Assembly (NCBI GenBank): GCA_902600485.1
Contig: CACKJD010000005.1
Span: 15,905 to 79,904 of the forward strand
DNA length: 64,000 bases
Direction: 5' to 3'
Source of the DNA: an uncultured Pelagibacteraceae bacterium
GTDB lineage: Bacteria > Pseudomonadota > Alphaproteobacteria > Pelagibacterales > Pelagibacteraceae
Shown: positions 1 through 64,000 of the stretch, one piece after another
How the letters are laid out: every line of letters begins with the position of its first letter
Numbering within the stretch: the stretch's first letter is position 1
Made by a program: the position numbers and the translations under genes
Notes under the pieces: generated by a model
The model's database searches: none
The model's input: the letters and a program-made list of their open reading frames with translations, nothing else
What the model was told of the DNA's origin: nothing

Positions 1-660
1 TCACCAAGTATCAATGGAAAAATTAGAGATCTTAAGGAAAGAGGTTGTGAAAATTTAATAGTATTACCTCTTTATCCTCAATATGCATCACCTACAACCG
101 CAACTGTTTGTGATGAAGTATTTAGATCTTTAATGAAATTGAGATGGCAGCCGAGTCTTCAAATTGTATCTCACTATGAGGAAAATCCCCTTTATATTGA
201 TGCAATTGTTAATTCTATAAAAAAAAAAATTTCAGAAATAAATTGGAAACCAGACTTAATTGTTGCATCGTATCACGGAATACCAAAGAAATATTTTGAT
301 AAAGGTGATCCATATCACTGTTATTGTATGAAAACTACGAGGCTTTTAAAAGAAAAATTTAATAGCATTGAAATTATGACAACATTTCAATCAAGGTTTG
401 GCCCACAGGAATGGCTAACGCCTTATACAGACAAAACGTTAGAAGAAATTCCAAAACAAGGTAAAAAAAATATATTAGTTATTTGCCCTGGCTTTGCCTC
501 AGATTGTGTAGAAACATTAGAGGAAATAGCGATACAAGGAAAAGAGTCTTTTGTTGATGCTGGCGGTGAAAATTTCGATCTAATACCGTGTTTAAACGAT
601 AATGAAGATCATATAAATTTACTAAAAAATTTAGTGGACTCATACTTGGTAAGGAAATGA
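1..660 (+). CDS. hemH: Ferrochelatase (5'-partial; frame open from base 1)
   Basis: Frame 1 reads SPSI...LPLYPQYAS...; contains SYHGIP, FQSRFG..W..PYT and PGF.SDCVETLEEI ferrochelatase motifs. Confidence 0.95.
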   Translation, partial: SPSINGKIRDLKERGCENLIVLPLYPQYASPTTATVCDEVFRSLMKLRWQPSLQIVSHYEENPLYIDAIVNSIKKKISEINWKPDLIVASYHGIPKKYFDKGDPYHCYCMKTTRLLKEKFNSIEIMTTFQSRFGPQEWLTPYTDKTLEEIPKQGKKNILVICPGFASDCVETLEEIAIQGKESFVDAGGENFDLIPCLNDNEDHINLLKNLVDSYLVRK

Positions 661-1097
661 ATATTTACTTAATTTTAAAATCACTACATTTGATAGCGGT
701 AATTTCTTGGATGGCTGGACTTTTATATTTACCGAGAATTTTTGTATATCATTCTGAAAATAAATTAAACAACGACATATCTGGAGTTTTTAAAATAATG
801 GAAAGACGCCTATATTTTTACATTATGTATCCAGCAATGTTATTATCTTGGATTTTTGGAGTATCAATTATTCACTTTCAAGGAATAGAATTATTAAAGG
901 CTAAATGGTTTTTGATAAAAATTATCGCTGTGATAATTTTAACAGGCTATCATTTTTATCTTGGACATTGTTTAAGATCATTTAATCAGGATCTAAATAA
1001 TAACAGCCCCAAATTTTTTAGAGTAATTAATGAGATTCCTACAATTTTACTTATATTGATAGTCTTTTTGGCGATTTTAAAGCCTATGTGGGGTTGA
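657..1097 (+). CDS. hemJ: Protoporphyrinogen IX oxidase HemJ (membrane)
   Basis: KSLHLIAVISWMAGLLYLPRIFVYH signature; follows hemH. Confidence 0.9.
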   Translation: MNIYLILKSLHLIAVISWMAGLLYLPRIFVYHSENKLNNDISGVFKIMERRLYFYIMYPAMLLSWIFGVSIIHFQGIELLKAKWFLIKIIAVIILTGYHFYLGHCLRSFNQDLNNNSPKFFRVINEIPTILLILIVFLAILKPMWG

Positions 1098-1149
1098 AAA
1101 ATTCATAATAATGATTATATTTAAATTATCTTAATTAAAATTCCCTTTA

Positions 1150-2421
1150 ATGAAAATCGAAGAACTTAAAAAAAACCCCCCGGCGCAGCTTATTACGCAA
1201 GCAGAAAAGCTTGGAATAGAAAACGCCAGTACTTTAAGAAAACAAGAAATTTTATTCGCTATACTTAAAAAACTTGCTGAAAAAGGCGAGGAAATAACTG
1301 GTATGGGTGTTTTACAATTATTACAAGATGGTTTTGGTTTTCTCAGAGCATTAGAATCAAATTATTTACCAGGAGCGGATGATATTTACGTTAGTCCAAG
1401 CCAAATAAGGAAATTTGGTCTTAGAACCGGAGACACCGTAGAAGGTCCTGTGAGAGCTCCTAAAGAGGGTGAAAGATATTTTGCTCTATTGCAAGTAAGC
1501 AAAATTAATAATGAAGATCCAATGAAATCCAGACATAAAATTGCTTTTGATAATTTAACACCGCTTTATCCAAACAAACAATTAGTTATGGAAGTAGAAA
1601 ATAACAAAATAGAGAAAAAACCAGACTTAACTTCAAGATTGATAGATTTAGTAAGCCCCATTGGAAAAGGTCAAAGATCATTAATTATCTCTCCTCCTAA
1701 GGCAGGAAAAACCATGATACTTCAAAGTATTGCAAACTCAATAACAGCAAATCATCCTGAGTGTTCATTAATGGTATTATTGATTGATGAGAGACCAGAG
1801 GAAGTTACAGACATGCAAAGAACAGTCAAAGGAGAGGTTATCAGCTCAACCTTTGATGAACCAGCTCAAAGACACGTTGCTGTAGCAGAAATGGTAATAG
1901 AAAAAGCCAAAAGGCTAACGGAGCATAAAAAAGATGTGATTATATTGCTAGATTCCATTACTCGTTTAGGAAGAGCATATAATGCGGTTGTCCCAAGCTC
2001 AGGAAAAGTTTTAACAGGAGGTGTTGATGCTAACGCTCTTCAAAGACCAAAAAGATTTTTTGGTGCTGCAAGAAATATTGAAGAGGGAGGATCATTAACA
2101 ATTATAGCCACAGCATTAATTGATACTGGAAGCAGAATGGATGAAGTAATTTTTGAAGAATTTAAAGGAACAGGTAACAGTGAGACTATACTAGATAGAA
2201 AAATTTCAGAAAAAAGGATCTTCCCAGCTATAGATATAACTAAATCAGGTACAAGAAGAGAAGAATTATTATTTGATAAAAACGATCTTCAAAAAATGAA
2301 TGTTCTAAGAAGAATTATTGCCCCAATGGGATCAATGGATGCTATTGAGTTTATAAATTCTAAATTAAAGGCTACAAAATCTAATACAGAATTTTTTAAT
2401 TCAATGAATAAGCCAGCTTAA
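1150..2421 (+). CDS. rho: Transcription termination factor Rho
   Basis: [35 protein letters not shown] motifs. Confidence 0.98.
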
Positions 2422-2491
2422 GCTGGAAATCTTCACATCAAATCTTAAAATTATTTATGTTCTTTAAAAATTCACATTATATACTCAAGTA

Positions 2492-3823
2492 ATGACGATT
2501 TTTGCACTATCTTCAGCACCAGGACAATCAGGAGTGGCTGTATTTAGAATTTCAGGTCCAGAAACAGGTAATATTATTAAATTAATAACGAACAAGGATT
2601 TACCATCTCCTAGAAAAGCAAGGCTGCTAAAAATAAACAATATCAACAATTCTAGCTTAATAGATGAAGGTATAATTTTATGGTTTCCTGCCCCAAATAG
2701 CTACACAGGTGAGGATATGGCAGAACTTCATGTTCATGGAAGCAGGGGTGTAATTAAAGAAATACAAAACAACCTTTTGAGTACAAAAAAATGTAGAATG
2801 GCAGAGCCAGGAGAGTTTACTAAGATAGCCTTCGTTAACGGTAAAATAAACTTATTAAAAGCAGAAGCAATAGGAGATTTAATAGCCGCTGAAACACAAA
2901 TTCAGATTGATCAAGCACAAAGTATTATAAGAGGAAAAAGTTTTTTAAAATTTGAAAAAATTAGAGAAAAAATTATTAAAATATTAGGGACTATGGAAGC
3001 TAAAATTGACTTTCCCGAAGATGATATTCCTGAAAATGTGACCACAAATATAAAAAATGAAGTCGAGAATATCGAAATAGAAATAAAAAAGATTCTTGAT
3101 GACAATAAAGTAGGTGAGAAGATTAGGACTGGTTTTAAAATTGCTATTGTTGGTCCACCGAATTCAGGAAAATCAAGTTTAATGAATTACTTTTCGAAAA
3201 GAGATGTTTCAATTGTTTCTGAAATAGCTGGCACAACTAGGGATGTTTTAGAAACCCATTTAAACTTTGATGGATACCCAGTTACAATTTCAGATACTGC
3301 AGGTATTAGGGAGTCAAAAAATATAATAGAGAAAGAAGGTATAAAATTAGCGTTTAAAAAAGCAGAGGAAGCGGATCTAAGAATAGTAATAATAGAGCCA
3401 AAAAATGTTGAATTCTTTGGTTTTTTGAATGATTTATTCGATAAAAGCTCAATTTTATTAGTTAATAAAACAGATTTATATGATTTTAAAGTTCCTGAGC
3501 AATTAAAAAAATATAATCCTTTTCTTATATCTGTTCTTAAAGAAACCAATATTGATAAAGTAATATCAGAAATCAAATATATTTTAAAAAAATCATTATA
3601 CACAAGTACAGATGTTTTTATTACTAGAGAACGTCACAGGATTGATTTAAATAATTGCATCCTTTCTTTACAAGATTTCAAAAATAAAAATTTAAATGAA
3701 GAATTTGATAAAGCTACAGAGGATTTAAGAGTTGCTGTAAGAAATTTAGGTAAGGTTGTCGGAAAAGTTGATGTAGAGGAGATTTTATCGAGTATTTTCA
3801 ATGATTTCTGTATAGGTAAATAA
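2492..3823 (+). CDS. mnmE: tRNA modification GTPase MnmE
   Basis: TIFALSS, GPPNSGKSSL, GTTRD, DTAG, C-terminal FCIGK. Confidence 0.97.
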   Translation: MTIFALSSAPGQSGVAVFRISGPETGNIIKLITNKDLPSPRKARLLKINNINNSSLIDEGIILWFPAPNSYTGEDMAELHVHGSRGVIKEIQNNLLSTKKCRMAEPGEFTKIAFVNGKINLLKAEAIGDLIAAETQIQIDQAQSIIRGKSFLKFEKIREKIIKILGTMEAKIDFPEDDIPENVTTNIKNEVENIEIEIKKILDDNKVGEKIRTGFKIAIVGPPNSGKSSLMNYFSKRDVSIVSEIAGTTRDVLETHLNFDGYPVTISDTAGIRESKNIIEKEGIKLAFKKAEEADLRIVIIEPKNVEFFGFLNDLFDKSSILLVNKTDLYDFKVPEQLKKYNPFLISVLKETNIDKVISEIKYILKKSLYTSTDVFITRERHRIDLNNCILSLQDFKNKNLNEEFDKATEDLRVAVRNLGKVVGKVDVEEILSSIFNDFCIGK

Positions 3824-3918
3824 ACCGCTAATTACCTATTAAATTAGCTTATTTTACATTTAATTAATAAAATTCAAGATAGTCTTGTAAAAAAAGATTT
3901 CAAATATAAATTCAGGTA

Positions 3919-5790
3919 ATGGAAAATAATAAACAGTACGAAGTCATAGTAATTGGTGGAGGTCATGCAGGCTGCGAGGCTGCTGCCGCGTCTGCAAGAT
4001 TAGGAGTAAATACAGCTCTTTTTACTAATGATAAATCATCTATTGGTGAGATGTCTTGTAATCCAGCAATTGGTGGCTTAGGTAAAGGCCATTTAGTTAG
4101 AGAAATAGATGCTTTAGATGGTGTTATGGGAGAGGTTGCTGATAAATCTGGTATTCAATTTAAGCTATTAAATAGGAGTAGAGGACCAGCTGTAAGAGGA
4201 CCCCGTACCCAAAGTGATAGATTATTATATAAAAAATATATGCAAGAAAAACTTGTAAACTACTGTAATTTAAGCATTTTTTCTGACTCAGTAAATGGCT
4301 TTATATTTAATAAAAATAGTATAAACGGTATATTAACTTCCTCTGGAAAAGAAATTCACTCTAACAAGGTTATACTTACAACAGGAACATTTTTGAATGG
4401 AATGATACATATAGGTGACAAAAGAACTCCCGCAGGTAGATATAATGAAAAGCCTACTATTGGATTAAGTGAAAAATTGCATAAATATAATTTTAAAATT
4501 GGCAGGTTAAAAACAGGTACCCCGCCCAGGTTAGATGGTAGGACAATTGATTATTCAAATTTAGAAGAACAACATCCAGATGATCAAATATCATTTTTCT
4601 CTTTCTTAACAAAAAAAAATATTAACAAACAAATTAGATGTGGAATTACTTACACCAATGAAAAGGTTCATGAATTGATTTCTAAAAATATTAAACAAAG
4701 CGCAATGTATTCGGGAAGTATTAAAGGAGTAGGGCCAAGATACTGTCCTTCTATAGAGGATAAAATCTATAAATTTAAGGATAAGTCTAGGCACCAAATC
4801 TTTCTGGAACCTGAGGGACTTGAAGATAACACAGTGTATCCCAACGGAATTTCAACATCACTTCCAGCTGATTTACAACAAAAAATATGCAACAATATCA
4901 ATGGTTTAGAAAACGCTAAAATATTACGCCCAGGATACGCAATAGAATATGATTATGTTGATCCAAGGGAACTTTTTTTAACATTAGAAACGAAGAAGAT
5001 AAAAAACTTTTACCTAGCTGGTCAAATTAACGGCACAACAGGTTATGAGGAAGCTGCAGCTCAAGGACTAATAGCTGGAGCTAACGCTGCTTTATCAATA
5101 AAGGGTAAAGAGCCATTAATTCTAGATAGATCCCAGGCATATATTGGCGTTATGATAGACGATTTAGTTACAAAGGGAGTTGCTGAACCTTACAGGATGT
5201 TTACCTCAAGAGCCGAATACAGATTATCTCTAAGATGTGATAATGCTGACCTAAGGCTCACTCCTGTTGGAATTAAGTTCGGTTTAGTTAAATCAGAGAG
5301 AAGGAAATTATTTGAGGATAAATCAAGAGAATTGGAGAAATTGAACAAAAAAATGGATAATTTGAAGATATCACCGTCAGAAGCAGAAAAACATGGAGTT
5401 AAAATCGCAAAAGATGGGGTTTATAGGTCAGCAAACTCTGTTTTAGCTCAAAAAGGAGTAAAATTTAACAAAATTAGGGATATTTGGCCTGAAATAGGTG
5501 ATTATAGTAAAGAAATTGAGGAGCAGATTGAAATTAATGCTCACTATAAAGGTTATATGAAGAAACAAAAGGCGGATATTCTAGCTTTTAAAAGAGATGA
5601 GAGCCTTAAAATACCATCTGATATAAATTATGACAGTTTTTCAGGGCTTTCTAATGAAGTTAAGTCTAAATTTAAGCAAATTAGGCCAAAAACAATGGGC
5701 CAAGCTTTGAGAATAGATGGAATTACTCCAGCAGCTGTATTTATTCTATTGTCACATCTTAAAAGAAAGTCTATTAAGCATATAGCTTGA
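3919..5790 (+). CDS. mnmG: tRNA uridine-5-carboxymethylaminomethyl modification enzyme MnmG
   Basis: [48 protein letters not shown]. Confidence 0.98.
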
Positions 5791-6422
5791 TCGAATCAAA
5801 TCTTAAAAAATATTCTGAATTAGAAACATTAAACGTTTCACGTGAAACATTTCCTGCCTTAGAAGAGTTTAGATCATTATTGTTGAGTGAAAACAAAAAA
5901 ATAAACTTAATAAGCAAATCAACCGAGAAAGACTCAATAAAAAGACATATTATAGACTCAGCACAAATTATTGATATTATTGATAAAAATACTAGAACTT
6001 GCCTAGACATAGGCTCAGGTTCTGGCCTTCCAGGCGTAGTTCTTGCAATTATCTTAAAAAAAAAGGGATCAAAAATAAAATTCAAACTTTATGAGAAAAG
6101 TATGAAGAAGAGCAATTTTTTAAAAAAAATGATCAAGCACTTCGAATTAAATGCTGAGGTAAGGCAAAAGAATATTTTTGAAGAAAGGGAATTAGAAGCA
6201 GACATAGTAGTAGCTCGAGCTTTTAAACCACTGCAAACAATATTAGAATTAATAAACAAAAATTTTTCTTATTATAACAGTTTAATACTTTTCTTAGGAA
6301 AGAGTGGAAGGGAAAATATTAACGAATGTTTAAAATTATGGAAGTTTGATTATGAAATTTTAAAAAGTTTAACAGACGTAAATTCAGTCATTGTAAAAAT
6401 AAATAATTTAAGAAAAGCATGA
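5787..6422 (+). CDS. rsmG: 16S rRNA m7G527 methyltransferase RsmG (TTG start)
   Basis: [21 protein letters not shown]; position between mnmG and parA. Confidence 0.92.
5834..5849. promoter_or_regulatory. parS centromere-like site (ParB loading)
   Basis: CGTTTCACGTGAAACA, 15/16 match to consensus TGTTTCACGTGAAACA, inside 5' rsmG just upstream of parAB. Confidence 0.9.
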
Positions 6423-7219
6423 AAGAAAAAATTATATCAATAATAAATCAAAAGGGTGGGGTTGGGAAAACTACAACAGTAATAAATTTAGCGGCAGGAC
6501 TTTCTTTGAATAACAAAAAAGTTTTGGTAATTGACTTAGATCCCCAAGGAAATGCTACAACGGGTTTAGGATTATCTAATATAGATCAAACATCTAATTC
6601 AATTTATCAAGTATTGATTGGAACAAAAAAAATTGATGAAGCAATTTCGAAAACAAATTTTTCTAACCTGGATATAATTACTTCAAATGTGGATTTATCT
6701 GGATTGGAAGTGGAAACAGCAGATGATGGTCGTAGAGCTTATATTCTAAAGGAGAAATTGACCGCATATTTAAATGATTCTAGAGCTTCATATGATTATG
6801 TGCTTATAGACTGCCCTCCTTCCCTAAGTTTGTTAACTGTAATGGCCTTAGTAGCCTCTCATTCTCTTTTAGTCCCTCTTCAAACTGAATTCTTTGCTTT
6901 AGAGGGCATAACTCAACTGATCAAAACTATCGATAGGATTAAACTTGGATTAAATTCAGAACTTACCATTAGAGGAATACTTCTGACTATGTATGATAAG
7001 AGAAATAAGCTTTCTGGAGAAGTTGAAACTGAGGCAAGAAATTATTTTAAAGAGAAAGTATACAAAAATGTTGTTCCAAGGAATGTAAGATTGTCCGAAG
7101 CCCCTTCACATGGGATGCCAGTTATATTTTATGATAAGGCTTGTCCAGGTAGTAAATCATATATCAATTTTACAGAGGAATTTTTAGCGCAAGAAGAAAG
7201 TTTCGAGACAGCAGCATGA
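6419..7219 (+). CDS. parA: Chromosome partitioning ATPase ParA/Soj
   Basis: NQKGGVGKTTT, IDLDPQGNAT, DCPPSL, PRNVRLSEAPS. Confidence 0.97.
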   Translation: MKEKIISIINQKGGVGKTTTVINLAAGLSLNNKKVLVIDLDPQGNATTGLGLSNIDQTSNSIYQVLIGTKKIDEAISKTNFSNLDIITSNVDLSGLEVETADDGRRAYILKEKLTAYLNDSRASYDYVLIDCPPSLSLLTVMALVASHSLLVPLQTEFFALEGITQLIKTIDRIKLGLNSELTIRGILLTMYDKRNKLSGEVETEARNYFKEKVYKNVVPRNVRLSEAPSHGMPVIFYDKACPGSKSYINFTEEFLAQEESFETAA

Positions 7220-8058
7220 TAGGATTTAAAAATAAAAAAGGACTTGGTAGGGGCTTATCATCTTTAATTGGAGAAGGTAAATTTGCAGAGAGCACTAAAG
7301 CTAATATAAGTGATCTTAAAAGAAATAAATACCAACCGAGAAAAAAGTTTGATGAAACAAGCTTAGAGGAATTAACAGAATCTATAAAATCAAGAGGAAT
7401 TATTCAGCCAATAATAGTTAGAAACTCTAATACAGACATCAAATACGAAATTATTGCAGGTGAAAGAAGATGGCTTGCTGCACAGCGAGCTGGGTTACAT
7501 GAAGTACCAATTGTTGTTATAGAGGCAGATGATAAAAAAGCATTAGAGTTTGGAATAGTTGAAAATGTTCAAAGACATGACTTGAATGCAATAGAAGAAG
7601 CAGAAGGTTATAAAAGACTTATTGATGAATTTTCTTATGATCAAGAACAAGTTGCCAAATTTATAGGGAAAAGCCGAAGCCACATAACAAATTGTTTAAG
7701 ATTGTTAAGCTTACCTGTTGAACTTATTGAATTTGTTAAAGATAACAAAATATCCCCAGGTCATGCAAAAATCCTGGTTGGTCTGGAAAATTCTATTTTT
7801 ATTGCAAAAAAAATAATTTCTAAGAGATTGTCTGTTAGACAAGCTGAAACTTTAGTAAAAGCTTATAAAGCTCCTAGTAAAAAACATATAATCAAAAAAG
7901 ATCCTAACATAAAGGTTTTAGAGCATAATCTAATGGAAAAAATTGGTATGAATATTGAGATAAAGAATAAAAAAAATAATAAAGGATCAATAACTTTTCA
8001 TTATAAAGAATTAGATCAATTAAATAGAATTATAGAGTCTATAAAAAAGAGTTATTAG
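7216..8058 (+). CDS. parB: Chromosome partitioning protein ParB
   Basis: GLGRGLSSL, QPRK.F, IIAGERRW.AA, ENVQR.DL, HTH. Confidence 0.97.
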   Translation: MIGFKNKKGLGRGLSSLIGEGKFAESTKANISDLKRNKYQPRKKFDETSLEELTESIKSRGIIQPIIVRNSNTDIKYEIIAGERRWLAAQRAGLHEVPIVVIEADDKKALEFGIVENVQRHDLNAIEEAEGYKRLIDEFSYDQEQVAKFIGKSRSHITNCLRLLSLPVELIEFVKDNKISPGHAKILVGLENSIFIAKKIISKRLSVRQAETLVKAYKAPSKKHIIKKDPNIKVLEHNLMEKIGMNIEIKNKKNNKGSITFHYKELDQLNRIIESIKKSY

Positions 8059-9040
8059 TTTTTTGATCTAATATTTCATATATGAAATTTTTCATTAAAA
8101 TTAAATTTTGAGAACTATTTTTTTTAATTTTAATTTCAATATCATTTAATTTACAAATCAAATTTATAATATTTTCAAAAGACCAAAGTTGAAGTTGTTT
8201 CTTTAAAACTGGCTTATCCTTCCAAAATATGGGTGGTTTATATTCGTTGATTACTTTTTCTACATTGTTTTCGCTATTAATAATCTCTAATAAACTTAAT
8301 AGCTTTTTGGCTTTTTGCAAAAAAACCCTCAATATCAAAAAAGTATCTTCTTGAGAATATATATTTTCATTCAATATTTCTTTTACTTTTATATAATTTT
8401 TAGTCAAAGAGGCATCAACTAATTCTGAAGCACTGTAATTTTCGGATAAATTTGTTAATACAGCTATTTCTTTCAATGATATAATTTTTTTTTCTGATAT
8501 GTAATTTGAAATTTTGTCCAATTCTTTATTTAAAATACCTCTGTCACCCATACACCTATTAACTAGCAAATTTAATGTTTCTGTGGAAATACTGATTTTT
8601 TCCTCACTAAAAAATTTTCTTGCAATATTTATTAAAGATTGAGAATTATCTTTGTAGGTTGGTATAACTACCACATTGCTAGATCTTTCTGCATAGTTTC
8701 TTAACTTTGATTTTTTTTCTAATATACTACAATTTATTATAAATAGATCATCAAAGCTATCCTCAAATATTTCTATTAATAGTTCTGATATTTTTTCTGT
8801 GCATCTTTCTAAAAAAAAAATTCTTTTTTCTTCAAATAAAGATTTGTTTTTTATTTCATTATAAAACTCACTTTTATTTTTTAAAATTTGCGCTTCCTCG
8901 TACTTAATTTCTTTTCCATTTTGATTTTTTTTTATTTTATTAATTATTTCTTCTTTTAAACCCTCATTTTCACCATAGAGAAGAAAGAATTTAAATTGAT
9001 CAATATTATTTTTGCTTAATTCGAAAGTTTTTAATATCAT
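8039..9040 (-). CDS. holA: DNA polymerase III delta subunit
   Basis: LLYGENEG, PPIFWKDK motifs; conserved leuS-lptE-holA order. Confidence 0.85.
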   Translation of the reverse strand: MILKTFELSKNNIDQFKFFLLYGENEGLKEEIINKIKKNQNGKEIKYEEAQILKNKSEFYNEIKNKSLFEEKRIFFLERCTEKISELLIEIFEDSFDDLFIINCSILEKKSKLRNYAERSSNVVVIPTYKDNSQSLINIARKFFSEEKISISTETLNLLVNRCMGDRGILNKELDKISNYISEKKIISLKEIAVLTNLSENYSASELVDASLTKNYIKVKEILNENIYSQEDTFLILRVFLQKAKKLLSLLEIINSENNVEKVINEYKPPIFWKDKPVLKKQLQLWSFENIINLICKLNDIEIKIKKNSSQNLILMKNFIYEILDQKTNNSFL

Positions 9041-9492
9041 TTTATATTAGCCAAAAATACAAGTATTTCTTGGGTAATTTGTTCAACTAGATTAAACTTA
9101 ACATTTTTTTCGTATTGTTTTAAATTAAACTTATTATCATCAATATTATATTCAAAGTTTTCCGAGAAGATATTTGATGCTATTAAATTTTGATTAGTAT
9201 CTAAAACAGACAAATTAACTGTAATATTTAACCTACTTTTTGAGGGATCACCTTTTGAATCTTTTAATACCGTAATAATTTCTTCTTTGAATTCAAATTT
9301 TATATTTAAACTTTTATTAGCTTCGTCGTTTGAAAAAGCATTTATTGTATTTTGAATGTAGTTCGTAAGGTTATTATTAATATTTTTTTGAAAATTTATA
9401 ATTTTGTAATTACTATCCTTCGATGAGTATATTGGTGTGTATCCACAACTGTGTAATAAGAATATCAAAAAAATTAAAAAAATTTTCTTCAT
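9037..9492 (-). CDS. lptE: LPS assembly lipoprotein LptE
   Basis: Lipobox LHSC then GYTPIY; between leuS and holA. Confidence 0.75.
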
Positions 9493-12032
9493 TTTACAAT
9501 AAGATTAACTAATCTATTTTTTACTATAATATGCTTTAATAAATTTTTATCACTTAAAATATTTGATATTTTTTCATCATTTTTAATTTTGTTGATAAGT
9601 TCTCTATCCTGTAAATCTCTCTCAATTTTAATTAACGATTTTTTCTTCCCATTAACTTGAATTACAATATTTACAAATTTATCCTCTAAATATTTTGACT
9701 CAGCTTTAGGCCATTCAATTTTTTTGTCATATTCTAAATCATTAATTGCCTCTGAAATTATATGTGGCATTACTGGCATCATTAAAATTAAAATTTTTAT
9801 GTAATTTTCTTTAATTATTACGGCTTTATAATCTTTATCAATCTCTTTAACTAAAAAATTATAAGTTTCATAAATATTGGCAATAATTACATTGTAATTA
9901 AATTTTTCAAGATTTAATGAAATTTTTTGAATTAATCTATTTGTAAATATTGTAAGATCATTAATATCTTTGCCATTTTTATTTAATTTAATTTTTTCTA
10001 AAATTTTGTTGTGCAGTGTCCAAAATTTATTAACAAATTTATAAGAAGCAACCATGCCTTGTTCTGACCATTGTATATCTTTTTCTGGTGGACTATCAGA
10101 TAATATAAAAAGCCTTACTGCATCAGTTCCGTATGTCTCGATTATTTTTTCTGGGTCAATAACATTTTTTTTTGATTTTGACATTGATTCTGAAGATCCA
10201 ACAATAATCTTTTCTTTTTTATTGCTAACCTTAAAAAAATTCTTTCCATCTTCAGAAAATACTTCGTTGGGACTTAACCAATTATTATTTTTATCCTTAT
10301 ATGTTTCATGGCAAACCATACCTTGAGTAAATAATCCATCAAATGGTTCTTTTGATATAAAATTTTTATTTTTATGATCAAGTGCTAACATAAAAAATCT
10401 AGAATATAATAAGTGCAATATCGCGTGTTCAACACCACCGATATATTGATCCACTGGCATCCAATATTTAATTTCCTCGAGATCATACCCGTAAAGCTTG
10501 TTATTTGGAGAGCAGAAACGAAGATAATACCAGGACGAGTCTACAAAAGTATCGAGTGTATCTGTTTCTAATTTATATTTTTTTCCCCTAATTGTAATTT
10601 CTCTCCATTCTGCTTGATGGTCTAAAGGATTTCCTCTCGTTTTAAGATTTATATTTTCAGGTAGTTTAATTGGCAATTGATCTTCCGGGACAGTTTCATA
10701 ATTTCCTTGATCATCATAGGCAATAGGTATTGGACAGCCCCAATATCTCTGTCTAGATATTCCCCAGTCTTTTAATCTAAAATTAATTTTTTTTTTGCCA
10801 GACTTTATTTCCTCAATCTTAGCAATTGCTTTAGATATAGCTTCATTTGGAGTATTTAATCCGTCTAAAAAGGAAGAATTAATCATTATACCATCACCAA
10901 CATAAGCTTCATCTTCTACCTTGAAATCTCCATTAACATTTTTAGGTTTTACTACAGTTTTAATCGGTAGATTGTATTTTTTGGCAAATTCGAAATCTCT
11001 TTGATCATGAGCTGGACACCCAAAAACCGCACCAAAACCATAGTCCATCAATACAAAATTTGCAAAATAAACTGGAACTTTAGAATTTTCATCAAAAGGA
11101 TTTATAGCTGTAAGATTGGTCTTAAAGCCAATTTTCTCCGCTTGCGCGATAGACTCTTCTGTAGTCCCTGTTTTTGAACATAGTTGTTTAAATTTTTGAA
11201 ATTCTTTATCTTTTTCGTAAAACTTTGAGATAGGATGATCCGCTGATACTGCCAGAAAAGAGAACCCAAATAACGTATCTGGTCTTGTAGTAAAGCATTT
11301 GATTTTATCTACAGATGAGTTTCCATCAATTTTAAAATCTATTTCACAACCAAAAGATTTGCCTATCCAGTTTTTTTGCATAACTTTAACTTTATTAGGC
11401 CATTTATACAAATCATCTAAACCAGTTAAAAGTTCTTCAGAAAATTGAGAGATTTTAAAAAACCATTGGCTTAATTTTTTTCTCTCAACTGTTGCTCCAG
11501 AACGCCATCCCTTACCATCAATGACTTGTTCATTCGCTAAAACAGTTTGCTCGATTGGATCCCAATTAACATAGTTTTCTTTTTTATAAATTAACCCTTT
11601 ATTAAAGAGTTCCAAAAAAAATAATTGTTGATGTTTATAGTACTCTGGTGAACACGTTGAAATTTCTCGATCCCAGTCTATGGATAAACCTAATTTTTTT
11701 AATTGAGTTTTCATGACAGAAATATTCCTTTCTGTCCAATCTTTTGGATCTAGATTATTTTCTTTTGCTGCATTTTCTGCTGGCATTCCAAAAGAATCCC
11801 AACCCATTGGATGAAGGACATTATAATTTTGAAGTGACTTGTATCTGGCTAGGACATCACCTATCGTATAATTTCTTACGTGTCCCATATGTATTTTGCC
11901 AGATGGATAGGGGAACATTTCTAGGCAATAAAATTTTTTCTTTTTTTTATCTAGCTCTGTTTTAAAACTTTTATTTTTTTGCCAAAATTTTTGCCATTTT
12001 TCTTCTACAATTTTAAAATTATATCTTTCCAC
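9489..12032 (-). CDS. leuS: Leucyl-tRNA synthetase (GTG start)
   Basis: [13 protein letters not shown] (HIGH), [20 protein letters not shown]. Confidence 0.98.
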
Positions 12033-12055
12033 AAAAATATTTAAAATATAAAAAC

Positions 12056-12628
12056 TTATTCTTTTTTCTCTAGTATTACGGCTTTATTTTTTCCTTCTTT
12101 TTCGTAATAACTTTGAAATCCCTCTTTTTCCATGATTGCTGCTTTTTTTAAAATTGCAAGTTTAATTTCTTTCTCAAGTTTTGATTGGATTTTATTTGTT
12201 TTACAATTTGTATTTTTACAAATTTTTTCAAATATGGTTACATCCACTGCATCAGCTCTGATTTCATTTGTTAAAAATTTAACAGTTATTTTTAAATCTC
12301 TGGTGCTCTCTGGGTTTTTATTTTCAGCTGAAAACCAATCTGTAATAAGTATTCCTCCAGAATAGCTTGCGTTCGTCAAAGGAACAAAATCAAATATCTC
12401 TATTGATGCTCTCCACAATGGGTTAGAAGATGCAAAATCAAAGTCACCACCTCGAGTTGCCCCTTTTCCAAATCTTATACCTCTTCCTTCTTGAATGTTT
12501 TTTCTAACTCTTTCATCAATATTTACAGGATTATCTTTGACATCAGATCTTTTATAAAATCCGCAAGAATTTAGGACAGCTAAAATAAGCAGTGCAAAAA
12601 TTACATTTAAAAACTTAGATCTAATCAT
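12056..12628 (-). CDS. DUF3576-like lipoprotein
   Basis: Lipobox LNSC; NPLWRAS...[13 protein letters not shown] motif; usual neighbour of leuS in alphaproteobacteria. Confidence 0.7.
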
Positions 12629-12818
12629 ACAAAAAATGGTTAAATGATATAAAGTTCATGAAATATAGTAAAATGTGTGAAAATCCAATGTTTTTATTGT
12701 GACTTTTTTATCACACATCAATTAAAAATACTTGTTTTTTAATGATTATGGGCGTTTTAGTCAAATTTTTTGATAAAAAGCCCTCATTCATATGAATACA
12801 AATAAAAAGGAGTAATTT

Positions 12819-13904
12819 ATGAATAAATTTAAAAAAATTGGGCTTACAGCGCTAGCAAGTTCGTTAGTTGCAGTATCAGCTCAAGCTGGTGAACTATCAG
12901 TTTCAGGTGGTGCGAACATCACTTTGAAAAGTGGTACAGCAAAAACAGCAACCAACGTATCTGGAAGAGGTATCGGTGCAGACAAAGACGTTACCTTCAA
13001 GGGTTCTGGTGAGCTAGACAACGGAACAACTTTTTCTGTTGTAACAGCTACAAACGATAGCCAAACTGACTTAACGTCTGGTTACATTTCAATTGCGACA
13101 CCATCATTTGGTTCGTTCTTGTTCGGTAATCACAGTGGTGCGGCACATTACAAATATGACGAAGAAGTTCCAACAGCATACGAGCAACTATCAGATCCAT
13201 CTGATAATCTTATGCCTGCAAACAAAGTCGGTGACTTTATGGACAATAACCACGTTACATACACGTCTCCAACATTTGATTTAGGTGGTGCATCAATTAC
13301 GTTTGACTTAGGTTATGCGTCAGATGCAAATGACAAAGAAACAGGTGACGGTGGTGTTCCAGGAGAAGGTGCTGGTGTATACGGAACTGGTCAAGAAGCT
13401 GGTGTAACAATTAGTTACGATGCTCTTAAAGTCGGTGTATACGGTGCTGAAAGAGAGAACTTAACTCAAACAGCAACTGGTTCAGACGCTGTAAGAGATG
13501 AGTTCAACGGAGTTTGGTATGCTAAGTATTCAGTGGGTCCAGTATCTATTGGTTACTCAGAGTCGTATCTTGACTCAGGTGTTTCAGAATCTTCTACAGT
13601 AGCAACTACTTCTGCAAAAGGTCTAAGAACATCAGGTGGTATCTTTGAAGGTCAGCAAATTGGTATTGCGTTTAACGTAAATGACAATTTCTCAGTTTCA
13701 TACTCAGAGTCAACTGAAACGTACAACGCTCAGTCAGAAGCTGCTAATATGGACGTAGACCAAAAGACAGATGCAATTCAATTCGCATATTCAATGGGTG
13801 GTATGTCAATAAAAGCTTACCAAATTGAGATCGAAAATCCACATATGGATGAAAACGCAGATGATTCAAAAATAACTGAAATTGCTTTAGGACTTGCGTT
13901 CTAA
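12819..13904 (+). CDS. Major outer-membrane porin
   Basis: Signal peptide (AQA-), Gly/Thr/Ser-rich amphipathic strands, C-terminal Phe, strong AGGAG SD, highly-expressed codon bias, own terminator. Confidence 0.88.
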   Translation: MNKFKKIGLTALASSLVAVSAQAGELSVSGGANITLKSGTAKTATNVSGRGIGADKDVTFKGSGELDNGTTFSVVTATNDSQTDLTSGYISIATPSFGSFLFGNHSGAAHYKYDEEVPTAYEQLSDPSDNLMPANKVGDFMDNNHVTYTSPTFDLGGASITFDLGYASDANDKETGDGGVPGEGAGVYGTGQEAGVTISYDALKVGVYGAERENLTQTATGSDAVRDEFNGVWYAKYSVGPVSIGYSESYLDSGVSESSTVATTSAKGLRTSGGIFEGQQIGIAFNVNDNFSVSYSESTETYNAQSEAANMDVDQKTDAIQFAYSMGGMSIKAYQIEIENPHMDENADDSKITEIALGLAF

Positions 13905-13923
13905 TTTAATTTTAGATTAAAAT

Positions 13924-14478
13924 TTAAAACGGCCCAGTATTTATACTCGGGCCGTTTTTTTTTACCCAAGTTATCCCTGCAAAACCTTTGACATTACACA
14001 TTCTCAAATATTTAATATTTTTTTCGTTTATTCCGCCAAGAGCAATAATATCCTTTTTCGTGCTTAATTTAATTAAGTTAAATTTAATAACCCCTAAATG
14101 ACTCTTATTTTTTTTAGTTCTAAATATTGGACATAAAAAAATCTTACTGCAACCTTGTAATTCTTTATTAATAACCTCTTTAATATTGTGTGCAGACCCA
14201 ATCACATCAAAATTTTTTTTTTTAATTTTTTTATATCTTAAAGATTTGTTAAAAGAGGGTATATAAACCCCATCAAAATTAAATTTTAAAGCTAATTTAA
14301 AGTTATTACTTATATAAACTTTTCTTCTCTGTTTCTTGCAAAAAATCACCAACTGTAAAAGTTCTTTAGTATTAAATTTGTTTGAATAATTTCTATATAT
14401 AATATTTATTGATTTGTTTAATTTATAGATTTCTTCTCTATTAAATTTGTCTATATAATAGTAAATAGATTTAAACAT
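13924..14478 (-). CDS. Thiamine-phosphate synthase-like (ThiE/TenI TIM barrel) protein
   Basis: GSAHN..E, F.CPIF.TK, IIALGGI motifs. Confidence 0.7.
   Translation of the reverse strand: MFKSIYYYIDKFNREEIYKLNKSINIIYRNYSNKFNTKELLQLVIFCKKQRRKVYISNNFKLALKFNFDGVYIPSFNKSLRYKKIKKKNFDVIGSAHNIKEVINKELQGCSKIFLCPIFRTKKNKSHLGVIKFNLIKLSTKKDIIALGGINEKNIKYLRMCNVKGFAGITWVKKNGPSINTGPF
13926..13963 (+). terminator. Intrinsic (likely bidirectional) terminator after the porin
   Basis: AAAACGGCCC-AGTATTTATACTC-GGGCCGTTTT followed by further T residues. Confidence 0.9.
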
Positions 14479-15120
14479 ATGGAAAACGTAGTTAAAAATT
14501 TTAATTTAATAAAGCAAGAAATTGAAGATAAAAAAAACGTTAAATTAGTTGCAGTTACTAAAACATTCCCAATTAGTCATATATTGCCAGTTATTAACGA
14601 AGGACACACACATTTTGGTGAGAATAAAGTTCAGGAAGCTATGGAGAAATGGACAAGCATCAAGCAAGATTTTCCAAAGATCAATTTACATCTAATAGGA
14701 AAATTGCAAACTAATAAGGTTAAGTTTGTGTTACCTTTGTTTGACTACATACATTCATTGGACAATTTTAAATTGGCAAATAAGATTGCAGAGGAGCAAA
14801 TTAAAAAAAATTTTAAACCTAAAATATTTATTCAAGTTAATATTGGCGAGGAAGCCCAAAAAGGTGGAATTGAAATTAATGATTTAGAAAATTTTTATAA
14901 AAGATGCATTGAGGATTTTAAATTAAATATTATTGGGCTAATGTGTATTCCACCATTTGATAAAGACTCTAAAACTTATTTTGTAAAAATGAGAGAATTA
15001 TCTGAAAATTTAAATTTAAAAGATATAAGTATGGGTATGTCAGATGATTATATGGAGGCTATAAAGCAAGGATCAACATTTATAAGAGTAGGCTCAAAAA
15101 TATTCGGTGCAAGAGGTTAA
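14479..15120 (+). CDS. yggS: PLP homeostasis protein YggS/PLPBP
   Basis: LVAVTKT, FGENKVQE, HLIGKLQTNK, GLMCIPP, SMGMS.DY. Confidence 0.95.
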   Translation: MENVVKNFNLIKQEIEDKKNVKLVAVTKTFPISHILPVINEGHTHFGENKVQEAMEKWTSIKQDFPKINLHLIGKLQTNKVKFVLPLFDYIHSLDNFKLANKIAEEQIKKNFKPKIFIQVNIGEEAQKGGIEINDLENFYKRCIEDFKLNIIGLMCIPPFDKDSKTYFVKMRELSENLNLKDISMGMSDDYMEAIKQGSTFIRVGSKIFGARG

Positions 15121-15608
15121 CAAATTTTAATTTTTGAATTTTTATTAATTATTTTTAATAGTATTAATAAATCGTTTTTTTTTAGAGCTATACAACCTTC
15201 AGTAGGACTATAATTTTTTGTTAAATGAATAAAAATTGCACTTCCTTTGAATGGTTTTATTTTTTTTGTATTATATTCTATAACAATTAAAACATCATAA
15301 ATGTTATCTCTTCTATAAAGTTTTTCACCTTTATTTTTTTTATCTAAAACAATTTCTTTATTATATTTCTTATTATACGGATCATCGCACCAACCCATAT
15401 TTTTTGTAATTTTTTTAGTTTTTAATACTGTTTCTGGTTTCTTAATTCTATCTGATCGGTAATAAACCTTACCAATCTTAAAAATTCCTATCGGAGTGCA
15501 ATTATCTCCCTCTTTTTTTTTTGATTTTAAACCTTTTTTACCAATAGAGCATTTGAACTTAAATTCATCAACAATTAAGTATTCTTTATTTTTTAATCTT
15601 AATAACAT
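15117..15608 (-). CDS. L,D-transpeptidase catalytic domain protein (YkuD-like)
   Basis: K.EGD.CTP.G, GSAIFIH...PTEGCIAL (catalytic His/Cys). Confidence 0.8.
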   Translation of the reverse strand: MLLRLKNKEYLIVDEFKFKCSIGKKGLKSKKKEGDNCTPIGIFKIGKVYYRSDRIKKPETVLKTKKITKNMGWCDDPYNKKYNKEIVLDKKNKGEKLYRRDNIYDVLIVIEYNTKKIKPFKGSAIFIHLTKNYSPTEGCIALKKNDLLILLKIINKNSKIKIC

Positions 15609-15619
15609 AATATAATTTT

Positions 15620-16219
15620 ATGCATTCGCAAAAGTTGCATATTTTAAATATACCAGAATTAGATAAAATTATTATAGAAATTAAAGATTATTTTAACTAC
15701 GAGATTAATTACTTCACTGAAAAAAACGATTTGATAAAAAAAATTAACGAAGATAGAAAATTTCTAGAAAATTCAATAATTATTGTTAATCAGAAAGACT
15801 TTTCTTCATTAAAAAACAAAACCAATGAAAAACAAATTCATTGTATTACAAAATTTCCAATAAAAATCTCTAATTTAGTTGATCAATTAAACGCAAGATT
15901 AATACAACAAAATTACTCAGTTCAATCAAATATTAATATAAGCAAATATATATTAGATATTAATTCTAGAATGTTAAAAAAATCAGATAAAGAATTAAAA
16001 TTAACTGAACGAGAAATTGATACTGTTTTATTTCTTAAAAATGAAAATAAACCAGTTAATGTGAATATCCTTCAAAAAAAAGTTTGGAAATATGGTGAAG
16101 ATTTAGAAACCCATACTGTTGAGACACATATTTATAGATTAAGAAAAAAAATCAAAGACACATTCAACGATGACACATTTATAGAAAGTAAAAAGGATGG
16201 ATATATAATTAATGAGTAA
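15620..16219 (+). CDS. OmpR/PhoB-type winged-helix regulator with degenerate N-terminal domain
   Basis: C-terminal LTERE..., VW.Y....ETHTVETHIYRLRKKI...GY; no recognisable receiver DD/D/K residues. Confidence 0.8.
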   Translation: MHSQKLHILNIPELDKIIIEIKDYFNYEINYFTEKNDLIKKINEDRKFLENSIIIVNQKDFSSLKNKTNEKQIHCITKFPIKISNLVDQLNARLIQQNYSVQSNINISKYILDINSRMLKKSDKELKLTEREIDTVLFLKNENKPVNVNILQKKVWKYGEDLETHTVETHIYRLRKKIKDTFNDDTFIESKKDGYIINE

Positions 16220-16319
16220 GAAAAATCCATTAAAAAGAGACTTATTTACAAAAAAATACAAACCTAGAATTATTAAACCAAAAAAAGGAAAAGGTAGTTT
16301 TAAAAGAAAAAAAAAATAG
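16212..16319 (+). CDS. arfA: Alternative ribosome-rescue factor A-like protein, 35 aa (not in ORF track)
   Basis: Hand translation MSKKNPLKRDLFTKKYKPRIIKPKKGKGSFKRKKK*; KKGKGS(Y/F)xR signature. Confidence 0.8.
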   Translation: MSKKNPLKRDLFTKKYKPRIIKPKKGKGSFKRKKK

Positions 16320-16320
16320 A

Positions 16321-16797
16321 TTAATTGCTGCTTGACGGTTTAAATATTAAGCAAAGACCATTGTTACAAAATCTTTTTCCAGTCTCACTAGGACCATCGG
16401 CAAAGACATGTCCGTGATGAACTCCACAATTTGCACAGTGATATTCAATTCTTTTCATTCCAAATGAGTAATCAATTTTAGTTTTAAATGCACCTGGCAA
16501 AGCCTCGGTAAAAGATGGCCAACCAGTACCACTATCAAACTTAGCAGTAGATGCGAACAATTTTGCACCACAGTTTGCACAATGATAAAAACCTTCTCTT
16601 TTTTCATTCAAAAGATCACTTGTAAATGGTCTTTCTGTACCTTCATTAAACATTATTTCCTTTTGTTTTTTTGAGAGATTTTTATTTATAACTTTTTTTG
16701 CAACAGCTTTTGCAAACTTATATGGCATTAAGAAAAAAGAAAAAATTGTAATACCAAACAATTTTATGAAAGTTCTTTTATCTAAATTATATTTCAT
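16321..16797 (-). CDS. msrB: Methionine-R-sulfoxide reductase MsrB with N-terminal export-like signal
   Basis: GTERPF, YHCANCG, KFDSGTGWPSF, CGVHHGHVF.DGP..TGKRFCNNG. Confidence 0.95.
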   Translation of the reverse strand: MKYNLDKRTFIKLFGITIFSFFLMPYKFAKAVAKKVINKNLSKKQKEIMFNEGTERPFTSDLLNEKREGFYHCANCGAKLFASTAKFDSGTGWPSFTEALPGAFKTKIDYSFGMKRIEYHCANCGVHHGHVFADGPSETGKRFCNNGLCLIFKPSSSN

Positions 16798-17189
16798 TAT
16801 TTTATTAATATTATTATAAGAAAGATCATTTGCACCAAATTTATTAGTACAGACACAAAATGAGATATTTTAAAACTCTTTTCTTCTCCCTTATCTTTAA
16901 ATTTATTTATTAGTGGCATTAAAAAAAAATTAGAAATAAAAAATAAAATACAAATAGACAGCATTAAATAAAATTTAAGACTAAAATCACTTAAATAAGC
17001 GATCAATAAAACAACAATTAGGCTGATACTAAGATTTAGTAAGTAATATAAAGGAAATATACCTCTAATAAATTTTCTTGCATATTCTTCATTTAAAAAT
17101 CTAAAGGTAGATGGTGCAACAATAAATGAAAAAAAAAGCATAATCCCCAAAAGTATTGCAGTTAAATATGTAACGCTTTGTTCAATCAT
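16797..17189 (-). CDS. DUF4149-like membrane protein
   Basis: FF.F.VAP..F...AR.FIR..FP.YY pattern, 4 TM segments, conserved H in FK..H..SV. Confidence 0.7.
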   Translation of the reverse strand: MIEQSVTYLTAILLGIMLFFSFIVAPSTFRFLNEEYARKFIRGIFPLYYLLNLSISLIVVLLIAYLSDFSLKFYLMLSICILFFISNFFLMPLINKFKDKGEEKSFKISHFVSVLINLVQMIFLIIILIK

Positions 17190-17491
17190 TATAAAACAAC
17201 TTCAAATCCCTCAAAATTAGGTGCACCTAAATAAAGATCTTGATGCTGACCAGCATTCTTATGAGCTAACCTGAAGGCTTCTGATTTAGTCCAATTAATA
17301 AAGTCCTCTTTTGAATTCCATATACTATGTGATGCATACAAGGAAAATTCTTCGTTAGTATTTCCCTTAACTAAATGGAATTCTTTAAATCCCGGCACAC
17401 CTTTTAAATGAGTATCTCTATTTTTCCAAACACTCTCAAATTCTTGTTCCTTACCAAGTACAATCTTAAATCTATTCATCGCTATAAACAT
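17189..17491 (-). CDS. ABM-fold monooxygenase, IsdG/HmuQ-like heme-degrading type
   Basis: MFIAMNRF...PGF.EFHL...W...F..WTKSEAFR.AH; Asn, Trp and His at IsdG-like positions. Confidence 0.75.
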   Translation of the reverse strand: MFIAMNRFKIVLGKEQEFESVWKNRDTHLKGVPGFKEFHLVKGNTNEEFSLYASHSIWNSKEDFINWTKSEAFRLAHKNAGQHQDLYLGAPNFEGFEVVL

Positions 17492-17551
17492 GCAGACTAT
17501 ATATATTTAATACCTAAGGTTTTATAGCTTAATCAGTGTGACACTCTGTTG

Positions 17552-17580
17552 CTTAAAAATTTTAGATAAATAACCATATC
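17552..17580 (+). promoter_or_regulatory. Putative RpoH (sigma32)-type promoter
   Basis: CTTAAA-N16-CCATATC versus alphaproteobacterial consensus CTTGAA-N15/16-CCTATAT. Confidence 0.5.
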
Positions 17581-17601
17581 TGAATAAACGGGAGGAAAAC
17601 T

Positions 17602-17808
17602 ATGAAAAAGTTAGCGTTAATTTTATCTTTTGTATTATTTTCGAGTTCTGTTTTTGCAGGTTCATGCCCAATGATGGCAAAAAACCTTGATTCAAAAATT
17701 GCAGAGGCTCAAAAATTAAGAGATGCTGGAATGAAGGCTCACGATAGTGGAGAGCACAAAAAATCAGTAGATCTTCTTAATAAAGCATTAGAAATGTTTA
17801 AAGGATAA
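17602..17808 (+). CDS. Small secreted helical protein (68 aa)
   Basis: GGAGG SD, signal peptide ending VFA, mature part with one Cys and two His. Confidence 0.85.
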   Translation: MKKLALILSFVLFSSSVFAGSCPMMAKNLDSKIAEAQKLRDAGMKAHDSGEHKKSVDLLNKALEMFKG

Positions 17809-17814
17809 ATTCTT

Positions 17815-17850
17815 TGGGGTTTAGGGCACCTAGCAACAGAACGCCCCTAC
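17815..17850 (+). repeat. Structured 3' element, copy A
   Basis: TGGGGTTTAGGGCACCTAGCAACAGAACGCCCCTAC; 24-nt core 23/24 identical to 53227-53250. Confidence 0.85.
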
Positions 17851-18482
17851 TAATCGAAGTTAACTATACTTTCTTTTATTGTTTCTGAAATTACTTTAGC
17901 ACCCTCAAAATTTGGATGAATTCCATCACTTTGATTTAGTTTTGGGTTTAAAGCTACTTTTTTAAGTAAAAAAGGAATTAAATTTAAATCATATTCCTCA
18001 GCTAATTTAGGAAAAATTTCATCAAATTTTTTTTTATATGCCAATCCGTTTGTTGGAGACGCCTTCATGCCAGCTAAAATTATTTCTATATTATTAGACT
18101 TTATAATTTCTATAATTTTTCTTAAATTGCTACTAGTTTGATCTGGATTAATTCTCCTTAGCATGTCATTTGCACCTAATCCTAAAACTATCAAATCAAT
18201 ATCACCACCAGATATATATTCTTCAATTCTATCTAATCCATCTTCTGAAGTATCTCCAGAAACACTTCCATTAATTATTTTAATATTATATCCAGCTTCT
18301 TTTAAATCATTTTCTAGTATCACCGAAAGTACTTGGTTTTCCTTCAAACCATACCCTGACATTAAACTATCTCCAAATAATAGAATTTTATCTACGTTCT
18401 CTAATTTATTGGTTTTACCACAGCTAATCAAAATTAAACCAACCAAGATTATTTTGAAAGATATTAATAATTTATTTCTCAA
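17850..18482 (-). CDS. SGNH/GDSL arylesterase (TesA-like), lipoprotein; TTG start
   Basis: FGDSL, GDTS, LGAND, DGIHP blocks; lipobox LISC. Confidence 0.9.
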   Translation of the reverse strand: MRNKLLISFKIILVGLILISCGKTNKLENVDKILLFGDSLMSGYGLKENQVLSVILENDLKEAGYNIKIINGSVSGDTSEDGLDRIEEYISGGDIDLIVLGLGANDMLRRINPDQTSSNLRKIIEIIKSNNIEIILAGMKASPTNGLAYKKKFDEIFPKLAEEYDLNLIPFLLKKVALNPKLNQSDGIHPNFEGAKVISETIKESIVNFD

Positions 18483-18594
18483 TTTTTGTTTTTCTTTTTT
18501 CTCTTTTGAGTTTCCTTTTTTCTTTAAAGGATAATTTAGGTCTCTTCATGAGACTAGAATCTTTGAATGATTTTCCACTGTATCTTTTTGACAT
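18472..18594 (-). CDS. Small highly basic protein, 40 aa (not in ORF track)
   Basis: Hand translation MSKRYSGKSFKDSSLMKRPKLSFKEKRKLKREKRKTKIEK*; fills the intergenic gap and overlaps the esterase start. Confidence 0.55.
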   Translation of the reverse strand: MSKRYSGKSFKDSSLMKRPKLSFKEKRKLKREKRKTKIEK

Positions 18595-18624
18595 ATATTA
18601 ATTACATCATCTAATTAAAAAACT

Positions 18625-19893
18625 TTAGACTAATAATATTAACTTTAAGTTACTTATAATCAAAAAAACAAAAAAATATGCAAAAATAAGCAAATAGTTT
18701 TTTTTATAGTAAACTTTTTTTAAATCTAGATTAAAGGAGAAAATTGTAAGAAATGCTATAAGAATAAAAGGATCAAAATATTTGTGGTAAATTGTATATT
18801 GTGGATTATTCAAAATAATTAACACCAGGAGTAAAATATTTAAATATTTTTTCGAAATCAATGAACAGATCATTAGAATTGAAAAAAAAGATATAAAATA
18901 AAATAAATAATTATTGTTAAAGAAATAATTTGATAACTTAAAAAATATACCACCACCACTATAAGAATAATTATAATTAAAATTTAATACGCAAATTAAA
19001 AAGATAATTAGAGAAATTAATATATTTTTAATATCCAAAACATTATTTATTTTAATTATTTTCAAAAAAATAAATGGTACTAAGTAAAAGAAAACAATTG
19101 AAAATGTTAATAAAATATCATTAAAAATATTATTAAAAATAATTTTTTCGCTCTCTCCAATTCCTATTGCGGCTGATTTTAATAAAAAATTTACATCGAG
19201 AATAAAAATGTAATAGAAAGCAGGAAAAGCCAACAATAAATTTATAATAACCAAGTACAAAATTTGCCTTGAGAAAAAGCCGTAATATAAAATGAAATTA
19301 ATTAAAAAAAATATTGAAAAAACAGAAAAATTAGGACTTAGATAAGCGCTAAAAGCTAAAACAAAAACATTGTAAATAGCAAATTTAAAATTTTTACTCT
19401 CATCAAATTTTAAAAAGTAATAAATACTTAGAGTAAAAAAAATCAGACCAAATAATCTACTATCAGGCCAAATTGCAAGAGTTCTAAATGTAGGGGATAA
19501 AAAAACTAAAATTGTAAAAAACAAAAGTATTTTTGTATCATGATTATAATATTTAATCCTTAAACATAAAAAAAAAAATATTGGGAGTAATAAACTGATA
19601 TGTAGATGTATTAACCTTATTATTTCGAAATTAAAATTAAGTTTTTTTAGCAAAGATAAACAAATAAGCAAAACGGGAGAATGACGATGATTATATTCAT
19701 TGTAGGATAAAAGGGTTGCACTAAAATTTTCAGAAAAATTAAAAATCAATTCTTTATTTACAGGATAATCAATTTTTGCACCACCAGTGGAGTTTTCACC
19801 TAAAATAAAGCTTAATAATAATGTTAAATAAAGACAAAAAAAGAAAAAATACTCTTTTCTGTGATCACTTTTATTAAAAAAAATTAAATTCAT
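18625..19893 (-). CDS. Polytopic membrane protein, possible GT-C-fold glycosyltransferase
   Basis: About 11-12 TM segments, loop GENSTGGAKIDY...H.HSP, SP.FRTLAIWPDS, KYFDP. Confidence 0.55.
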   Translation of the reverse strand: MNLIFFNKSDHRKEYFFFFCLYLTLLLSFILGENSTGGAKIDYPVNKELIFNFSENFSATLLSYNEYNHRHSPVLLICLSLLKKLNFNFEIIRLIHLHISLLLPIFFFLCLRIKYYNHDTKILLFFTILVFLSPTFRTLAIWPDSRLFGLIFFTLSIYYFLKFDESKNFKFAIYNVFVLAFSAYLSPNFSVFSIFFLINFILYYGFFSRQILYLVIINLLLAFPAFYYIFILDVNFLLKSAAIGIGESEKIIFNNIFNDILLTFSIVFFYLVPFIFLKIIKINNVLDIKNILISLIIFLICVLNFNYNYSYSGGGIFFKLSNYFFNNNYLFYFISFFSILMICSLISKKYLNILLLVLIILNNPQYTIYHKYFDPFILIAFLTIFSFNLDLKKVYYKKNYLLIFAYFFVFLIISNLKLILLV

Positions 19894-19905
19894 AATAAAT
19901 TTATT

Positions 19906-20883
19906 TCAAATTGTGCTGATTAATTTTTTATACAAATTATTTGCACTTAACCAGCCGTTTTCTAATCTTGGACCCCCAAACCAATCAGCGCAAATTCCTA
20001 GTCCTAGTCTTTTATCCCAGTAACTTTTAGTTTTTAAAGGTTTTGAATTAGAAGAGTATTTCCAGCCGTGTATATGCGAAAAATAAACTTTTTTAATTTT
20101 CAATTTAGTTAATTTTTTAAATTTGTTTATTAAAATTCTAGTATGAAATTTTTTTTTATTTCTATAATTATCAGTATGCTTTTTGCCATATTCATAAGTG
20201 CTTTGAAGTACCCATAAATCTTTATTATATCTAAATCTTTTTTTTGAATTTTCATTTGAAACCCAGCCTAAAATATCATCATTAGTAAAAAAACTACTTA
20301 CATTACTATCAGTTTTATTGGTCATCAATAACACAGTCAGACTTGAATTCATTTTTACTTTATTTGTAAATAGTTTTGTTCTTACAAACTTAGATGCTAG
20401 CTTCTTTACTTGTGGAAATGGAGCTGTAATAATTAAGTTCTTTGCATAAGCGCTAGTGTTATTCTTAAATTTAAGAAACCAACAATCTTTTTTTCTTTGT
20501 ATCTCTGACAATTCTGATTGGAATTTACAATTTATACTTTTTAATAAATGTTTACTAATGTCGTTATTACCTCTTACACCTATTAATTTAATGTGTTTTT
20601 TGTCTCTTTTTACTCTTTCATTTAAAAATTCGTGATTGCCTTTCCAATGTTTGATAACTCTTTTTCTAATTAGCTTATTAGTAAAAGATTTAAACTCTTT
20701 AGATCTCGGAGATAGGTATTGAAGACCATGATCAAAACCTATGTTACCTTTAAACCTTTTAAAAGAGCTTCTCCCACCAACTCCTTTAGCTTTTTCAAAA
20801 ACTTTAATTGAGTATTTTTTAACCAGCTTGTTAGATATTGTGGCACCTGATATTCCTGATCCTATTACAGCAAAATCAATCAT
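19906..20883 (-). CDS. FAD/NAD(P)-dependent oxidoreductase, renalase-like
   Basis: VIGSGISG, FEKAKGVGGRSS, FDHG.QY, H.WKYS, ADWF.GPRLE..WLS. Confidence 0.85.
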   Translation of the reverse strand: MIDFAVIGSGISGATISNKLVKKYSIKVFEKAKGVGGRSSFKRFKGNIGFDHGLQYLSPRSKEFKSFTNKLIRKRVIKHWKGNHEFLNERVKRDKKHIKLIGVRGNNDISKHLLKSINCKFQSELSEIQRKKDCWFLKFKNNTSAYAKNLIITAPFPQVKKLASKFVRTKLFTNKVKMNSSLTVLLMTNKTDSNVSSFFTNDDILGWVSNENSKKRFRYNKDLWVLQSTYEYGKKHTDNYRNKKKFHTRILINKFKKLTKLKIKKVYFSHIHGWKYSSNSKPLKTKSYWDKRLGLGICADWFGGPRLENGWLSANNLYKKLISTI

Positions 20884-20895
20884 TAGGACTAATTA

Positions 20896-21825
20896 TTATA
20901 TTCTCGCACCTATTTGTTGAATAACTTTAGAGGACATTTCAGTGCCTTTTTCCAAGCATTCTTTTTGAGATAGACCGTTTACGTGACCATGTAAAAATCC
21001 TGCGGCGAATAAATCTCCAGCACCAGTCAAATCAATTATTTTGAGATTTTTTTGAATACCACATTCTGTAACTTCATCACCATTAATTGAGATTGCACCT
21101 TTTTCACCCCTAGTGATAACCAATAATTTTTTAAGACCTTTTCCAAAATTAATTACCTCATCAAAGTTTTTAGCATCAATTAAAGACATAATTTCTTGTT
21201 CATTAGCAAATGTTATATCTAATTTATTTTTAACTAAATTTAAAAAATGAGGCTTATGTCTATCAACACAAAATTGATCTGATAAAGACATTGCAACTTT
21301 ATTTGCATTAGTTATTGCTTTATCAAAAGCTTTTTTAGGATCTCCTTCATCCCACAGGTATCCTTCCAATAGAATAAGTTCACTTTGTTTTACGGCATTT
21401 GTATCAACATCATTTTCATTTATTTTTCCCGCTGTTCCAAGAAAAGTACACATTGTTCTCTCAGAGTCTGGTGTTACTAAAATTAAACAAGTACCAGTCG
21501 GTAAAGTTTCTTTTTTTTTAGAATAAATATATTGAACATTTTCTTTTCTAAGTCCTTCTTCATACTTTCCGCCTAATTCATCATCACTCACTTTACCTAT
21601 AAAACCAACTTTATTTTTGAGCTGTGAAATACCAACTATAGAATTTGCCACAGATCCGCCTGACACAGTTTTTTCAATTTTTAAGTTAGATAATAGTTGC
21701 TTAAATTCTTTTTCCTCAAAAATGAGCTTCATTGCACTTTTAGTAAGACCATTTTTTTGAATAAAATCATCTTCAACTTTACAAATTACATCTACAATTG
21801 CGTTGCCTATGCCTAATATTTTCAT
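20896..21825 (-). CDS. PfkB-family (adenosine kinase-like) carbohydrate kinase
   Basis: Start reassigned to MKILGIGNAIVDV; GGSVANS, DLTGAGDLFAAGFL. Confidence 0.9.
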   Translation of the reverse strand: MKILGIGNAIVDVICKVEDDFIQKNGLTKSAMKLIFEEKEFKQLLSNLKIEKTVSGGSVANSIVGISQLKNKVGFIGKVSDDELGGKYEEGLRKENVQYIYSKKKETLPTGTCLILVTPDSERTMCTFLGTAGKINENDVDTNAVKQSELILLEGYLWDEGDPKKAFDKAITNANKVAMSLSDQFCVDRHKPHFLNLVKNKLDITFANEQEIMSLIDAKNFDEVINFGKGLKKLLVITRGEKGAISINGDEVTECGIQKNLKIIDLTGAGDLFAAGFLHGHVNGLSQKECLEKGTEMSSKVIQQIGARI

Positions 21826-21826
21826 G

Positions 21827-22495
21827 CTAAGCCTTTTTAGTTTTAATTGGTTTTTTTCTATCAGGATAACAACTCGTACAAATTTTACAAGAAATACCGT
21901 AACAATCACGAGCTTTACAATATTCTCGACCATAAAAAATAATCTGCAAATGAAGTTTGTTCCAATATTTTTTTGGAAATAGACTTTTTAAATCTTCTTC
22001 GGTTTGAACAACATTCTTGCCATTAGTTAAACCCCACCTTTGAGCAAGCCGGTGAATATGAGTGTCTACTGGGAAAGCGGGATGACCAAAACCTTGAGAC
22101 ATGACCACACTTGCAGTTTTGTGACCTACTCCAGGAAGTTCTTCTAATTGTTCAAAGGTGCTTGGAACTTTACTATTATATTTTTCTACTAACGTTTTAG
22201 ACAAGTAATAAATACTTTTTGCTTTTATTCTAAATATTCCTATTCTTCTAATTAACCTTTCAATTTTTTTTCTTCCAAGTTTTACGAAATGAATAGGCTT
22301 ATAATATTTTGGATAAATATCTTTTGTCACATTATTTACATTTACATCTGTACATTGTGCAGACAAAAGAACTGAAATTAATAAAGTAAACACATTTCTA
22401 CTTTCAAGAGGGACATTGATGTGTGGATAAGTCTTATTAAGTATTTTTAATACTATTTTAGCTCTTTCGATTTTATCAGCATTTTTTGAACTCAT
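21827..22495 (-). CDS. nth: Endonuclease III
   Basis: LLSAQCTD, LPGVGHKTA (HhH), VDTHIHR, C-terminal Cys cluster. Confidence 0.95.
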   Translation of the reverse strand: MSSKNADKIERAKIVLKILNKTYPHINVPLESRNVFTLLISVLLSAQCTDVNVNNVTKDIYPKYYKPIHFVKLGRKKIERLIRRIGIFRIKAKSIYYLSKTLVEKYNSKVPSTFEQLEELPGVGHKTASVVMSQGFGHPAFPVDTHIHRLAQRWGLTNGKNVVQTEEDLKSLFPKKYWNKLHLQIIFYGREYCKARDCYGISCKICTSCYPDRKKPIKTKKA

Positions 22496-23265
22496 TTAAA
22501 GTTCAATACATCTCGCATTGAATAAAGGCCTGGTTTCTTCTTCATCAACCACTTTGCTGCGGTTAAAGCACCTTCAGAGTACAAGGCTCTATCAAACGCT
22601 TCATGATTTAAAGTTATAATTTCTTTGCCGCTAGAAAATTTTACCTCATGTTCACCAACTACTTCACCTTTTCTCATCGAATTAAAATTTATTTTTTTTC
22701 CGTAAGGAAAAGATTTTTTATTTAGATATTTTTTTCCAATCAATCTATTTAGATCTTTATTCTTCCCTATAGCTATTCCTTTTCCAAGCATTAAAGCTGT
22801 GCCAGACGGGTGATCTTTTTTATGTTTATGATGAATTTCAAAAACTTTACTCAAAAAATTGCTTCCAAGAGATTTGGAGGTAATTTCTGTTAAATACATT
22901 AATAAATTAATACCTAAGCTCATGTTTCCAGCTTTTAATATTGGAATTTTTTTAGAATATTTTTTTATTGTATTTTCCTGATTTTTAGTAAAACCAGTAG
23001 TACCTATAACAACCCTTTTTTTTAATTTTGAGGCAATTTTAAGGACTTCCAGAGTACATTTAGGTACTGTGAAATCTATAATGACATTAGTTTTTTTGAA
23101 AGAATTAACGTTATTAAATTCGGGTAAAACATTATTTATTTTTCTATTAATTTTAAAGTTTTCTGTGAGCGAAACTAACTTGAAGTTTTTATTTTTATTT
23201 GAAGATTTAATAAGCTGTTGTCCCATTCTTCCCATGCAGCCTGTTATAGTTAAATTTATTTTCAT
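22492..23265 (-). CDS. dapB: 4-hydroxy-tetrahydrodipicolinate reductase
   Basis: Start reassigned to MKINLTITGCMGRMG; IDFT, VIGTTG, EIHH.HKKD.PSGTA. Confidence 0.95.
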   Translation of the reverse strand: MKINLTITGCMGRMGQQLIKSSNKNKNFKLVSLTENFKINRKINNVLPEFNNVNSFKKTNVIIDFTVPKCTLEVLKIASKLKKRVVIGTTGFTKNQENTIKKYSKKIPILKAGNMSLGINLLMYLTEITSKSLGSNFLSKVFEIHHKHKKDHPSGTALMLGKGIAIGKNKDLNRLIGKKYLNKKSFPYGKKINFNSMRKGEVVGEHEVKFSSGKEIITLNHEAFDRALYSEGALTAAKWLMKKKPGLYSMRDVLNFK

Positions 23266-23278
23266 ATAAAGATTTTGT

Positions 23279-23293
23279 TGATAATGATTATCA
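23279..23293. promoter_or_regulatory. Classical Fur box 1
   Basis: Perfect 7-1-7 TGATAAT-G-ATTATCA; 16/19 to GATAATGATAATCATTATC on the minus strand (23280-23298). Confidence 0.7.
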
Positions 23294-23339
23294 TTCATAA
23301 AGATTTTTTTAAAGAGATGTTTTTAATTGGTTTTTTTGT

Positions 23340-23358
23340 GATAATGATAATCAATATT
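23340..23358. promoter_or_regulatory. Classical Fur box 2
   Basis: GATAATGATAATCAATATT, 17/19 to the classical consensus. Confidence 0.7.
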
Positions 23359-23404
23359 ATACGTTATTTCTTGAATAATTTTTTTTATTTCTTATCTTCA
23401 ATTT

Positions 23405-23584
23405 ATGCAAACCCAAAAATTTAGTTGTAAAAAATGTGGATTAACGATTTCATCAGTATGTTCTAAATGCGATAGAGTTGTTGATGTAAAATTGCTTGAT
23501 AGCGGATGTTTAGTTCAAGTAACTAAATGTGGCGACTGTTCAAGTGTTCCAGTTATTAAAGATATCTGCACAGAAAATAATTAA
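23405..23584 (+). CDS. Cys-rich small protein, 59 aa, three CxxC motifs (not in ORF track)
   Basis: Hand translation MQTQKFSCKKCGLTISSVCSKCDRVVDVKLLDSGCLVQVTKCGDCSSVPVIKDICTENN*. Confidence 0.75.
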   Translation: MQTQKFSCKKCGLTISSVCSKCDRVVDVKLLDSGCLVQVTKCGDCSSVPVIKDICTENN

Positions 23585-23591
23585 TTAATAT

Positions 23592-23759
23592 TTATAATAC
23601 AAAATATATAAATATTAATATTATAGCTATCACTATAATCCATATTGAGAAATTCTTAATTAATATCTTCAAGTTATAATTGGTTTGAATAAAACCGGGT
23701 AGTACCAATATTAGAACACCTATTAATGCTATTACCGGGACAATAACTTCAAGACTCAT
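23592..23759 (-). CDS. Small two-TM membrane protein, 55 aa (not in ORF track)
   Basis: Hand translation MSLEVIVPVIALIGVLILVLPGFIQTNYNLKILIKNFSIWIIVIAIILIFIYFVL*; starts 2 nt after the upstream stop. Confidence 0.7.
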   Translation of the reverse strand: MSLEVIVPVIALIGVLILVLPGFIQTNYNLKILIKNFSIWIIVIAIILIFIYFVL

Positions 23760-23761
23760 AA

Positions 23762-24595
23762 CTATTTTACCTTAATACTTTTATGAAATAAAAAAAAGTT
23801 TTGTGATCTATCCTGAAGTTTTTTTACAAAATTTTCAATATTAAAAATTCTTTTTAAATTTTCGTCGAAAAATAAATAATCTAAATCTTTTTTAATATAA
23901 TTTATCAAATTTTCTGGTGTGTATCCAAATTCCTTATATAAATAAGGAGCAAATTCAAAATATATGAAGGGTTTGTGTTTCATAATTGTTGTTTTACCAC
24001 TTTTTAATACATCTAGTTCATATCCATCTACATCAATTTTAATGAGGTCAATATTTTGAAGTTTTGAGCAAATTTGATCAAGTTTTTTTGTTTTTAATGA
24101 TGTTTTCTTTAAAATACCCAAATGAACCTTGTGTTTTTTACCACTATCTAAAAAATTCCATGATGAATGAACTTCCTTGGTTATTTTTTTTTTATTTGAA
24201 ATAAAAATATTTTGAAGGATAATTCTTTTTTTTAAATAAGGATTTAAATTTACATTTTTCTTTAGTTTAGAAAATGCATATACTGTTGGTTCAATAGAAA
24301 TTATTGTAGAATTTTTAAATGTTTTTGCTAATGGAAGGGATACAGAACCTATATTTGCACCAATATCAATTATTGTTTTTTTTTTGTTAATATTCATAAT
24401 TTTATCTATATTTAAAATAGAAGCCTCATTGCTTATACCAAGAAAAATTCCTAGGTCGATGCCTTCTCTAAGATTAATACAATAATTAATATTATTTCTT
24501 TTTATTATCTTGCTTTTGTCTCCAAGAAAGAAAACCAAAAGATTACTTATTAATGATGCACACTTAATTTTCAATTTTGTTGATAAAGATATCAT
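23762..24595 (-). CDS. FkbM-family SAM-dependent methyltransferase
   Basis: IIDIGANIG, IEP, IKIDVDGYELDVL. Confidence 0.88.
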   Translation of the reverse strand: MISLSTKLKIKCASLISNLLVFFLGDKSKIIKRNNINYCINLREGIDLGIFLGISNEASILNIDKIMNINKKKTIIDIGANIGSVSLPLAKTFKNSTIISIEPTVYAFSKLKKNVNLNPYLKKRIILQNIFISNKKKITKEVHSSWNFLDSGKKHKVHLGILKKTSLKTKKLDQICSKLQNIDLIKIDVDGYELDVLKSGKTTIMKHKPFIYFEFAPYLYKEFGYTPENLINYIKKDLDYLFFDENLKRIFNIENFVKKLQDRSQNFFLFHKSIKVK

Positions 24596-24624
24596 TTAAA
24601 AAAATAGTTTTTATTTTATTGGTT

Positions 24625-25749
24625 TCAGCTTTTCCAGAAATTTTTCGCCTTTTGAAAGAACTTTTTGATACTAGGGTTAGATTTTTCATTTTCAATTTCT
24701 CTGAATTTTTCAAGAAGTTCTTTTTGTTCTTTGTTTAGGTTAACTGGTACTTCGGTATTTACTTGAACATATAAATCTCCAATGCCACCTCCTCTCATTA
24801 AAGGCATTCCCTTACCTTTTAATCGAAATTGTTTACCACTTTGTGTACCAGATGGAATTTTAATTTTTGCTTTCCCACCATCTATTGTTGGTATTTCTAT
24901 AGAAGCCCCAAGTGCAGCATCAGCTATTGATATAGGACATTCAAAGAACAAATTTTCTTCGCTTCTTTTAAACAAATCATGAGAATAAACATTTATAAAA
25001 AGATATAAGTCACCGCTCGAAGCTCCTCTTGAGCCAGCCTCACCTTTTCCTGCCAATCTTATTCTTGTGCCATCATCCACACCTTTAGGGATAGTCACAG
25101 ATAATCTTTTTGTGGCTTGTTTTTTTCCTTGTCCACCACAATTACTGCAAGGATTAGTAATTTGTTCACCAGTTCCCGAACATTGGGGACATGTTTGCTG
25201 AACAGTAAAAAAACCCTGGCTAGATCTGACTTGACCATTACCACCACACATAGAGCATGACCCAATGTTTGTACCTGGTTTTGAACCACTTCCGTTACAT
25301 GTTTGACATTTTTCAGATGTTGAAAATTTTATATCTTGTTTTTTACCGCTATAAGCTTCCTCAAGTGACATTGATAAATCATATCTTAAATCTGATCCTC
25401 TAAAATTTGCTTTTCTAGACCTTCTACCACCTCCACCAAAATCTCCAAAAAAATCTTCAAATATATCCGAGAAGTGACTTGAGAAATCAAAATTACTAAA
25501 TCCACCTCTTCCACCACCACCATTTTCAAATGCAGCATGTCCAAAATTATCGTAATTTTGTTTTCGCTCTGCATTTGATAGAACGTGATAAGCCTCTGAT
25601 GCTTCCTTAAATTTTTCCTCAGAAGCCTTGTCTCCTTTATTTTTGTCTGGATGATGTTTAACAGCAAGTTTACGGTAGGCCGCTTTTATTTGATCTGCTG
25701 ATGCTGATTTGTTAACACCTAAGATTTCATAATAATCTCTTTTTGCCAT
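24625..25749 (-). CDS. dnaJ: Chaperone DnaJ
   Basis: J domain HPD, G/F region, four CxxCxGxG repeats. Confidence 0.98.
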   Translation of the reverse strand: MAKRDYYEILGVNKSASADQIKAAYRKLAVKHHPDKNKGDKASEEKFKEASEAYHVLSNAERKQNYDNFGHAAFENGGGGRGGFSNFDFSSHFSDIFEDFFGDFGGGGRRSRKANFRGSDLRYDLSMSLEEAYSGKKQDIKFSTSEKCQTCNGSGSKPGTNIGSCSMCGGNGQVRSSQGFFTVQQTCPQCSGTGEQITNPCSNCGGQGKKQATKRLSVTIPKGVDDGTRIRLAGKGEAGSRGASSGDLYLFINVYSHDLFKRSEENLFFECPISIADAALGASIEIPTIDGGKAKIKIPSGTQSGKQFRLKGKGMPLMRGGGIGDLYVQVNTEVPVNLNKEQKELLEKFREIENEKSNPSIKKFFQKAKNFWKS

Positions 25750-25777
25750 AACTACGAAGACAAATAGTTGTTAGCTC

Positions 25778-27700
25778 TTAGGCGCTTTTTTCTTTATTTT
25801 CGTCTTTTACTTCTTCAAAGTCTGCGTCAACAACATTGTCGTCTTTTTTTCCTTCTTCTTTTTTATCTTTCGAACCGTCATTCGGTTTAGCACTTTGTTG
25901 TGACTTATAGATAGCTTCACCTAACTTCATAGAAGCTTGCACCAAATCCTGCGTTTTCTTCTTAAGATCCTCAACATCGGTTCCTTTGAGTGAGTTTCTT
26001 AAATCTGAGCAAGCTGTTTCGATTGCTTTTTTATCTGCCTCAGAAACTTTACTTCCGTGCTCTTTTAAATTTTTCTCTGTAGAATGTAATAGAGTATCGG
26101 CTTGATTTCTTGCATCTACAGCCTCTCTTTTTTTCTTATCTGCATCTTTATTAGCTTCAGCTTCCTTTACCATTTTGTTAATTTCTTCCTCGCTCAAACC
26201 ACCTGAAGCTTGAATTTGAATTTTTTGCTCTTTTCCAGTTCCCTTATCTTTTGCTGATACATTAACTATTCCATTAGCATCAATGTCGAACGTTACTTCT
26301 ATTTGAGGAACTCCTCTTGGTGCTGGAGCAATACCAACTAGTTCAAAGTTTCCTAGAACTTTGTTATCGCTTGCCATTTCTCTTTCACCTTGAAGCACTC
26401 TAATTGAAACAGCCGGTTGATTATCTTCAGCTGTTGAGAATACCTGGCTCTTTTTAGTTGGAATAGTTGTGTTTTTATCAATTAACTTCGTTGACACTCC
26501 ACCTAGTGTCTCAATTCCAAGAGATAGAGGTGTAACATCTAACAATAAAACATCCTTTACATCTCCTTGCAATACTCCAGCTTGAATAGCTGCACCCATA
26601 GCAACAACCTCATCAGGGTTCACAGATTTATTTGGCTCTTTACCAAAAAAGTTTTTAACTTCTTCTATAATTTTAGGCATTCTAGTCATACCACCAACCA
26701 ACACTATCTCATCTATTTCACCCGCTGAAAGACCAGCATCTTTAAGAGCTGTTTCACATGGTGGCATAGTCCTTTTAATTAAATCTTCAACTAGGGCTTC
26801 TAGTTTAGCTCTGGTCATTTTTAAGTTTATGTGTTTCGGTCCAGTCTTATCTGCTGTAATAAAAGGAAGATTTATCTCCGTTTGTGCTGCTGATGAAAGT
26901 TCAATTTTTGCCTTTTCCGCAGCTTCTTTTAATCTTTGAAGCGCAAGTTTGTCAGATTTTAAGTCTATTCCACTATCTTTTTTAAACTCAGATAATAAAT
27001 ATTCAACAATCGTATTATCGAAATCTTCACCACCTAAAAAAGTATCACCATTAGTAGACTTAACTTCAAATACACCATCACCTAATTCAAGTATTGAAAC
27101 ATCAAATGTTCCGCCACCTAAATCATAAACCGCAATTTTCTTGTTAGTTTTCTTATCTAAACCATAAGCAAGTGATGCTGCGGTAGGCTCATTTATAATT
27201 CTTAAAACTTCTAAACCAGCGATTTTGCCAGCATCTTTAGTTGCTTGTCTTTGGGCATCGTTAAAGTAAGCTGGAACAGTTATAACTGCTTTTTTTACTT
27301 CTTGACCTAAATATTTTTCTGCTGTCTCTTTCATTTTTTGAAGAATAAAAGCTGAAATTTGAGATGGGGAATATTTATTTCCTTTAGCCTCAATCCATGC
27401 GTCACCTTTTTCTGAATTTACTATTTTAAAAGGAGAAGTTTCTATATCTTTTTTTACTGACGGATCATCAAAATTTCTTCCAATCAATCTTTTAACGGCA
27501 AATACTGTATTTTCAGGATTGGTTACAGCCTGTCTTTTTGCTGGTTGTCCAATTAGTTTTTCATCATTATCTGTAAAAGCAACAACCGAAGGTGTAGTCC
27601 TAGCACCTTCAGCATTTTCTAAAACTTTTGCTTGTGTGCCATCCATAATTGCTACGCAAGAGTTCGTTGTTCCTAAATCTATTCCAATTACTTTGCTCAT
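25778..27700 (-). CDS. dnaK: Chaperone DnaK
   Basis: [25 protein letters not shown]. Confidence 0.99.
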
Positions 27701-27720
27701 ATTCTTAAATAATAATGGTC

Positions 27721-27748
27721 ATATAGGTGTTAATTCCTAATCTACAAG
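27721..27748 (-). promoter_or_regulatory. RpoH-type promoter of dnaK
   Basis: Minus strand CTTGTA-N15-CCTATAT. Confidence 0.8.
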
Positions 27749-27760
27749 TTATAACTAATA

Positions 27761-28351
27761 TTAATTTTTCTCCTTTTTTTGTTGTTTTTCCTCATTTTTT
27801 TGAGGTTTTTTTGAGACCCCAACTAATGAAGGTCTTAGTAATCTTCCTTTTAACGTAAATCCTTTTTGAATTTCTTGAACAACTATACCTTGTTCTTTTT
27901 CTGCATCTTCAATTTCAAGCATGGCCTGATGTTTGTTTGGATCCAATTTTTCACCAAGGGCAGAGATTTCGTCGATCTGATTTTTTTTAAAAATTGATAA
28001 GATATCCTTATAAATAACATCAAGATGCTCAATTATTTTATCTTTATTACTTTTTTCAAGACTTTCATCACTAATAATAGATAATTTAGATCTCTCCAAG
28101 TTGTCTGTGAGATTTAAACATTCTTTCGCAAGTGCCATACCTCCATATTCATAAGCCTCTTCTTTTTCTTTTTCATATCTTCTTCTTTGGTTTTCTAATT
28201 CGGCATAGCTTCTAGTTAACTTATCCTCTATCTCTTTTAATTTCTCTTCTATAGTCAACTCCTCCTTTTGCTCACTTTTGGAGTTTTTTTCGTCATTTAC
28301 TATTTCTTCTTTATTTTCTACCTTTGAGGCATTTTCGTTTTCTTTTTCCAT
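27761..28351 (-). CDS. grpE: Nucleotide exchange factor GrpE
   Basis: RSYAELENQRRR, DNLER, LDPNKHQAM, GFTLKGRLLRP..V.V. Confidence 0.95.
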   Translation of the reverse strand: MEKENENASKVENKEEIVNDEKNSKSEQKEELTIEEKLKEIEDKLTRSYAELENQRRRYEKEKEEAYEYGGMALAKECLNLTDNLERSKLSIISDESLEKSNKDKIIEHLDVIYKDILSIFKKNQIDEISALGEKLDPNKHQAMLEIEDAEKEQGIVVQEIQKGFTLKGRLLRPSLVGVSKKPQKNEEKQQKKEKN

Positions 28352-28359
28352 AGTTATTT

Positions 28360-28387
28360 ATATGGTATGTAAAATGGATATTTCCAG
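28360..28387 (-). promoter_or_regulatory. RpoH-type promoter of grpE
   Basis: Minus strand CTGGAA-N16-CCATAT, ending 8 nt before the ATG. Confidence 0.6.
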
Positions 28388-28990
28388 ATGAGACCCAAAA
28401 AAATTTCAAAACTACTAATTGGCACCAATAACAAAGGTAAATTAAAAGAAATTAAAGCTTTATTGCCAAAAAACATTAAGATTTTTTCAACATCTGACTT
28501 TAATTTAAAAAGCCCTAAGGAAAATGGCAAAACCTTCAAAGAAAATTCTTTTATAAAAGCCAAGTTTTTTTCAAAAAAAAGTGATCAAATTTGTATCTCA
28601 GACGACTCTGGATTAGAAATTAAAATTTTAAATAATCAACCTGGTATTTACTCAGCTCGATGGGGTGGAAAAAATAATGATTTTGATCTAGCAATTAAAA
28701 AAGTATTTAAAAAATTAGATAAAAGAATGCCCAGTTGGAGAAACAAAAAAATAAAAGCTAATTTTATCTGTGCCTTAACGATTTATTGGCCAAGTGGAAA
28801 ATATAAAACAACAATTGGGAAAATTGATGGTAGAATATCAAATATTAAGGTCGGCACAAAAGGATTTGGATATGATCCAATTTTTATTCCTTATGGATCA
28901 AAGAAAACATTTGGTCAAATTTCACCAAAAAAAAAATATAAAATTGATCACAGATATAAAGCTTTTCAAAAAATTAAAAAATTTTTATAA
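28388..28990 (+). CDS. rdgB: Non-canonical purine NTP pyrophosphatase RdgB/HAM1
   Basis: TNNKGKLKE, SDDSGL, PGIYSARW, GFGYDPIF, HR. Confidence 0.93.
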   Translation: MRPKKISKLLIGTNNKGKLKEIKALLPKNIKIFSTSDFNLKSPKENGKTFKENSFIKAKFFSKKSDQICISDDSGLEIKILNNQPGIYSARWGGKNNDFDLAIKKVFKKLDKRMPSWRNKKIKANFICALTIYWPSGKYKTTIGKIDGRISNIKVGTKGFGYDPIFIPYGSKKTFGQISPKKKYKIDHRYKAFQKIKKFL

Positions 28991-30125
28991 ACTTACCATT
29001 CTCAACTTTGTAGAAGTTGAGGATATGACTGATTTTTTTGTCTTTGATCTCAAAAATACCAGTTTTACCTTTAAATATATTTTTTTGATCAAAAATTTTA
29101 TTTGTATTTTCTAAATTATTTTTTTTTGTCAAATAGTAAACTAGTCCTACTAAGTCATAACTTAAAAATGAAATTTGGTTTGGGTAACTATTAAATTTTT
29201 TAAAAAATAATTTAGAAAAAGTATCATAATTTTTTTTGTTAATTGATGGAAAATAAATATTTTGTGAACTATCTTCTTTAAGCAAACTCTCATCGAACCA
29301 CTGATTAAGAGTTATAAAATAAACCCTTTTTGTAGACACATCTGTGTAAATTAGCGATGTAATTACGCTTTTTAATGACTCATCAAAATCTGAAATTATA
29401 ACTGAGTCGAAACCTAATTTTCCTATTGTATCCTTTTTTTCAAGATTTTTTATTTTTTTTTCTTTATTTGGATCATCAGAGTTTTCTATCCTTTTAATTT
29501 CATCAAGCAGATTTTGTTTTCTAACTTCATACCTTGTGATTTTTTCAATTCTCTTTGTAATCTCTGTTGGTTCAGTTTTATAATAAAAAACTTTTTTTAA
29601 ATTAATTTTTGTTTGTGAAATCCCTTTTTTAATCTCCTCTTTGAAGTCAGATTCAGGAATAAGACAGATAGTTTTTTTAATATCATTGTCCTCAAGAAAT
29701 TTTTTAATTGTTGCTATCTGTGAAGTAGCATTCACCCCCGCGTATATCAAATTTTTTTGAGAGTTCTTATTCTTATTTGAAAAAGTTATAAAAATAGCAT
29801 CATCAAATTTTCCCAAATTTTTTGTATTTTTATCAAAAATAGGTCCAATAAATATTCTAACACCTTGATCGTATAGCTCTTGTGCCGCTTTAATATTATC
29901 TTCAGGATTATCAAAATTGTTTTTTGGAAAAACTTCTAATATTGGATCATCTATTTTATTAACTGCCAAATTTACAGCTCTTAATACTGACTTTCCTATA
30001 TTATAGTTTTGACCGTCCAAAGGCAACAACAAACCAATTTTAATCTTTTCTTCGATTGCAAAAAGCTTGCTAGTAAAAATAAAAGTTATGGATATAAAAA
30101 ATATTAAATTAAGTAATTTTTTCAT
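28974..30125 (-). CDS. LpoA/LppC-like periplasmic-binding-fold protein
   Basis: Signal peptide, KIGLLLPL.G, IGPIF, YDLVGL; divergent from rsmI. Confidence 0.65.
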   Translation of the reverse strand: MKKLLNLIFFISITFIFTSKLFAIEEKIKIGLLLPLDGQNYNIGKSVLRAVNLAVNKIDDPILEVFPKNNFDNPEDNIKAAQELYDQGVRIFIGPIFDKNTKNLGKFDDAIFITFSNKNKNSQKNLIYAGVNATSQIATIKKFLEDNDIKKTICLIPESDFKEEIKKGISQTKINLKKVFYYKTEPTEITKRIEKITRYEVRKQNLLDEIKRIENSDDPNKEKKIKNLEKKDTIGKLGFDSVIISDFDESLKSVITSLIYTDVSTKRVYFITLNQWFDESLLKEDSSQNIYFPSINKKNYDTFSKLFFKKFNSYPNQISFLSYDLVGLVYYLTKKNNLENTNKIFDQKNIFKGKTGIFEIKDKKISHILNFYKVENGKFIKIF

Positions 30126-30156
30126 ATTATATAATATATAATAAACCCTTAATTAA

Positions 30157-30999
30157 ATGATATCACAATCACAAAAAAAAGGTCTTTATCTGGTTTCTAC
30201 TCCGATAGGAAATTTAGGTGATTTAACAATAAGAGCGTTAGAAATTCTTAAAAATTCAGATCTAATTCTTTGCGAAGATACCCGTGTTTCTATAAAACTT
30301 TTGAATTATTATAATATAAAAACTCAACTCTTATCATTTCACAAATTTAACGAAAAAAAAAAGACTGAAGATATATTAATCAATTTAATGGGAGGTAAAA
30401 TAATTTCACTTATTTCTGACGCAGGAACCCCTGCAATATCAGATCCAGGCAAAATATTAGTGAAAGAATGTATAAATAAGGATATTCCGGTTACTCCAAT
30501 ACCAGGAGCTTCATCGGTTATAACTTCTTTATCAATAAGCGGTTTTTCTGACAAGTTTATTTTTTATGGTTTTTTAGAAGAAAAAAAAAATAAATTAATT
30601 AAAGAATTAGAATTTCTTTCCAAAATTGATTGTTCAATAGTAATATTTATTCCACCAAAAAAATTAACTAAAAATGTAGAAACTTTAATAAATTTTTTTA
30701 GCAAAAGAGAAATTGTTCTTTGTAGAGAAATGACAAAATTACACGAGGAATTCATTAGATGTAAAGTTGAAGACTTAAAAAAAATTAAAATTTCAGATAA
30801 AGGTGAACTTACTATTGTTATCTCTGAGGTAAAAGAAAATATAAATCCTTTAGGTTTTTTGAGCGAATCTGATAAAAAAATTATTAAAAGAATGCTAAAA
30901 AATAAAAGTATTAGAGATATAATTAAAAGTCTTTCTCACAAAGGAATTCAAAAAAAAATAATCTACGATTATTGTCTAGAAGTTAAAAATGATAAATAA
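30157..30999 (+). CDS. rsmI: 16S rRNA C1402 2'-O-methyltransferase RsmI
   Basis: LYLVSTPIGNLGD, CEDTR, SDAGTPAISDPG, REMTKLHEE. Confidence 0.95.
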   Translation: MISQSQKKGLYLVSTPIGNLGDLTIRALEILKNSDLILCEDTRVSIKLLNYYNIKTQLLSFHKFNEKKKTEDILINLMGGKIISLISDAGTPAISDPGKILVKECINKDIPVTPIPGASSVITSLSISGFSDKFIFYGFLEEKKNKLIKELEFLSKIDCSIVIFIPPKKLTKNVETLINFFSKREIVLCREMTKLHEEFIRCKVEDLKKIKISDKGELTIVISEVKENINPLGFLSESDKKIIKRMLKNKSIRDIIKSLSHKGIQKKIIYDYCLEVKNDK

Positions 31000-31585
31000 A
31001 AATCTTTATTTTTTTCTAATATTACTTGTTCTCTTAAACAGTTGTTCAGGCACTAGCTCAAGAGGATTATTTGGTACAGGAGTTTCTGTGGCAATTGACC
31101 CAAGATCTCTAGGAACACAAATTGATGATTCTATTATGGAAAAAAACCTAATAACCAGACTCACGATGGAAGAAAAGAAATATTTCTTATCCATCAAAAC
31201 CAAGGTTTTAGATGGCAGAATATTTATTACTGGTAAAGTTGATAATCCAGAGGAAAAGTTAAAAATAACTAAAATCGCATGGGAAACTAGTGGGGTTAGG
31301 TCTGTAAGAAACGATATAAAAATTAGAGAAAAATTCAATTTTAAACAATCAGCAAAGGATACGCTAATAACTTCTCAATTACGAGCTGCGCTAATTGTAA
31401 ATAAAAATATAAAATCTAGTAATTATCAAATAGATACTTACAAAAAAAATATTTACATATATGGAATAGCAAGAAATAGAGATGAACTAGAGATAGTTGT
31501 TGATGAAGCAAATTCTATCTTGGATGTAAATAAAATCATTGCCAGTATTCTCTTAGTGGAAGATTTAAGAATCCAAAAAGATTAA
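30989..31585 (+). CDS. Dual BON-domain lipoprotein (DolP/YraP-like)
   Basis: Lipobox LNSC; D.RS.GTQIDD; two BON repeats. Confidence 0.85.
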   Translation: MINKNLYFFLILLVLLNSCSGTSSRGLFGTGVSVAIDPRSLGTQIDDSIMEKNLITRLTMEEKKYFLSIKTKVLDGRIFITGKVDNPEEKLKITKIAWETSGVRSVRNDIKIREKFNFKQSAKDTLITSQLRAALIVNKNIKSSNYQIDTYKKNIYIYGIARNRDELEIVVDEANSILDVNKIIASILLVEDLRIQKD

Positions 31586-33867
31586 TTTTTTTTATAATCA
31601 ATTATCTCAGCTGAATAAGCCGCAACAGATGCTAAATTTAGTATATCTGAAGTTGAGCTTCTCAATGGAGCAATTTCAATAGCTTGCCCCAAACCTATTA
31701 AAAGTGGTCCAATTAATTTTGCTCTACTCATGGACTGTATCATCTTATAAGATATCGCAGCACTGTGTTGACTCGGCATAATCAAAACGTTTGCATTGCC
31801 AACAATTTCAGAAAATGGATATAGTTCTTGAAACATATCCTCTAAGGCAACATCTGGCTGCATCTCACCATCAAATTTAAAGTCAACATTTTTCTTCTTA
31901 AGCATCTCAACAGCATCACTTATTCTTTTTGTTCTGTCTGTTGTTGGTTGGCCAAAAGTGGAATGAGATAAAAAAGCAATTTTTGGATCAAATCCAAATA
32001 GTCTTACAACTCTAGCAGCTGAAATTGCCATTTCGGCAAGTTGTTTTTCGTCAGGGTATTCAATTACCGTAGTATCACAAATAAAGATGGTTTTTCCTCT
32101 ATTAACTATCATATTTAAACCAAACATTATTTCACCTGGCCTTGGGTCAACAACTTTGGAAATTTTTTCAAGAGATGCTGAATATCTTCTGGTATTCCCA
32201 GTAACCATTGCATCTGCATCCCCACATGAAACCATACAAGCGCCAAAAGTAACTCTATCATTTCTAACAAGTTTATCACAATCTCGCTCTAATAATCCGT
32301 CTGTTCTTTGAAGTCGTTTAAATAAAAACTCTGTGTATTTATTTCTTAATTTTTCGTTTGTTGAATTAATAATTTCAATGTCAAAGTTTTCTCCATATCC
32401 AATTTCATTTAATTTTTTTCTAACTATCTCTTCTTTAGCAATTAAAATAGGTATACCCAATCCACTGTTTTTGAATGAAATTGCAGCTTTAAGATTGTTT
32501 TCATCTTCTCCATCTGCAAACACAACTTTTTTTTGATTTTTTTTAATTTGCGAATTTATACCTTGCATAACAGCTACAGTTGGATCAAGTCTATTTTTTA
32601 ATTGTTCTGAGTAATTCTCAAAATTTTCAATTCCTATTCTTGCAACACCAGTTTTAATTGCAGCTTTAGCAACTGCGAGTGGTATAACGCTTATAAGTCT
32701 TGGATCAAAAGTTGACGGTATAATATAGTCTTTTCCATAAACTGGTCTTTCACCACCCATTGCAGCGACTACTTCATCAGGAACTCTTTCTCTTGCTAAT
32801 GAAGCTATAGCATGTACTGCAGCAACTTTCATTTCCTCATTGATGGTTTTTGATCTAACATCAAGAGCTCCTCTAAAAATATATGGAAAGCCAATTAAAT
32901 TATTTACTTGATTAGGATAATCTGATCTACCAGTTGCAATAATTGCATCATCTCTTACTTCTTCAATTTCTTCAGGAGTAATTTCTGGATCAGGATTAGC
33001 ACAAGCAAAAATTATGGGCTTTTTTGCCATACATTTTACCATATCTTTTTTGAGAACTCCTGCTTGAGATAAACCTAAAAAAACATCGGCATTTTTAATA
33101 GCGTCATTTAAACTTCTATCATTTGTTTTAATTGCGAATTTATTTTTCCATTCATTTAAGTTATCTCTACCTTTATAAATAACTCCTTTTGAATCAAGCA
33201 TTTTGATTTTATTTTTATCTACCCCTGAGTTCATAAAAAGTTTTGCGCATGCCATTGCAGATGCGCCTGCACCATTGATAACTACATTTATTTCATTTAG
33301 CTTTTTTTTTGCAATATCGCAGGCATTAATTAATGCTGCACTAGTTATTATTGCAGTACCATGTTGGTCATCGTGAAAAACTGGAATATCTAATATTTCT
33401 TTTAATTTTTTTTCTATAATGAAACACTCAGGTGCTTTTATATCTTCGAGATTAATTCCTCCGAAACTTTTAGAAATATTTTTTATTGATTTAATTATTT
33501 CTTCAGTATCGTTAGTGTCAATTTCTATATCAATTGAATCTATATCTGCAAATCTTTTAAATAAAACAGCTTTTCCTTCCATAACAGGTTTCGACGCTAT
33601 GGCTCCTAAATTACCCAGACCTAAAATTGCTGAACCATTACTAATTACTGCTACTAAATTTCCTTTAGTTGTGTAATCATATGCTCGGTCAGGATTCTCA
33701 GCAATTGCTTTTACTGGTGCAGCAACACCAGGTGAGTAAGCAAGGGCTAGGTCTCTTTTTGAAGTCATCGGTTTTGATGAGATAATCTCAATCTTGCCTG
33801 ATTTATTGCTATTATGAAATTCTAATGCTTCTTTATCCGAGTAATGTTCAATTTTATTTTTTTTCAT
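31582..33867 (-). CDS. maeB: NADP-dependent malic enzyme with PTA-like domain
   Basis: LALAYSPGVA, GGINLEDIKAPECF, FHDDQHGTA, TGRSDYPNQVNN, C-terminal PTA-like domain. Confidence 0.95.
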   Translation of the reverse strand: MKKNKIEHYSDKEALEFHNSNKSGKIEIISSKPMTSKRDLALAYSPGVAAPVKAIAENPDRAYDYTTKGNLVAVISNGSAILGLGNLGAIASKPVMEGKAVLFKRFADIDSIDIEIDTNDTEEIIKSIKNISKSFGGINLEDIKAPECFIIEKKLKEILDIPVFHDDQHGTAIITSAALINACDIAKKKLNEINVVINGAGASAMACAKLFMNSGVDKNKIKMLDSKGVIYKGRDNLNEWKNKFAIKTNDRSLNDAIKNADVFLGLSQAGVLKKDMVKCMAKKPIIFACANPDPEITPEEIEEVRDDAIIATGRSDYPNQVNNLIGFPYIFRGALDVRSKTINEEMKVAAVHAIASLARERVPDEVVAAMGGERPVYGKDYIIPSTFDPRLISVIPLAVAKAAIKTGVARIGIENFENYSEQLKNRLDPTVAVMQGINSQIKKNQKKVVFADGEDENNLKAAISFKNSGLGIPILIAKEEIVRKKLNEIGYGENFDIEIINSTNEKLRNKYTEFLFKRLQRTDGLLERDCDKLVRNDRVTFGACMVSCGDADAMVTGNTRRYSASLEKISKVVDPRPGEIMFGLNMIVNRGKTIFICDTTVIEYPDEKQLAEMAISAARVVRLFGFDPKIAFLSHSTFGQPTTDRTKRISDAVEMLKKKNVDFKFDGEMQPDVALEDMFQELYPFSEIVGNANVLIMPSQHSAAISYKMIQSMSRAKLIGPLLIGLGQAIEIAPLRSSTSDILNLASVAAYSAEIIDYKKN

Positions 33868-33917
33868 TGTTATTATTTATGTATACAATTGAGCCAATAT
33901 TAAGACTAATATGATTT

Positions 33918-35447
33918 ATGAATATAATTAAGTCAACTGGGACTTTCAGTTTTTATACTTTAATAAGTCGTATTTCAGGTTATTTAAGAGATATTCTTAT
34001 TGCAATATTTCTTGGCTCCGGACCTATTGCCGATGCTTTTTTTGTTGCTTTTAGAATTCCAAATACTTTTAGAAGATTGTTTGGCGAAGGATCATTCAAT
34101 GCTGCATTTGTTCCAAGTTATTCTAAAGAATTAGTTAAAGGAAAAAGAAAATCAGAGAACTTTGCTAATAATATTTTTAACCTTTTAACAATTTTTCTTT
34201 TAGCATTAGTGCTCCTAGTAGAGTTATTTATGCCTGTTTTTGTGTCATTAATTGCGCCCGGTTTTAAATCTAATCCAGAAAAATTTGCTTTGGCAACTCA
34301 GTTAACAAAAATTACTTTTCCTTTTATACTATTTGTTAGTTTAGCATCTTTTTTTTCAGCTATTTTAAACTCACATAATCGCTTTGCAGCAGCTTCGGCT
34401 GCACCAATTATTCTAAATCTTGTAATGATAGGAATATTAGTTTTTGGGAAAATTTTAGGTGAAAAATTAGTAATATTTTTATCCTATGGCGTATCAATTG
34501 CGGGATTTATTCAAGCTTTTTTTTTAGTGATATTTGTTAAAAGATTTTTTAAACCAAAATTAAAATTCAATTTTAACATTTCAAAAAATGTTAAATTATT
34601 TTTCAAAAAACTTTTACCAAGTATATTTTCTTCCGGCGTTACTCAAATAAATATTTTAGTAGGAACAATTATTGCCTCTTTTCAGGCAAGCGCAGTGTCT
34701 ATTTTATATTATGCAGACAGGATATATCAAATAAATCTTGCAATCGCAGGTATAGCAATAGGGACTGTTATACTACCTAAATTGTCTTTTTACATTCAAC
34801 AAAATAAAAAATTAGATATAGATAAAATACAAAACAAATCTCTGGAATTGTCATTGCTCTTGAGCCTTCCTGCGATGTTGGCATTAATTATTGCAAACGA
34901 AGAAATTGTATCATCATTATTTGGTTATGGATCATTTGATGAAATAAGCGTAAAAAATTCTGCAAAAGCTCTGCTATATTTTTCTATAGGCCTCCCCGCG
35001 TTTGCTTTAATAAAAATATTTTCAAGTTTTATTTTTGCAAGAGATAATACTAAAATTCCTTTTTATTTTTCTACCGTATCTGTTTTTATAAATATTTTAA
35101 TTAGCGTTTATTATTTTAAGGATTTAGGTTTCATTATAATACCGATTGCAACTTCAATATCATCATGGATTAACTCTATTTTTTTATATATTTATTTACA
35201 TAAAGAAGATTATTTTAAAATTAATAAAAAATTAATTATACAAATTATTAGAGTTGCTATTTCAACTATAACAATGGGTATATTACTTCAAAACTTACTA
35301 TCTTATTTTGACAGTGAACTGTCTTTTGAAAATAATTATAAATTTATCTATCTTTTTTTTATAGTAATATTGAGTATCTTAATCTATTTTGTAGTTTCGT
35401 TAATTACTAAAGCTTTCAAATTGAGTGATATTAAAATAAAGTATTAG
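33918..35447 (+). CDS. murJ: Lipid II flippase MurJ
   Basis: SRISGYLRD, DAFFVAFRIPNTFRRLFGEG, YYADR. Confidence 0.95.
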   Translation: MNIIKSTGTFSFYTLISRISGYLRDILIAIFLGSGPIADAFFVAFRIPNTFRRLFGEGSFNAAFVPSYSKELVKGKRKSENFANNIFNLLTIFLLALVLLVELFMPVFVSLIAPGFKSNPEKFALATQLTKITFPFILFVSLASFFSAILNSHNRFAAASAAPIILNLVMIGILVFGKILGEKLVIFLSYGVSIAGFIQAFFLVIFVKRFFKPKLKFNFNISKNVKLFFKKLLPSIFSSGVTQINILVGTIIASFQASAVSILYYADRIYQINLAIAGIAIGTVILPKLSFYIQQNKKLDIDKIQNKSLELSLLLSLPAMLALIIANEEIVSSLFGYGSFDEISVKNSAKALLYFSIGLPAFALIKIFSSFIFARDNTKIPFYFSTVSVFINILISVYYFKDLGFIIIPIATSISSWINSIFLYIYLHKEDYFKINKKLIIQIIRVAISTITMGILLQNLLSYFDSELSFENNYKFIYLFFIVILSILIYFVVSLITKAFKLSDIKIKY

Positions 35448-35448
35448 T

Positions 35449-36450
35449 ATGGGAGTTAAAAAAATTTTTTCAGGTGTTCAACCTACCGGTAATCTACATT
35501 TGGGTAACTATATAGGAGCTATCAAGAACTTTGTTGATCTACAGAATGAAAATAACGAGTGTATATTTTGTGTAGTAGATTTACACGCCGTCACCGTAAA
35601 ACAAGATCCTGAAATTTTAAAACAAAATACTAGAGAAACAGCCGCAACATTTTTAGCATGTGGTATAAATCCACAAAAGAGTATAATTTTTAACCAGTCG
35701 TCTGTATCAGCACATTCAGAGCTTTCTTGGCTGTTAAGTTGTGTAGCTAGAATGGGTTGGTTAAATCGAATGACACAATTTAAAGAAAAGGCTGGAAAAG
35801 ATAAAGAAAAGGCAAGTGTTGGTCTTTATATTTATCCTATTTTGATGGCTGCAGATATTCTTTTATATGATGCAACTCACGTACCTGTGGGGGAGGATCA
35901 AAAACAGCACTTAGAATTAGCTAGAGATATTTCAAAAAAATTTAATACAGACTTTGATATGCCTGATTTTTTTAATATTCCAGAACCATTAATTCAAAAA
36001 AACTTTGCAAGAATTATGAGCTTAAAAGATGGTAAAAAAAAAATGAGTAAATCAGACCCATCTGAATTAAGCAGAATAAACTTAACTGACTCAGATTCAG
36101 AGATAATTAATAAAATTAAAAAAGCAAAAACAGACACCAGTCCTTTTCCAACAAATATTAATAATTTAAAGTCTAGGCCTGAGGTAGAGAATTTAATTGG
36201 GATTTATTCATCCTTATCAGGAAAAACAATTGATCTTTTATTTAATGAATTTAAAGACAAAAACTTTTCTTTTTTCAAGGAAAAATTATCAGAAGTTATA
36301 GTTGAAAAAATTTCACCGATCTCAAAAGAAATTAAAAAATTAAATCAAGATAATTCTTATATTGATCAAGTTTTACGAGATGGTAGCGAAAAAGCTTATG
36401 AATTATCATCAAAAAAAATACATGATATTAAGAAAAAATTTGGTTTTTGA
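35449..36450 (+). CDS. trpS: Tryptophanyl-tRNA synthetase
   Basis: SGVQPTGNLHLGNY, VGEDQKQHLE, KMSKS. Confidence 0.97.
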   Translation: MGVKKIFSGVQPTGNLHLGNYIGAIKNFVDLQNENNECIFCVVDLHAVTVKQDPEILKQNTRETAATFLACGINPQKSIIFNQSSVSAHSELSWLLSCVARMGWLNRMTQFKEKAGKDKEKASVGLYIYPILMAADILLYDATHVPVGEDQKQHLELARDISKKFNTDFDMPDFFNIPEPLIQKNFARIMSLKDGKKKMSKSDPSELSRINLTDSDSEIINKIKKAKTDTSPFPTNINNLKSRPEVENLIGIYSSLSGKTIDLLFNEFKDKNFSFFKEKLSEVIVEKISPISKEIKKLNQDNSYIDQVLRDGSEKAYELSSKKIHDIKKKFGF

Positions 36451-36495
36451 GTATTATTTACTTTAAAAATTATATGTAATACTTATATTTATTGT

Positions 36496-37035
36496 ATGTT
36501 CGTACAAACTGAAATAACCCCTAATCCAAATTCATTAAAATTTCTTCCTGGGAAAAGTGTATCTTTAATTGGACCGATAGAAATTACAGATATTAGCAAA
36601 ACTAGCAATGATCTTATTAGGAATATATTGTCAATAGATGGAGTAAGAGGTGTTTTTCTTTCTGATAACTTCATTTCTGTAAATAAACACAATGAGTTTG
36701 AGTGGGAGGATTTAAAACATATTATCATATCATTTATTAATGATTATTTTGCTAATGGAAATGAAAATGTTATTTCAAAAAATGAAGAAACGAAGGAGTT
36801 AGATACTTCAACTGTAGAGGGTCAAATTATTAAAATATTGGAGACTAAAATTAGACCTGCTGTTGCAAGGGATGGAGGCGACATTAAATTTAAAGAATTT
36901 AAAGATGGCATAGTTCGAGTAGAACTTCAGGGCGCATGTTCTGGATGTCCCAGCGCTGCATTAACTTTGAAACAAGGGGTTCAAAATTTGCTATGTCATT
37001 ACATACCTGAAGTAAGAGAAGTTGAGGCTATTTGA
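36496..37035 (+). CDS. NifU/Nfu-family Fe-S scaffold protein
   Basis: TPNPNSLKF; IRPAVARDGGD; GACSGCPS. Confidence 0.93.
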   Translation: MFVQTEITPNPNSLKFLPGKSVSLIGPIEITDISKTSNDLIRNILSIDGVRGVFLSDNFISVNKHNEFEWEDLKHIIISFINDYFANGNENVISKNEETKELDTSTVEGQIIKILETKIRPAVARDGGDIKFKEFKDGIVRVELQGACSGCPSAALTLKQGVQNLLCHYIPEVREVEAI

Positions 37036-38189
37036 AAAAAATTTTCCCAAATAAATTAATTAAAAAAAACTTTAATATTAATCAATTTTTAAAGCTTAAA
37101 AAATTTTTATCATCTCAAGGTATAATTATTAAAAAAAAAACAACTTTTAAATTTGGTTTTGAAAAATTTAAAACTTTATATTTAACAGGACTATCTAGTT
37201 TATTTATAATTATAATTTCTTTTATAATACCATTGTTATCAGATATGAGTCCGCAGGTTGCCAAAAATTTTAAAATTAATGACTCAAATAAAAAATTTAA
37301 AAAGATTTTAGAAGGTGGCGAGTTAGAAAAAAATTCAAAGATAGATGAGGGGCTGGATTTATCAAATATTTTGGAGGATGTTTTTAAATTTGAAGATTTG
37401 CCTGAAGACACCGTTCGGCTTAGCGCATCTACAATAGAACAACTTTTTGAGGATACTAATTATTCATTAAGTGAAGTAAGAAAAAGTAAAAAGGTTAAAC
37501 CAATAAGGCTCTCACTTTTACCAAATGAAATCAAACAGATCGAAAGTTCAAAAAAAAGAAAGAGCTTATTTATTCAAATTATTTTGCCACTTATATTAGA
37601 GGAAAATAATTTAATTTTGTTAGATAGAAAAAAACTGTTTAGTATTTTAAACAAAAATAAAAATTCAAAAAAAGAAATAAATTGGTTAAATCGAAAATTT
37701 AGACAATATGGAGTTTTAAATAAGGATATACCCACTTTAAAAGTGCGAATGGATATTGTTCCTGTTTCATTAGCTATAGCTCAAGCAGCAAAAGAAACTG
37801 GGTGGGGAACATCTAGGTTCGCTCTTGAAGGAAATGCACTGTTTGGTCAATGGACATGGTCTGGAGATGGTATTAAACCTGCCGGTGCTGACAGTGACAC
37901 TAAACATAAAGTAATGAAATTTAGAGTATTAAAAGCATCTGTGAGAGCTTATCAGAGAAATTTAAACACTCATTCAAGTTACAAAAATTTTAGACAATTA
38001 AGAGCTCAATTGAGAGATGACAGTGCGTCTCTTGATAGTTTATTGCTCGCTGATCAATTAGATAATTACGCTGAGACCGGCAAAGAGTACACTAAAATAC
38101 TTAAACAAATTATAAATCAGAACTCTTTAAAAGATTTTGATGATGTAAAATTAATGCCTCTTAGTGTTAAATACAAAAATTTGATCTAA
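37032..38189 (+). CDS. Glucosaminidase-domain (Bax-like) protein; TTG start
   Basis: AIAQAAKETGWGTSRFA.EGNALFG, Y..NLNTH..Y, YAE.G..Y. Confidence 0.8.
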   Translation: MKKIFPNKLIKKNFNINQFLKLKKFLSSQGIIIKKKTTFKFGFEKFKTLYLTGLSSLFIIIISFIIPLLSDMSPQVAKNFKINDSNKKFKKILEGGELEKNSKIDEGLDLSNILEDVFKFEDLPEDTVRLSASTIEQLFEDTNYSLSEVRKSKKVKPIRLSLLPNEIKQIESSKKRKSLFIQIILPLILEENNLILLDRKKLFSILNKNKNSKKEINWLNRKFRQYGVLNKDIPTLKVRMDIVPVSLAIAQAAKETGWGTSRFALEGNALFGQWTWSGDGIKPAGADSDTKHKVMKFRVLKASVRAYQRNLNTHSSYKNFRQLRAQLRDDSASLDSLLLADQLDNYAETGKEYTKILKQIINQNSLKDFDDVKLMPLSVKYKNLI

Positions 38190-39244
38190 TTTACTTCAAT
38201 TGACATTTGAATACCTAACCATCTCCAAATATCTCCATCATTAAGTGAGCAATTTATTCTACCTCTCCTGAAAGTAAATTTTTCTCTAAAATCAATTTTG
38301 AGAATATTATCCTCAAATTTCATGATTGAATTTCTCCATTCATTTCCTTCGTTTGAAAAACAATTAATTTTTTGGATATTTTTTTGTTCCTTAAAAAATT
38401 CAATCTCAACAGTTGGGGGATTTTGATCTTTACTTATAAATTTATCACTAGGTTTTAAATTTTTATATGCAATTGGAAATAATTTTAGAATAAACTCAAA
38501 TCTTTTTAATTCGCCATATTTTTCATTTATTGGAAATCTAGGTAGCTCAAAACGATTTTTAGTTAAATCAATTACCCCAGAATGTTGACCAAAACCATAT
38601 TTAAAATTTCCTTCAATAAATTCTTTTTGTTTTAAATTATATTCTCCAAATGGGTAGGAAAAAAAAATTGGGTTATATCCTAATTTTTCCTCAAAAATTT
38701 TTATAGAATTTTTAATATCTCCTTCGAACTCATCGTATGAAAAATCCAACAAATATTCGTGAGTATGTGAATGATTACCTATAAAAGCAAAATCATAACT
38801 TGATACCTCTTTAATTTGGTCCCAGTTCATGTATCCAGGCTTTCCCACTGGTTCTGTAGAGACAAATAATATAAATGGTATCTTTTTTTTCTTAAGAATT
38901 GGCCATGCATTATCATAAAAGGATGTAAACGCATCATCCACAGTTATTAAGATTTTTTTATTTTTCTTTGGATTATTAAATTCATTATCGAACACAGATG
39001 GATCATAATATTCTATATTATTTTTCTCAATTAGTTCGAGTTGCTTTTCAAAAACATCTATCTTAATATTTGTCGATGGATATTTATTTTCATTAAATCT
39101 ATGGTACATAATAGATATAACACCATGGTCATTAGGATAATATTTAATATTTTTTTCTGCATGAGCTGAACTATTTATGAAAAACAAAATCAAAAAAAAT
39201 TTAATAATAGACGCAGCAAATGAAAAAATTATTTTCAAAATCAT
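38186..39244 (-). CDS. Periplasmic polysaccharide deacetylase (NodB family)
   Basis: IMYHRF, ITVDDA, GNHSHTH, FSYPFGEY. Confidence 0.88.
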   Translation of the reverse strand: MILKIIFSFAASIIKFFLILFFINSSAHAEKNIKYYPNDHGVISIMYHRFNENKYPSTNIKIDVFEKQLELIEKNNIEYYDPSVFDNEFNNPKKNKKILITVDDAFTSFYDNAWPILKKKKIPFILFVSTEPVGKPGYMNWDQIKEVSSYDFAFIGNHSHTHEYLLDFSYDEFEGDIKNSIKIFEEKLGYNPIFFSYPFGEYNLKQKEFIEGNFKYGFGQHSGVIDLTKNRFELPRFPINEKYGELKRFEFILKLFPIAYKNLKPSDKFISKDQNPPTVEIEFFKEQKNIQKINCFSNEGNEWRNSIMKFEDNILKIDFREKFTFRRGRINCSLNDGDIWRWLGIQMSIEVN

Positions 39245-39569
39245 AGATAAGAATAAAACTTATACTAACGAATATGATAACAGTAGAAAAAACTTTGACA
39301 AGTTTGCTATGCTTTTGTTCAAATTTTTAGATAAAAAGAAGGTTAATTTTGAATTAGTTGAAAAAGTTATGGTAAATTTAGGGCCAGGTAAATATTCAAG
39401 TATCAGAACCTCAATATCGACTTTAAAAGCTCTAAACTTAATATATAAATTCAAAATTTATGGATTTTCTTCAAAAGATGTTGAAAAATATGACTATTCA
39501 AGAGTTTTTGAATTATTAAAAAAAGGTAAATTAATAAAAAAATTGATTAAACCACTTTATATGAGTTAA
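39177..39569 (+). CDS. tsaB: Short TsaB-like protein
   Basis: VNLGPGKYSSIRTSIS resembles TsaB V..GPGSFTG.R; conserved location before fur-miaB. Confidence 0.6.
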   Translation: MKNKIKKNLIIDAANEKIIFKIIDKNKTYTNEYDNSRKNFDKFAMLLFKFLDKKKVNFELVEKVMVNLGPGKYSSIRTSISTLKALNLIYKFKIYGFSSKDVEKYDYSRVFELLKKGKLIKKLIKPLYMS

Positions 39570-39578
39570 AATAATATT

Positions 39579-40004
39579 ATGACAGATACAATAGAGCAAA
39601 AATGTTTAGCCAAAGGTGTAAAATTAACCGATCAAAGAAAAACTATTGCAAGAGTTATATCTGAGTCTAAAAAAAATTATGGTGAGTCAGATCATCCTGA
39701 TGTCGATGAACTTTATAAAAGAGTTTCCGACATAGATAGCAAGATAAGTATTGCAACAGTTTATAGAACAGTAAAATTATTTGAAGAGTCTGGCATTTTA
39801 ATGAAACATGATTTTAAAGACGGAAAAGCAAGATATGAGCTTAATGATGATCATAATCATTTAATAGATATAAAAACTGGAAATATAATTGAATTTACTA
39901 GTGATGAAATTGAAATTATTCAAAAAAAAATAGCAGAAAAACATGGATATAAGTTAGTTGACTCAAAACTTGAACTTTACTGTGTTAAAAATAAATCTGA
40001 GTAA
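39579..40004 (+). CDS. fur: Fur/Mur-family metalloregulator
   Basis: T.QR, DHPDV.ELY.R, ISIATVYRTVKLF, HLIDI.TG.IIEF. Confidence 0.9.
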   Translation: MTDTIEQKCLAKGVKLTDQRKTIARVISESKKNYGESDHPDVDELYKRVSDIDSKISIATVYRTVKLFEESGILMKHDFKDGKARYELNDDHNHLIDIKTGNIIEFTSDEIEIIQKKIAEKHGYKLVDSKLELYCVKNKSE

Positions 40005-40006
40005 TT

Positions 40007-41341
40007 GTGAAAAAAATATTCATTAAAACCTTCGGTTGTCAAATGAATGAATATGATACGAATCGTATTTACGATACTGTAAAAAATATTGGTTACTTAA
40101 AAACTAATGATCACTTAAGCGCTGATTGTTATTTGTTAAACACATGTCATATCAGAGATAAGTCAAAAGAAAAAGTTTTTGACGAAATAGGGAGAGTAAG
40201 AAAAAATTATAAAAACAAAAAAAAACCTATCGTGATTGTTGCAGGTTGTGTTGCTCAAGCTGAGAGTAGGGAAATGATCAAAAGAGAACCTTTTATAGAT
40301 ATCGTTATTGGCCCACAATCATATCATAAGATAAATAAGATTATTCATAATTTTGATTCAAAAAAAAAACATGAATTAACGGAATTTGAAACTGAAGATA
40401 AATTTAATTATTTAGATAAAATTAAAAATAATGATAGTAAGGTTTCATCTTTTTTAACAATTCAAGAGGGATGTGATAAGTTTTGCAGTTTTTGTGTTGT
40501 GCCTTATACAAGAGGACCTGAGTATTCCAGACCTTTTAAAAGAATTATTGATGAAGCTGAGAATTTAGTAAAAAATGGTACAAGAGAAATTATTTTATTA
40601 GGACAAAATGTAAATGCTTATCTTTTCAAAGATAAAGAAAAAAATTTCAATTTGTCACACCTAATATTGGAGTTAGATAAAATAAAAGAATTAAATAGAA
40701 TTAGATACACCACATCTCATCCAAGAGATATGACAGAAGATTTGATTGAATGTTATTCTAATTGTAAAAAACTAATGCCTTTTATACATTTGCCAATCCA
40801 AAGTGGTTCCAATAAAATTTTAAAATTAATGAATAGAAATCACAAAGTAGAGAAATATTTAGAAATTTATAAACTCATAAAACAAAAAAATCATAATGTT
40901 GAGTTTTCTAGTGATTTTATAGTGGGTTATCCAGGAGAAACAGATTGTGATTTTAATGATACTATTAAGTTAGTAAAAAAAATTAAATTTATTAATTCTT
41001 ATTCTTTTATATACAGTCCAAGGCCTGGCACTCCTGCATCAAAATTGAAAGAAATTAATAAAGAAATTGCAAAAGAACGTTTACTAAATTTACAAAGTGT
41101 TTTAGAGGATCACCAAATTAAAAAAAATGAGTCATTAATAGGTTCAACAATTGAAGTTTTAGTAGAAAATAAATTAAAAAGTCAGAATAAGTATTTTGGA
41201 AGAAATATATTTTTAAACTCTGTAATTTTTGATGGTGAGGAAAAGTTTATTGGAAAATTAGTAAATGTAAAAATAGAAAAAATAAATCGAAATACTTTAT
41301 TTGGAAGAATTGATGAAAGTAAAGATATGAGAGCCGCTTAA
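40007..41341 (+). CDS. miaB: tRNA methylthiotransferase MiaB (GTG start)
   Basis: TFGCQMNEYD, NTCHIR, GCVAQA, QEGCDKFCSFCVVPYTRG. Confidence 0.96.
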   Translation: MKKIFIKTFGCQMNEYDTNRIYDTVKNIGYLKTNDHLSADCYLLNTCHIRDKSKEKVFDEIGRVRKNYKNKKKPIVIVAGCVAQAESREMIKREPFIDIVIGPQSYHKINKIIHNFDSKKKHELTEFETEDKFNYLDKIKNNDSKVSSFLTIQEGCDKFCSFCVVPYTRGPEYSRPFKRIIDEAENLVKNGTREIILLGQNVNAYLFKDKEKNFNLSHLILELDKIKELNRIRYTTSHPRDMTEDLIECYSNCKKLMPFIHLPIQSGSNKILKLMNRNHKVEKYLEIYKLIKQKNHNVEFSSDFIVGYPGETDCDFNDTIKLVKKIKFINSYSFIYSPRPGTPASKLKEINKEIAKERLLNLQSVLEDHQIKKNESLIGSTIEVLVENKLKSQNKYFGRNIFLNSVIFDGEEKFIGKLVNVKIEKINRNTLFGRIDESKDMRAA

Positions 41342-41342
41342 T

Positions 41343-42341
41343 TTGAATAACTTTTCTTATAAAAAAGCTGTTGATGATTTAAAATTTGTATACTCTGAAA
41401 ATAATACCCTAAGTATTATATTTAAAAACAATGAAATATTAATGGGTGTTGTCGGCGAATTTAACAATAATTTAAAAGAATTGGAAAAAATAACTGATAC
41501 AAGTATTTATTCTCGTGGTAATTCAATTTTAGTAAAAAGTACATCAAAAAAAAATGAATTAGTAAAAAATGCAATTGTTTTTTTATTTGATCAATTTATA
41601 AATAACGGCACAATTGAAACAAAAGATATTATATCTTCGGTAAATAAATTTATGATTGAGGAAAAAACAGATAAAATAGAATACATAATTAAAACGCCGA
41701 AAAAATCAGTAATACCAAGATCTGAGAAACAAAAAAAATATGTTAGAGCACTAAGAGATAGCGAAATTATAATATCTTCTGGACCCGCTGGGACTGGAAA
41801 AACTTATTTAGCAGTAGCTATCGCTTTAACCATGCTTCTAGATAAAAAAATAGAGAGGATAATATTATCTAGACCAGCAGTTGAAGCCGGAGAAAGACTA
41901 GGGTTTTTGCCTGGAGATATGAGGGAAAAGGTAGATCCATATCTACGACCTTTATATGATGCGCTTTATGATCTTTTAGATTTTGAAAAAATCCAAAAAC
42001 GTATTGAAATTGGTGATATAGAAATAGCACCTTTGGCATTTATGCGAGGCAGAACACTAAAAAATTCTTTTGCTATTTTAGACGAGGCTCAAAATGCAAC
42101 TGATACTCAAATTAAAATGTTTTTAACTAGAATAGGAGAAAACTCAAAAATTGTTATTAATGGTGATCCATCACAAATAGATTTACCTAATAAATCTTTA
42201 TCTGGTTTAAAAAGATCTAAAGAAATACTTGGACATTTAAATGAGATATCTGTAGTAGATTTTGATCACACAGATGTGGTGAGACACCCATTAGTTTCTA
42301 AAATAGTAAAAGCATATTCCGATCAAAATTCTAAGAAATGA
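41343..42341 (+). CDS. phoH: PhoH-like ATPase (TTG start)
   Basis: GPAGTGKTYLAV, RPAVEAGE.LGFLPGD, APLAFMRGRT. Confidence 0.93.
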   Translation: MNNFSYKKAVDDLKFVYSENNTLSIIFKNNEILMGVVGEFNNNLKELEKITDTSIYSRGNSILVKSTSKKNELVKNAIVFLFDQFINNGTIETKDIISSVNKFMIEEKTDKIEYIIKTPKKSVIPRSEKQKKYVRALRDSEIIISSGPAGTGKTYLAVAIALTMLLDKKIERIILSRPAVEAGERLGFLPGDMREKVDPYLRPLYDALYDLLDFEKIQKRIEIGDIEIAPLAFMRGRTLKNSFAILDEAQNATDTQIKMFLTRIGENSKIVINGDPSQIDLPNKSLSGLKRSKEILGHLNEISVVDFDHTDVVRHPLVSKIVKAYSDQNSKK

Positions 42342-42778
42342 TCAAAATTTATGTTGTTGTTGATTTTCCCAAATGGAAAAAAAAGATTAAAAATTTAAAA
42401 AATTACTTCAAAATAAAACAAAGAAAATTTAACACTCAAATAAATTCATCAAAAAAAAAAAAAGAATTTACTATATTTTTAACAAATAATTTGAAAATGA
42501 AAAAATTAAATAATAAATTTAGAAAAGTTAATAAACCAACAGATGTTTTGTCATTTCCATTAAAAATAAAGAATAAAAGTAACATTTATCTTGGAGACAT
42601 AGCTATTAGTTATGAAATAATTAATAAAAGATCCAAAAAATCATTGTTCGATCATGAATTAGATAAAATGTGGATTCATGGATACCTACACCTATGTGGA
42701 CATGATCACATTAAATATAAAGATTTTAAAAAGATGTCTAGAAAAGAAAATTTAATATTTAAACAACTTAATTTTTAA
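42338..42778 (+). CDS. ybeY: rRNA maturation endoribonuclease YbeY
   Basis: NKPTDVLSFP, LGDI.IS, IHGYLHLCGHDH. Confidence 0.93.
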   Translation: MIKIYVVVDFPKWKKKIKNLKNYFKIKQRKFNTQINSSKKKKEFTIFLTNNLKMKKLNNKFRKVNKPTDVLSFPLKIKNKSNIYLGDIAISYEIINKRSKKSLFDHELDKMWIHGYLHLCGHDHIKYKDFKKMSRKENLIFKQLNF

Positions 42779-42779
42779 A

Positions 42780-44300
42780 TTGGCTCAAATTTTAAATAAC
42801 AAATTTTTAATAATAATTATTTTACTTTTTTTAGGTTTTCTTTCATCATTTAGCCTACCTCCTTATAATTTTTTTTTAATAAATTTTTTCACTTTTCCAG
42901 TTTTATTTTATATTTTGATTATTAATATTAGTCGAAATTTACTTAATAATTTCTTAATTGGATGGTTTTATGGATTCGGATATTTTTTATCTAATTTATA
43001 TTGGATTTCATATTCACTTAAATTCGATAAAAATTTTGAAAATTTAATTGTTTTATCAATTTTATTAATCCCGTTTTTGTTAGCATTATTTTATGGATTA
43101 TTTTCGTATCTACTTAAATTTTTTAATATAAAAATGAATTTTAGTTCAATTTTAATTTTCTCACTTTCACTGTCCATTGTTGAGTACTTGAGAGGAACAA
43201 TTCTTGGTGGATTTCCTTGGAATTTAATTACGTTTAGTTTAGTAAATGTTATTAGTTCGCTGCAAATACTTAGCTTTATAGGGACTTACTCTTTAAACTT
43301 ATTAGTTATTACCTTTTACACTTTACCAATAATAATTTTTTTCAATATTAAAAATTTAAGAAAATTCACTATCTTATTATTAGCAGTTTTGACGTTATTA
43401 ATTAATGTTTACTATGGATTTGATAAAATTGAGCAAATTGAAAATAAACCAAAAAAAATAATCATTCCATCAATAAAATTAGTTTCCCCTAAGTTTAATA
43501 TTGAGAGGTTTTTTATCAATGAACCCATAGAAGATAAAATAAACGAACTTTTTGAAAATAGTTATCCACTTGATAAAGATGTAATTTTAGTTTTTCCAGA
43601 AGGTATAACTAATATTGGAGAAATAAATCATTTAGAAAATAATTTTGATAATATTTCTAATCAATTAACAGATAAATCAAAAATAATCTTAGGTATTACT
43701 TTAGATGATGGAGAAAAAATATTTAATTCATTAGCAGTATTTAACAAGGAATTTGAAATAGAGGATAAATATAATAAAAATAAGCTTGTCCCATTTGGAG
43801 AATTTCTACCTTTAGAAAAATTTTTAAGCAAGTTTGGCTTAAAAAAAATAACTCATGGATATAAATCGTTCAGCTCTTCAACTGAGAGAAACATTCTTAG
43901 TGTGGGTGAAATTTCATTTTTACCTTTGATCTGTTATGAAATTATATTTTCTGGTGCATTAACGAAAAATGAAGATAATTATGATTTCATATTAAATATT
44001 TCTGAAGATGGCTGGTTTGGAAACAGTATAGGACCTGTTCAACATTTTTCCCACTCTATATTTAGATCAATTGAGGAAGGCAAAGATATTTTAAGAGTTG
44101 CTAACAATGGAATTTCTGCTCATATAAGTTCAAATGGTAAAGTTAATAAAATGCTCAACACAACTCAAAAGGGAAGCATAGAAATTAACTCGGTTTCTAA
44201 TGATTTTCCCACATTCTTTAGCGTTTATGGTAACAAGATTTTCTTTTTTTTAGTATTTTTTTATATTAGTTTAATTTTCTTTTTGAAAAAATTTAAATGA
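42780..44300 (+). CDS. lnt: Apolipoprotein N-acyltransferase (TTG start)
   Basis: [31 protein letters not shown]. Confidence 0.93.
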
Positions 44301-45460
44301 AAAAAAATTATTTATTTACAAGCGAGTCAGTTTCTGAAGGCCATCCAGATAAAGTCTGTGACAGGATATCTGATATGGTTGTAGATACTTACCTTGGCGC
44401 TGAGCCTCAGTCAAGAGTTGCATGCGAAACTTTAACTACAACAAATAAAGTTGTTTTGGCTGGTGAGGTAAGGGGGCCCGAAATTAAAAAAGATGATTTA
44501 ATTCAGAAAGTCAGATCTTGTATTAAAGACATAGGATATGATCAAGATGGTTTCACTTATAAGGAAGCCACAAAAATAGAAAGTCATTTGCATGCTCAAT
44601 CATCAGATATTGCAATGGGAGTTGATTCTTCAGGAAACAAAGATGAAGGAGCGGGAGACCAAGGAATAATGTTTGGATATGCTTGTAACGAAACCGATGT
44701 TTTAATGCCAGCCCCAATACATTATTCACATAAGATTTTAAGATTAATGGCTGAAGATAGAAAGTCAGGAAAACTTAAAAATATCGAACCTGATTCTAAA
44801 AGTCAAATAACTATTGAATATAAAGACGGAAAACCAGCTAATGTGAAATCTGTAGTGATATCTACACAACATTCTGCTGATGTAAATCAATCTCAAGTTA
44901 GAGAATTAGTTAAGCCTTATATTGAGAAATCAATTCCTAGAGAATTATTAAAAAATTTGTCCGAGACAGAAATTTATGTCAATCCAACTGGAAATTTTGT
45001 TATTGGTGGCCCAGATGGAGATAGCGGTCTAACAGGCAGAAAGATAATAGTCGACACTTATGGTGGAGCTGCACCACACGGTGGAGGAGCTTTCTCAGGA
45101 AAAGATCCCACGAAGGTTGATAGATCAGCAGCATATGCATCACGATATCTTGCGAAAAATATTGTAGCTTCAAAAATTGCAGATAAGTGTCTCATTCAAT
45201 TAGCCTATGCAATTGGCGTGTCAAAGCCACTTTCAATATATGTAGATTTATTTGATAACGATGAAGAAAAGAATAAACATGTAGAAAGCTTAATACAAAA
45301 AAATTTTGATTTAAGTCCTAGAGGTATTAGGGAGATGTTAGGATTGAATAAACCTATATATGAAAAATCCGCAGCATATGGACACTTTGGTAGGGATCCA
45401 GGACCAGACGGCTCTTTTTCATGGGAAAAAGTCGATAAAAAAGACATTTTCACTAAGTAA
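44297..45460 (+). CDS. metK: S-adenosylmethionine synthetase
   Basis: [28 protein letters not shown]. Confidence 0.98.
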
Positions 45461-45518
45461 TAATAAGTTGAAAATTTATAAATATTAATTATAAAACCTA
45501 TAACATTGTTGATATATC

Positions 45519-45545
45519 AAAGTGGGCTTCGGCCCATTTTTTTTT
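45519..45545 (+). terminator. Intrinsic terminator immediately upstream of the nusA SD
   Basis: AAAGTGGGC-TTCG-GCCCATTTT, with a 9-T run (45537-45545), then GGAG and ATG at 45558. Confidence 0.8.
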
Positions 45546-45557
45546 GGAGAAAAAAAT

Positions 45558-47102
45558 ATGTTAAACAGACGAGCAGATAAACTTGAACTATTAAGAATTG
45601 CAGAAGCAGTTGCACTAGAAAAGTCTATAGATAAAGAATTAATTATTAATTCTATGGAAACTGGTATTGCCAAAGCCGCTAAGTCAAAATTTGGTAATGA
45701 AAATGAAATTCAAGTTAATATTAATAGAGAAAGTGGCGATATTGAAATTTTTAGAAAATTAATAATTGTCGAAAAACCAGAAAATAACAATACAGAAATA
45801 AGCTTAGAAAGAGCAAAAGCTCTTAATAATGAGAAAAAATTAGGTGAGGAAATATTGCAACCTCTTCCAACATTTGATTTTGGAAGAATTGCTGCACAGA
45901 CTGCTAAACAAGTTATTAGTTTTAGTGTCAGGGAGGCTGAAAAAGAAAGACAGTTTAACGATTTTATTGATAAAAAAGATACAATATTGAGCGGGATAGT
46001 CAAAAGATTAGAGTTTGGAAATGTAATTGTTGATTTAGGAAAAGCAGAAGCAATAATACAAAAAAATGAAATGATCCCAAGAGAAAATATAAAAGCAGGA
46101 GACAGGGTAAAAGCATATTGTTATGATGTTAGAAGAGAGCAAAGAGGACAACAAATATTCTTATCTAGAGCTCATCCAAAATTTATGGAAAAACTATTTA
46201 TTCAAGAAGTTCCAGAAATATACGATGGTTTAATTGAGATAAAATCCTCAGCAAGAGACCCGGGTAGTAGAGCAAAAATTTGTGTTAAAGCTATCGATAC
46301 GTCATTAGATCCAGTTGGAGCCTGCGTTGGAATGAGAGGTAGTAGGGTACAAGCAGTTGTTAATGAATTACAAGGAGAAAAAATTGATATAGTTAATTGG
46401 TCTGAGGATGTAACGGTAGTAGTTTCAAATGCTCTCTCACCTGCTGAAGTATTAAAAGTTAATATTAATCAAGAAGCAAAAAAATTAGATGTTATTCTGA
46501 CTGAGGAAAATTTGAGTAAAGCGATTGGAAGAAGAGGACAAAACGTTAGACTTGCAACAAAACTTATTGATTATGAAATAAATATCATGACTGATAAAGA
46601 AGAGTCGGAAAGAAGACAAGAAGAGTTTAAAGATAGAACAGAGAATTTAATGAAAAATTTAGAGGTGGATGAAACACTTGGTCAGCTTTTAGTAGCCGAG
46701 GGTTTCTCGACAATTGAAATATTAAAAGATAGCAAACTAAATGATCTAGTAAAGATTGAAGGTATTGAAGAGGAGACTGCTAAAGAGCTAATTGAAAGAG
46801 CTATAGAATTTGATAAAAAAAATCAAGAAGAAATTCAAAAAAAGATAAAAGATTTAGGTTTAGAAGCTGATTTAATAAATCATTTGGGATTGACACCTGG
46901 GATGCTTTTAACATTAGGTGAGAAAAAAATATTAACTCTTAACGATTTTGCAGATCTCGCATCTGACGAATTAATCGGTGGTTTTGATATTATCAAAGGT
47001 GAAAAGATCAGGATAAATGGCTATCTCGAAGACTTTGCTTTATCAAAAGCAGAGGCGGACGACCTCATAATGAAAGCCCGAGAAAAAGTTTATAATAATT
47101 AG
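45558..47102 (+). CDS. nusA: Transcription elongation factor NusA
   Basis: Start reassigned to ATG 45558 (GGAG SD); FGRIAAQTAKQV, ARDPGSRAKI, GACVGMRGSRV. Confidence 0.97.
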   Translation: MLNRRADKLELLRIAEAVALEKSIDKELIINSMETGIAKAAKSKFGNENEIQVNINRESGDIEIFRKLIIVEKPENNNTEISLERAKALNNEKKLGEEILQPLPTFDFGRIAAQTAKQVISFSVREAEKERQFNDFIDKKDTILSGIVKRLEFGNVIVDLGKAEAIIQKNEMIPRENIKAGDRVKAYCYDVRREQRGQQIFLSRAHPKFMEKLFIQEVPEIYDGLIEIKSSARDPGSRAKICVKAIDTSLDPVGACVGMRGSRVQAVVNELQGEKIDIVNWSEDVTVVVSNALSPAEVLKVNINQEAKKLDVILTEENLSKAIGRRGQNVRLATKLIDYEINIMTDKEESERRQEEFKDRTENLMKNLEVDETLGQLLVAEGFSTIEILKDSKLNDLVKIEGIEEETAKELIERAIEFDKKNQEEIQKKIKDLGLEADLINHLGLTPGMLLTLGEKKILTLNDFADLASDELIGGFDIIKGEKIRINGYLEDFALSKAEADDLIMKAREKVYNN

Positions 47103-47112
47103 GTGATGGAAA

Positions 47113-49272
47113 ATGGAAAAACAAAAGAAAAAACTAACAATATCAGGAAAGCCAAAAAAAAATTTTGTTTCTCAACAAAATTTTGAAAGTAAAAAAAAAT
47201 TTTCTTTTAACAATCAAAAGTTTTCAAAACCTACAAATAATTTTAAAAAAAATTTTAAAACTAAGCCTATAACTACAAAACTAAGCGATTATGAACGTAG
47301 GAAGTTAGCTGAACAAAAAGCAACGAAAGTAATAAGAGGTGAAAATAATCAAAAAGATAAAGATAATAAGTCAAAATTTAGTACAAAAAAAAGAGAGACT
47401 AAACTAACAGTCTCTAGAGCTTTAAGCGAAGATTTAGAATTTAAATCAAGAAGTCTTGCATCAATTAAACGAGCTAGAGAGAAAGAGCTTAGAATTTCAA
47501 AAAGTAAAATTGGTGATGAAGAAAATGCAAATATTAAGAGAGATATTAATATACCTGAATTTATAACAATTAGAGATCTTGCCAATAGAATGGCTGAGCA
47601 ATCATCAAATATTATTAAACATTTAATGAGTATGGGTGTTGCTGTTACTATCAATCATACAATTGATTCTGACACAGCAGAATATTTAGTAAAAGAATTT
47701 GGCCATAATCCTATTAGAGAAAAAAAAGCAGATGAAATAATAAAAAGTATTATAGATACAAAATCCAAAAATCTAAAAAATCGTCCCCCAATAATTACAG
47801 TTATGGGTCATGTTGATCATGGTAAAACTTCTGTTTTAGATGTTATAAGGAGTACAAACATTGTGTCTGGAGAGTTTGGTGGTATTACGCAACATATAGG
47901 AGCTTATCAAATAACGAAAAGTAATGAAAAAATCACATTTATAGACACACCGGGTCATGCTGCTTTCACTGAAATGAGAGCAAGAGGTTCGAAGTTGACT
48001 GATATAGTTGTATTAGTAGTTGCAGCCAATGATGGAGTGATGCCTCAAACCGTTGAATCAATAAAACATGCAAAAGCAGCAAAAGTCCCAATTGTTGTAG
48101 CAATTAACAAGTGTGATCTTCCAGATGCTGATCCCCAAAAAATTAAAAACCAGCTATTAGAGCATGAATTAATCTCAGAGGACTTATCTGGAGATACAAT
48201 CATGGTCGAAATTTCAACAAAAACTAAAAAAAATATAGATAAATTACTCGAATTGATTTTACTACAAGCAGAACTTTTAGATTTAAAATGTGATTTTAGC
48301 TGTAACTCTAACGGTGTTGTCCTTGAGTCAAAAATAGATATAGGTAGAGGACCGATAGCAAATATTATTGTTACATCCGGTAATCTTAAAAAAGGAGATT
48401 ATTTTGTTTGTGGTACAAAATGGGGAAAAGTCAGAGCAATTATAGATGATACTGGAAAACAAATTAACGAAGCATTACCATCAACACCAGTCGAAGTTTT
48501 AGGTATAAATGGTGCAGCAAAATCTGGAGATGACTTCTTGGTTCTTGACTCAGAAAAAGAGGCTAAGGCTTTATCAGAAGCAAGAATTGAAGAGACCAAA
48601 ACTTCAAAAAATCCTTTAACTATGTTTACACAAGAATCTGCTTTTAAAGATAACAAGTCTGAAGATTTAAATATTATAGTAAAATCAGATGTGCACGGGT
48701 CGTCAGAGGCAATAAAAAGTGCAATTAATCAAATTAAACACGATGAGGTAAAGGTAAAAATAATTTTAGTCGATGTTGGAATGGTAACCGAGACAGATGT
48801 CAATTTAGCTAAGGCATCTAATGCAATTCTAATTGCTTTTAACGTTAAACCTAGTAAGGAAGCAAAAAAAATAGCAGAACAAAATAACGTTAAAATTTCC
48901 TCATTTAATATAATCTATGAATTGATTGATTTTGTCAGAAATCAGATGTCAGGACTATTATCCCCAGATGTAGAAGAAAAGGTAATTGGTTCAGCTGAAA
49001 TTTTAGAAATTTTTAAAGTATCAAAAGTGGGAAAAGTTGCTGGTTCAAAGGTTATTGATGGTGAAATTTCTCAGGACGCTTTAGCTAGAATTATTAGAGA
49101 TGGAGCAATAATTTATAATGGTAAAATAAGCACTATTTTTAGGGAAAAAAACCAAGCCAAGCAAGTGTCAGCTGGACTGGAATGTGGTATATCTTTTAAA
49201 GATTTTAATGACTTTCAAAAAAAAGACATTATAGAGGCTTACAGTTCTACTACAACGGAAAGGGTAATATAA
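47113..49272 (+). CDS. infB: Translation initiation factor IF-2
   Basis: MGHVDHGKTS, GGITQHIGAY, DTPGHAAF. Confidence 0.98.
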   Translation: MEKQKKKLTISGKPKKNFVSQQNFESKKKFSFNNQKFSKPTNNFKKNFKTKPITTKLSDYERRKLAEQKATKVIRGENNQKDKDNKSKFSTKKRETKLTVSRALSEDLEFKSRSLASIKRAREKELRISKSKIGDEENANIKRDINIPEFITIRDLANRMAEQSSNIIKHLMSMGVAVTINHTIDSDTAEYLVKEFGHNPIREKKADEIIKSIIDTKSKNLKNRPPIITVMGHVDHGKTSVLDVIRSTNIVSGEFGGITQHIGAYQITKSNEKITFIDTPGHAAFTEMRARGSKLTDIVVLVVAANDGVMPQTVESIKHAKAAKVPIVVAINKCDLPDADPQKIKNQLLEHELISEDLSGDTIMVEISTKTKKNIDKLLELILLQAELLDLKCDFSCNSNGVVLESKIDIGRGPIANIIVTSGNLKKGDYFVCGTKWGKVRAIIDDTGKQINEALPSTPVEVLGINGAAKSGDDFLVLDSEKEAKALSEARIEETKTSKNPLTMFTQESAFKDNKSEDLNIIVKSDVHGSSEAIKSAINQIKHDEVKVKIILVDVGMVTETDVNLAKASNAILIAFNVKPSKEAKKIAEQNNVKISSFNIIYELIDFVRNQMSGLLSPDVEEKVIGSAEILEIFKVSKVGKVAGSKVIDGEISQDALARIIRDGAIIYNGKISTIFREKNQAKQVSAGLECGISFKDFNDFQKKDIIEAYSSTTTERVI

Positions 49273-49276
49273 TATC

Positions 49277-49642
49277 ATGGCAAACGCAGGTAGACCAGTT
49301 TCTCAAAGACAATTAAGAGTTGGGGAAATGATAAAACAATCATTAAGTATGATATTTCTAAAAGATGAAGCAAAAATACCTGACATTAATTCTAAAGAAA
49401 TCACTGTCACGGAGGTTAGAATGAGCCCAGATTTAAAAACTGCCAAGGTCTTTGTGCTACCACTGGGAGGTAAAAACTCAGAAGAAATTATAGAGAAATT
49501 AAAAGAATTTTCTTTTGTTGTGAGAAAAGTATTGTCCAAAAAAGTCATAATGAAATTTTTACCAAAACTATTTTTTGTGAAAGACGAATCTTTTGACTAT
49601 GCAGAAAAAATTGAAAATTTAATAAAACAAGCTAATAAATAG
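49277..49642 (+). CDS. rbfA: Ribosome-binding factor A
   Basis: SQRQLRVGE, TVTEVRMSPDL..AKV, P.L.F..DESF. Confidence 0.93.
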   Translation: MANAGRPVSQRQLRVGEMIKQSLSMIFLKDEAKIPDINSKEITVTEVRMSPDLKTAKVFVLPLGGKNSEEIIEKLKEFSFVVRKVLSKKVIMKFLPKLFFVKDESFDYAEKIENLIKQANK

Positions 49643-49649
49643 GAAAACT

Positions 49650-49898
49650 ATGAAAAAGAATATTAAGGAATTAAGTTTACACGAAAAAGATACAGGTTCT
49701 TCAGAGGTTCAAATAGGTCTTTTAACAGATAAAATAGAAACTTTATCAAAACATGTGAAGCAGTATAAAAAAGATAAACATTCATCTGTTGGATTATTAA
49801 AAGCAGTTAATAAAAGAAAAAAACTATTGGATTATCTTAAGAAAAATAAAATTGATTCATATAAAAATATATTAACGAAATTAAATTTAAGGAAATAA
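49650..49898 (+). CDS. rpsO: 30S ribosomal protein S15
   Basis: DTGSSEVQI, KKDKHS..GLL..V.KR.KLL.YL. Confidence 0.93.
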   Translation: MKKNIKELSLHEKDTGSSEVQIGLLTDKIETLSKHVKQYKKDKHSSVGLLKAVNKRKKLLDYLKKNKIDSYKNILTKLNLRK

Positions 49899-51971
49899 AT
49901 GTTTAAAATATTCAAAAAAGAAGTTGAAGTTAGTGGAAAGAAAATCAGGTTAGAAACTGGTAAAATTGCAAGGCAAGCAGATGGAGCAATAATTGCTACG
50001 TGTGGAGAAACAGTTGTTCTAGCAACAGTCGTCGGAGCAAAAAAAGTAAATCCTGATGTAGATTATTTTCCATTATCGGTAAATTATCAAGAAAAGTACT
50101 ACGCTGCAGGAAAAATTCCTGGTGGATATTTTAAAAGAGAGGCTAGACCAACAGAAAGCGAAACTCTTATTTCAAGATTGATTGATAGACCTATTAGACC
50201 TTTGTTTCCAGATGAATTTAGAAATGAAGTTCAGTTATTACCTACAGTAATTTCTTATGATAAAGAAAATGAAGCTGATATTTTATCAATTATTGCATCT
50301 TCAGCTGCATTAGCAATATCTGGAATGCCATTTATGGGACCAGTAGGTGCATCAAGAGTAGGTTTTATAGGTGGTAAATATGTTTTAAATCCTACCAAAA
50401 AAGAATTAGAAAATTCAAAACTAGATTTAGTTGTAGCAGGAACCAAGGATGCTGTTTTAATGGTTGAGTCTGAAGCAAAGGGTTTGACAGAACAACAAAT
50501 GCTAGATGCAGTTAAATTTGGTCATGAGGGTTTCGTACCAGTCATAAAAATGATAGAGGAACTTGCAAAAGAATGTAAAAAACCTGATTGGGTTGTTGAA
50601 AAAAAAGATTTATCTGAAGTAAAGAAAAAGTTAGAGAGTGAATTTACAAAAGACCTAAAAAAAGCTTTTTCAATTAAAGATAAACAAGAAAGATCTAATT
50701 TAATATCTGAAGTAACTGAAAAAGCTAAAAAGTTGTACGAAGAAGACGAAAATTATTCAGAACTAGATGTTATGCATGAATTGAAAAATCTTGAAAAAGG
50801 CATTGTGAGAACAGACATACTTAAAAATAAAAATCGTATTGATGGCAGAGGTCTTTCAGATGTAAGACCAATTAAATGTGAAGTTGGAATACTACCAAGA
50901 GTTCATGGATCAGCATTATTCACCAGAGGAGAAACACAAGCAATTGTTACAACAACTCTAGGAACATCTGATGATGAACAAAGAATTGAAAGTTTAGAGG
51001 GTCTACAACGTGAGAGATTCATGCTTCATTATAACTTTCCTCCTTTTTCTGTTGGAGAAACGGGAAGAATAGGAACTGGAAGAAGAGAAATAGGTCACGG
51101 TAAACTAGCATGGAGAGCAATAAATTCATCTTTACCTACAAAAGAAAGTTTTCCATATACATTTAGAATAGTTTCAGAAATCACAGAGTCTAACGGTTCT
51201 TCATCGATGGCAACTGTTTGTGGTTCGTCTTTAGCACTTATGGATGCTGGTGTACCAATTAAAGAGCCAGTTGCTGGTATAGCAATGGGATTAATTAAAG
51301 AGGGAGATGATTTTAGTGTTCTATCAGATATCTTAGGTGATGAGGATCATTTAGGAGACATGGATTTTAAAGTCGCTGGAACTAAAGATGGAATTACTTC
51401 TTTGCAAATGGATATAAAAATAACAGGAATTACATTTGAAATTATGGAGCAAGCTTTAAAACAAGCTAAAGACGGTAGAGTACATATTTTAGATGAAATG
51501 AATAAAGCATTATCTAAATCAAGAGATGATGTGGGAAAACATACTCCTAAAATGGAAAAAATAACTGTTGAAAAGAAAGATATAGCTACAGTTATTGGAA
51601 AAGGTGGTGCAACAATCAGAGAGATTGTTGAAAAATCAGGCGCTAAAGTTGATGTCAATGATGAAGGTGAAGTAACAGTAGCAGCACCAGATGAAGACTC
51701 AAGAAATAAAGCAATGCAAATGATTAAAGATTTAACAGCTAAAGCTGAACTTAACAAAATTTATAACGGTAAAGTTATGAAAATTATGGAGTTTGGTGCA
51801 TTTGTAAATTTTTTGGGAAAACAAGATGGCCTAGTCCATATTTCGGAACTTGCAGATAAAAGAGTGGCTAAAGTAACAGATGTTGTAAAAGAAGGAGATG
51901 AAGTAAAAGTAAAAGTCATAGGTTTTGATAGAGGTAAAGTTAAACTATCAATTAAACAAGCCACCGTATAA
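49899..51971 (+). CDS. pnp: Polynucleotide phosphorylase
   Basis: [40 protein letters not shown] and S1 domains. Confidence 0.98.
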
Positions 51972-51999
51972 ACATAGATAATTATCAGAATAAATATAT

Positions 52000-52680
52000 A
52001 TGAAGACTCTAATGGAATTAAACTTTAGAGAAAAAATATGGTGTCAATTATTCAAAATTAAATTTTTTAGAGAGAAAGTTTTTTATAAGTTAAGTAGATA
52101 CAAAAAAAAACTTCAAACTTTAGATAAATTAAATTTAAACCCTAAATCTGTTGTATTAGATATTGGTGGAAATAATGGTGTAGTTTCAAAATATATTTAT
52201 GATAAATATCGTTGCAATATTGAAATTTATGAGCCTAATCCTTATTGTGTACTAATTCTTAAAGAAATTTTTTTTTATTATCCAAAAGTAAAAGTATATG
52301 AAGCTGCAATCTCAAATAAAAAAAGTGTTAAAAAATTATATTATCATAAACTTGAGACAAATTTAAAAAATATGTCCCTATCTGAAAGTTCAACATTAGA
52401 AAGTATAAAAAGTAATATATCTAAAAAAAAGTTTAAAAAAGTTAAAACTGAAAATATAAAATCAATTTTGAACAAGTATAAAAAAATAAACTTTCTTAAA
52501 ATTGACATAGAGGGTCATGAATATAAAATTTTACCTGAGATAATTAAAAATTTAAAAAAAATTGATATTATTTTTTGTGAGATGCATGGAAGCAAGCATC
52601 GAAAAGAGTTTCAAAACCAATATAAATTATGGAAAAAGAAAATAAAAAAAATTCAAAATAAAAAGTTTTTTGAATGGTAG
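52000..52680 (+). CDS. FkbM-family methyltransferase
   Basis: LDIGGNNG, YEPNP, LKIDIEGHEY. Confidence 0.85.
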   Translation: MKTLMELNFREKIWCQLFKIKFFREKVFYKLSRYKKKLQTLDKLNLNPKSVVLDIGGNNGVVSKYIYDKYRCNIEIYEPNPYCVLILKEIFFYYPKVKVYEAAISNKKSVKKLYYHKLETNLKNMSLSESSTLESIKSNISKKKFKKVKTENIKSILNKYKKINFLKIDIEGHEYKILPEIIKNLKKIDIIFCEMHGSKHRKEFQNQYKLWKKKIKKIQNKKFFEW

Positions 52681-52714
52681 TAATAAACGAAAATCCACCC
52701 CTACAATTTAATTA

Positions 52715-52867
52715 ATGTTCTCATTATCAAAATTAAAAAATATTTTTAAAAAAAACAAATATGTCAAATATTTAGCTATTGGAGGTTTTGCTTTCTTTTT
52801 TATAAAGGGTCTTATTTGGTTAGCAGTCATATTTTCTGTTGGTTTTAGCGCTTTTAACTTCATTTAA
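52715..52867 (+). CDS. Small single-TM membrane protein, 50 aa (not in ORF track)
   Basis: Hand translation MFSLSKLKNIFKKNKYVKYLAIGGFAFFFIKGLIWLAVIFSVGFSAFNFI*. Confidence 0.65.
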   Translation: MFSLSKLKNIFKKNKYVKYLAIGGFAFFFIKGLIWLAVIFSVGFSAFNFI

Positions 52868-52904
52868 ATTTCTGTTCATTTTGCGTTTGATATTCCTTAA
52901 GTAG

Positions 52905-52932
52905 TTGCAATAACTTTTTAAAAATGTAAGCT
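52905..52932 (+). promoter_or_regulatory. Putative sigma70 promoter of the pseudoknot-leader transcript
   Basis: TTGCAA-N16-TAAGCT; predicted start site ~52938-52940, at the first base of the pseudoknot. Confidence 0.55.
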
Positions 52933-52939
52933 TTCTTTA

Positions 52940-52990
52940 ACCATATCTCATGGTGATAAAGAGACCGATATCGCATCGGTTAAAAGCGAG
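52940..52990 (+). ncRNA. Candidate structured 5' leader: two tandem H-type pseudoknots
   Basis: ACCAT-A-TCTC-ATGGT-GATAAA-GAGA then ACCGAT-A-TCGC-ATCGGT-TAAAA-GCGA; compensatory changes in both stems. Confidence 0.65.
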
Positions 52991-53017
52991 TTTTGGAAAA
53001 ACTAACAAGGAGTGTGT

Positions 53018-53209
53018 ATGAAAAGAATGCACAGAGTTCTTAATTCGTTTAGCCGAGGCTCAAAGATCGCTAGGCTAAATCAATTAATGTTCCGAAATTT
53101 AAAATCTGTTGAAGCTAATGGCAATGGCACAAGCGGATACGTTATTAAATCTGGAAAAAACTCTGGAAAAGTTGTTGGGCATTTAAAAAAAGAGCCTAAA
53201 AACATTTAA
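53018..53209 (+). CDS. Small basic hypothetical protein, 63 aa
   Basis: AAGGAG SD then ATG 53018; motif EANGNGTSGYVIKSG.NSGKV..H. Confidence 0.85.
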   Translation: MKRMHRVLNSFSRGSKIARLNQLMFRNLKSVEANGNGTSGYVIKSGKNSGKVVGHLKKEPKNI

Positions 53210-53216
53210 TTAAGAT

Positions 53217-53253
53217 TGGGGTATGGGGGCACCTGGCAACAGAACGCCCCATC
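53217..53253 (+). repeat. Structured 3' element, copy B
   Basis: TGGGGTATGGGGGCACCTGGCAACAGAACGCCCCATC; near-identical to 17815-17850. Confidence 0.85.
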
Positions 53254-53257
53254 AAAA

Positions 53258-53635
53258 CTATTTTTTTGCTAAATCAACAGTTACTTGTTGAGGATAGATA
53301 AATGCTGCTCCAGATTTTCTATCAATTATATAACCAATACCACCACCTAAAATTACATTACCCCATGTTGCTGAGTCCTTGTGTCTTGATGGTAAACTTG
53401 CAACTCCATTAATGTAACCATCTTTAACACATGTTAATGCTAAATTAACTCTTGAACTTGTAATCACTGCACTGCCAGGAGTTGTCAGTGTCCAAGTACC
53501 TTTATCATTGGAAAGTGTACATGTTGCACCTTGAACGTTTGAAGTAACCGTTATGTTCTGAGAACTACCAGACATTGTTGAAGCACATGATGTTAGTAAA
53601 AACAACGATGTTAACAAAATAAAAAATTTTTTCAT
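53258..53635 (-). CDS. Hypothetical lipoprotein (PEGA-like beta domain)
   Basis: Lipobox LTSC; TVTSNVQGATCTL; GNVILGGGIG..ID..SGA. Confidence 0.75.
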   Translation of the reverse strand: MKKFFILLTSLFLLTSCASTMSGSSQNITVTSNVQGATCTLSNDKGTWTLTTPGSAVITSSRVNLALTCVKDGYINGVASLPSRHKDSATWGNVILGGGIGYIIDRKSGAAFIYPQQVTVDLAKK

Positions 53636-53682
53636 AATAGATATTTATAAAACGTACATTAATTTTTTTGATTTTTAAAGCG

Positions 53683-54468
53683 TTAAGTGATATTTTTTGG
53701 ATCAGGCATTCCTACCTTATTATAACCAGCATCAACATAGTGTATTTCACCTGTAACTCCGCCAGCCATATCACTTAGTAAATATAAAGCAGAATTTCCT
53801 ACATCAAGATTATCAACGTTTCTTTTTAAAAAAGAATGATCAGCGTTCCATTTATATAAAAATTTTGCATCTCCAATTGCTGATGCTGCTAAAGTTTTTA
53901 TAGGTCCTGCACTAATTGCATTAATTCTTATACCTTTTGAACCTAAATCTCTTGCAAGATATTTCACACTTGCTTCAAGCGCAGCTTTACATACTCCCAT
54001 CACGTTATAATTTGGAATAGCTTTATTGGCTTCATAACTTAACGTAATCATACTCCCACCTTGTTTCATAATTTTAGATGCTTCTTTTGCAACTTCTGTA
54101 AATGAGAAACAAGAAATCAACATGCTTTTTAAAAAATTTTCTCTAGTTGTATTTAGGTATTCCCCTGATAATTCAGATTTATCTGAAAATGCTATTGCAT
54201 GAACTACAAAATCTATTTCACCCCATTTAGATTTTATATCTTCAAATAATTTTGATACTTCCTCTTTTTTCTCAACATCACAACTAAAAGTAACATTTGA
54301 ATTTAATTTTTCTGCTAAAGGAACAACTCTTTTCTTTAGCGCATCACCTAAATAGGTAAATGCAAGTTCTGCTCCTGCTTCTGCAAGTTTTTGAGAAATC
54401 CCCCAAGCAATTGATCGCTCGTTAGCAACACCCATGATCAATCCTTTTTTACCTCTCATCAAACTCAT
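53683..54468 (-). CDS. fabI: Enoyl-ACP reductase
   Basis: GVANERSIAWGI, YNVMGVCKAALE, NAISAGPIKTLA. Confidence 0.96.
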   Translation of the reverse strand: MSLMRGKKGLIMGVANERSIAWGISQKLAEAGAELAFTYLGDALKKRVVPLAEKLNSNVTFSCDVEKKEEVSKLFEDIKSKWGEIDFVVHAIAFSDKSELSGEYLNTTRENFLKSMLISCFSFTEVAKEASKIMKQGGSMITLSYEANKAIPNYNVMGVCKAALEASVKYLARDLGSKGIRINAISAGPIKTLAASAIGDAKFLYKWNADHSFLKRNVDNLDVGNSALYLLSDMAGGVTGEIHYVDAGYNKVGMPDPKNIT

Positions 54469-54470
54469 TA

Positions 54471-55682
54471 TTAAACCTTTTCAAATACTAAAGTGGCATT
54501 AGTTCCACCAAAACCGAAACTGTTAGACATTACAGCATTTAAATTAACATCTTTTTCAACTTTAGTTACTATTGGGTAATTTTTTGCTTCATCATCCATA
54601 TCCTGAATATTTGCAGATGCAGCAATAAACTTATTTTTCATCATTATTAAACTATAAACCGCCTCATGAACCGAGGTTGCGCCTAAAGAGTGACCAGCTA
54701 AAGATTTAGTTGAACTTATTTTTGGTTTGTAATCTTTAAAAGCCTCTCCAACTGCTTTTAATTCCGTTATATCTCCAACCGGGGTAGATGTTCCATGAGT
54801 ATTTATATAATCAATTTTATTTTTTGTTGTGCTTAATGCCATCTGCATACATCTTACCGCTCCTTCTCCTGATGGAGCAACCATATCGTAACCATCAGAT
54901 GTAGCGCCATAACCAGTTAATTCTGCATAAATTTTTGCACCTCTTGCCTTTGCATGTTCGTACTCTTCTAAAACTAAAACTCCACCTCCACCAGATATAA
55001 CAAAACCATCTCTTGTTTTGTCATAGGGTCTTGATGCTTTTTCAGGGGTATCATTATATTTAGAAGATAGAGCAGTCATAGCATCAAACATAGCTGTCAT
55101 TGCAAAATGTACTTCATCACTTCCACCAGCAAAAATTATTTTTTGTTTTCCTAATTGAATAATTTCCATTGCATTACCAATACAATGACCACTTGTTGCA
55201 CATGCAGAACTGATTGTGTAATTAATTCCTTTAATCTTAAATGGTACAGCTAAGGTTGCTGATGCTGTACTGGACATTGTTCTTGGAACAATAAAAGGCC
55301 CCATACGTTTAGGACTTTTTGCTCTAGTTTTGTCTGCTGCTAAAATAACATTTTCAATAGAAGGGCCACCAGATCCCATAATCATACCAGTTGAAGTATT
55401 ACTTACATCTTTTTCTTCTAGACCAGAGTCTTTTACCGCTTCTGCCATAGAGATATAATTATAAGCTGATCCTGGTCCCATAAATCTTATAAATTTTCTA
55501 TCCACATGATCTTCAAGGTTTATATTTGGCTTACCATGCACGTGGCTTTTTAAATTATATTCTTTGTATTCTTCTGAAAAAGAAATTCCTGATTTTGAAT
55601 TTAATAGTGATCGATAAACTTCCTCTTGATTGTTTCCTAAACAAGAAACAACCCCTATCCCTGTTACAACAACTCTTTTCAT
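54471..55682 (-). CDS. fabB: 3-oxoacyl-ACP synthase I
   Basis: [33 protein letters not shown]. Confidence 0.95.
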
Positions 55683-56182
55683 TATTTAAATAAACCTACT
55701 TTTAAATTTTCTGTTGAGTAAATTTTTTTGCCGTCTGCTAGCAAAATTCCATTTGCTAAGCCAACTGTAGTGCCTTCTTTTATAAGAACTCTTTTCATAT
55801 TAATCTCATAAACTGCTTTTTTGACATTTTTAAGAACTTCACCAGTAAACTTTACTGTGTTAACTCCTAGAGCTCGTCCTCTTCCAGGATTTCCAAGCCA
55901 TCCCAAATAAAATCCTACAAGCTGCCACATAGCATCTAATCCAAGGCATCCTGGCATTACAGGATCTTTTTTGAAATGACAGTCAAAAAACCATAGACTA
56001 TCTTTTATATCTAATTCAGCAACAATAAATCCTTTACCAAATTCACCTTTGTTTTCACTAATTTCTGTGATTCTATCAAACATTAACATTGGAGGTGCAG
56101 GTAATTTTGCGTTTCCTGGACCGAAAAGATCACCATTAGCACAACTGATTAGATCGTCGTAAGTGTATGAGCTTTTTTTCAT
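55682..56182 (-). CDS. fabA: 3-hydroxyacyl-ACP dehydratase/isomerase
   Basis: [33 protein letters not shown]. Confidence 0.96.
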
Positions 56183-56232
56183 TTTTCGATATCCTTAATA
56201 CTTGATTTAGCAAAAATATAATATAGATTTAG

Positions 56233-56249
56233 TTTAGAATAGTTATAAA
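56233..56249. promoter_or_regulatory. Irr box (ICE) upstream of irr
   Basis: TTTAGAA-TAG-TTATAAA versus ICE TTTAGAA-N3-TTCTAAA. Confidence 0.7.
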
Positions 56250-56254
56250 TTACT

Positions 56255-56674
56255 ATGTTAAATAATAGCCAATATATAGAAAAATTAAGAAGTTCTGGCT
56301 TAAGACCAACAAAACAAAGAATAAAAATTTGCGAAGTTCTGTTTAATACACAAAAGACTTTTCATTTTACAATTAACGAACTTGTTAAAAGAATAAGTAA
56401 GTCAACAAACGACAAAATTTCACTTGCAACTGTTTATAACACAGTTCATGCATTCAAAAACAAAGGTTACTTAAAAGAGATACCAATTAATTCTGATCAA
56501 AGTTATTTTGATACCAATACGTCGCATCACCACCATTTCTATGATGAGACCCAAAAAGATTTAATCGACATAGATGATGCAGATGTTGAGCCAGTTAAAA
56601 TTAATACAAGAATTCCTGGAAAAAAAATCAAGTCAGTAGAAGTACTTGTTAAAGTCGAAGACGACAAATCTTAA
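56255..56674 (+). CDS. irr: Iron response regulator Irr (Fur family)
   Basis: GLRPTKQR, SLATVYNT, YFDTNTSHHHHF; divergent from fabA as in many alphaproteobacteria. Confidence 0.9.
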   Translation: MLNNSQYIEKLRSSGLRPTKQRIKICEVLFNTQKTFHFTINELVKRISKSTNDKISLATVYNTVHAFKNKGYLKEIPINSDQSYFDTNTSHHHHFYDETQKDLIDIDDADVEPVKINTRIPGKKIKSVEVLVKVEDDKS

Positions 56675-56686
56675 TTCAATTTCTAC

Positions 56687-56735
56687 ATTATAATAGTTCT
56701 AAACTGTTGACAAATTTATTTAGAATTATTATAAA
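56687..56735 (+). promoter_or_regulatory. katG sigma70 promoter bracketed by two ICE boxes
   Basis: TTGACA(56707)-N17-TATAAA(56730); ATTATAA-TAG-TTCTAAA (56687-56703) and TTTAGAA-TTA-TTATAAA (56719-56735). Confidence 0.8.
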
Positions 56736-56741
56736 ATATAA

Positions 56742-58988
<2,247 letters not shown>

Positions 58989-58992
58989 TAAA

Positions 58993-59604
58993 ATGGAAAC
59001 TGCACTTAATACACCTAAAGTAAGCTTTGAAGATTTCTACGAAGTACCTAACTTAAAATTTGATATTGAAAAACTTAGAGCTGATTTAGACAAAATTCTT
59101 GAAGAAAAAAAGTTTAATTCACCAGGAGTTACACACTTTGGTGCAATCCCGCTTAACCAGATACCTAATGATGAAAATTCTATTAAAGGTAATAATATTA
59201 GAGGTAAATATTGGACTATAGCAGACGAGACAGGAAAAGAAGTTTCAAGAGATGTAGAAATTGATGAGTCTAAATATACTAAACTTTTACCAGAATTTGA
59301 AAAAACATATTTTAAAGAAGTATATGAAACGCTAAGTAAAAAGTTTAGATTAGGAAGAGTAAGATTATTATTAAAAGAACCAAGATCTACTTTGAGTTGG
59401 CATAAAGATCCAGAGTGCAGATTGCATGTACCAATAATAACAAACCCAGGTTGCTCGATGGTAATCGAAAACGTTGCAAAACATTTGCCAGCTGATGGCA
59501 GGGTTTGGATTACAAATAATACTAAATACCATAATTTTTTTAATGGAGGGGAGCAAGCTAGGATACACTTAGTAGCATGTGTATTAGACAGTCCATTTAA
59601 GTAA
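58993..59604 (+). CDS. 2OG-Fe(II) dioxygenase-fold protein (Asp/Asn beta-hydroxylase-like)
   Basis: LSWHKD...RLHVPIITN...N.TKYH...N.G...RIHLV (HxD...H triad). Confidence 0.75.
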   Translation: METALNTPKVSFEDFYEVPNLKFDIEKLRADLDKILEEKKFNSPGVTHFGAIPLNQIPNDENSIKGNNIRGKYWTIADETGKEVSRDVEIDESKYTKLLPEFEKTYFKEVYETLSKKFRLGRVRLLLKEPRSTLSWHKDPECRLHVPIITNPGCSMVIENVAKHLPADGRVWITNNTKYHNFFNGGEQARIHLVACVLDSPFK

Positions 59605-59849
59605 TGACTGAATTTACCAAAGGCATATTTGAGGTAAGTAGAGACGTTTACAAAAATAACAAAGGCTCAATATTAAGAACAATTGTTTATACAATTGGTC
59701 ACTTTGCAATTGCTATTACAGTATTAATGCTTGTAGCAGATGTATCTTTTATGATTGCCCTAACAGATGCAATTGTTGAACCAATAGCAAATTCAGTTTG
59801 GTACTTTGTTTTAGATAAGTGGTGGGCAAGTAAAAGCAAAAAGTCCTAG
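59604..59849 (+). CDS. DUF2061-like small membrane protein
   Basis: SILRT..YT..H..I....A....EP.AN..WY...DKWW pattern. Confidence 0.65.
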   Translation: MTEFTKGIFEVSRDVYKNNKGSILRTIVYTIGHFAIAITVLMLVADVSFMIALTDAIVEPIANSVWYFVLDKWWASKSKKS

Positions 59850-60283
59850 TTACCCCACAAATATTCATTATTAATCCATCCCACATAGTTTCCAGTTTCC
59901 ACTTTAAACCATTTTTTTTCTTCTTTTTTAACAATCAATAATCTACCGCTTTTAATTACTGCAATCGGCGTTGAATATTTAGTAGAATTTTTAAAGAGTA
60001 TTTTCTCTTCAAGGGTAATTAATGATTTATTTTTTTTTAGCTGAGACCTATGAACCCATCCACCATTATTTTTATAGTCTAAGATTTTTCTAAAATTTTC
60101 TTTTTCATCTATAACTTCAACTGGAAAATTTTTTTTTAAATATACAAACTTAATTGGATAGTCTAATCCAGGTCCATATCTTACATTTACCTTATTGTAT
60201 TTTAAAGAAAGAAAGTAATTTTCATCTGCTTTTATATCATTAAAAAAAAAGATCAAAAATAATATAAATAATATCCTAAACAT
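59846..60283 (-). CDS. Bacterial SH3-domain protein
   Basis: Signal peptide; SLKYNKVNVRYGPG..YPI; GWV, GWI...LWG. Confidence 0.85.
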   Translation of the reverse strand: MFRILFILFLIFFFNDIKADENYFLSLKYNKVNVRYGPGLDYPIKFVYLKKNFPVEVIDEKENFRKILDYKNNGGWVHRSQLKKNKSLITLEEKILFKNSTKYSTPIAVIKSGRLLIVKKEEKKWFKVETGNYVGWINNEYLWGN

Positions 60284-60285
60284 TT

Positions 60286-61011
60286 TTATTTTACTAAACT
60301 ACATATTCTGAATTCTAAATTTAATAAATTAATAATTAAAACTTTCCCATTTAAACACTTTCCAACATTTAAAATATATTTAATAGCTTCATTAGCTTGA
60401 ATATTGCCAACTATACCTGCAACTGTACCAATTACTCCATCTTCCTCACAAGTAGCTATGTCATCATCAGGCGTACCTTGATAAAAAGACTCTAGGCAAG
60501 GTTTTGTTTTTTTTGAAAAATTGAACCCAAAAATATGTCCATCGAATTTTCCTATTGAACCTGAAATAAAAATTTTTTTTAAAATCTTAGAAAATTTATT
60601 TATTAAAAATTTACTACTAAAGTTATCGGTCCCATCTATTATAATATCAAAAGATTGTATTATTTTTTTTATATTAAAATCATCAATTTTTGTCTTAAAA
60701 CTTTTTATTTTAATGTGAGAATTAACCCTTTTTATTCTTTGTTTTACAACATCAACTTTGTATTTTTTAATATCACTAGTAGTAAATATAGACTGCCTGT
60801 GAATATTTGATAAATTAATTTTATCATGATCAATTAAGCCTATTGTTCCAACCCCAGCTCTACTCAAATATTCTGCTGCAGGACAACCTAGTCCTCCAAG
60901 ACCAACGATTAAAACTTTTGATTTCTTAAGTTTTTTTTGCCCACTGACGCCTATATCCTTAAGAATAATTTGCCTCGAATATCTCTCAATTTCATTATTT
61001 GTTAGGCTCAT
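60286..61011 (-). CDS. MoeB/ThiF-family adenylyltransferase
   Basis: RYSRQI, VGLGGLG, SNIHRQ, DGTDNF, CEEDGVIG. Confidence 0.9.
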   Translation of the reverse strand: MSLTNNEIERYSRQIILKDIGVSGQKKLKKSKVLIVGLGGLGCPAAEYLSRAGVGTIGLIDHDKINLSNIHRQSIFTTSDIKKYKVDVVKQRIKRVNSHIKIKSFKTKIDDFNIKKIIQSFDIIIDGTDNFSSKFLINKFSKILKKIFISGSIGKFDGHIFGFNFSKKTKPCLESFYQGTPDDDIATCEEDGVIGTVAGIVGNIQANEAIKYILNVGKCLNGKVLIINLLNLEFRICSLVK

Positions 61012-61448
61012 TTTTTTCCTGTGGATCCGAAACCACCTTGGCCTCTAACGGTATCAGGTAAACTATCAACTTCCTCAAATTCCATTTTAAGAATTGGTAC
61101 TAAAACCATTTGAGCAATCCTATCACCATTATTAATTATGAAATCTTTGTTACCATGATTAAATAAAATAATCTTTAATTCTCCTCTATAGTCACTATCT
61201 ATAGTTCCAGGAGAATTTAATACACCTATGTTTTCTTTTGCAGCCAAACCTGATCTAGGTCTTATTTGAATTTCAAATTCCTCAGGTATTACAACTTGCA
61301 ACCCTGTTGGAATTAACCCTGAGCTGTTTGGTTTAATTACAACTCCTTTATCTAAAAATGCAGATAAATCTACCCCAGATGAACCGTCTGTTTTATATTT
61401 TGGAGTAATTACTTTTCTATTAGTCTTTTTAATTAATATTTTGACCAT
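61008..61448 (-). CDS. dut: dUTPase
   Basis: SSGVDL, QIRPRSG, NSPGTIDSDYRGE, RIAQ, RGQGGFGSTG. Confidence 0.97.
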   Translation of the reverse strand: MVKILIKKTNRKVITPKYKTDGSSGVDLSAFLDKGVVIKPNSSGLIPTGLQVVIPEEFEIQIRPRSGLAAKENIGVLNSPGTIDSDYRGELKIILFNHGNKDFIINNGDRIAQMVLVPILKMEFEEVDSLPDTVRGQGGFGSTGKK

Positions 61449-62656
61449 TAAATCAAATTTAGCTGATTGATAACCCTTTTTACAATCTCATCAGCTACTA
61501 CTGATTTATAAGTTTTAGAAATAATTTCATTTTCAACATTTTTGTCTTTATAAAATATTGAGACCTCATTAAAATCAGAGTCAAACCCAATATCATTTTT
61601 ACTAACATCATTAGCTATTATCCAATCACAACCTTTATTTTGTAGCTTTTCTTTACTGTTAAGGTGTAAATTACTAGTCTCAGCTGAGAAACCTATAACT
61701 AATTTTGGCTTATTATTATTTTTGGATATTAATTTTAAAATATCTATATTTTTTTCAAAATCTAAATTTAGATCTTTATTTTTTTTAATCTTATCTTCTC
61801 TTAGATTTTTTATTTTAAAATCACATACAGCTGCACAGAAAATAGCAACATCACAAGGTAAATTTTCTATTGTCTTCTGATACATTTCTTCAGCAGTATT
61901 AACTTTAAAGAAATTAATATTTGGATCAGGTGTTAGCTTTGATGGACCGGAAATTAAAGTTGTCTCAAATCCACTATTAAATAGTGATTTTGCTATCTCG
62001 TAGCCTTGCTTTCCACTTGATCTGTTTGAAATATATCTAACTGGGTCTATATATTCTCGCGTAGGACCTGCCGTAACAACAGCTTTAAATTTTTTGTTAT
62101 TACTTTTGGATTTAAAAAAATTATCAAGTTCATTAAGTATGTAATTTATATCAGCCATTCTTCCGTCACCATATTCTCCACACGCCATTTCTCCGTTGAA
62201 AGGTCCTATAATCTTGTAATTGTAGCTTTTAATTTTTTCTATATTTTGTTTGTTTGAGCTATGTTCCCACATTCTCACATTCATAGCAGGACAAACAAAT
62301 ATGTTTTTATTAGATGCTTGAACAACAGTTGTTGCTAAATCATCGCTTATACCTTGGCTCATTTTAGCAATAATATTTGCAGTAGCTGGAGCTATTAGTA
62401 TTAAATCTGCCCATCTTGATAAAGAAATATGATCCATTTCAGACTCATTCTCTACAGAGTATATATCTGAATAAACTTTATTTTTTGAAAGTGAAGCAAT
62501 AGACAATTGTGTAACAAATTCTGAACCACCTTTTGTCAGTATAGTTTTAATTTCACACTGAATTTTTGTGAGAGATCTAATCAAATCTAATGATTTATAG
62601 GCCGCTATACCTCCAGAAATTATAAGTAATATTTTTTTTTTTTCTAAAAATTTCAT
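61448..62656 (-). CDS. coaBC: Phosphopantothenoylcysteine decarboxylase/ligase
   Basis: SGGIAAYK, APATAN, PAMNVRMW, TAGPTREYIDPVRYISNRSSGKQG. Confidence 0.97.
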   Translation of the reverse strand: MKFLEKKKILLIISGGIAAYKSLDLIRSLTKIQCEIKTILTKGGSEFVTQLSIASLSKNKVYSDIYSVENESEMDHISLSRWADLILIAPATANIIAKMSQGISDDLATTVVQASNKNIFVCPAMNVRMWEHSSNKQNIEKIKSYNYKIIGPFNGEMACGEYGDGRMADINYILNELDNFFKSKSNNKKFKAVVTAGPTREYIDPVRYISNRSSGKQGYEIAKSLFNSGFETTLISGPSKLTPDPNINFFKVNTAEEMYQKTIENLPCDVAIFCAAVCDFKIKNLREDKIKKNKDLNLDFEKNIDILKLISKNNNKPKLVIGFSAETSNLHLNSKEKLQNKGCDWIIANDVSKNDIGFDSDFNEVSIFYKDKNVENEIISKTYKSVVADEIVKRVINQLNLI

Positions 62657-62662
62657 ACTTAA

Positions 62663-64000
62663 TTAAAATACTATGACACCTAAAAAAACAAGTATTAATA
62701 CACCAATAATACTTTGGTTTCTAAGAGACTTCATCTCATTTTTCTTCTCAGTTAATGAAGAATATGAGTTAGTATTTTGTGGAATTTGACCACTAGCTAA
62801 AAATGCTAAAGCTTGGTTTGCGTTTTCCATAACTTTTGGAAATTCTGGAATTTTTTTTAAAATATCTGCAGAATCCTTTAAAGTGTCTACAACATTTTTA
62901 ATAGGATCTTTTGTTTCTTTTAACCAGTTTTCAAGTACAGGTCTTGAGGTTTCCCATATATTAGTATTTGGATCTAATTTTCTTGAAACTCCTTCTACAA
63001 CTACCATTGTCTTTTGCAGTAATAAAAGTTGGGGCTGAGTTTGCATATTAAACTTTTCAGTTATATCAAACAATTGTTTTAATAATTTTCCACCAGATAT
63101 ATCTTTTACACTTTGACCAAATATTGGCTCTCCAATTGATCTAAGTGCTTGAGCAAGCTCATCAACGGAGACATTTTTTGGTACTAATCCTGCAATTAGA
63201 TGAACCTCAGCTACTTTCTTATAATCTCGACTGACAAAACCAAATAATATTTCAGCTAGATATCTTCTATTAAGTTTATCAATTCTGCCCATAATTCCAA
63301 AATCTATTGGTACAATTTGGCCTGACGAATTTATAAAAATATTTCCCTGATGCATATCAGCGTGAAAAAAGCCATCCCTAACAGCCTGTCTTAAAAAATG
63401 CTGTATTAAGTCAGATGCAATTTTTGAGGTATTTTTTCCACTCTCAATTAATTTATATTTCTCTCTTATAGATATACCATCTACCCAATCTAAAGTTAGC
63501 ACACTTTCACTAGTAAAATTCCAGTATATTTTAGGCACGTTAAAACCTAAATCATTCTTTGTATTTTCTAAGTATTCGTTAGCGGCTGCTGCTTCAAATC
63601 TCAAGTCCATTTCGTGATTTGTTATTTCTTTAAATAAAAAGACAACTTCAATTAATTTTAATCTTTTAGTTTTTGGAATTAACGTTTCCACCAAATAAGC
63701 CAACATCATTATTGCATCAATTTCAGAGTTAAATATTTCTTTAATATTTGGTCTTAAAACTTTTATAGCTACATCCTTAATGATATTACCCTCGTTTATC
63801 TTAGCTTTATGAACTTGTGCAATTGATGCTGCTGCAATAGGATCTGAGAATTCAATTATATTTTTTGCTGTTAATTCTCCAAGCTCATCTCGTATAATAT
63901 TTTCTGCTAACAATTTTGAAAATGGAGGTAATTTGTCCTGCAATTTTTCTAAATTTTTTGTAAGTTCTTCTCCAATGATATCCGGTCTTGTTGCTAAAAA
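62663..64000 (-). CDS. ubiB: Ubiquinone biosynthesis kinase-like UbiB (5'-partial)
   Basis: Frame open past the window end (LATRPDI...LQDKLPPF); AAASIAQVH, GFFHADMHQGN, DFGIMG. Confidence 0.96.
   Translation of the reverse strand, partial: FLATRPDIIGEELTKNLEKLQDKLPPFSKLLAENIIRDELGELTAKNIIEFSDPIAAASIAQVHKAKINEGNIIKDVAIKVLRPNIKEIFNSEIDAIMMLAYLVETLIPKTKRLKLIEVVFLFKEITNHEMDLRFEAAAANEYLENTKNDLGFNVPKIYWNFTSESVLTLDWVDGISIREKYKLIESGKNTSKIASDLIQHFLRQAVRDGFFHADMHQGNIFINSSGQIVPIDFGIMGRIDKLNRRYLAEILFGFVSRDYKKVAEVHLIAGLVPKNVSVDELAQALRSIGEPIFGQSVKDISGGKLLKQLFDITEKFNMQTQPQLLLLQKTMVVVEGVSRKLDPNTNIWETSRPVLENWLKETKDPIKNVVDTLKDSADILKKIPEFPKVMENANQALAFLASGQIPQNTNSYSSLTEKKNEMKSLRNQSIIGVLILVFLGVIVF

What the first reader, a model, noticed from the sequence alone, without database searches (positions are those of the whole stretch)
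52940..52990. Tandem, covarying H-type pseudoknots at the predicted 5' end of a transcript
Unit 1: S1 ACCAU/AUGGU, L1 A, S2 UCUC/GAGA, L3 GAUAAA. Unit 2 starts on the last base of unit 1: S1 ACCGAU/AUCGGU, L1 A, S2 UCGC/GCGA, L3 UAAAA. The copies differ by an inserted G-C pair in S1 and a U-A to G-C swap in S2, both compensatory, which is internal covariation evidence. A sigma70-like promoter predicts a start at ~52939. A short hairpin (GUUUU-GGA-AAAAC) and the AAGGAG SD follow. It does not match, as I recall them, SAM-II/V, preQ1, glutamine or guanidine aptamers. It is a candidate new tandem riboswitch, protein-binding leader or 5'-exonuclease block.
Basis: partly seen in the sequence, partly recalled or inferred. 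Interest (0 to 1): 0.85.

Follow-up and report, generated by a model that had tools for sequence, protein, structure and literature searches.

The report
Tandem pseudoknot leader of SAR11 mRNA
The first 50 bases of the messenger RNA for a tiny, very abundant, uncharacterised protein of the ocean bacterium Pelagibacter fold into two back-to-back miniature pseudoknots that evolution has preserved by compensating base changes, which makes this a real regulatory RNA element that is absent from Rfam and whose job is still unknown.

Summary
Window 52940-52989 (+) can form two abutting compact H-type pseudoknots (PK1 52940-52964, PK2 52964-52989), upstream of SD AAGGAG (53007-12) and a real 63-aa ORF (53018-53209).

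In this one sequence the evidence is weak: the stems are 4-6 bp and the hairpins fold at only -3.5 and -5.6 kcal/mol. Comparison is decisive. More than 200 Pelagibacterales loci carry the same architecture upstream of the same small basic protein family. That family has a mobile type A, as in the window, and rlmN-linked types B-F. All four helices covary: 98% of cells are paired, 10 of 18 pairs change on both sides, and the covariation score is 0.54 against at most 0.07 for slid controls.

Sequence conservation starts exactly at 52940, 7 nt after a -10-like box. Three unclassified marine MAGs carry four such units before a different small basic protein.

Rfam has no match, and the protein has no Pfam or NCBIfam family. 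Loops L1 and L3 are not conserved and the SD is never part of a pseudoknot, so a riboswitch is unlikely. I favour a gene-specific protein-binding (autoregulatory) operator that also protects the 5' end. A purely passive 5' stabiliser is the close rival. The element may be the same as the unfollowed 'RS05825'/'sORF-1' candidates of Stav et al. 2019; I could not check this.

The parts
52905..52932 (+). Promoter-like region: -35 TTGCAA (52905-10), 16-nt spacer, -10 TAAGCT (52927-32). It predicts a start at about 52938-52940.
   Evidence: Read from the sequence. It was not listed by the consensus scan. Every leader type has a -10-like box 7-10 nt before S1, and types C/D also have TTGACA. Sequence upstream of 52940 is not conserved between clades. 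The TSS was not mapped experimentally.
52940..52964 (+). Pseudoknot 1: S1 52940-44/52950-54, L1 52945, S2 52946-49/52961-64, L3 52955-60.
   Evidence: S1 changes C-G to G-C in L086/87. The outer pair is seen as A-U, C-G, U-A, U.G and G.U. S2 changes C-G to G-C between type A and types B-F.
52964..52989 (+). Pseudoknot 2: S1 52964-69/52975-80, L1 52970, S2 52971-74/52986-89, L3 52981-85.
   Evidence: S1 is seen as ACCGAU, GCUCAU, CGGCAU, AGGCAU, CAGCAU, CUGCAU and CCGCAU, each with the matching 3' strand. S2 is seen as UCGC/GCGA, CGAC/GUCG, CUAC/GUAG and UCGC/GCGG.
52990..53006 (+). Spacer holding the weak hairpin GUUUU-GGA-AAAAC (52990-53002). It is A-rich and essentially unstructured.
   Evidence: The hairpin folds at 0 kcal/mol alone. 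It is present only in type A. Types B-F and L088 have an unstructured A-rich spacer of about 10-13 nt instead.
53007..53012 (+). Shine-Dalgarno AAGGAG. It is not part of either pseudoknot.
   Evidence: It is conserved in all types.
53018..53209 (+). CDS for a 63-aa basic protein (MKRMHRVLNSFSRGSK...NGTSGYVIKSGKNSGKVVGHLKKEPKNI). It belongs to a Pelagibacterales-wide family with no known function.
   Evidence: Synonymous third-position changes show it is coding. A single-sequence search found 97 homologue clusters, and a profile search found 963. It has no Pfam or NCBIfam match. It matches phrog_32989 and has pelagiphage homologues. The exact sequence occurs on at least 1000 contigs.
53217..53226 (+). 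3'-UTR segment UGGGGUAUGG, complementary to the 5' end CCAUAUCUCA (52941-52950).
   Evidence: The MFE fold of the whole transcript pairs the two ends. A 9-11 bp helix is present in 61 of 71 distinct type A 5'/3' combinations, against 2.4% of shuffled 3' UTRs. It is absent in types B-F, so it may be an accessory, type-A-only feature.
53226..53250 (+). Terminator-like hairpin GGGGC-ACCUGGCAACAGAAC-GCCCC. It marks the end of the conserved cassette.
   Evidence: Conservation and metatranscriptome contigs end at 53250. The loop matches the 3' signature of alphaproteobacterial tmRNA (RF01849, 35 bits, below the gathering score of 50).

Best explanation
The 50 nt at 52940-52989 are the 5'-terminal part of the mRNA of a 63-aa basic protein. 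They fold into two coaxially compact H-type pseudoknots. Each has S1 of 4-6 bp closed by CAU/AUG, L1 of 0-1 nt, L2 of 0 nt, S2 of 3-4 bp, and an A-rich L3 of 5-6 nt ending in AAA-G. This much is shown by covariation.

The following is inferred. The array is a gene-specific post-transcriptional operator. It would be the structured recognition or nucleation site for a protein, most likely the encoded small basic protein itself. When that protein is in excess, it would bind the pseudoknots and occlude the adjacent unstructured A-rich spacer and SD, which would repress translation. This is autogenous control in the manner of the 5' pseudoknot operator of T4 gene 32 or of ribosomal-protein leaders. 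A by-product is that a base-paired 5' terminus also shields the transcript from 5'-end-dependent decay. It is not a metabolite-sensing riboswitch.
For: Structure:
- On the hand-anchored alignment A5 of 19 distinct leaders, 98.2% of cells are paired and 10 of 18 pairs change on both sides. The covariation score is 0.542, against at most 0.072 for slid partners and 0 of 500 shuffles.
- An untouched MAFFT alignment of 26 type B-F leaders gives 99.5% paired. PK2-S1 pair 29-43 occurs as GC, UA, CG and AU.

5'-terminal position:
- blastn conservation begins at ref position 41, which is window 52940.
- -10 boxes lie 7-10 nt upstream in every type, and types C/D have TTGACA as well.

Gene specificity:
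- Every full-motif hit in Pelagibacterales precedes a member of the same protein family, although the genomic contexts differ: pnp/fabI, GFO-MocA/cupin-SOUL, MFS/soxG, and upstream of rlmN.
- There is one copy in the 64-kb window.
- Neither the CM nor the descriptor scan found an array at any other gene in the roughly 295 loci then held.
- The unit number varies, 2 in SAR11 and 4 in L195/L263/L268. The latter precede a small basic protein that shares weak N-terminal motifs with the family (xSRG; NQxLxFxRL).

Other points:
- Beyond pairing, some positions are invariant in all units of all types: CAU/AUG at the loop end of most S1 helices (GAU/AUC in type A PK2), C before the 3' strand, and AAA-G at the L3/S2 junction.
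- The A-rich spacer and SD are always outside the fold.
- The protein is basic, and AlphaFold models it with low confidence (pLDDT 60.6). That would fit a disordered-until-bound nucleic-acid binder, but it does not show one.
- The transcript is abundant in marine metatranscriptomes: depth about 320 against 16-25 in the flanks in run X2.
Against: - No binding, TSS or expression experiment exists, so the protein partner is pure inference.
- The SD is not part of the structure, so repression needs spreading or steric occlusion. Nothing here shows either.
- Pelagiphage homologues of the protein lack any such leader.
- High conservation of very short stems is also expected from purely structural selection.
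- The 5'-3' end pairing of type A and the terminal location fit a passive stabiliser equally well.
- With L1 = 0 nt in the 4-nt loops of types C/D/E and L088, a 4-bp S2 is sterically doubtful, so S2 may be only 3 bp there.
- Alignment A5 was anchored by hand on the stems, which biases its counts upward.
Confidence: 0.35

Rival explanations
1. Passive 5' stabiliser or exonuclease block. The two (or four) stacked pseudoknots simply keep the 5' terminus base-paired and mechanically robust. That would hinder RppH/RNase E 5'-end sensing or 5'-to-3' RNase J, and give a long-lived, highly expressed mRNA. No trans factor would be involved.
For: - The element starts 0-3 nt from the predicted TSS in all types.
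- The SD and spacer are left free.
- The transcript is very abundant in metatranscriptomes.
- In type A the same 5' nucleotides can instead pair with the 3' UTR, giving a 9-11 bp panhandle.
- Loops are variable, as expected if only the fold matters.
- Unit number is variable.
Against: - Known bacterial 5' stabilisers are simple hairpins, and nothing here explains the need for pseudoknots.
- A generic stabiliser should appear on other highly expressed genes. It was found only with this protein family.
- Positions that are invariant beyond pairing (CAU/AUG, AAA-G) suggest recognition or specific tertiary contacts.
- I did not check whether SAR11 has RNase J, RNase E or RppH.
Confidence: 0.3
2. 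Folding switch or RNA thermometer. PK1 competes with alternative pairings of its 5' strand, either with the SD/start region (CAUA.CUC with GAG-UGUG, and CAUA with UAUG) or with the 3' UTR. Temperature, co-transcriptional kinetics or 3' processing would then decide whether the SD is open, as in hok-type fold-back control or the cspA mRNA.
For: - The MFE of the 81-nt leader pairs 52942-49 with the SD/spacer.
- The full-transcript MFE pairs the 5' end with 53218-26.
- The 9-11 bp 5'-3' helix is kept through G/A changes opposite U in most type A clades.
- The individual pseudoknot stems are weak.
Against: - Both alternative pairings are confined to type A. They are absent in L089/L092 and L114, and in types B-F and the 4-unit arrays, although the pseudoknots themselves are universal.
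- In L088 the 3' element is kept but the 5' partner has changed.
Confidence: 0.12
3. A new tandem riboswitch. Each pseudoknot would be a minimal aptamer for a small ligand or ion, and the two would act cooperatively.
For: - H-type pseudoknot aptamers exist (preQ1-I, SAM-II/V, guanidine-III).
- SAR11 is rich in riboswitches (PMC2704228).
- Stav et al. 2019 (PMC6429828) rated a SAR11 motif upstream of an unknown small gene ('RS05825') as a strong riboswitch candidate. That motif may be the type B-F leader.
Against: - There are no conserved unpaired nucleotides: L1 is A, U, G, C or absent, L3 varies in length and sequence, and L2 is 0 nt.
- Each unit is about 25 nt, smaller than any known aptamer.
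- The SD lies outside the fold.
- Type B-F PK2 tolerates a 14-16-nt hairpin insertion in L3.
- The element occurs with a single non-metabolic protein family only.
- There is no Rfam hit.
Confidence: 0.07
4. DNA-level operator. The inverted repeats ACCAT-N5-ATGGT and ACCGAT-N5-ATCGGT would bind a dimeric transcription factor just downstream of the promoter.
For: Both S1 helices are palindromic in DNA and lie at +1 to +40. The terminator scan even reads the minus strand of unit 2 as a hairpin.
Against: - Covariation of S2, which pairs a loop with a downstream tail that is not an inverted repeat of S1, cannot be explained at the DNA level.
- The half-site sequences differ completely between types while pairing is kept.
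Confidence: 0.03
5. The region is not an mRNA leader at all. It would be part of a degenerate two-piece tmRNA or another ncRNA gene, or the leader would encode a uORF that starts at AUG 52950.
For: - A sub-threshold alpha_tmRNA hit lies at 53178-53253.
- The AUG at 52950 opens a 23-codon frame that ends in UGA overlapping the main AUG.
Against: - ARAGORN finds no tmRNA and there is no GGCRGUA T-loop nearby. The Rfam hit covers only the terminator loop.
- The ORF shows codon-type substitution.
- The uORF frame and stop are not conserved. L3 indels shift it in L081 and L167, and it is fused in-frame in P0116/L174.
Confidence: 0.02

Closest known systems
Phage T4/T2 gene 32 translational operator (5' H-type pseudoknot followed by an unstructured A/U-rich region). 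Compared from established knowledge, not tested here.
   Same: A compact H-type pseudoknot sits at the extreme 5' end of the mRNA. It is followed by an unstructured A-rich stretch that contains the SD. The gene encodes a small or basic nucleic-acid-binding type of product, and the element travels with the gene.
   Different: There are two (or four) tandem units instead of one. The stems are shorter (S2 of 3-4 bp against about 7 bp). The encoded protein is unrelated to gp32, and no binding has been shown.
Autoregulatory ribosomal-protein leaders with pseudoknots (E. coli rpsO/S15, alpha-operon/S4, rpsB motif).
   Same: They are cis-acting, gene-specific, covarying leader structures for small basic proteins. 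A SAR11 rpsB pseudoknot leader is already described (PMC2704228).
   Different: In those leaders the pseudoknot includes or abuts the SD or start codon. Here the SD is 11-19 nt away. The protein is not a recognised ribosomal protein. The only PDB hit is eL22 at E about 0.8, which is not significant.
H-type pseudoknot riboswitch aptamers: preQ1-I, SAM-II, SAM-V, guanidine-III.
   Same: The H-type topology and an A-rich 3' loop. SAM-V was discovered in Pelagibacter.
   Different: No Rfam model matches. There are no conserved pocket nucleotides and L2 is 0 nt. The SD is not in the 3' strand, and there is no link to metabolic genes.
5'-terminal mRNA stabilisers (ompA 5' stem-loop, ermC/aprE leaders) and exoribonuclease-resistant RNAs (flavivirus xrRNA).
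   Same: The structure begins within a few nucleotides of the 5' end, and the transcript is abundant.
   Different: Bacterial stabilisers are plain hairpins. xrRNAs have a ring-like three-way-junction fold, which is not present here.
Tandem small-pseudoknot arrays: the TMV 3' upstream pseudoknot domain, and tmRNA PK2-PK4.
   Same: Head-to-tail arrays of minimal pseudoknots with 3-6 bp stems that can stack into a stalk, with a variable number of units.
   Different: Those arrays lie at the 3' end of viral RNAs or inside tmRNA. This one is at the 5' end of a bacterial mRNA.
'RS05825 RNA' (strong riboswitch candidate) and 'sORF-1' of Stav et al. 2019, found in SAR11 strain HIMB5 (PMC6429828).
   Same: - RS05825 is SAR11-only, always lies upstream of a gene of unknown function, and has several hairpins shortly before the RBS.
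- The spacing from its IGR (1096977-1096812) to the RmuC-proximal IGR fits a layout of small gene, rlmN and a roughly 130-aa gene, as in L167.
- sORF-1 is a Ser/Lys-rich sORF in variable contexts with 1080 examples.
   Different: - The published text describes three hairpins, with an asymmetric internal loop in P2, and mentions no pseudoknots.
- It lists only 80 examples.
- Neither the figures nor the alignments nor the HIMB5 sequence could be accessed, so identity is unverified.
- Neither motif is in Rfam 15.

Membership tests
Generic H-type pseudoknot | Two helices, with the 3' strand of S2 pairing to the hairpin loop of S1, both supported by covariation | tested here: met
   with the raw variants. 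All four helices show changes on both sides.
Generic H-type pseudoknot | Loop lengths compatible with the stems: L1 must span the deep groove of S2, and L3 the shallow groove of S1 | tested here: inconclusive
   In the window, L1 = 1 nt with a 4-bp S2, and L3 = 5-6 nt with a 5-6-bp S1. By textbook geometry that is plausible. In types C/D/E and L088 the loop is 4 nt and fully complementary, which implies L1 = 0, so S2 can probably form only 3 bp there. No 3D modelling was done.
preQ1-I / SAM-II / SAM-V / guanidine-III and other Rfam riboswitches | A match to the family covariance model | tested here: not met
   cmscan found no hit on the motif, even at E <= 10 in the window and E <= 1 in six other leader types.
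preQ1-I / SAM-II / SAM-V / guanidine-III and other Rfam riboswitches | Conserved unpaired nucleotides that form a ligand pocket, and an SD sequestered in the fold | tested here: not met
   L1 and L3 vary in sequence and length, L2 = 0, and the SD lies 11-19 nt downstream.
Alphaproteobacterial two-piece tmRNA (RF01849) | tRNA-like domain with a GGCRGUA T-loop, a tag reading frame, and a CM score above the gathering score | tested here: not met
   The score is 35.1 bits against a gathering score of 50, and the hit covers only the terminator loop. ARAGORN finds nothing. The only GGCRGTA in the window is at 11247, inside a gene.
Autogenous translational operator (T4 gene 32 / r-protein leader type) | The cis element is strictly linked to the regulated gene across contexts and paralogues | tested here: met
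   Every full motif precedes a family member, and there is one copy in the window.
Autogenous translational operator (T4 gene 32 / r-protein leader type) | The encoded protein binds its own leader and represses translation | not testable with these tools
   This needs EMSA or filter binding and reporter assays.
5'-terminal mRNA stabiliser | The structure begins within about 0-4 nt of the mapped 5' end | tested here: inconclusive
   Promoter spacing and the sharp conservation boundary at 52940 fit this. Only assembled metatranscriptome contigs were available, and they cannot place a TSS.
5'-terminal mRNA stabiliser | Removing the structure shortens the mRNA half-life | not testable with these tools
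   This needs an experiment.
RS05825 RNA / sORF-1 (Stav et al. 2019) | The same genomic locus in HIMB5 (NC_018643.1: 1096812-1096977, or 91628-91899) | not testable with these tools
   HIMB5 did not appear in any of the four genome-contig scans. The paper's figures and alignments are not held as text.

The most novel reading that the evidence does not exclude
A modular, repeatable 25-nt pseudoknot unit, in two to four copies, forms a stacked 5'-terminal 'stalk' on the mRNAs of a previously unrecognised family of small basic proteins. The family would be RNA-binding and has pelagiphage-encoded homologues. The stalk would act as that family's dedicated autoregulatory operator and, at the same time, as a bacterial analogue of viral exonuclease-resistant or UPD-type pseudoknot arrays. 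This would be a new class of cis-regulatory RNA in the most abundant bacteria of the ocean.
Probability: 0.3. Interest if true: 0.8.

Novelty: new variant of a known kind. Interest (0 to 1): 0.6.

Why it matters
SAR11 has very few protein regulators and leans heavily on RNA-based control. This element is one of the most strongly conserved non-coding sequences found in these genomes here. It is more conserved than the gene it precedes. It sits on a transcript that is highly abundant in ocean metatranscriptomes, and the protein sequence occurs on at least 1000 metagenomic contigs.

A minimal, tandemly repeatable pseudoknot at the very 5' end of a bacterial mRNA is an unusual design. Working out its partner, whether the encoded protein, an RNase or the ribosome, would do two things. 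It would assign a first function to a SAR11- and pelagiphage-wide orphan protein family, and it would add a new type of leader to the known set of bacterial post-transcriptional control. The element is also small enough (50 nt) for direct structural and single-molecule study.

Tried and rejected
1. tmRNA gene. The alpha_tmRNA hit covers only the terminator loop. ARAGORN finds nothing and there is no T-loop. The ORF evolves as a coding sequence.
2. uORF from AUG 52950. Its frame is not conserved, because L3 indels shift it.
3. SD sequestration by the pseudoknots. It is never seen. An alternative 5'-end/SD pairing exists only in type A.
4. 5'-3' UTR pairing as the core feature. It is significant in type A but absent in types B-F, L089 and the 4-unit arrays.
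5. Known RNA families. Four Rfam scans found nothing. The Pelagibacter motifs of Meyer 2009 have other contexts.
6. Protein identity. Pfam, NCBIfam and PDB gave nothing. The AF2 model was too poor (pLDDT 60.6) to justify a fold search.
7. TSS from public RNA runs. Only Logan contigs were available, and they break at strain variants rather than at transcript ends.
8. MAFFT alignment of all types together. It misaligned PK2. I therefore used a loop-pruned, stem-anchored alignment (A5), plus an untouched alignment of types B-F only (A7).
9. Checking identity with Stav et al.'s RS05825 and sORF-1. HIMB5 could not be retrieved in any of the four genome scans.
10. Non-SAR11 hits of the 22-nt pattern scan. 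Apart from three unclassified marine MAGs (L195, L263, L268) that carry the 4-unit array, they are chance matches. Those listed lack unit 2, and the CM matched none of the loci it scanned, L176-L255.
Full report
**1. What is in the window**

- PK1: ACCAU-A-UCUC-AUGGU-GAUAAA-GAGA, at 52940-52964.
- PK2: ACCGAU-A-UCGC-AUCGGU-UAAAA-GCGA, at 52964-52989.
- After these come GUUUUGGAAAAAC (52990-53002), AAGGAG (53007-12) and ATG at 53018.
- The ATG opens a 63-codon ORF that ends at 53209.
- Upstream lie pnp (49899-51971), an FkbM-type methyltransferase and a 50-aa ORF. Downstream on the other strand lie a lipoprotein, fabI and a fabB/F-like gene.

The proposed promoter is TTGCAA-16 nt-TAAGCT (52905-52932). 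It is weak and was not listed by the consensus scan.

On its own the sequence is not impressive.
- The two S1 hairpins fold at -3.5 and -5.6 kcal/mol, with z-scores of -0.4 and -1.1.
- The 50-mer has z -1.6.
- The 'third hairpin' has no predicted stability.
- A generic descriptor for two adjacent compact pseudoknots finds this site and one AT-only artefact in 64 kb. Shuffles give 0.275.

**2. It is an mRNA leader, not an ncRNA gene**

Rfam gives nothing on the motif. It does give a sub-threshold alpha_tmRNA hit (35 bits against a gathering score of 50) at 53178-53253. I followed this up.
- ARAGORN finds no tmRNA.
- There is no alphaproteobacterial T-loop signature near the site.
- The hit is confined to the loop of the terminator hairpin, ACCUGGCAACAGAAC.

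The ORF is real. Across 74 distinct homologous loci the differences fall on third codon positions, for example AAC/AAT, GGA/GGG, CAT/CAC and TTA/TTG.

The protein family:
- It has 97 clusters by single-sequence search and 963 by profile search. All are unnamed or 'hypothetical'.
- It has no Pfam or NCBIfam family and no significant PDB relative.
- AlphaFold2 gives only a low-confidence model of two N-terminal helices plus a beta-hairpin (pLDDT 60.6).
- It does match phrog_32989. Clear homologues occur in Pelagibacter phages HTVC100P (gp26) and HTVC168P (gp47).

**3. Comparative evidence for the two pseudoknots**

I collected loci through the protein and through a DNA pattern.

DNA similarity to the window begins abruptly at 52940 and ends at 53228-53250. 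The promoter region upstream differs between clades. Within 'type A', the window's type, the leader is almost invariant, even where the protein has dropped to 59% identity. The changes seen are in L1 and L3, or are wobble-compatible.

True covariation comes from more distant members.
- L086/87 turn PK1-S1 ACCAU/AUGGU into AGCAU/AUGCU.
- L088 turns PK2-S1 CCGAU/AUCGG into CUCAU/AUGAG, and PK2-S2 UCGC/GCGA into CUAC/GUAG.

A paralogous lineage, types B-F, always lies directly upstream of rlmN. It has the same architecture with different letters.
- PK1 is (C/U)CCAU-CUGUC-AUGG(G/A)-A6-GAC.
- PK2-S1 is CGGCAU, AGGCAU, CAGCAU, CUGCAU or CCGCAU, each with its exact complement.
- PK2-S2 is CGAC/GUCG, CUAC/GUAG or UCGC/GCGG.
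- L3 of PK2 carries an inserted mini-hairpin that itself covaries: ACCU/AGGGU, ACUCU/AGAGU, ACUCC/GGAGU.

Formal counts:
- On a loop-pruned, stem-anchored alignment of 19 distinct leaders, 98.2% of cells are paired and 10 of 18 pairs change on both sides. The covariation score is 0.542, against at most 0.072 for partners slid by 1-3 columns, and 0 of 500 shuffles reach it. That alignment was anchored by hand, which favours the structure.
- An untouched MAFFT alignment of 26 type B-F leaders gives 99.5% paired. One PK2-S1 pair occurs as GC, UA, CG and AU.

A covariance model built from the nested S1 helices finds one copy in the window (E 9e-7). Among the 80 pattern-scan loci it searched (L176-L255), it finds the motif only in Pelagibacteraceae loci, and none of the chance matches from other phyla.

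**4. The position at the 5' end**

Types C-F have a canonical TTGACA-(about 15-17 nt)-TAATAA/TATTAA promoter. Its -10 box ends 9-10 nt before S1. Every type A clade has a -10-like box 7-10 nt before ACCAU. Together with the sharp conservation boundary, this places the start 0-3 nt before PK1.

I could not map the start directly. Only assembled metatranscriptome contigs were available, and they break at strain-variable flanks. They do show that the cassette 52940-53250 is heavily represented in RNA libraries: depth about 320 against 16-25 in the flanks in run X2.

**5. What argues against a riboswitch**

- L1 is A, U, G, C or absent.
- L3 is A-rich but variable (GAUAAA, GAAAAA, AAAAAA, AACAAA, UAAAAA, A8). 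In PK2 it tolerates a 14-16-nt hairpin.
- L2 is 0 nt.
- The only invariant unpaired feature is AAA before the S2 3' strand. That is typical of A-minor stabilisation in compact pseudoknots (textbook knowledge).
- The SD is always 11-19 nt beyond the fold, in an A-rich stretch.
- The element occurs with one protein family only.

**6. Modularity**

The pattern scan also hit three unclassified marine MAGs: L195 'SP78', L263 and L268. In these, four such units follow a TATATT box head to tail and precede a different 46-67-aa basic protein. Between L195 and L268, S2 of unit b changes from AGGGC/GCCCU to AGAGC/GCUCU. Unit c is nearly identical to PK1 of SAR11 type C. The proteins share only weak N-terminal motifs with the SAR11 family.

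**7. The mechanism**

Shown: there is a conserved tandem pseudoknot fold, at or very near the 5' end of an abundant mRNA, strictly linked to one small basic protein family through many genomic contexts.

Inferred: the function. I favour a gene-specific protein-binding operator, most simply autogenous control by the encoded protein in the manner of T4 gene 32. My reasons are the exclusive gene linkage, the repeated units, the positions that are invariant beyond pairing (CAU/AUG closing most S1 helices, AAA-G), and the free A-rich spacer plus SD next to the structure. My confidence is 0.35.

A passive 5' stabiliser or exonuclease block is nearly as likely (0.30). It is supported by the terminal position, by the transcript abundance and, in type A, by a 9-11-bp complementarity between the 5' end and the 3' UTR just before the terminator. 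That complementarity is present in 61 of 71 distinct combinations, against 2.4% of shuffles.

A folding switch or thermometer that uses these alternative pairings is possible, but it would be confined to type A (0.12). A riboswitch (0.07), a DNA operator (0.03) and the tmRNA or uORF readings (0.02) are unlikely.

**8. Relation to the literature**

None of the Pelagibacter motifs of Meyer et al. 2009 fits (PMC2704228). Stav et al. 2019 analysed SAR11 strain HIMB5 (PMC6429828). Two of their entries could be related to this element.
- 'RS05825 RNA' has 80 examples and was rated a 'strong riboswitch candidate'. It is described as three hairpins, and it lies upstream of an unknown gene about 1.8 kb before an RmuC-proximal IGR. 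That spacing fits the layout small gene, rlmN, and a roughly 130-aa gene.
- 'sORF-1' is a Ser/Lys-rich sORF in diverse contexts, with 1080 examples.

These could be the type B-F leader and the type A gene. I could not test this, because HIMB5 never came up in the four genome scans and the figures are not held as text. No follow-up paper exists in the library, and neither motif is in Rfam 15. Even if the loci coincide, the published text does not mention the tandem-pseudoknot model, the paralogue structure or the 4-unit arrays.

**9. Verdict**

The finding is real and well supported as a structured RNA. The riboswitch reading is improbable, and the function remains to be tested.

I rate it a new variant of a known kind: a pseudoknotted, gene-specific mRNA leader with an unusual tandem, 5'-terminal, modular design. 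Interest 0.6.

Noticed in passing
window 53226-53250; also L121 2063-2087, L017 5061-5073, and second copies in L115, L128, L189 and L239: The terminator hairpin GGGGC-ACCUGGCAACAGAAC-GCCCC has a loop identical to the AACAGAA signature of the 3'-terminal pseudoknot of alphaproteobacterial tmRNA (RF01849, 35-37 bits, below the gathering score). In L121 the second copy terminates an unrelated neighbouring 68-aa signal-peptide gene. Second copies in four other loci lie at a similar spacing, but I did not inspect them. It therefore looks like a recurrent SAR11 terminator module, or a remnant, and its meaning is unknown. Most type A loci of other clades have an ordinary AU-rich loop instead.
   Followed up: partly
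window 52941-52950 with 53217-53226: The 5' end of the mRNA (CCAUAUCUCA) is complementary to the 3' UTR just before the terminator. The 3' segment is UGGGGUAUGG here and AUGAGAUAUGG in other clades. G/A changes opposite U keep the pairing. It is present in 61 of 71 distinct type A combinations, against 2.4% of shuffles. It is absent in L089/L092, L114, L025 and types B-F. It would compete with PK1.
   Followed up: partly
L195 minus strand ~6893-6790; L263; L268 (unclassified marine MAGs): Four tandem units of the same compact pseudoknot follow a -10 box and precede a different 46-67-aa basic protein (ML[KR][ST]VQ...NQNLxFTRLML). In L263 and L268 the array lies just downstream of what looks like a tRNA 3' end. 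There is compensatory change in S2 between L195 and L268.
   Followed up: partly
L296 2489-2653 (Pelagibacter phage HTVC100P gp26); L297 2465-2662 (HTVC168P gp47): Pelagiphages encode homologues of the 63-aa host protein (phrog_32989). The phage copies sit inside tightly packed operons of small genes and have no pseudoknot leader.
   Followed up: partly
L131-L162, L164-L175, L298-L374 (types B-F): A paralogue of the small protein, with its own tandem-pseudoknot leader, lies about 55 nt upstream of rlmN (radical-SAM rRNA/tRNA methyltransferase) on the same strand in every locus I inspected. A hairpin without a U-tract separates the two genes. This is a possible hint of a translation-related role, or of co-transcription.
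   Followed up: no
window 53042-53086: The MFE fold of the transcript contains a long hairpin inside the CDS (AAUUCGUUUAGCC...GGCUAAAUCAAUU). It covers the most conserved N-terminal codons (FSRGSK..RLNQL). L081 shows one possibly compensatory change (AGCC/GGCU to AAC/GUU). RNA-level constraint on the coding region is possible.
   Followed up: no
L163 (CACASQ010000001.1): A type B copy whose ORF is cut to 20 codons. The 3' strand of S2 in PK1 reads AAC instead of GAC. It is probably a pseudogene or an assembly error.
   Followed up: no
L088 (ERZ27251616 contig): A chimeric family member. Its leader and N-terminal half resemble types C/D, while its C-terminal half and 3' UTR are identical to type A. 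That suggests recombination between the paralogues. It supplies the strongest compensatory changes.
   Followed up: partly
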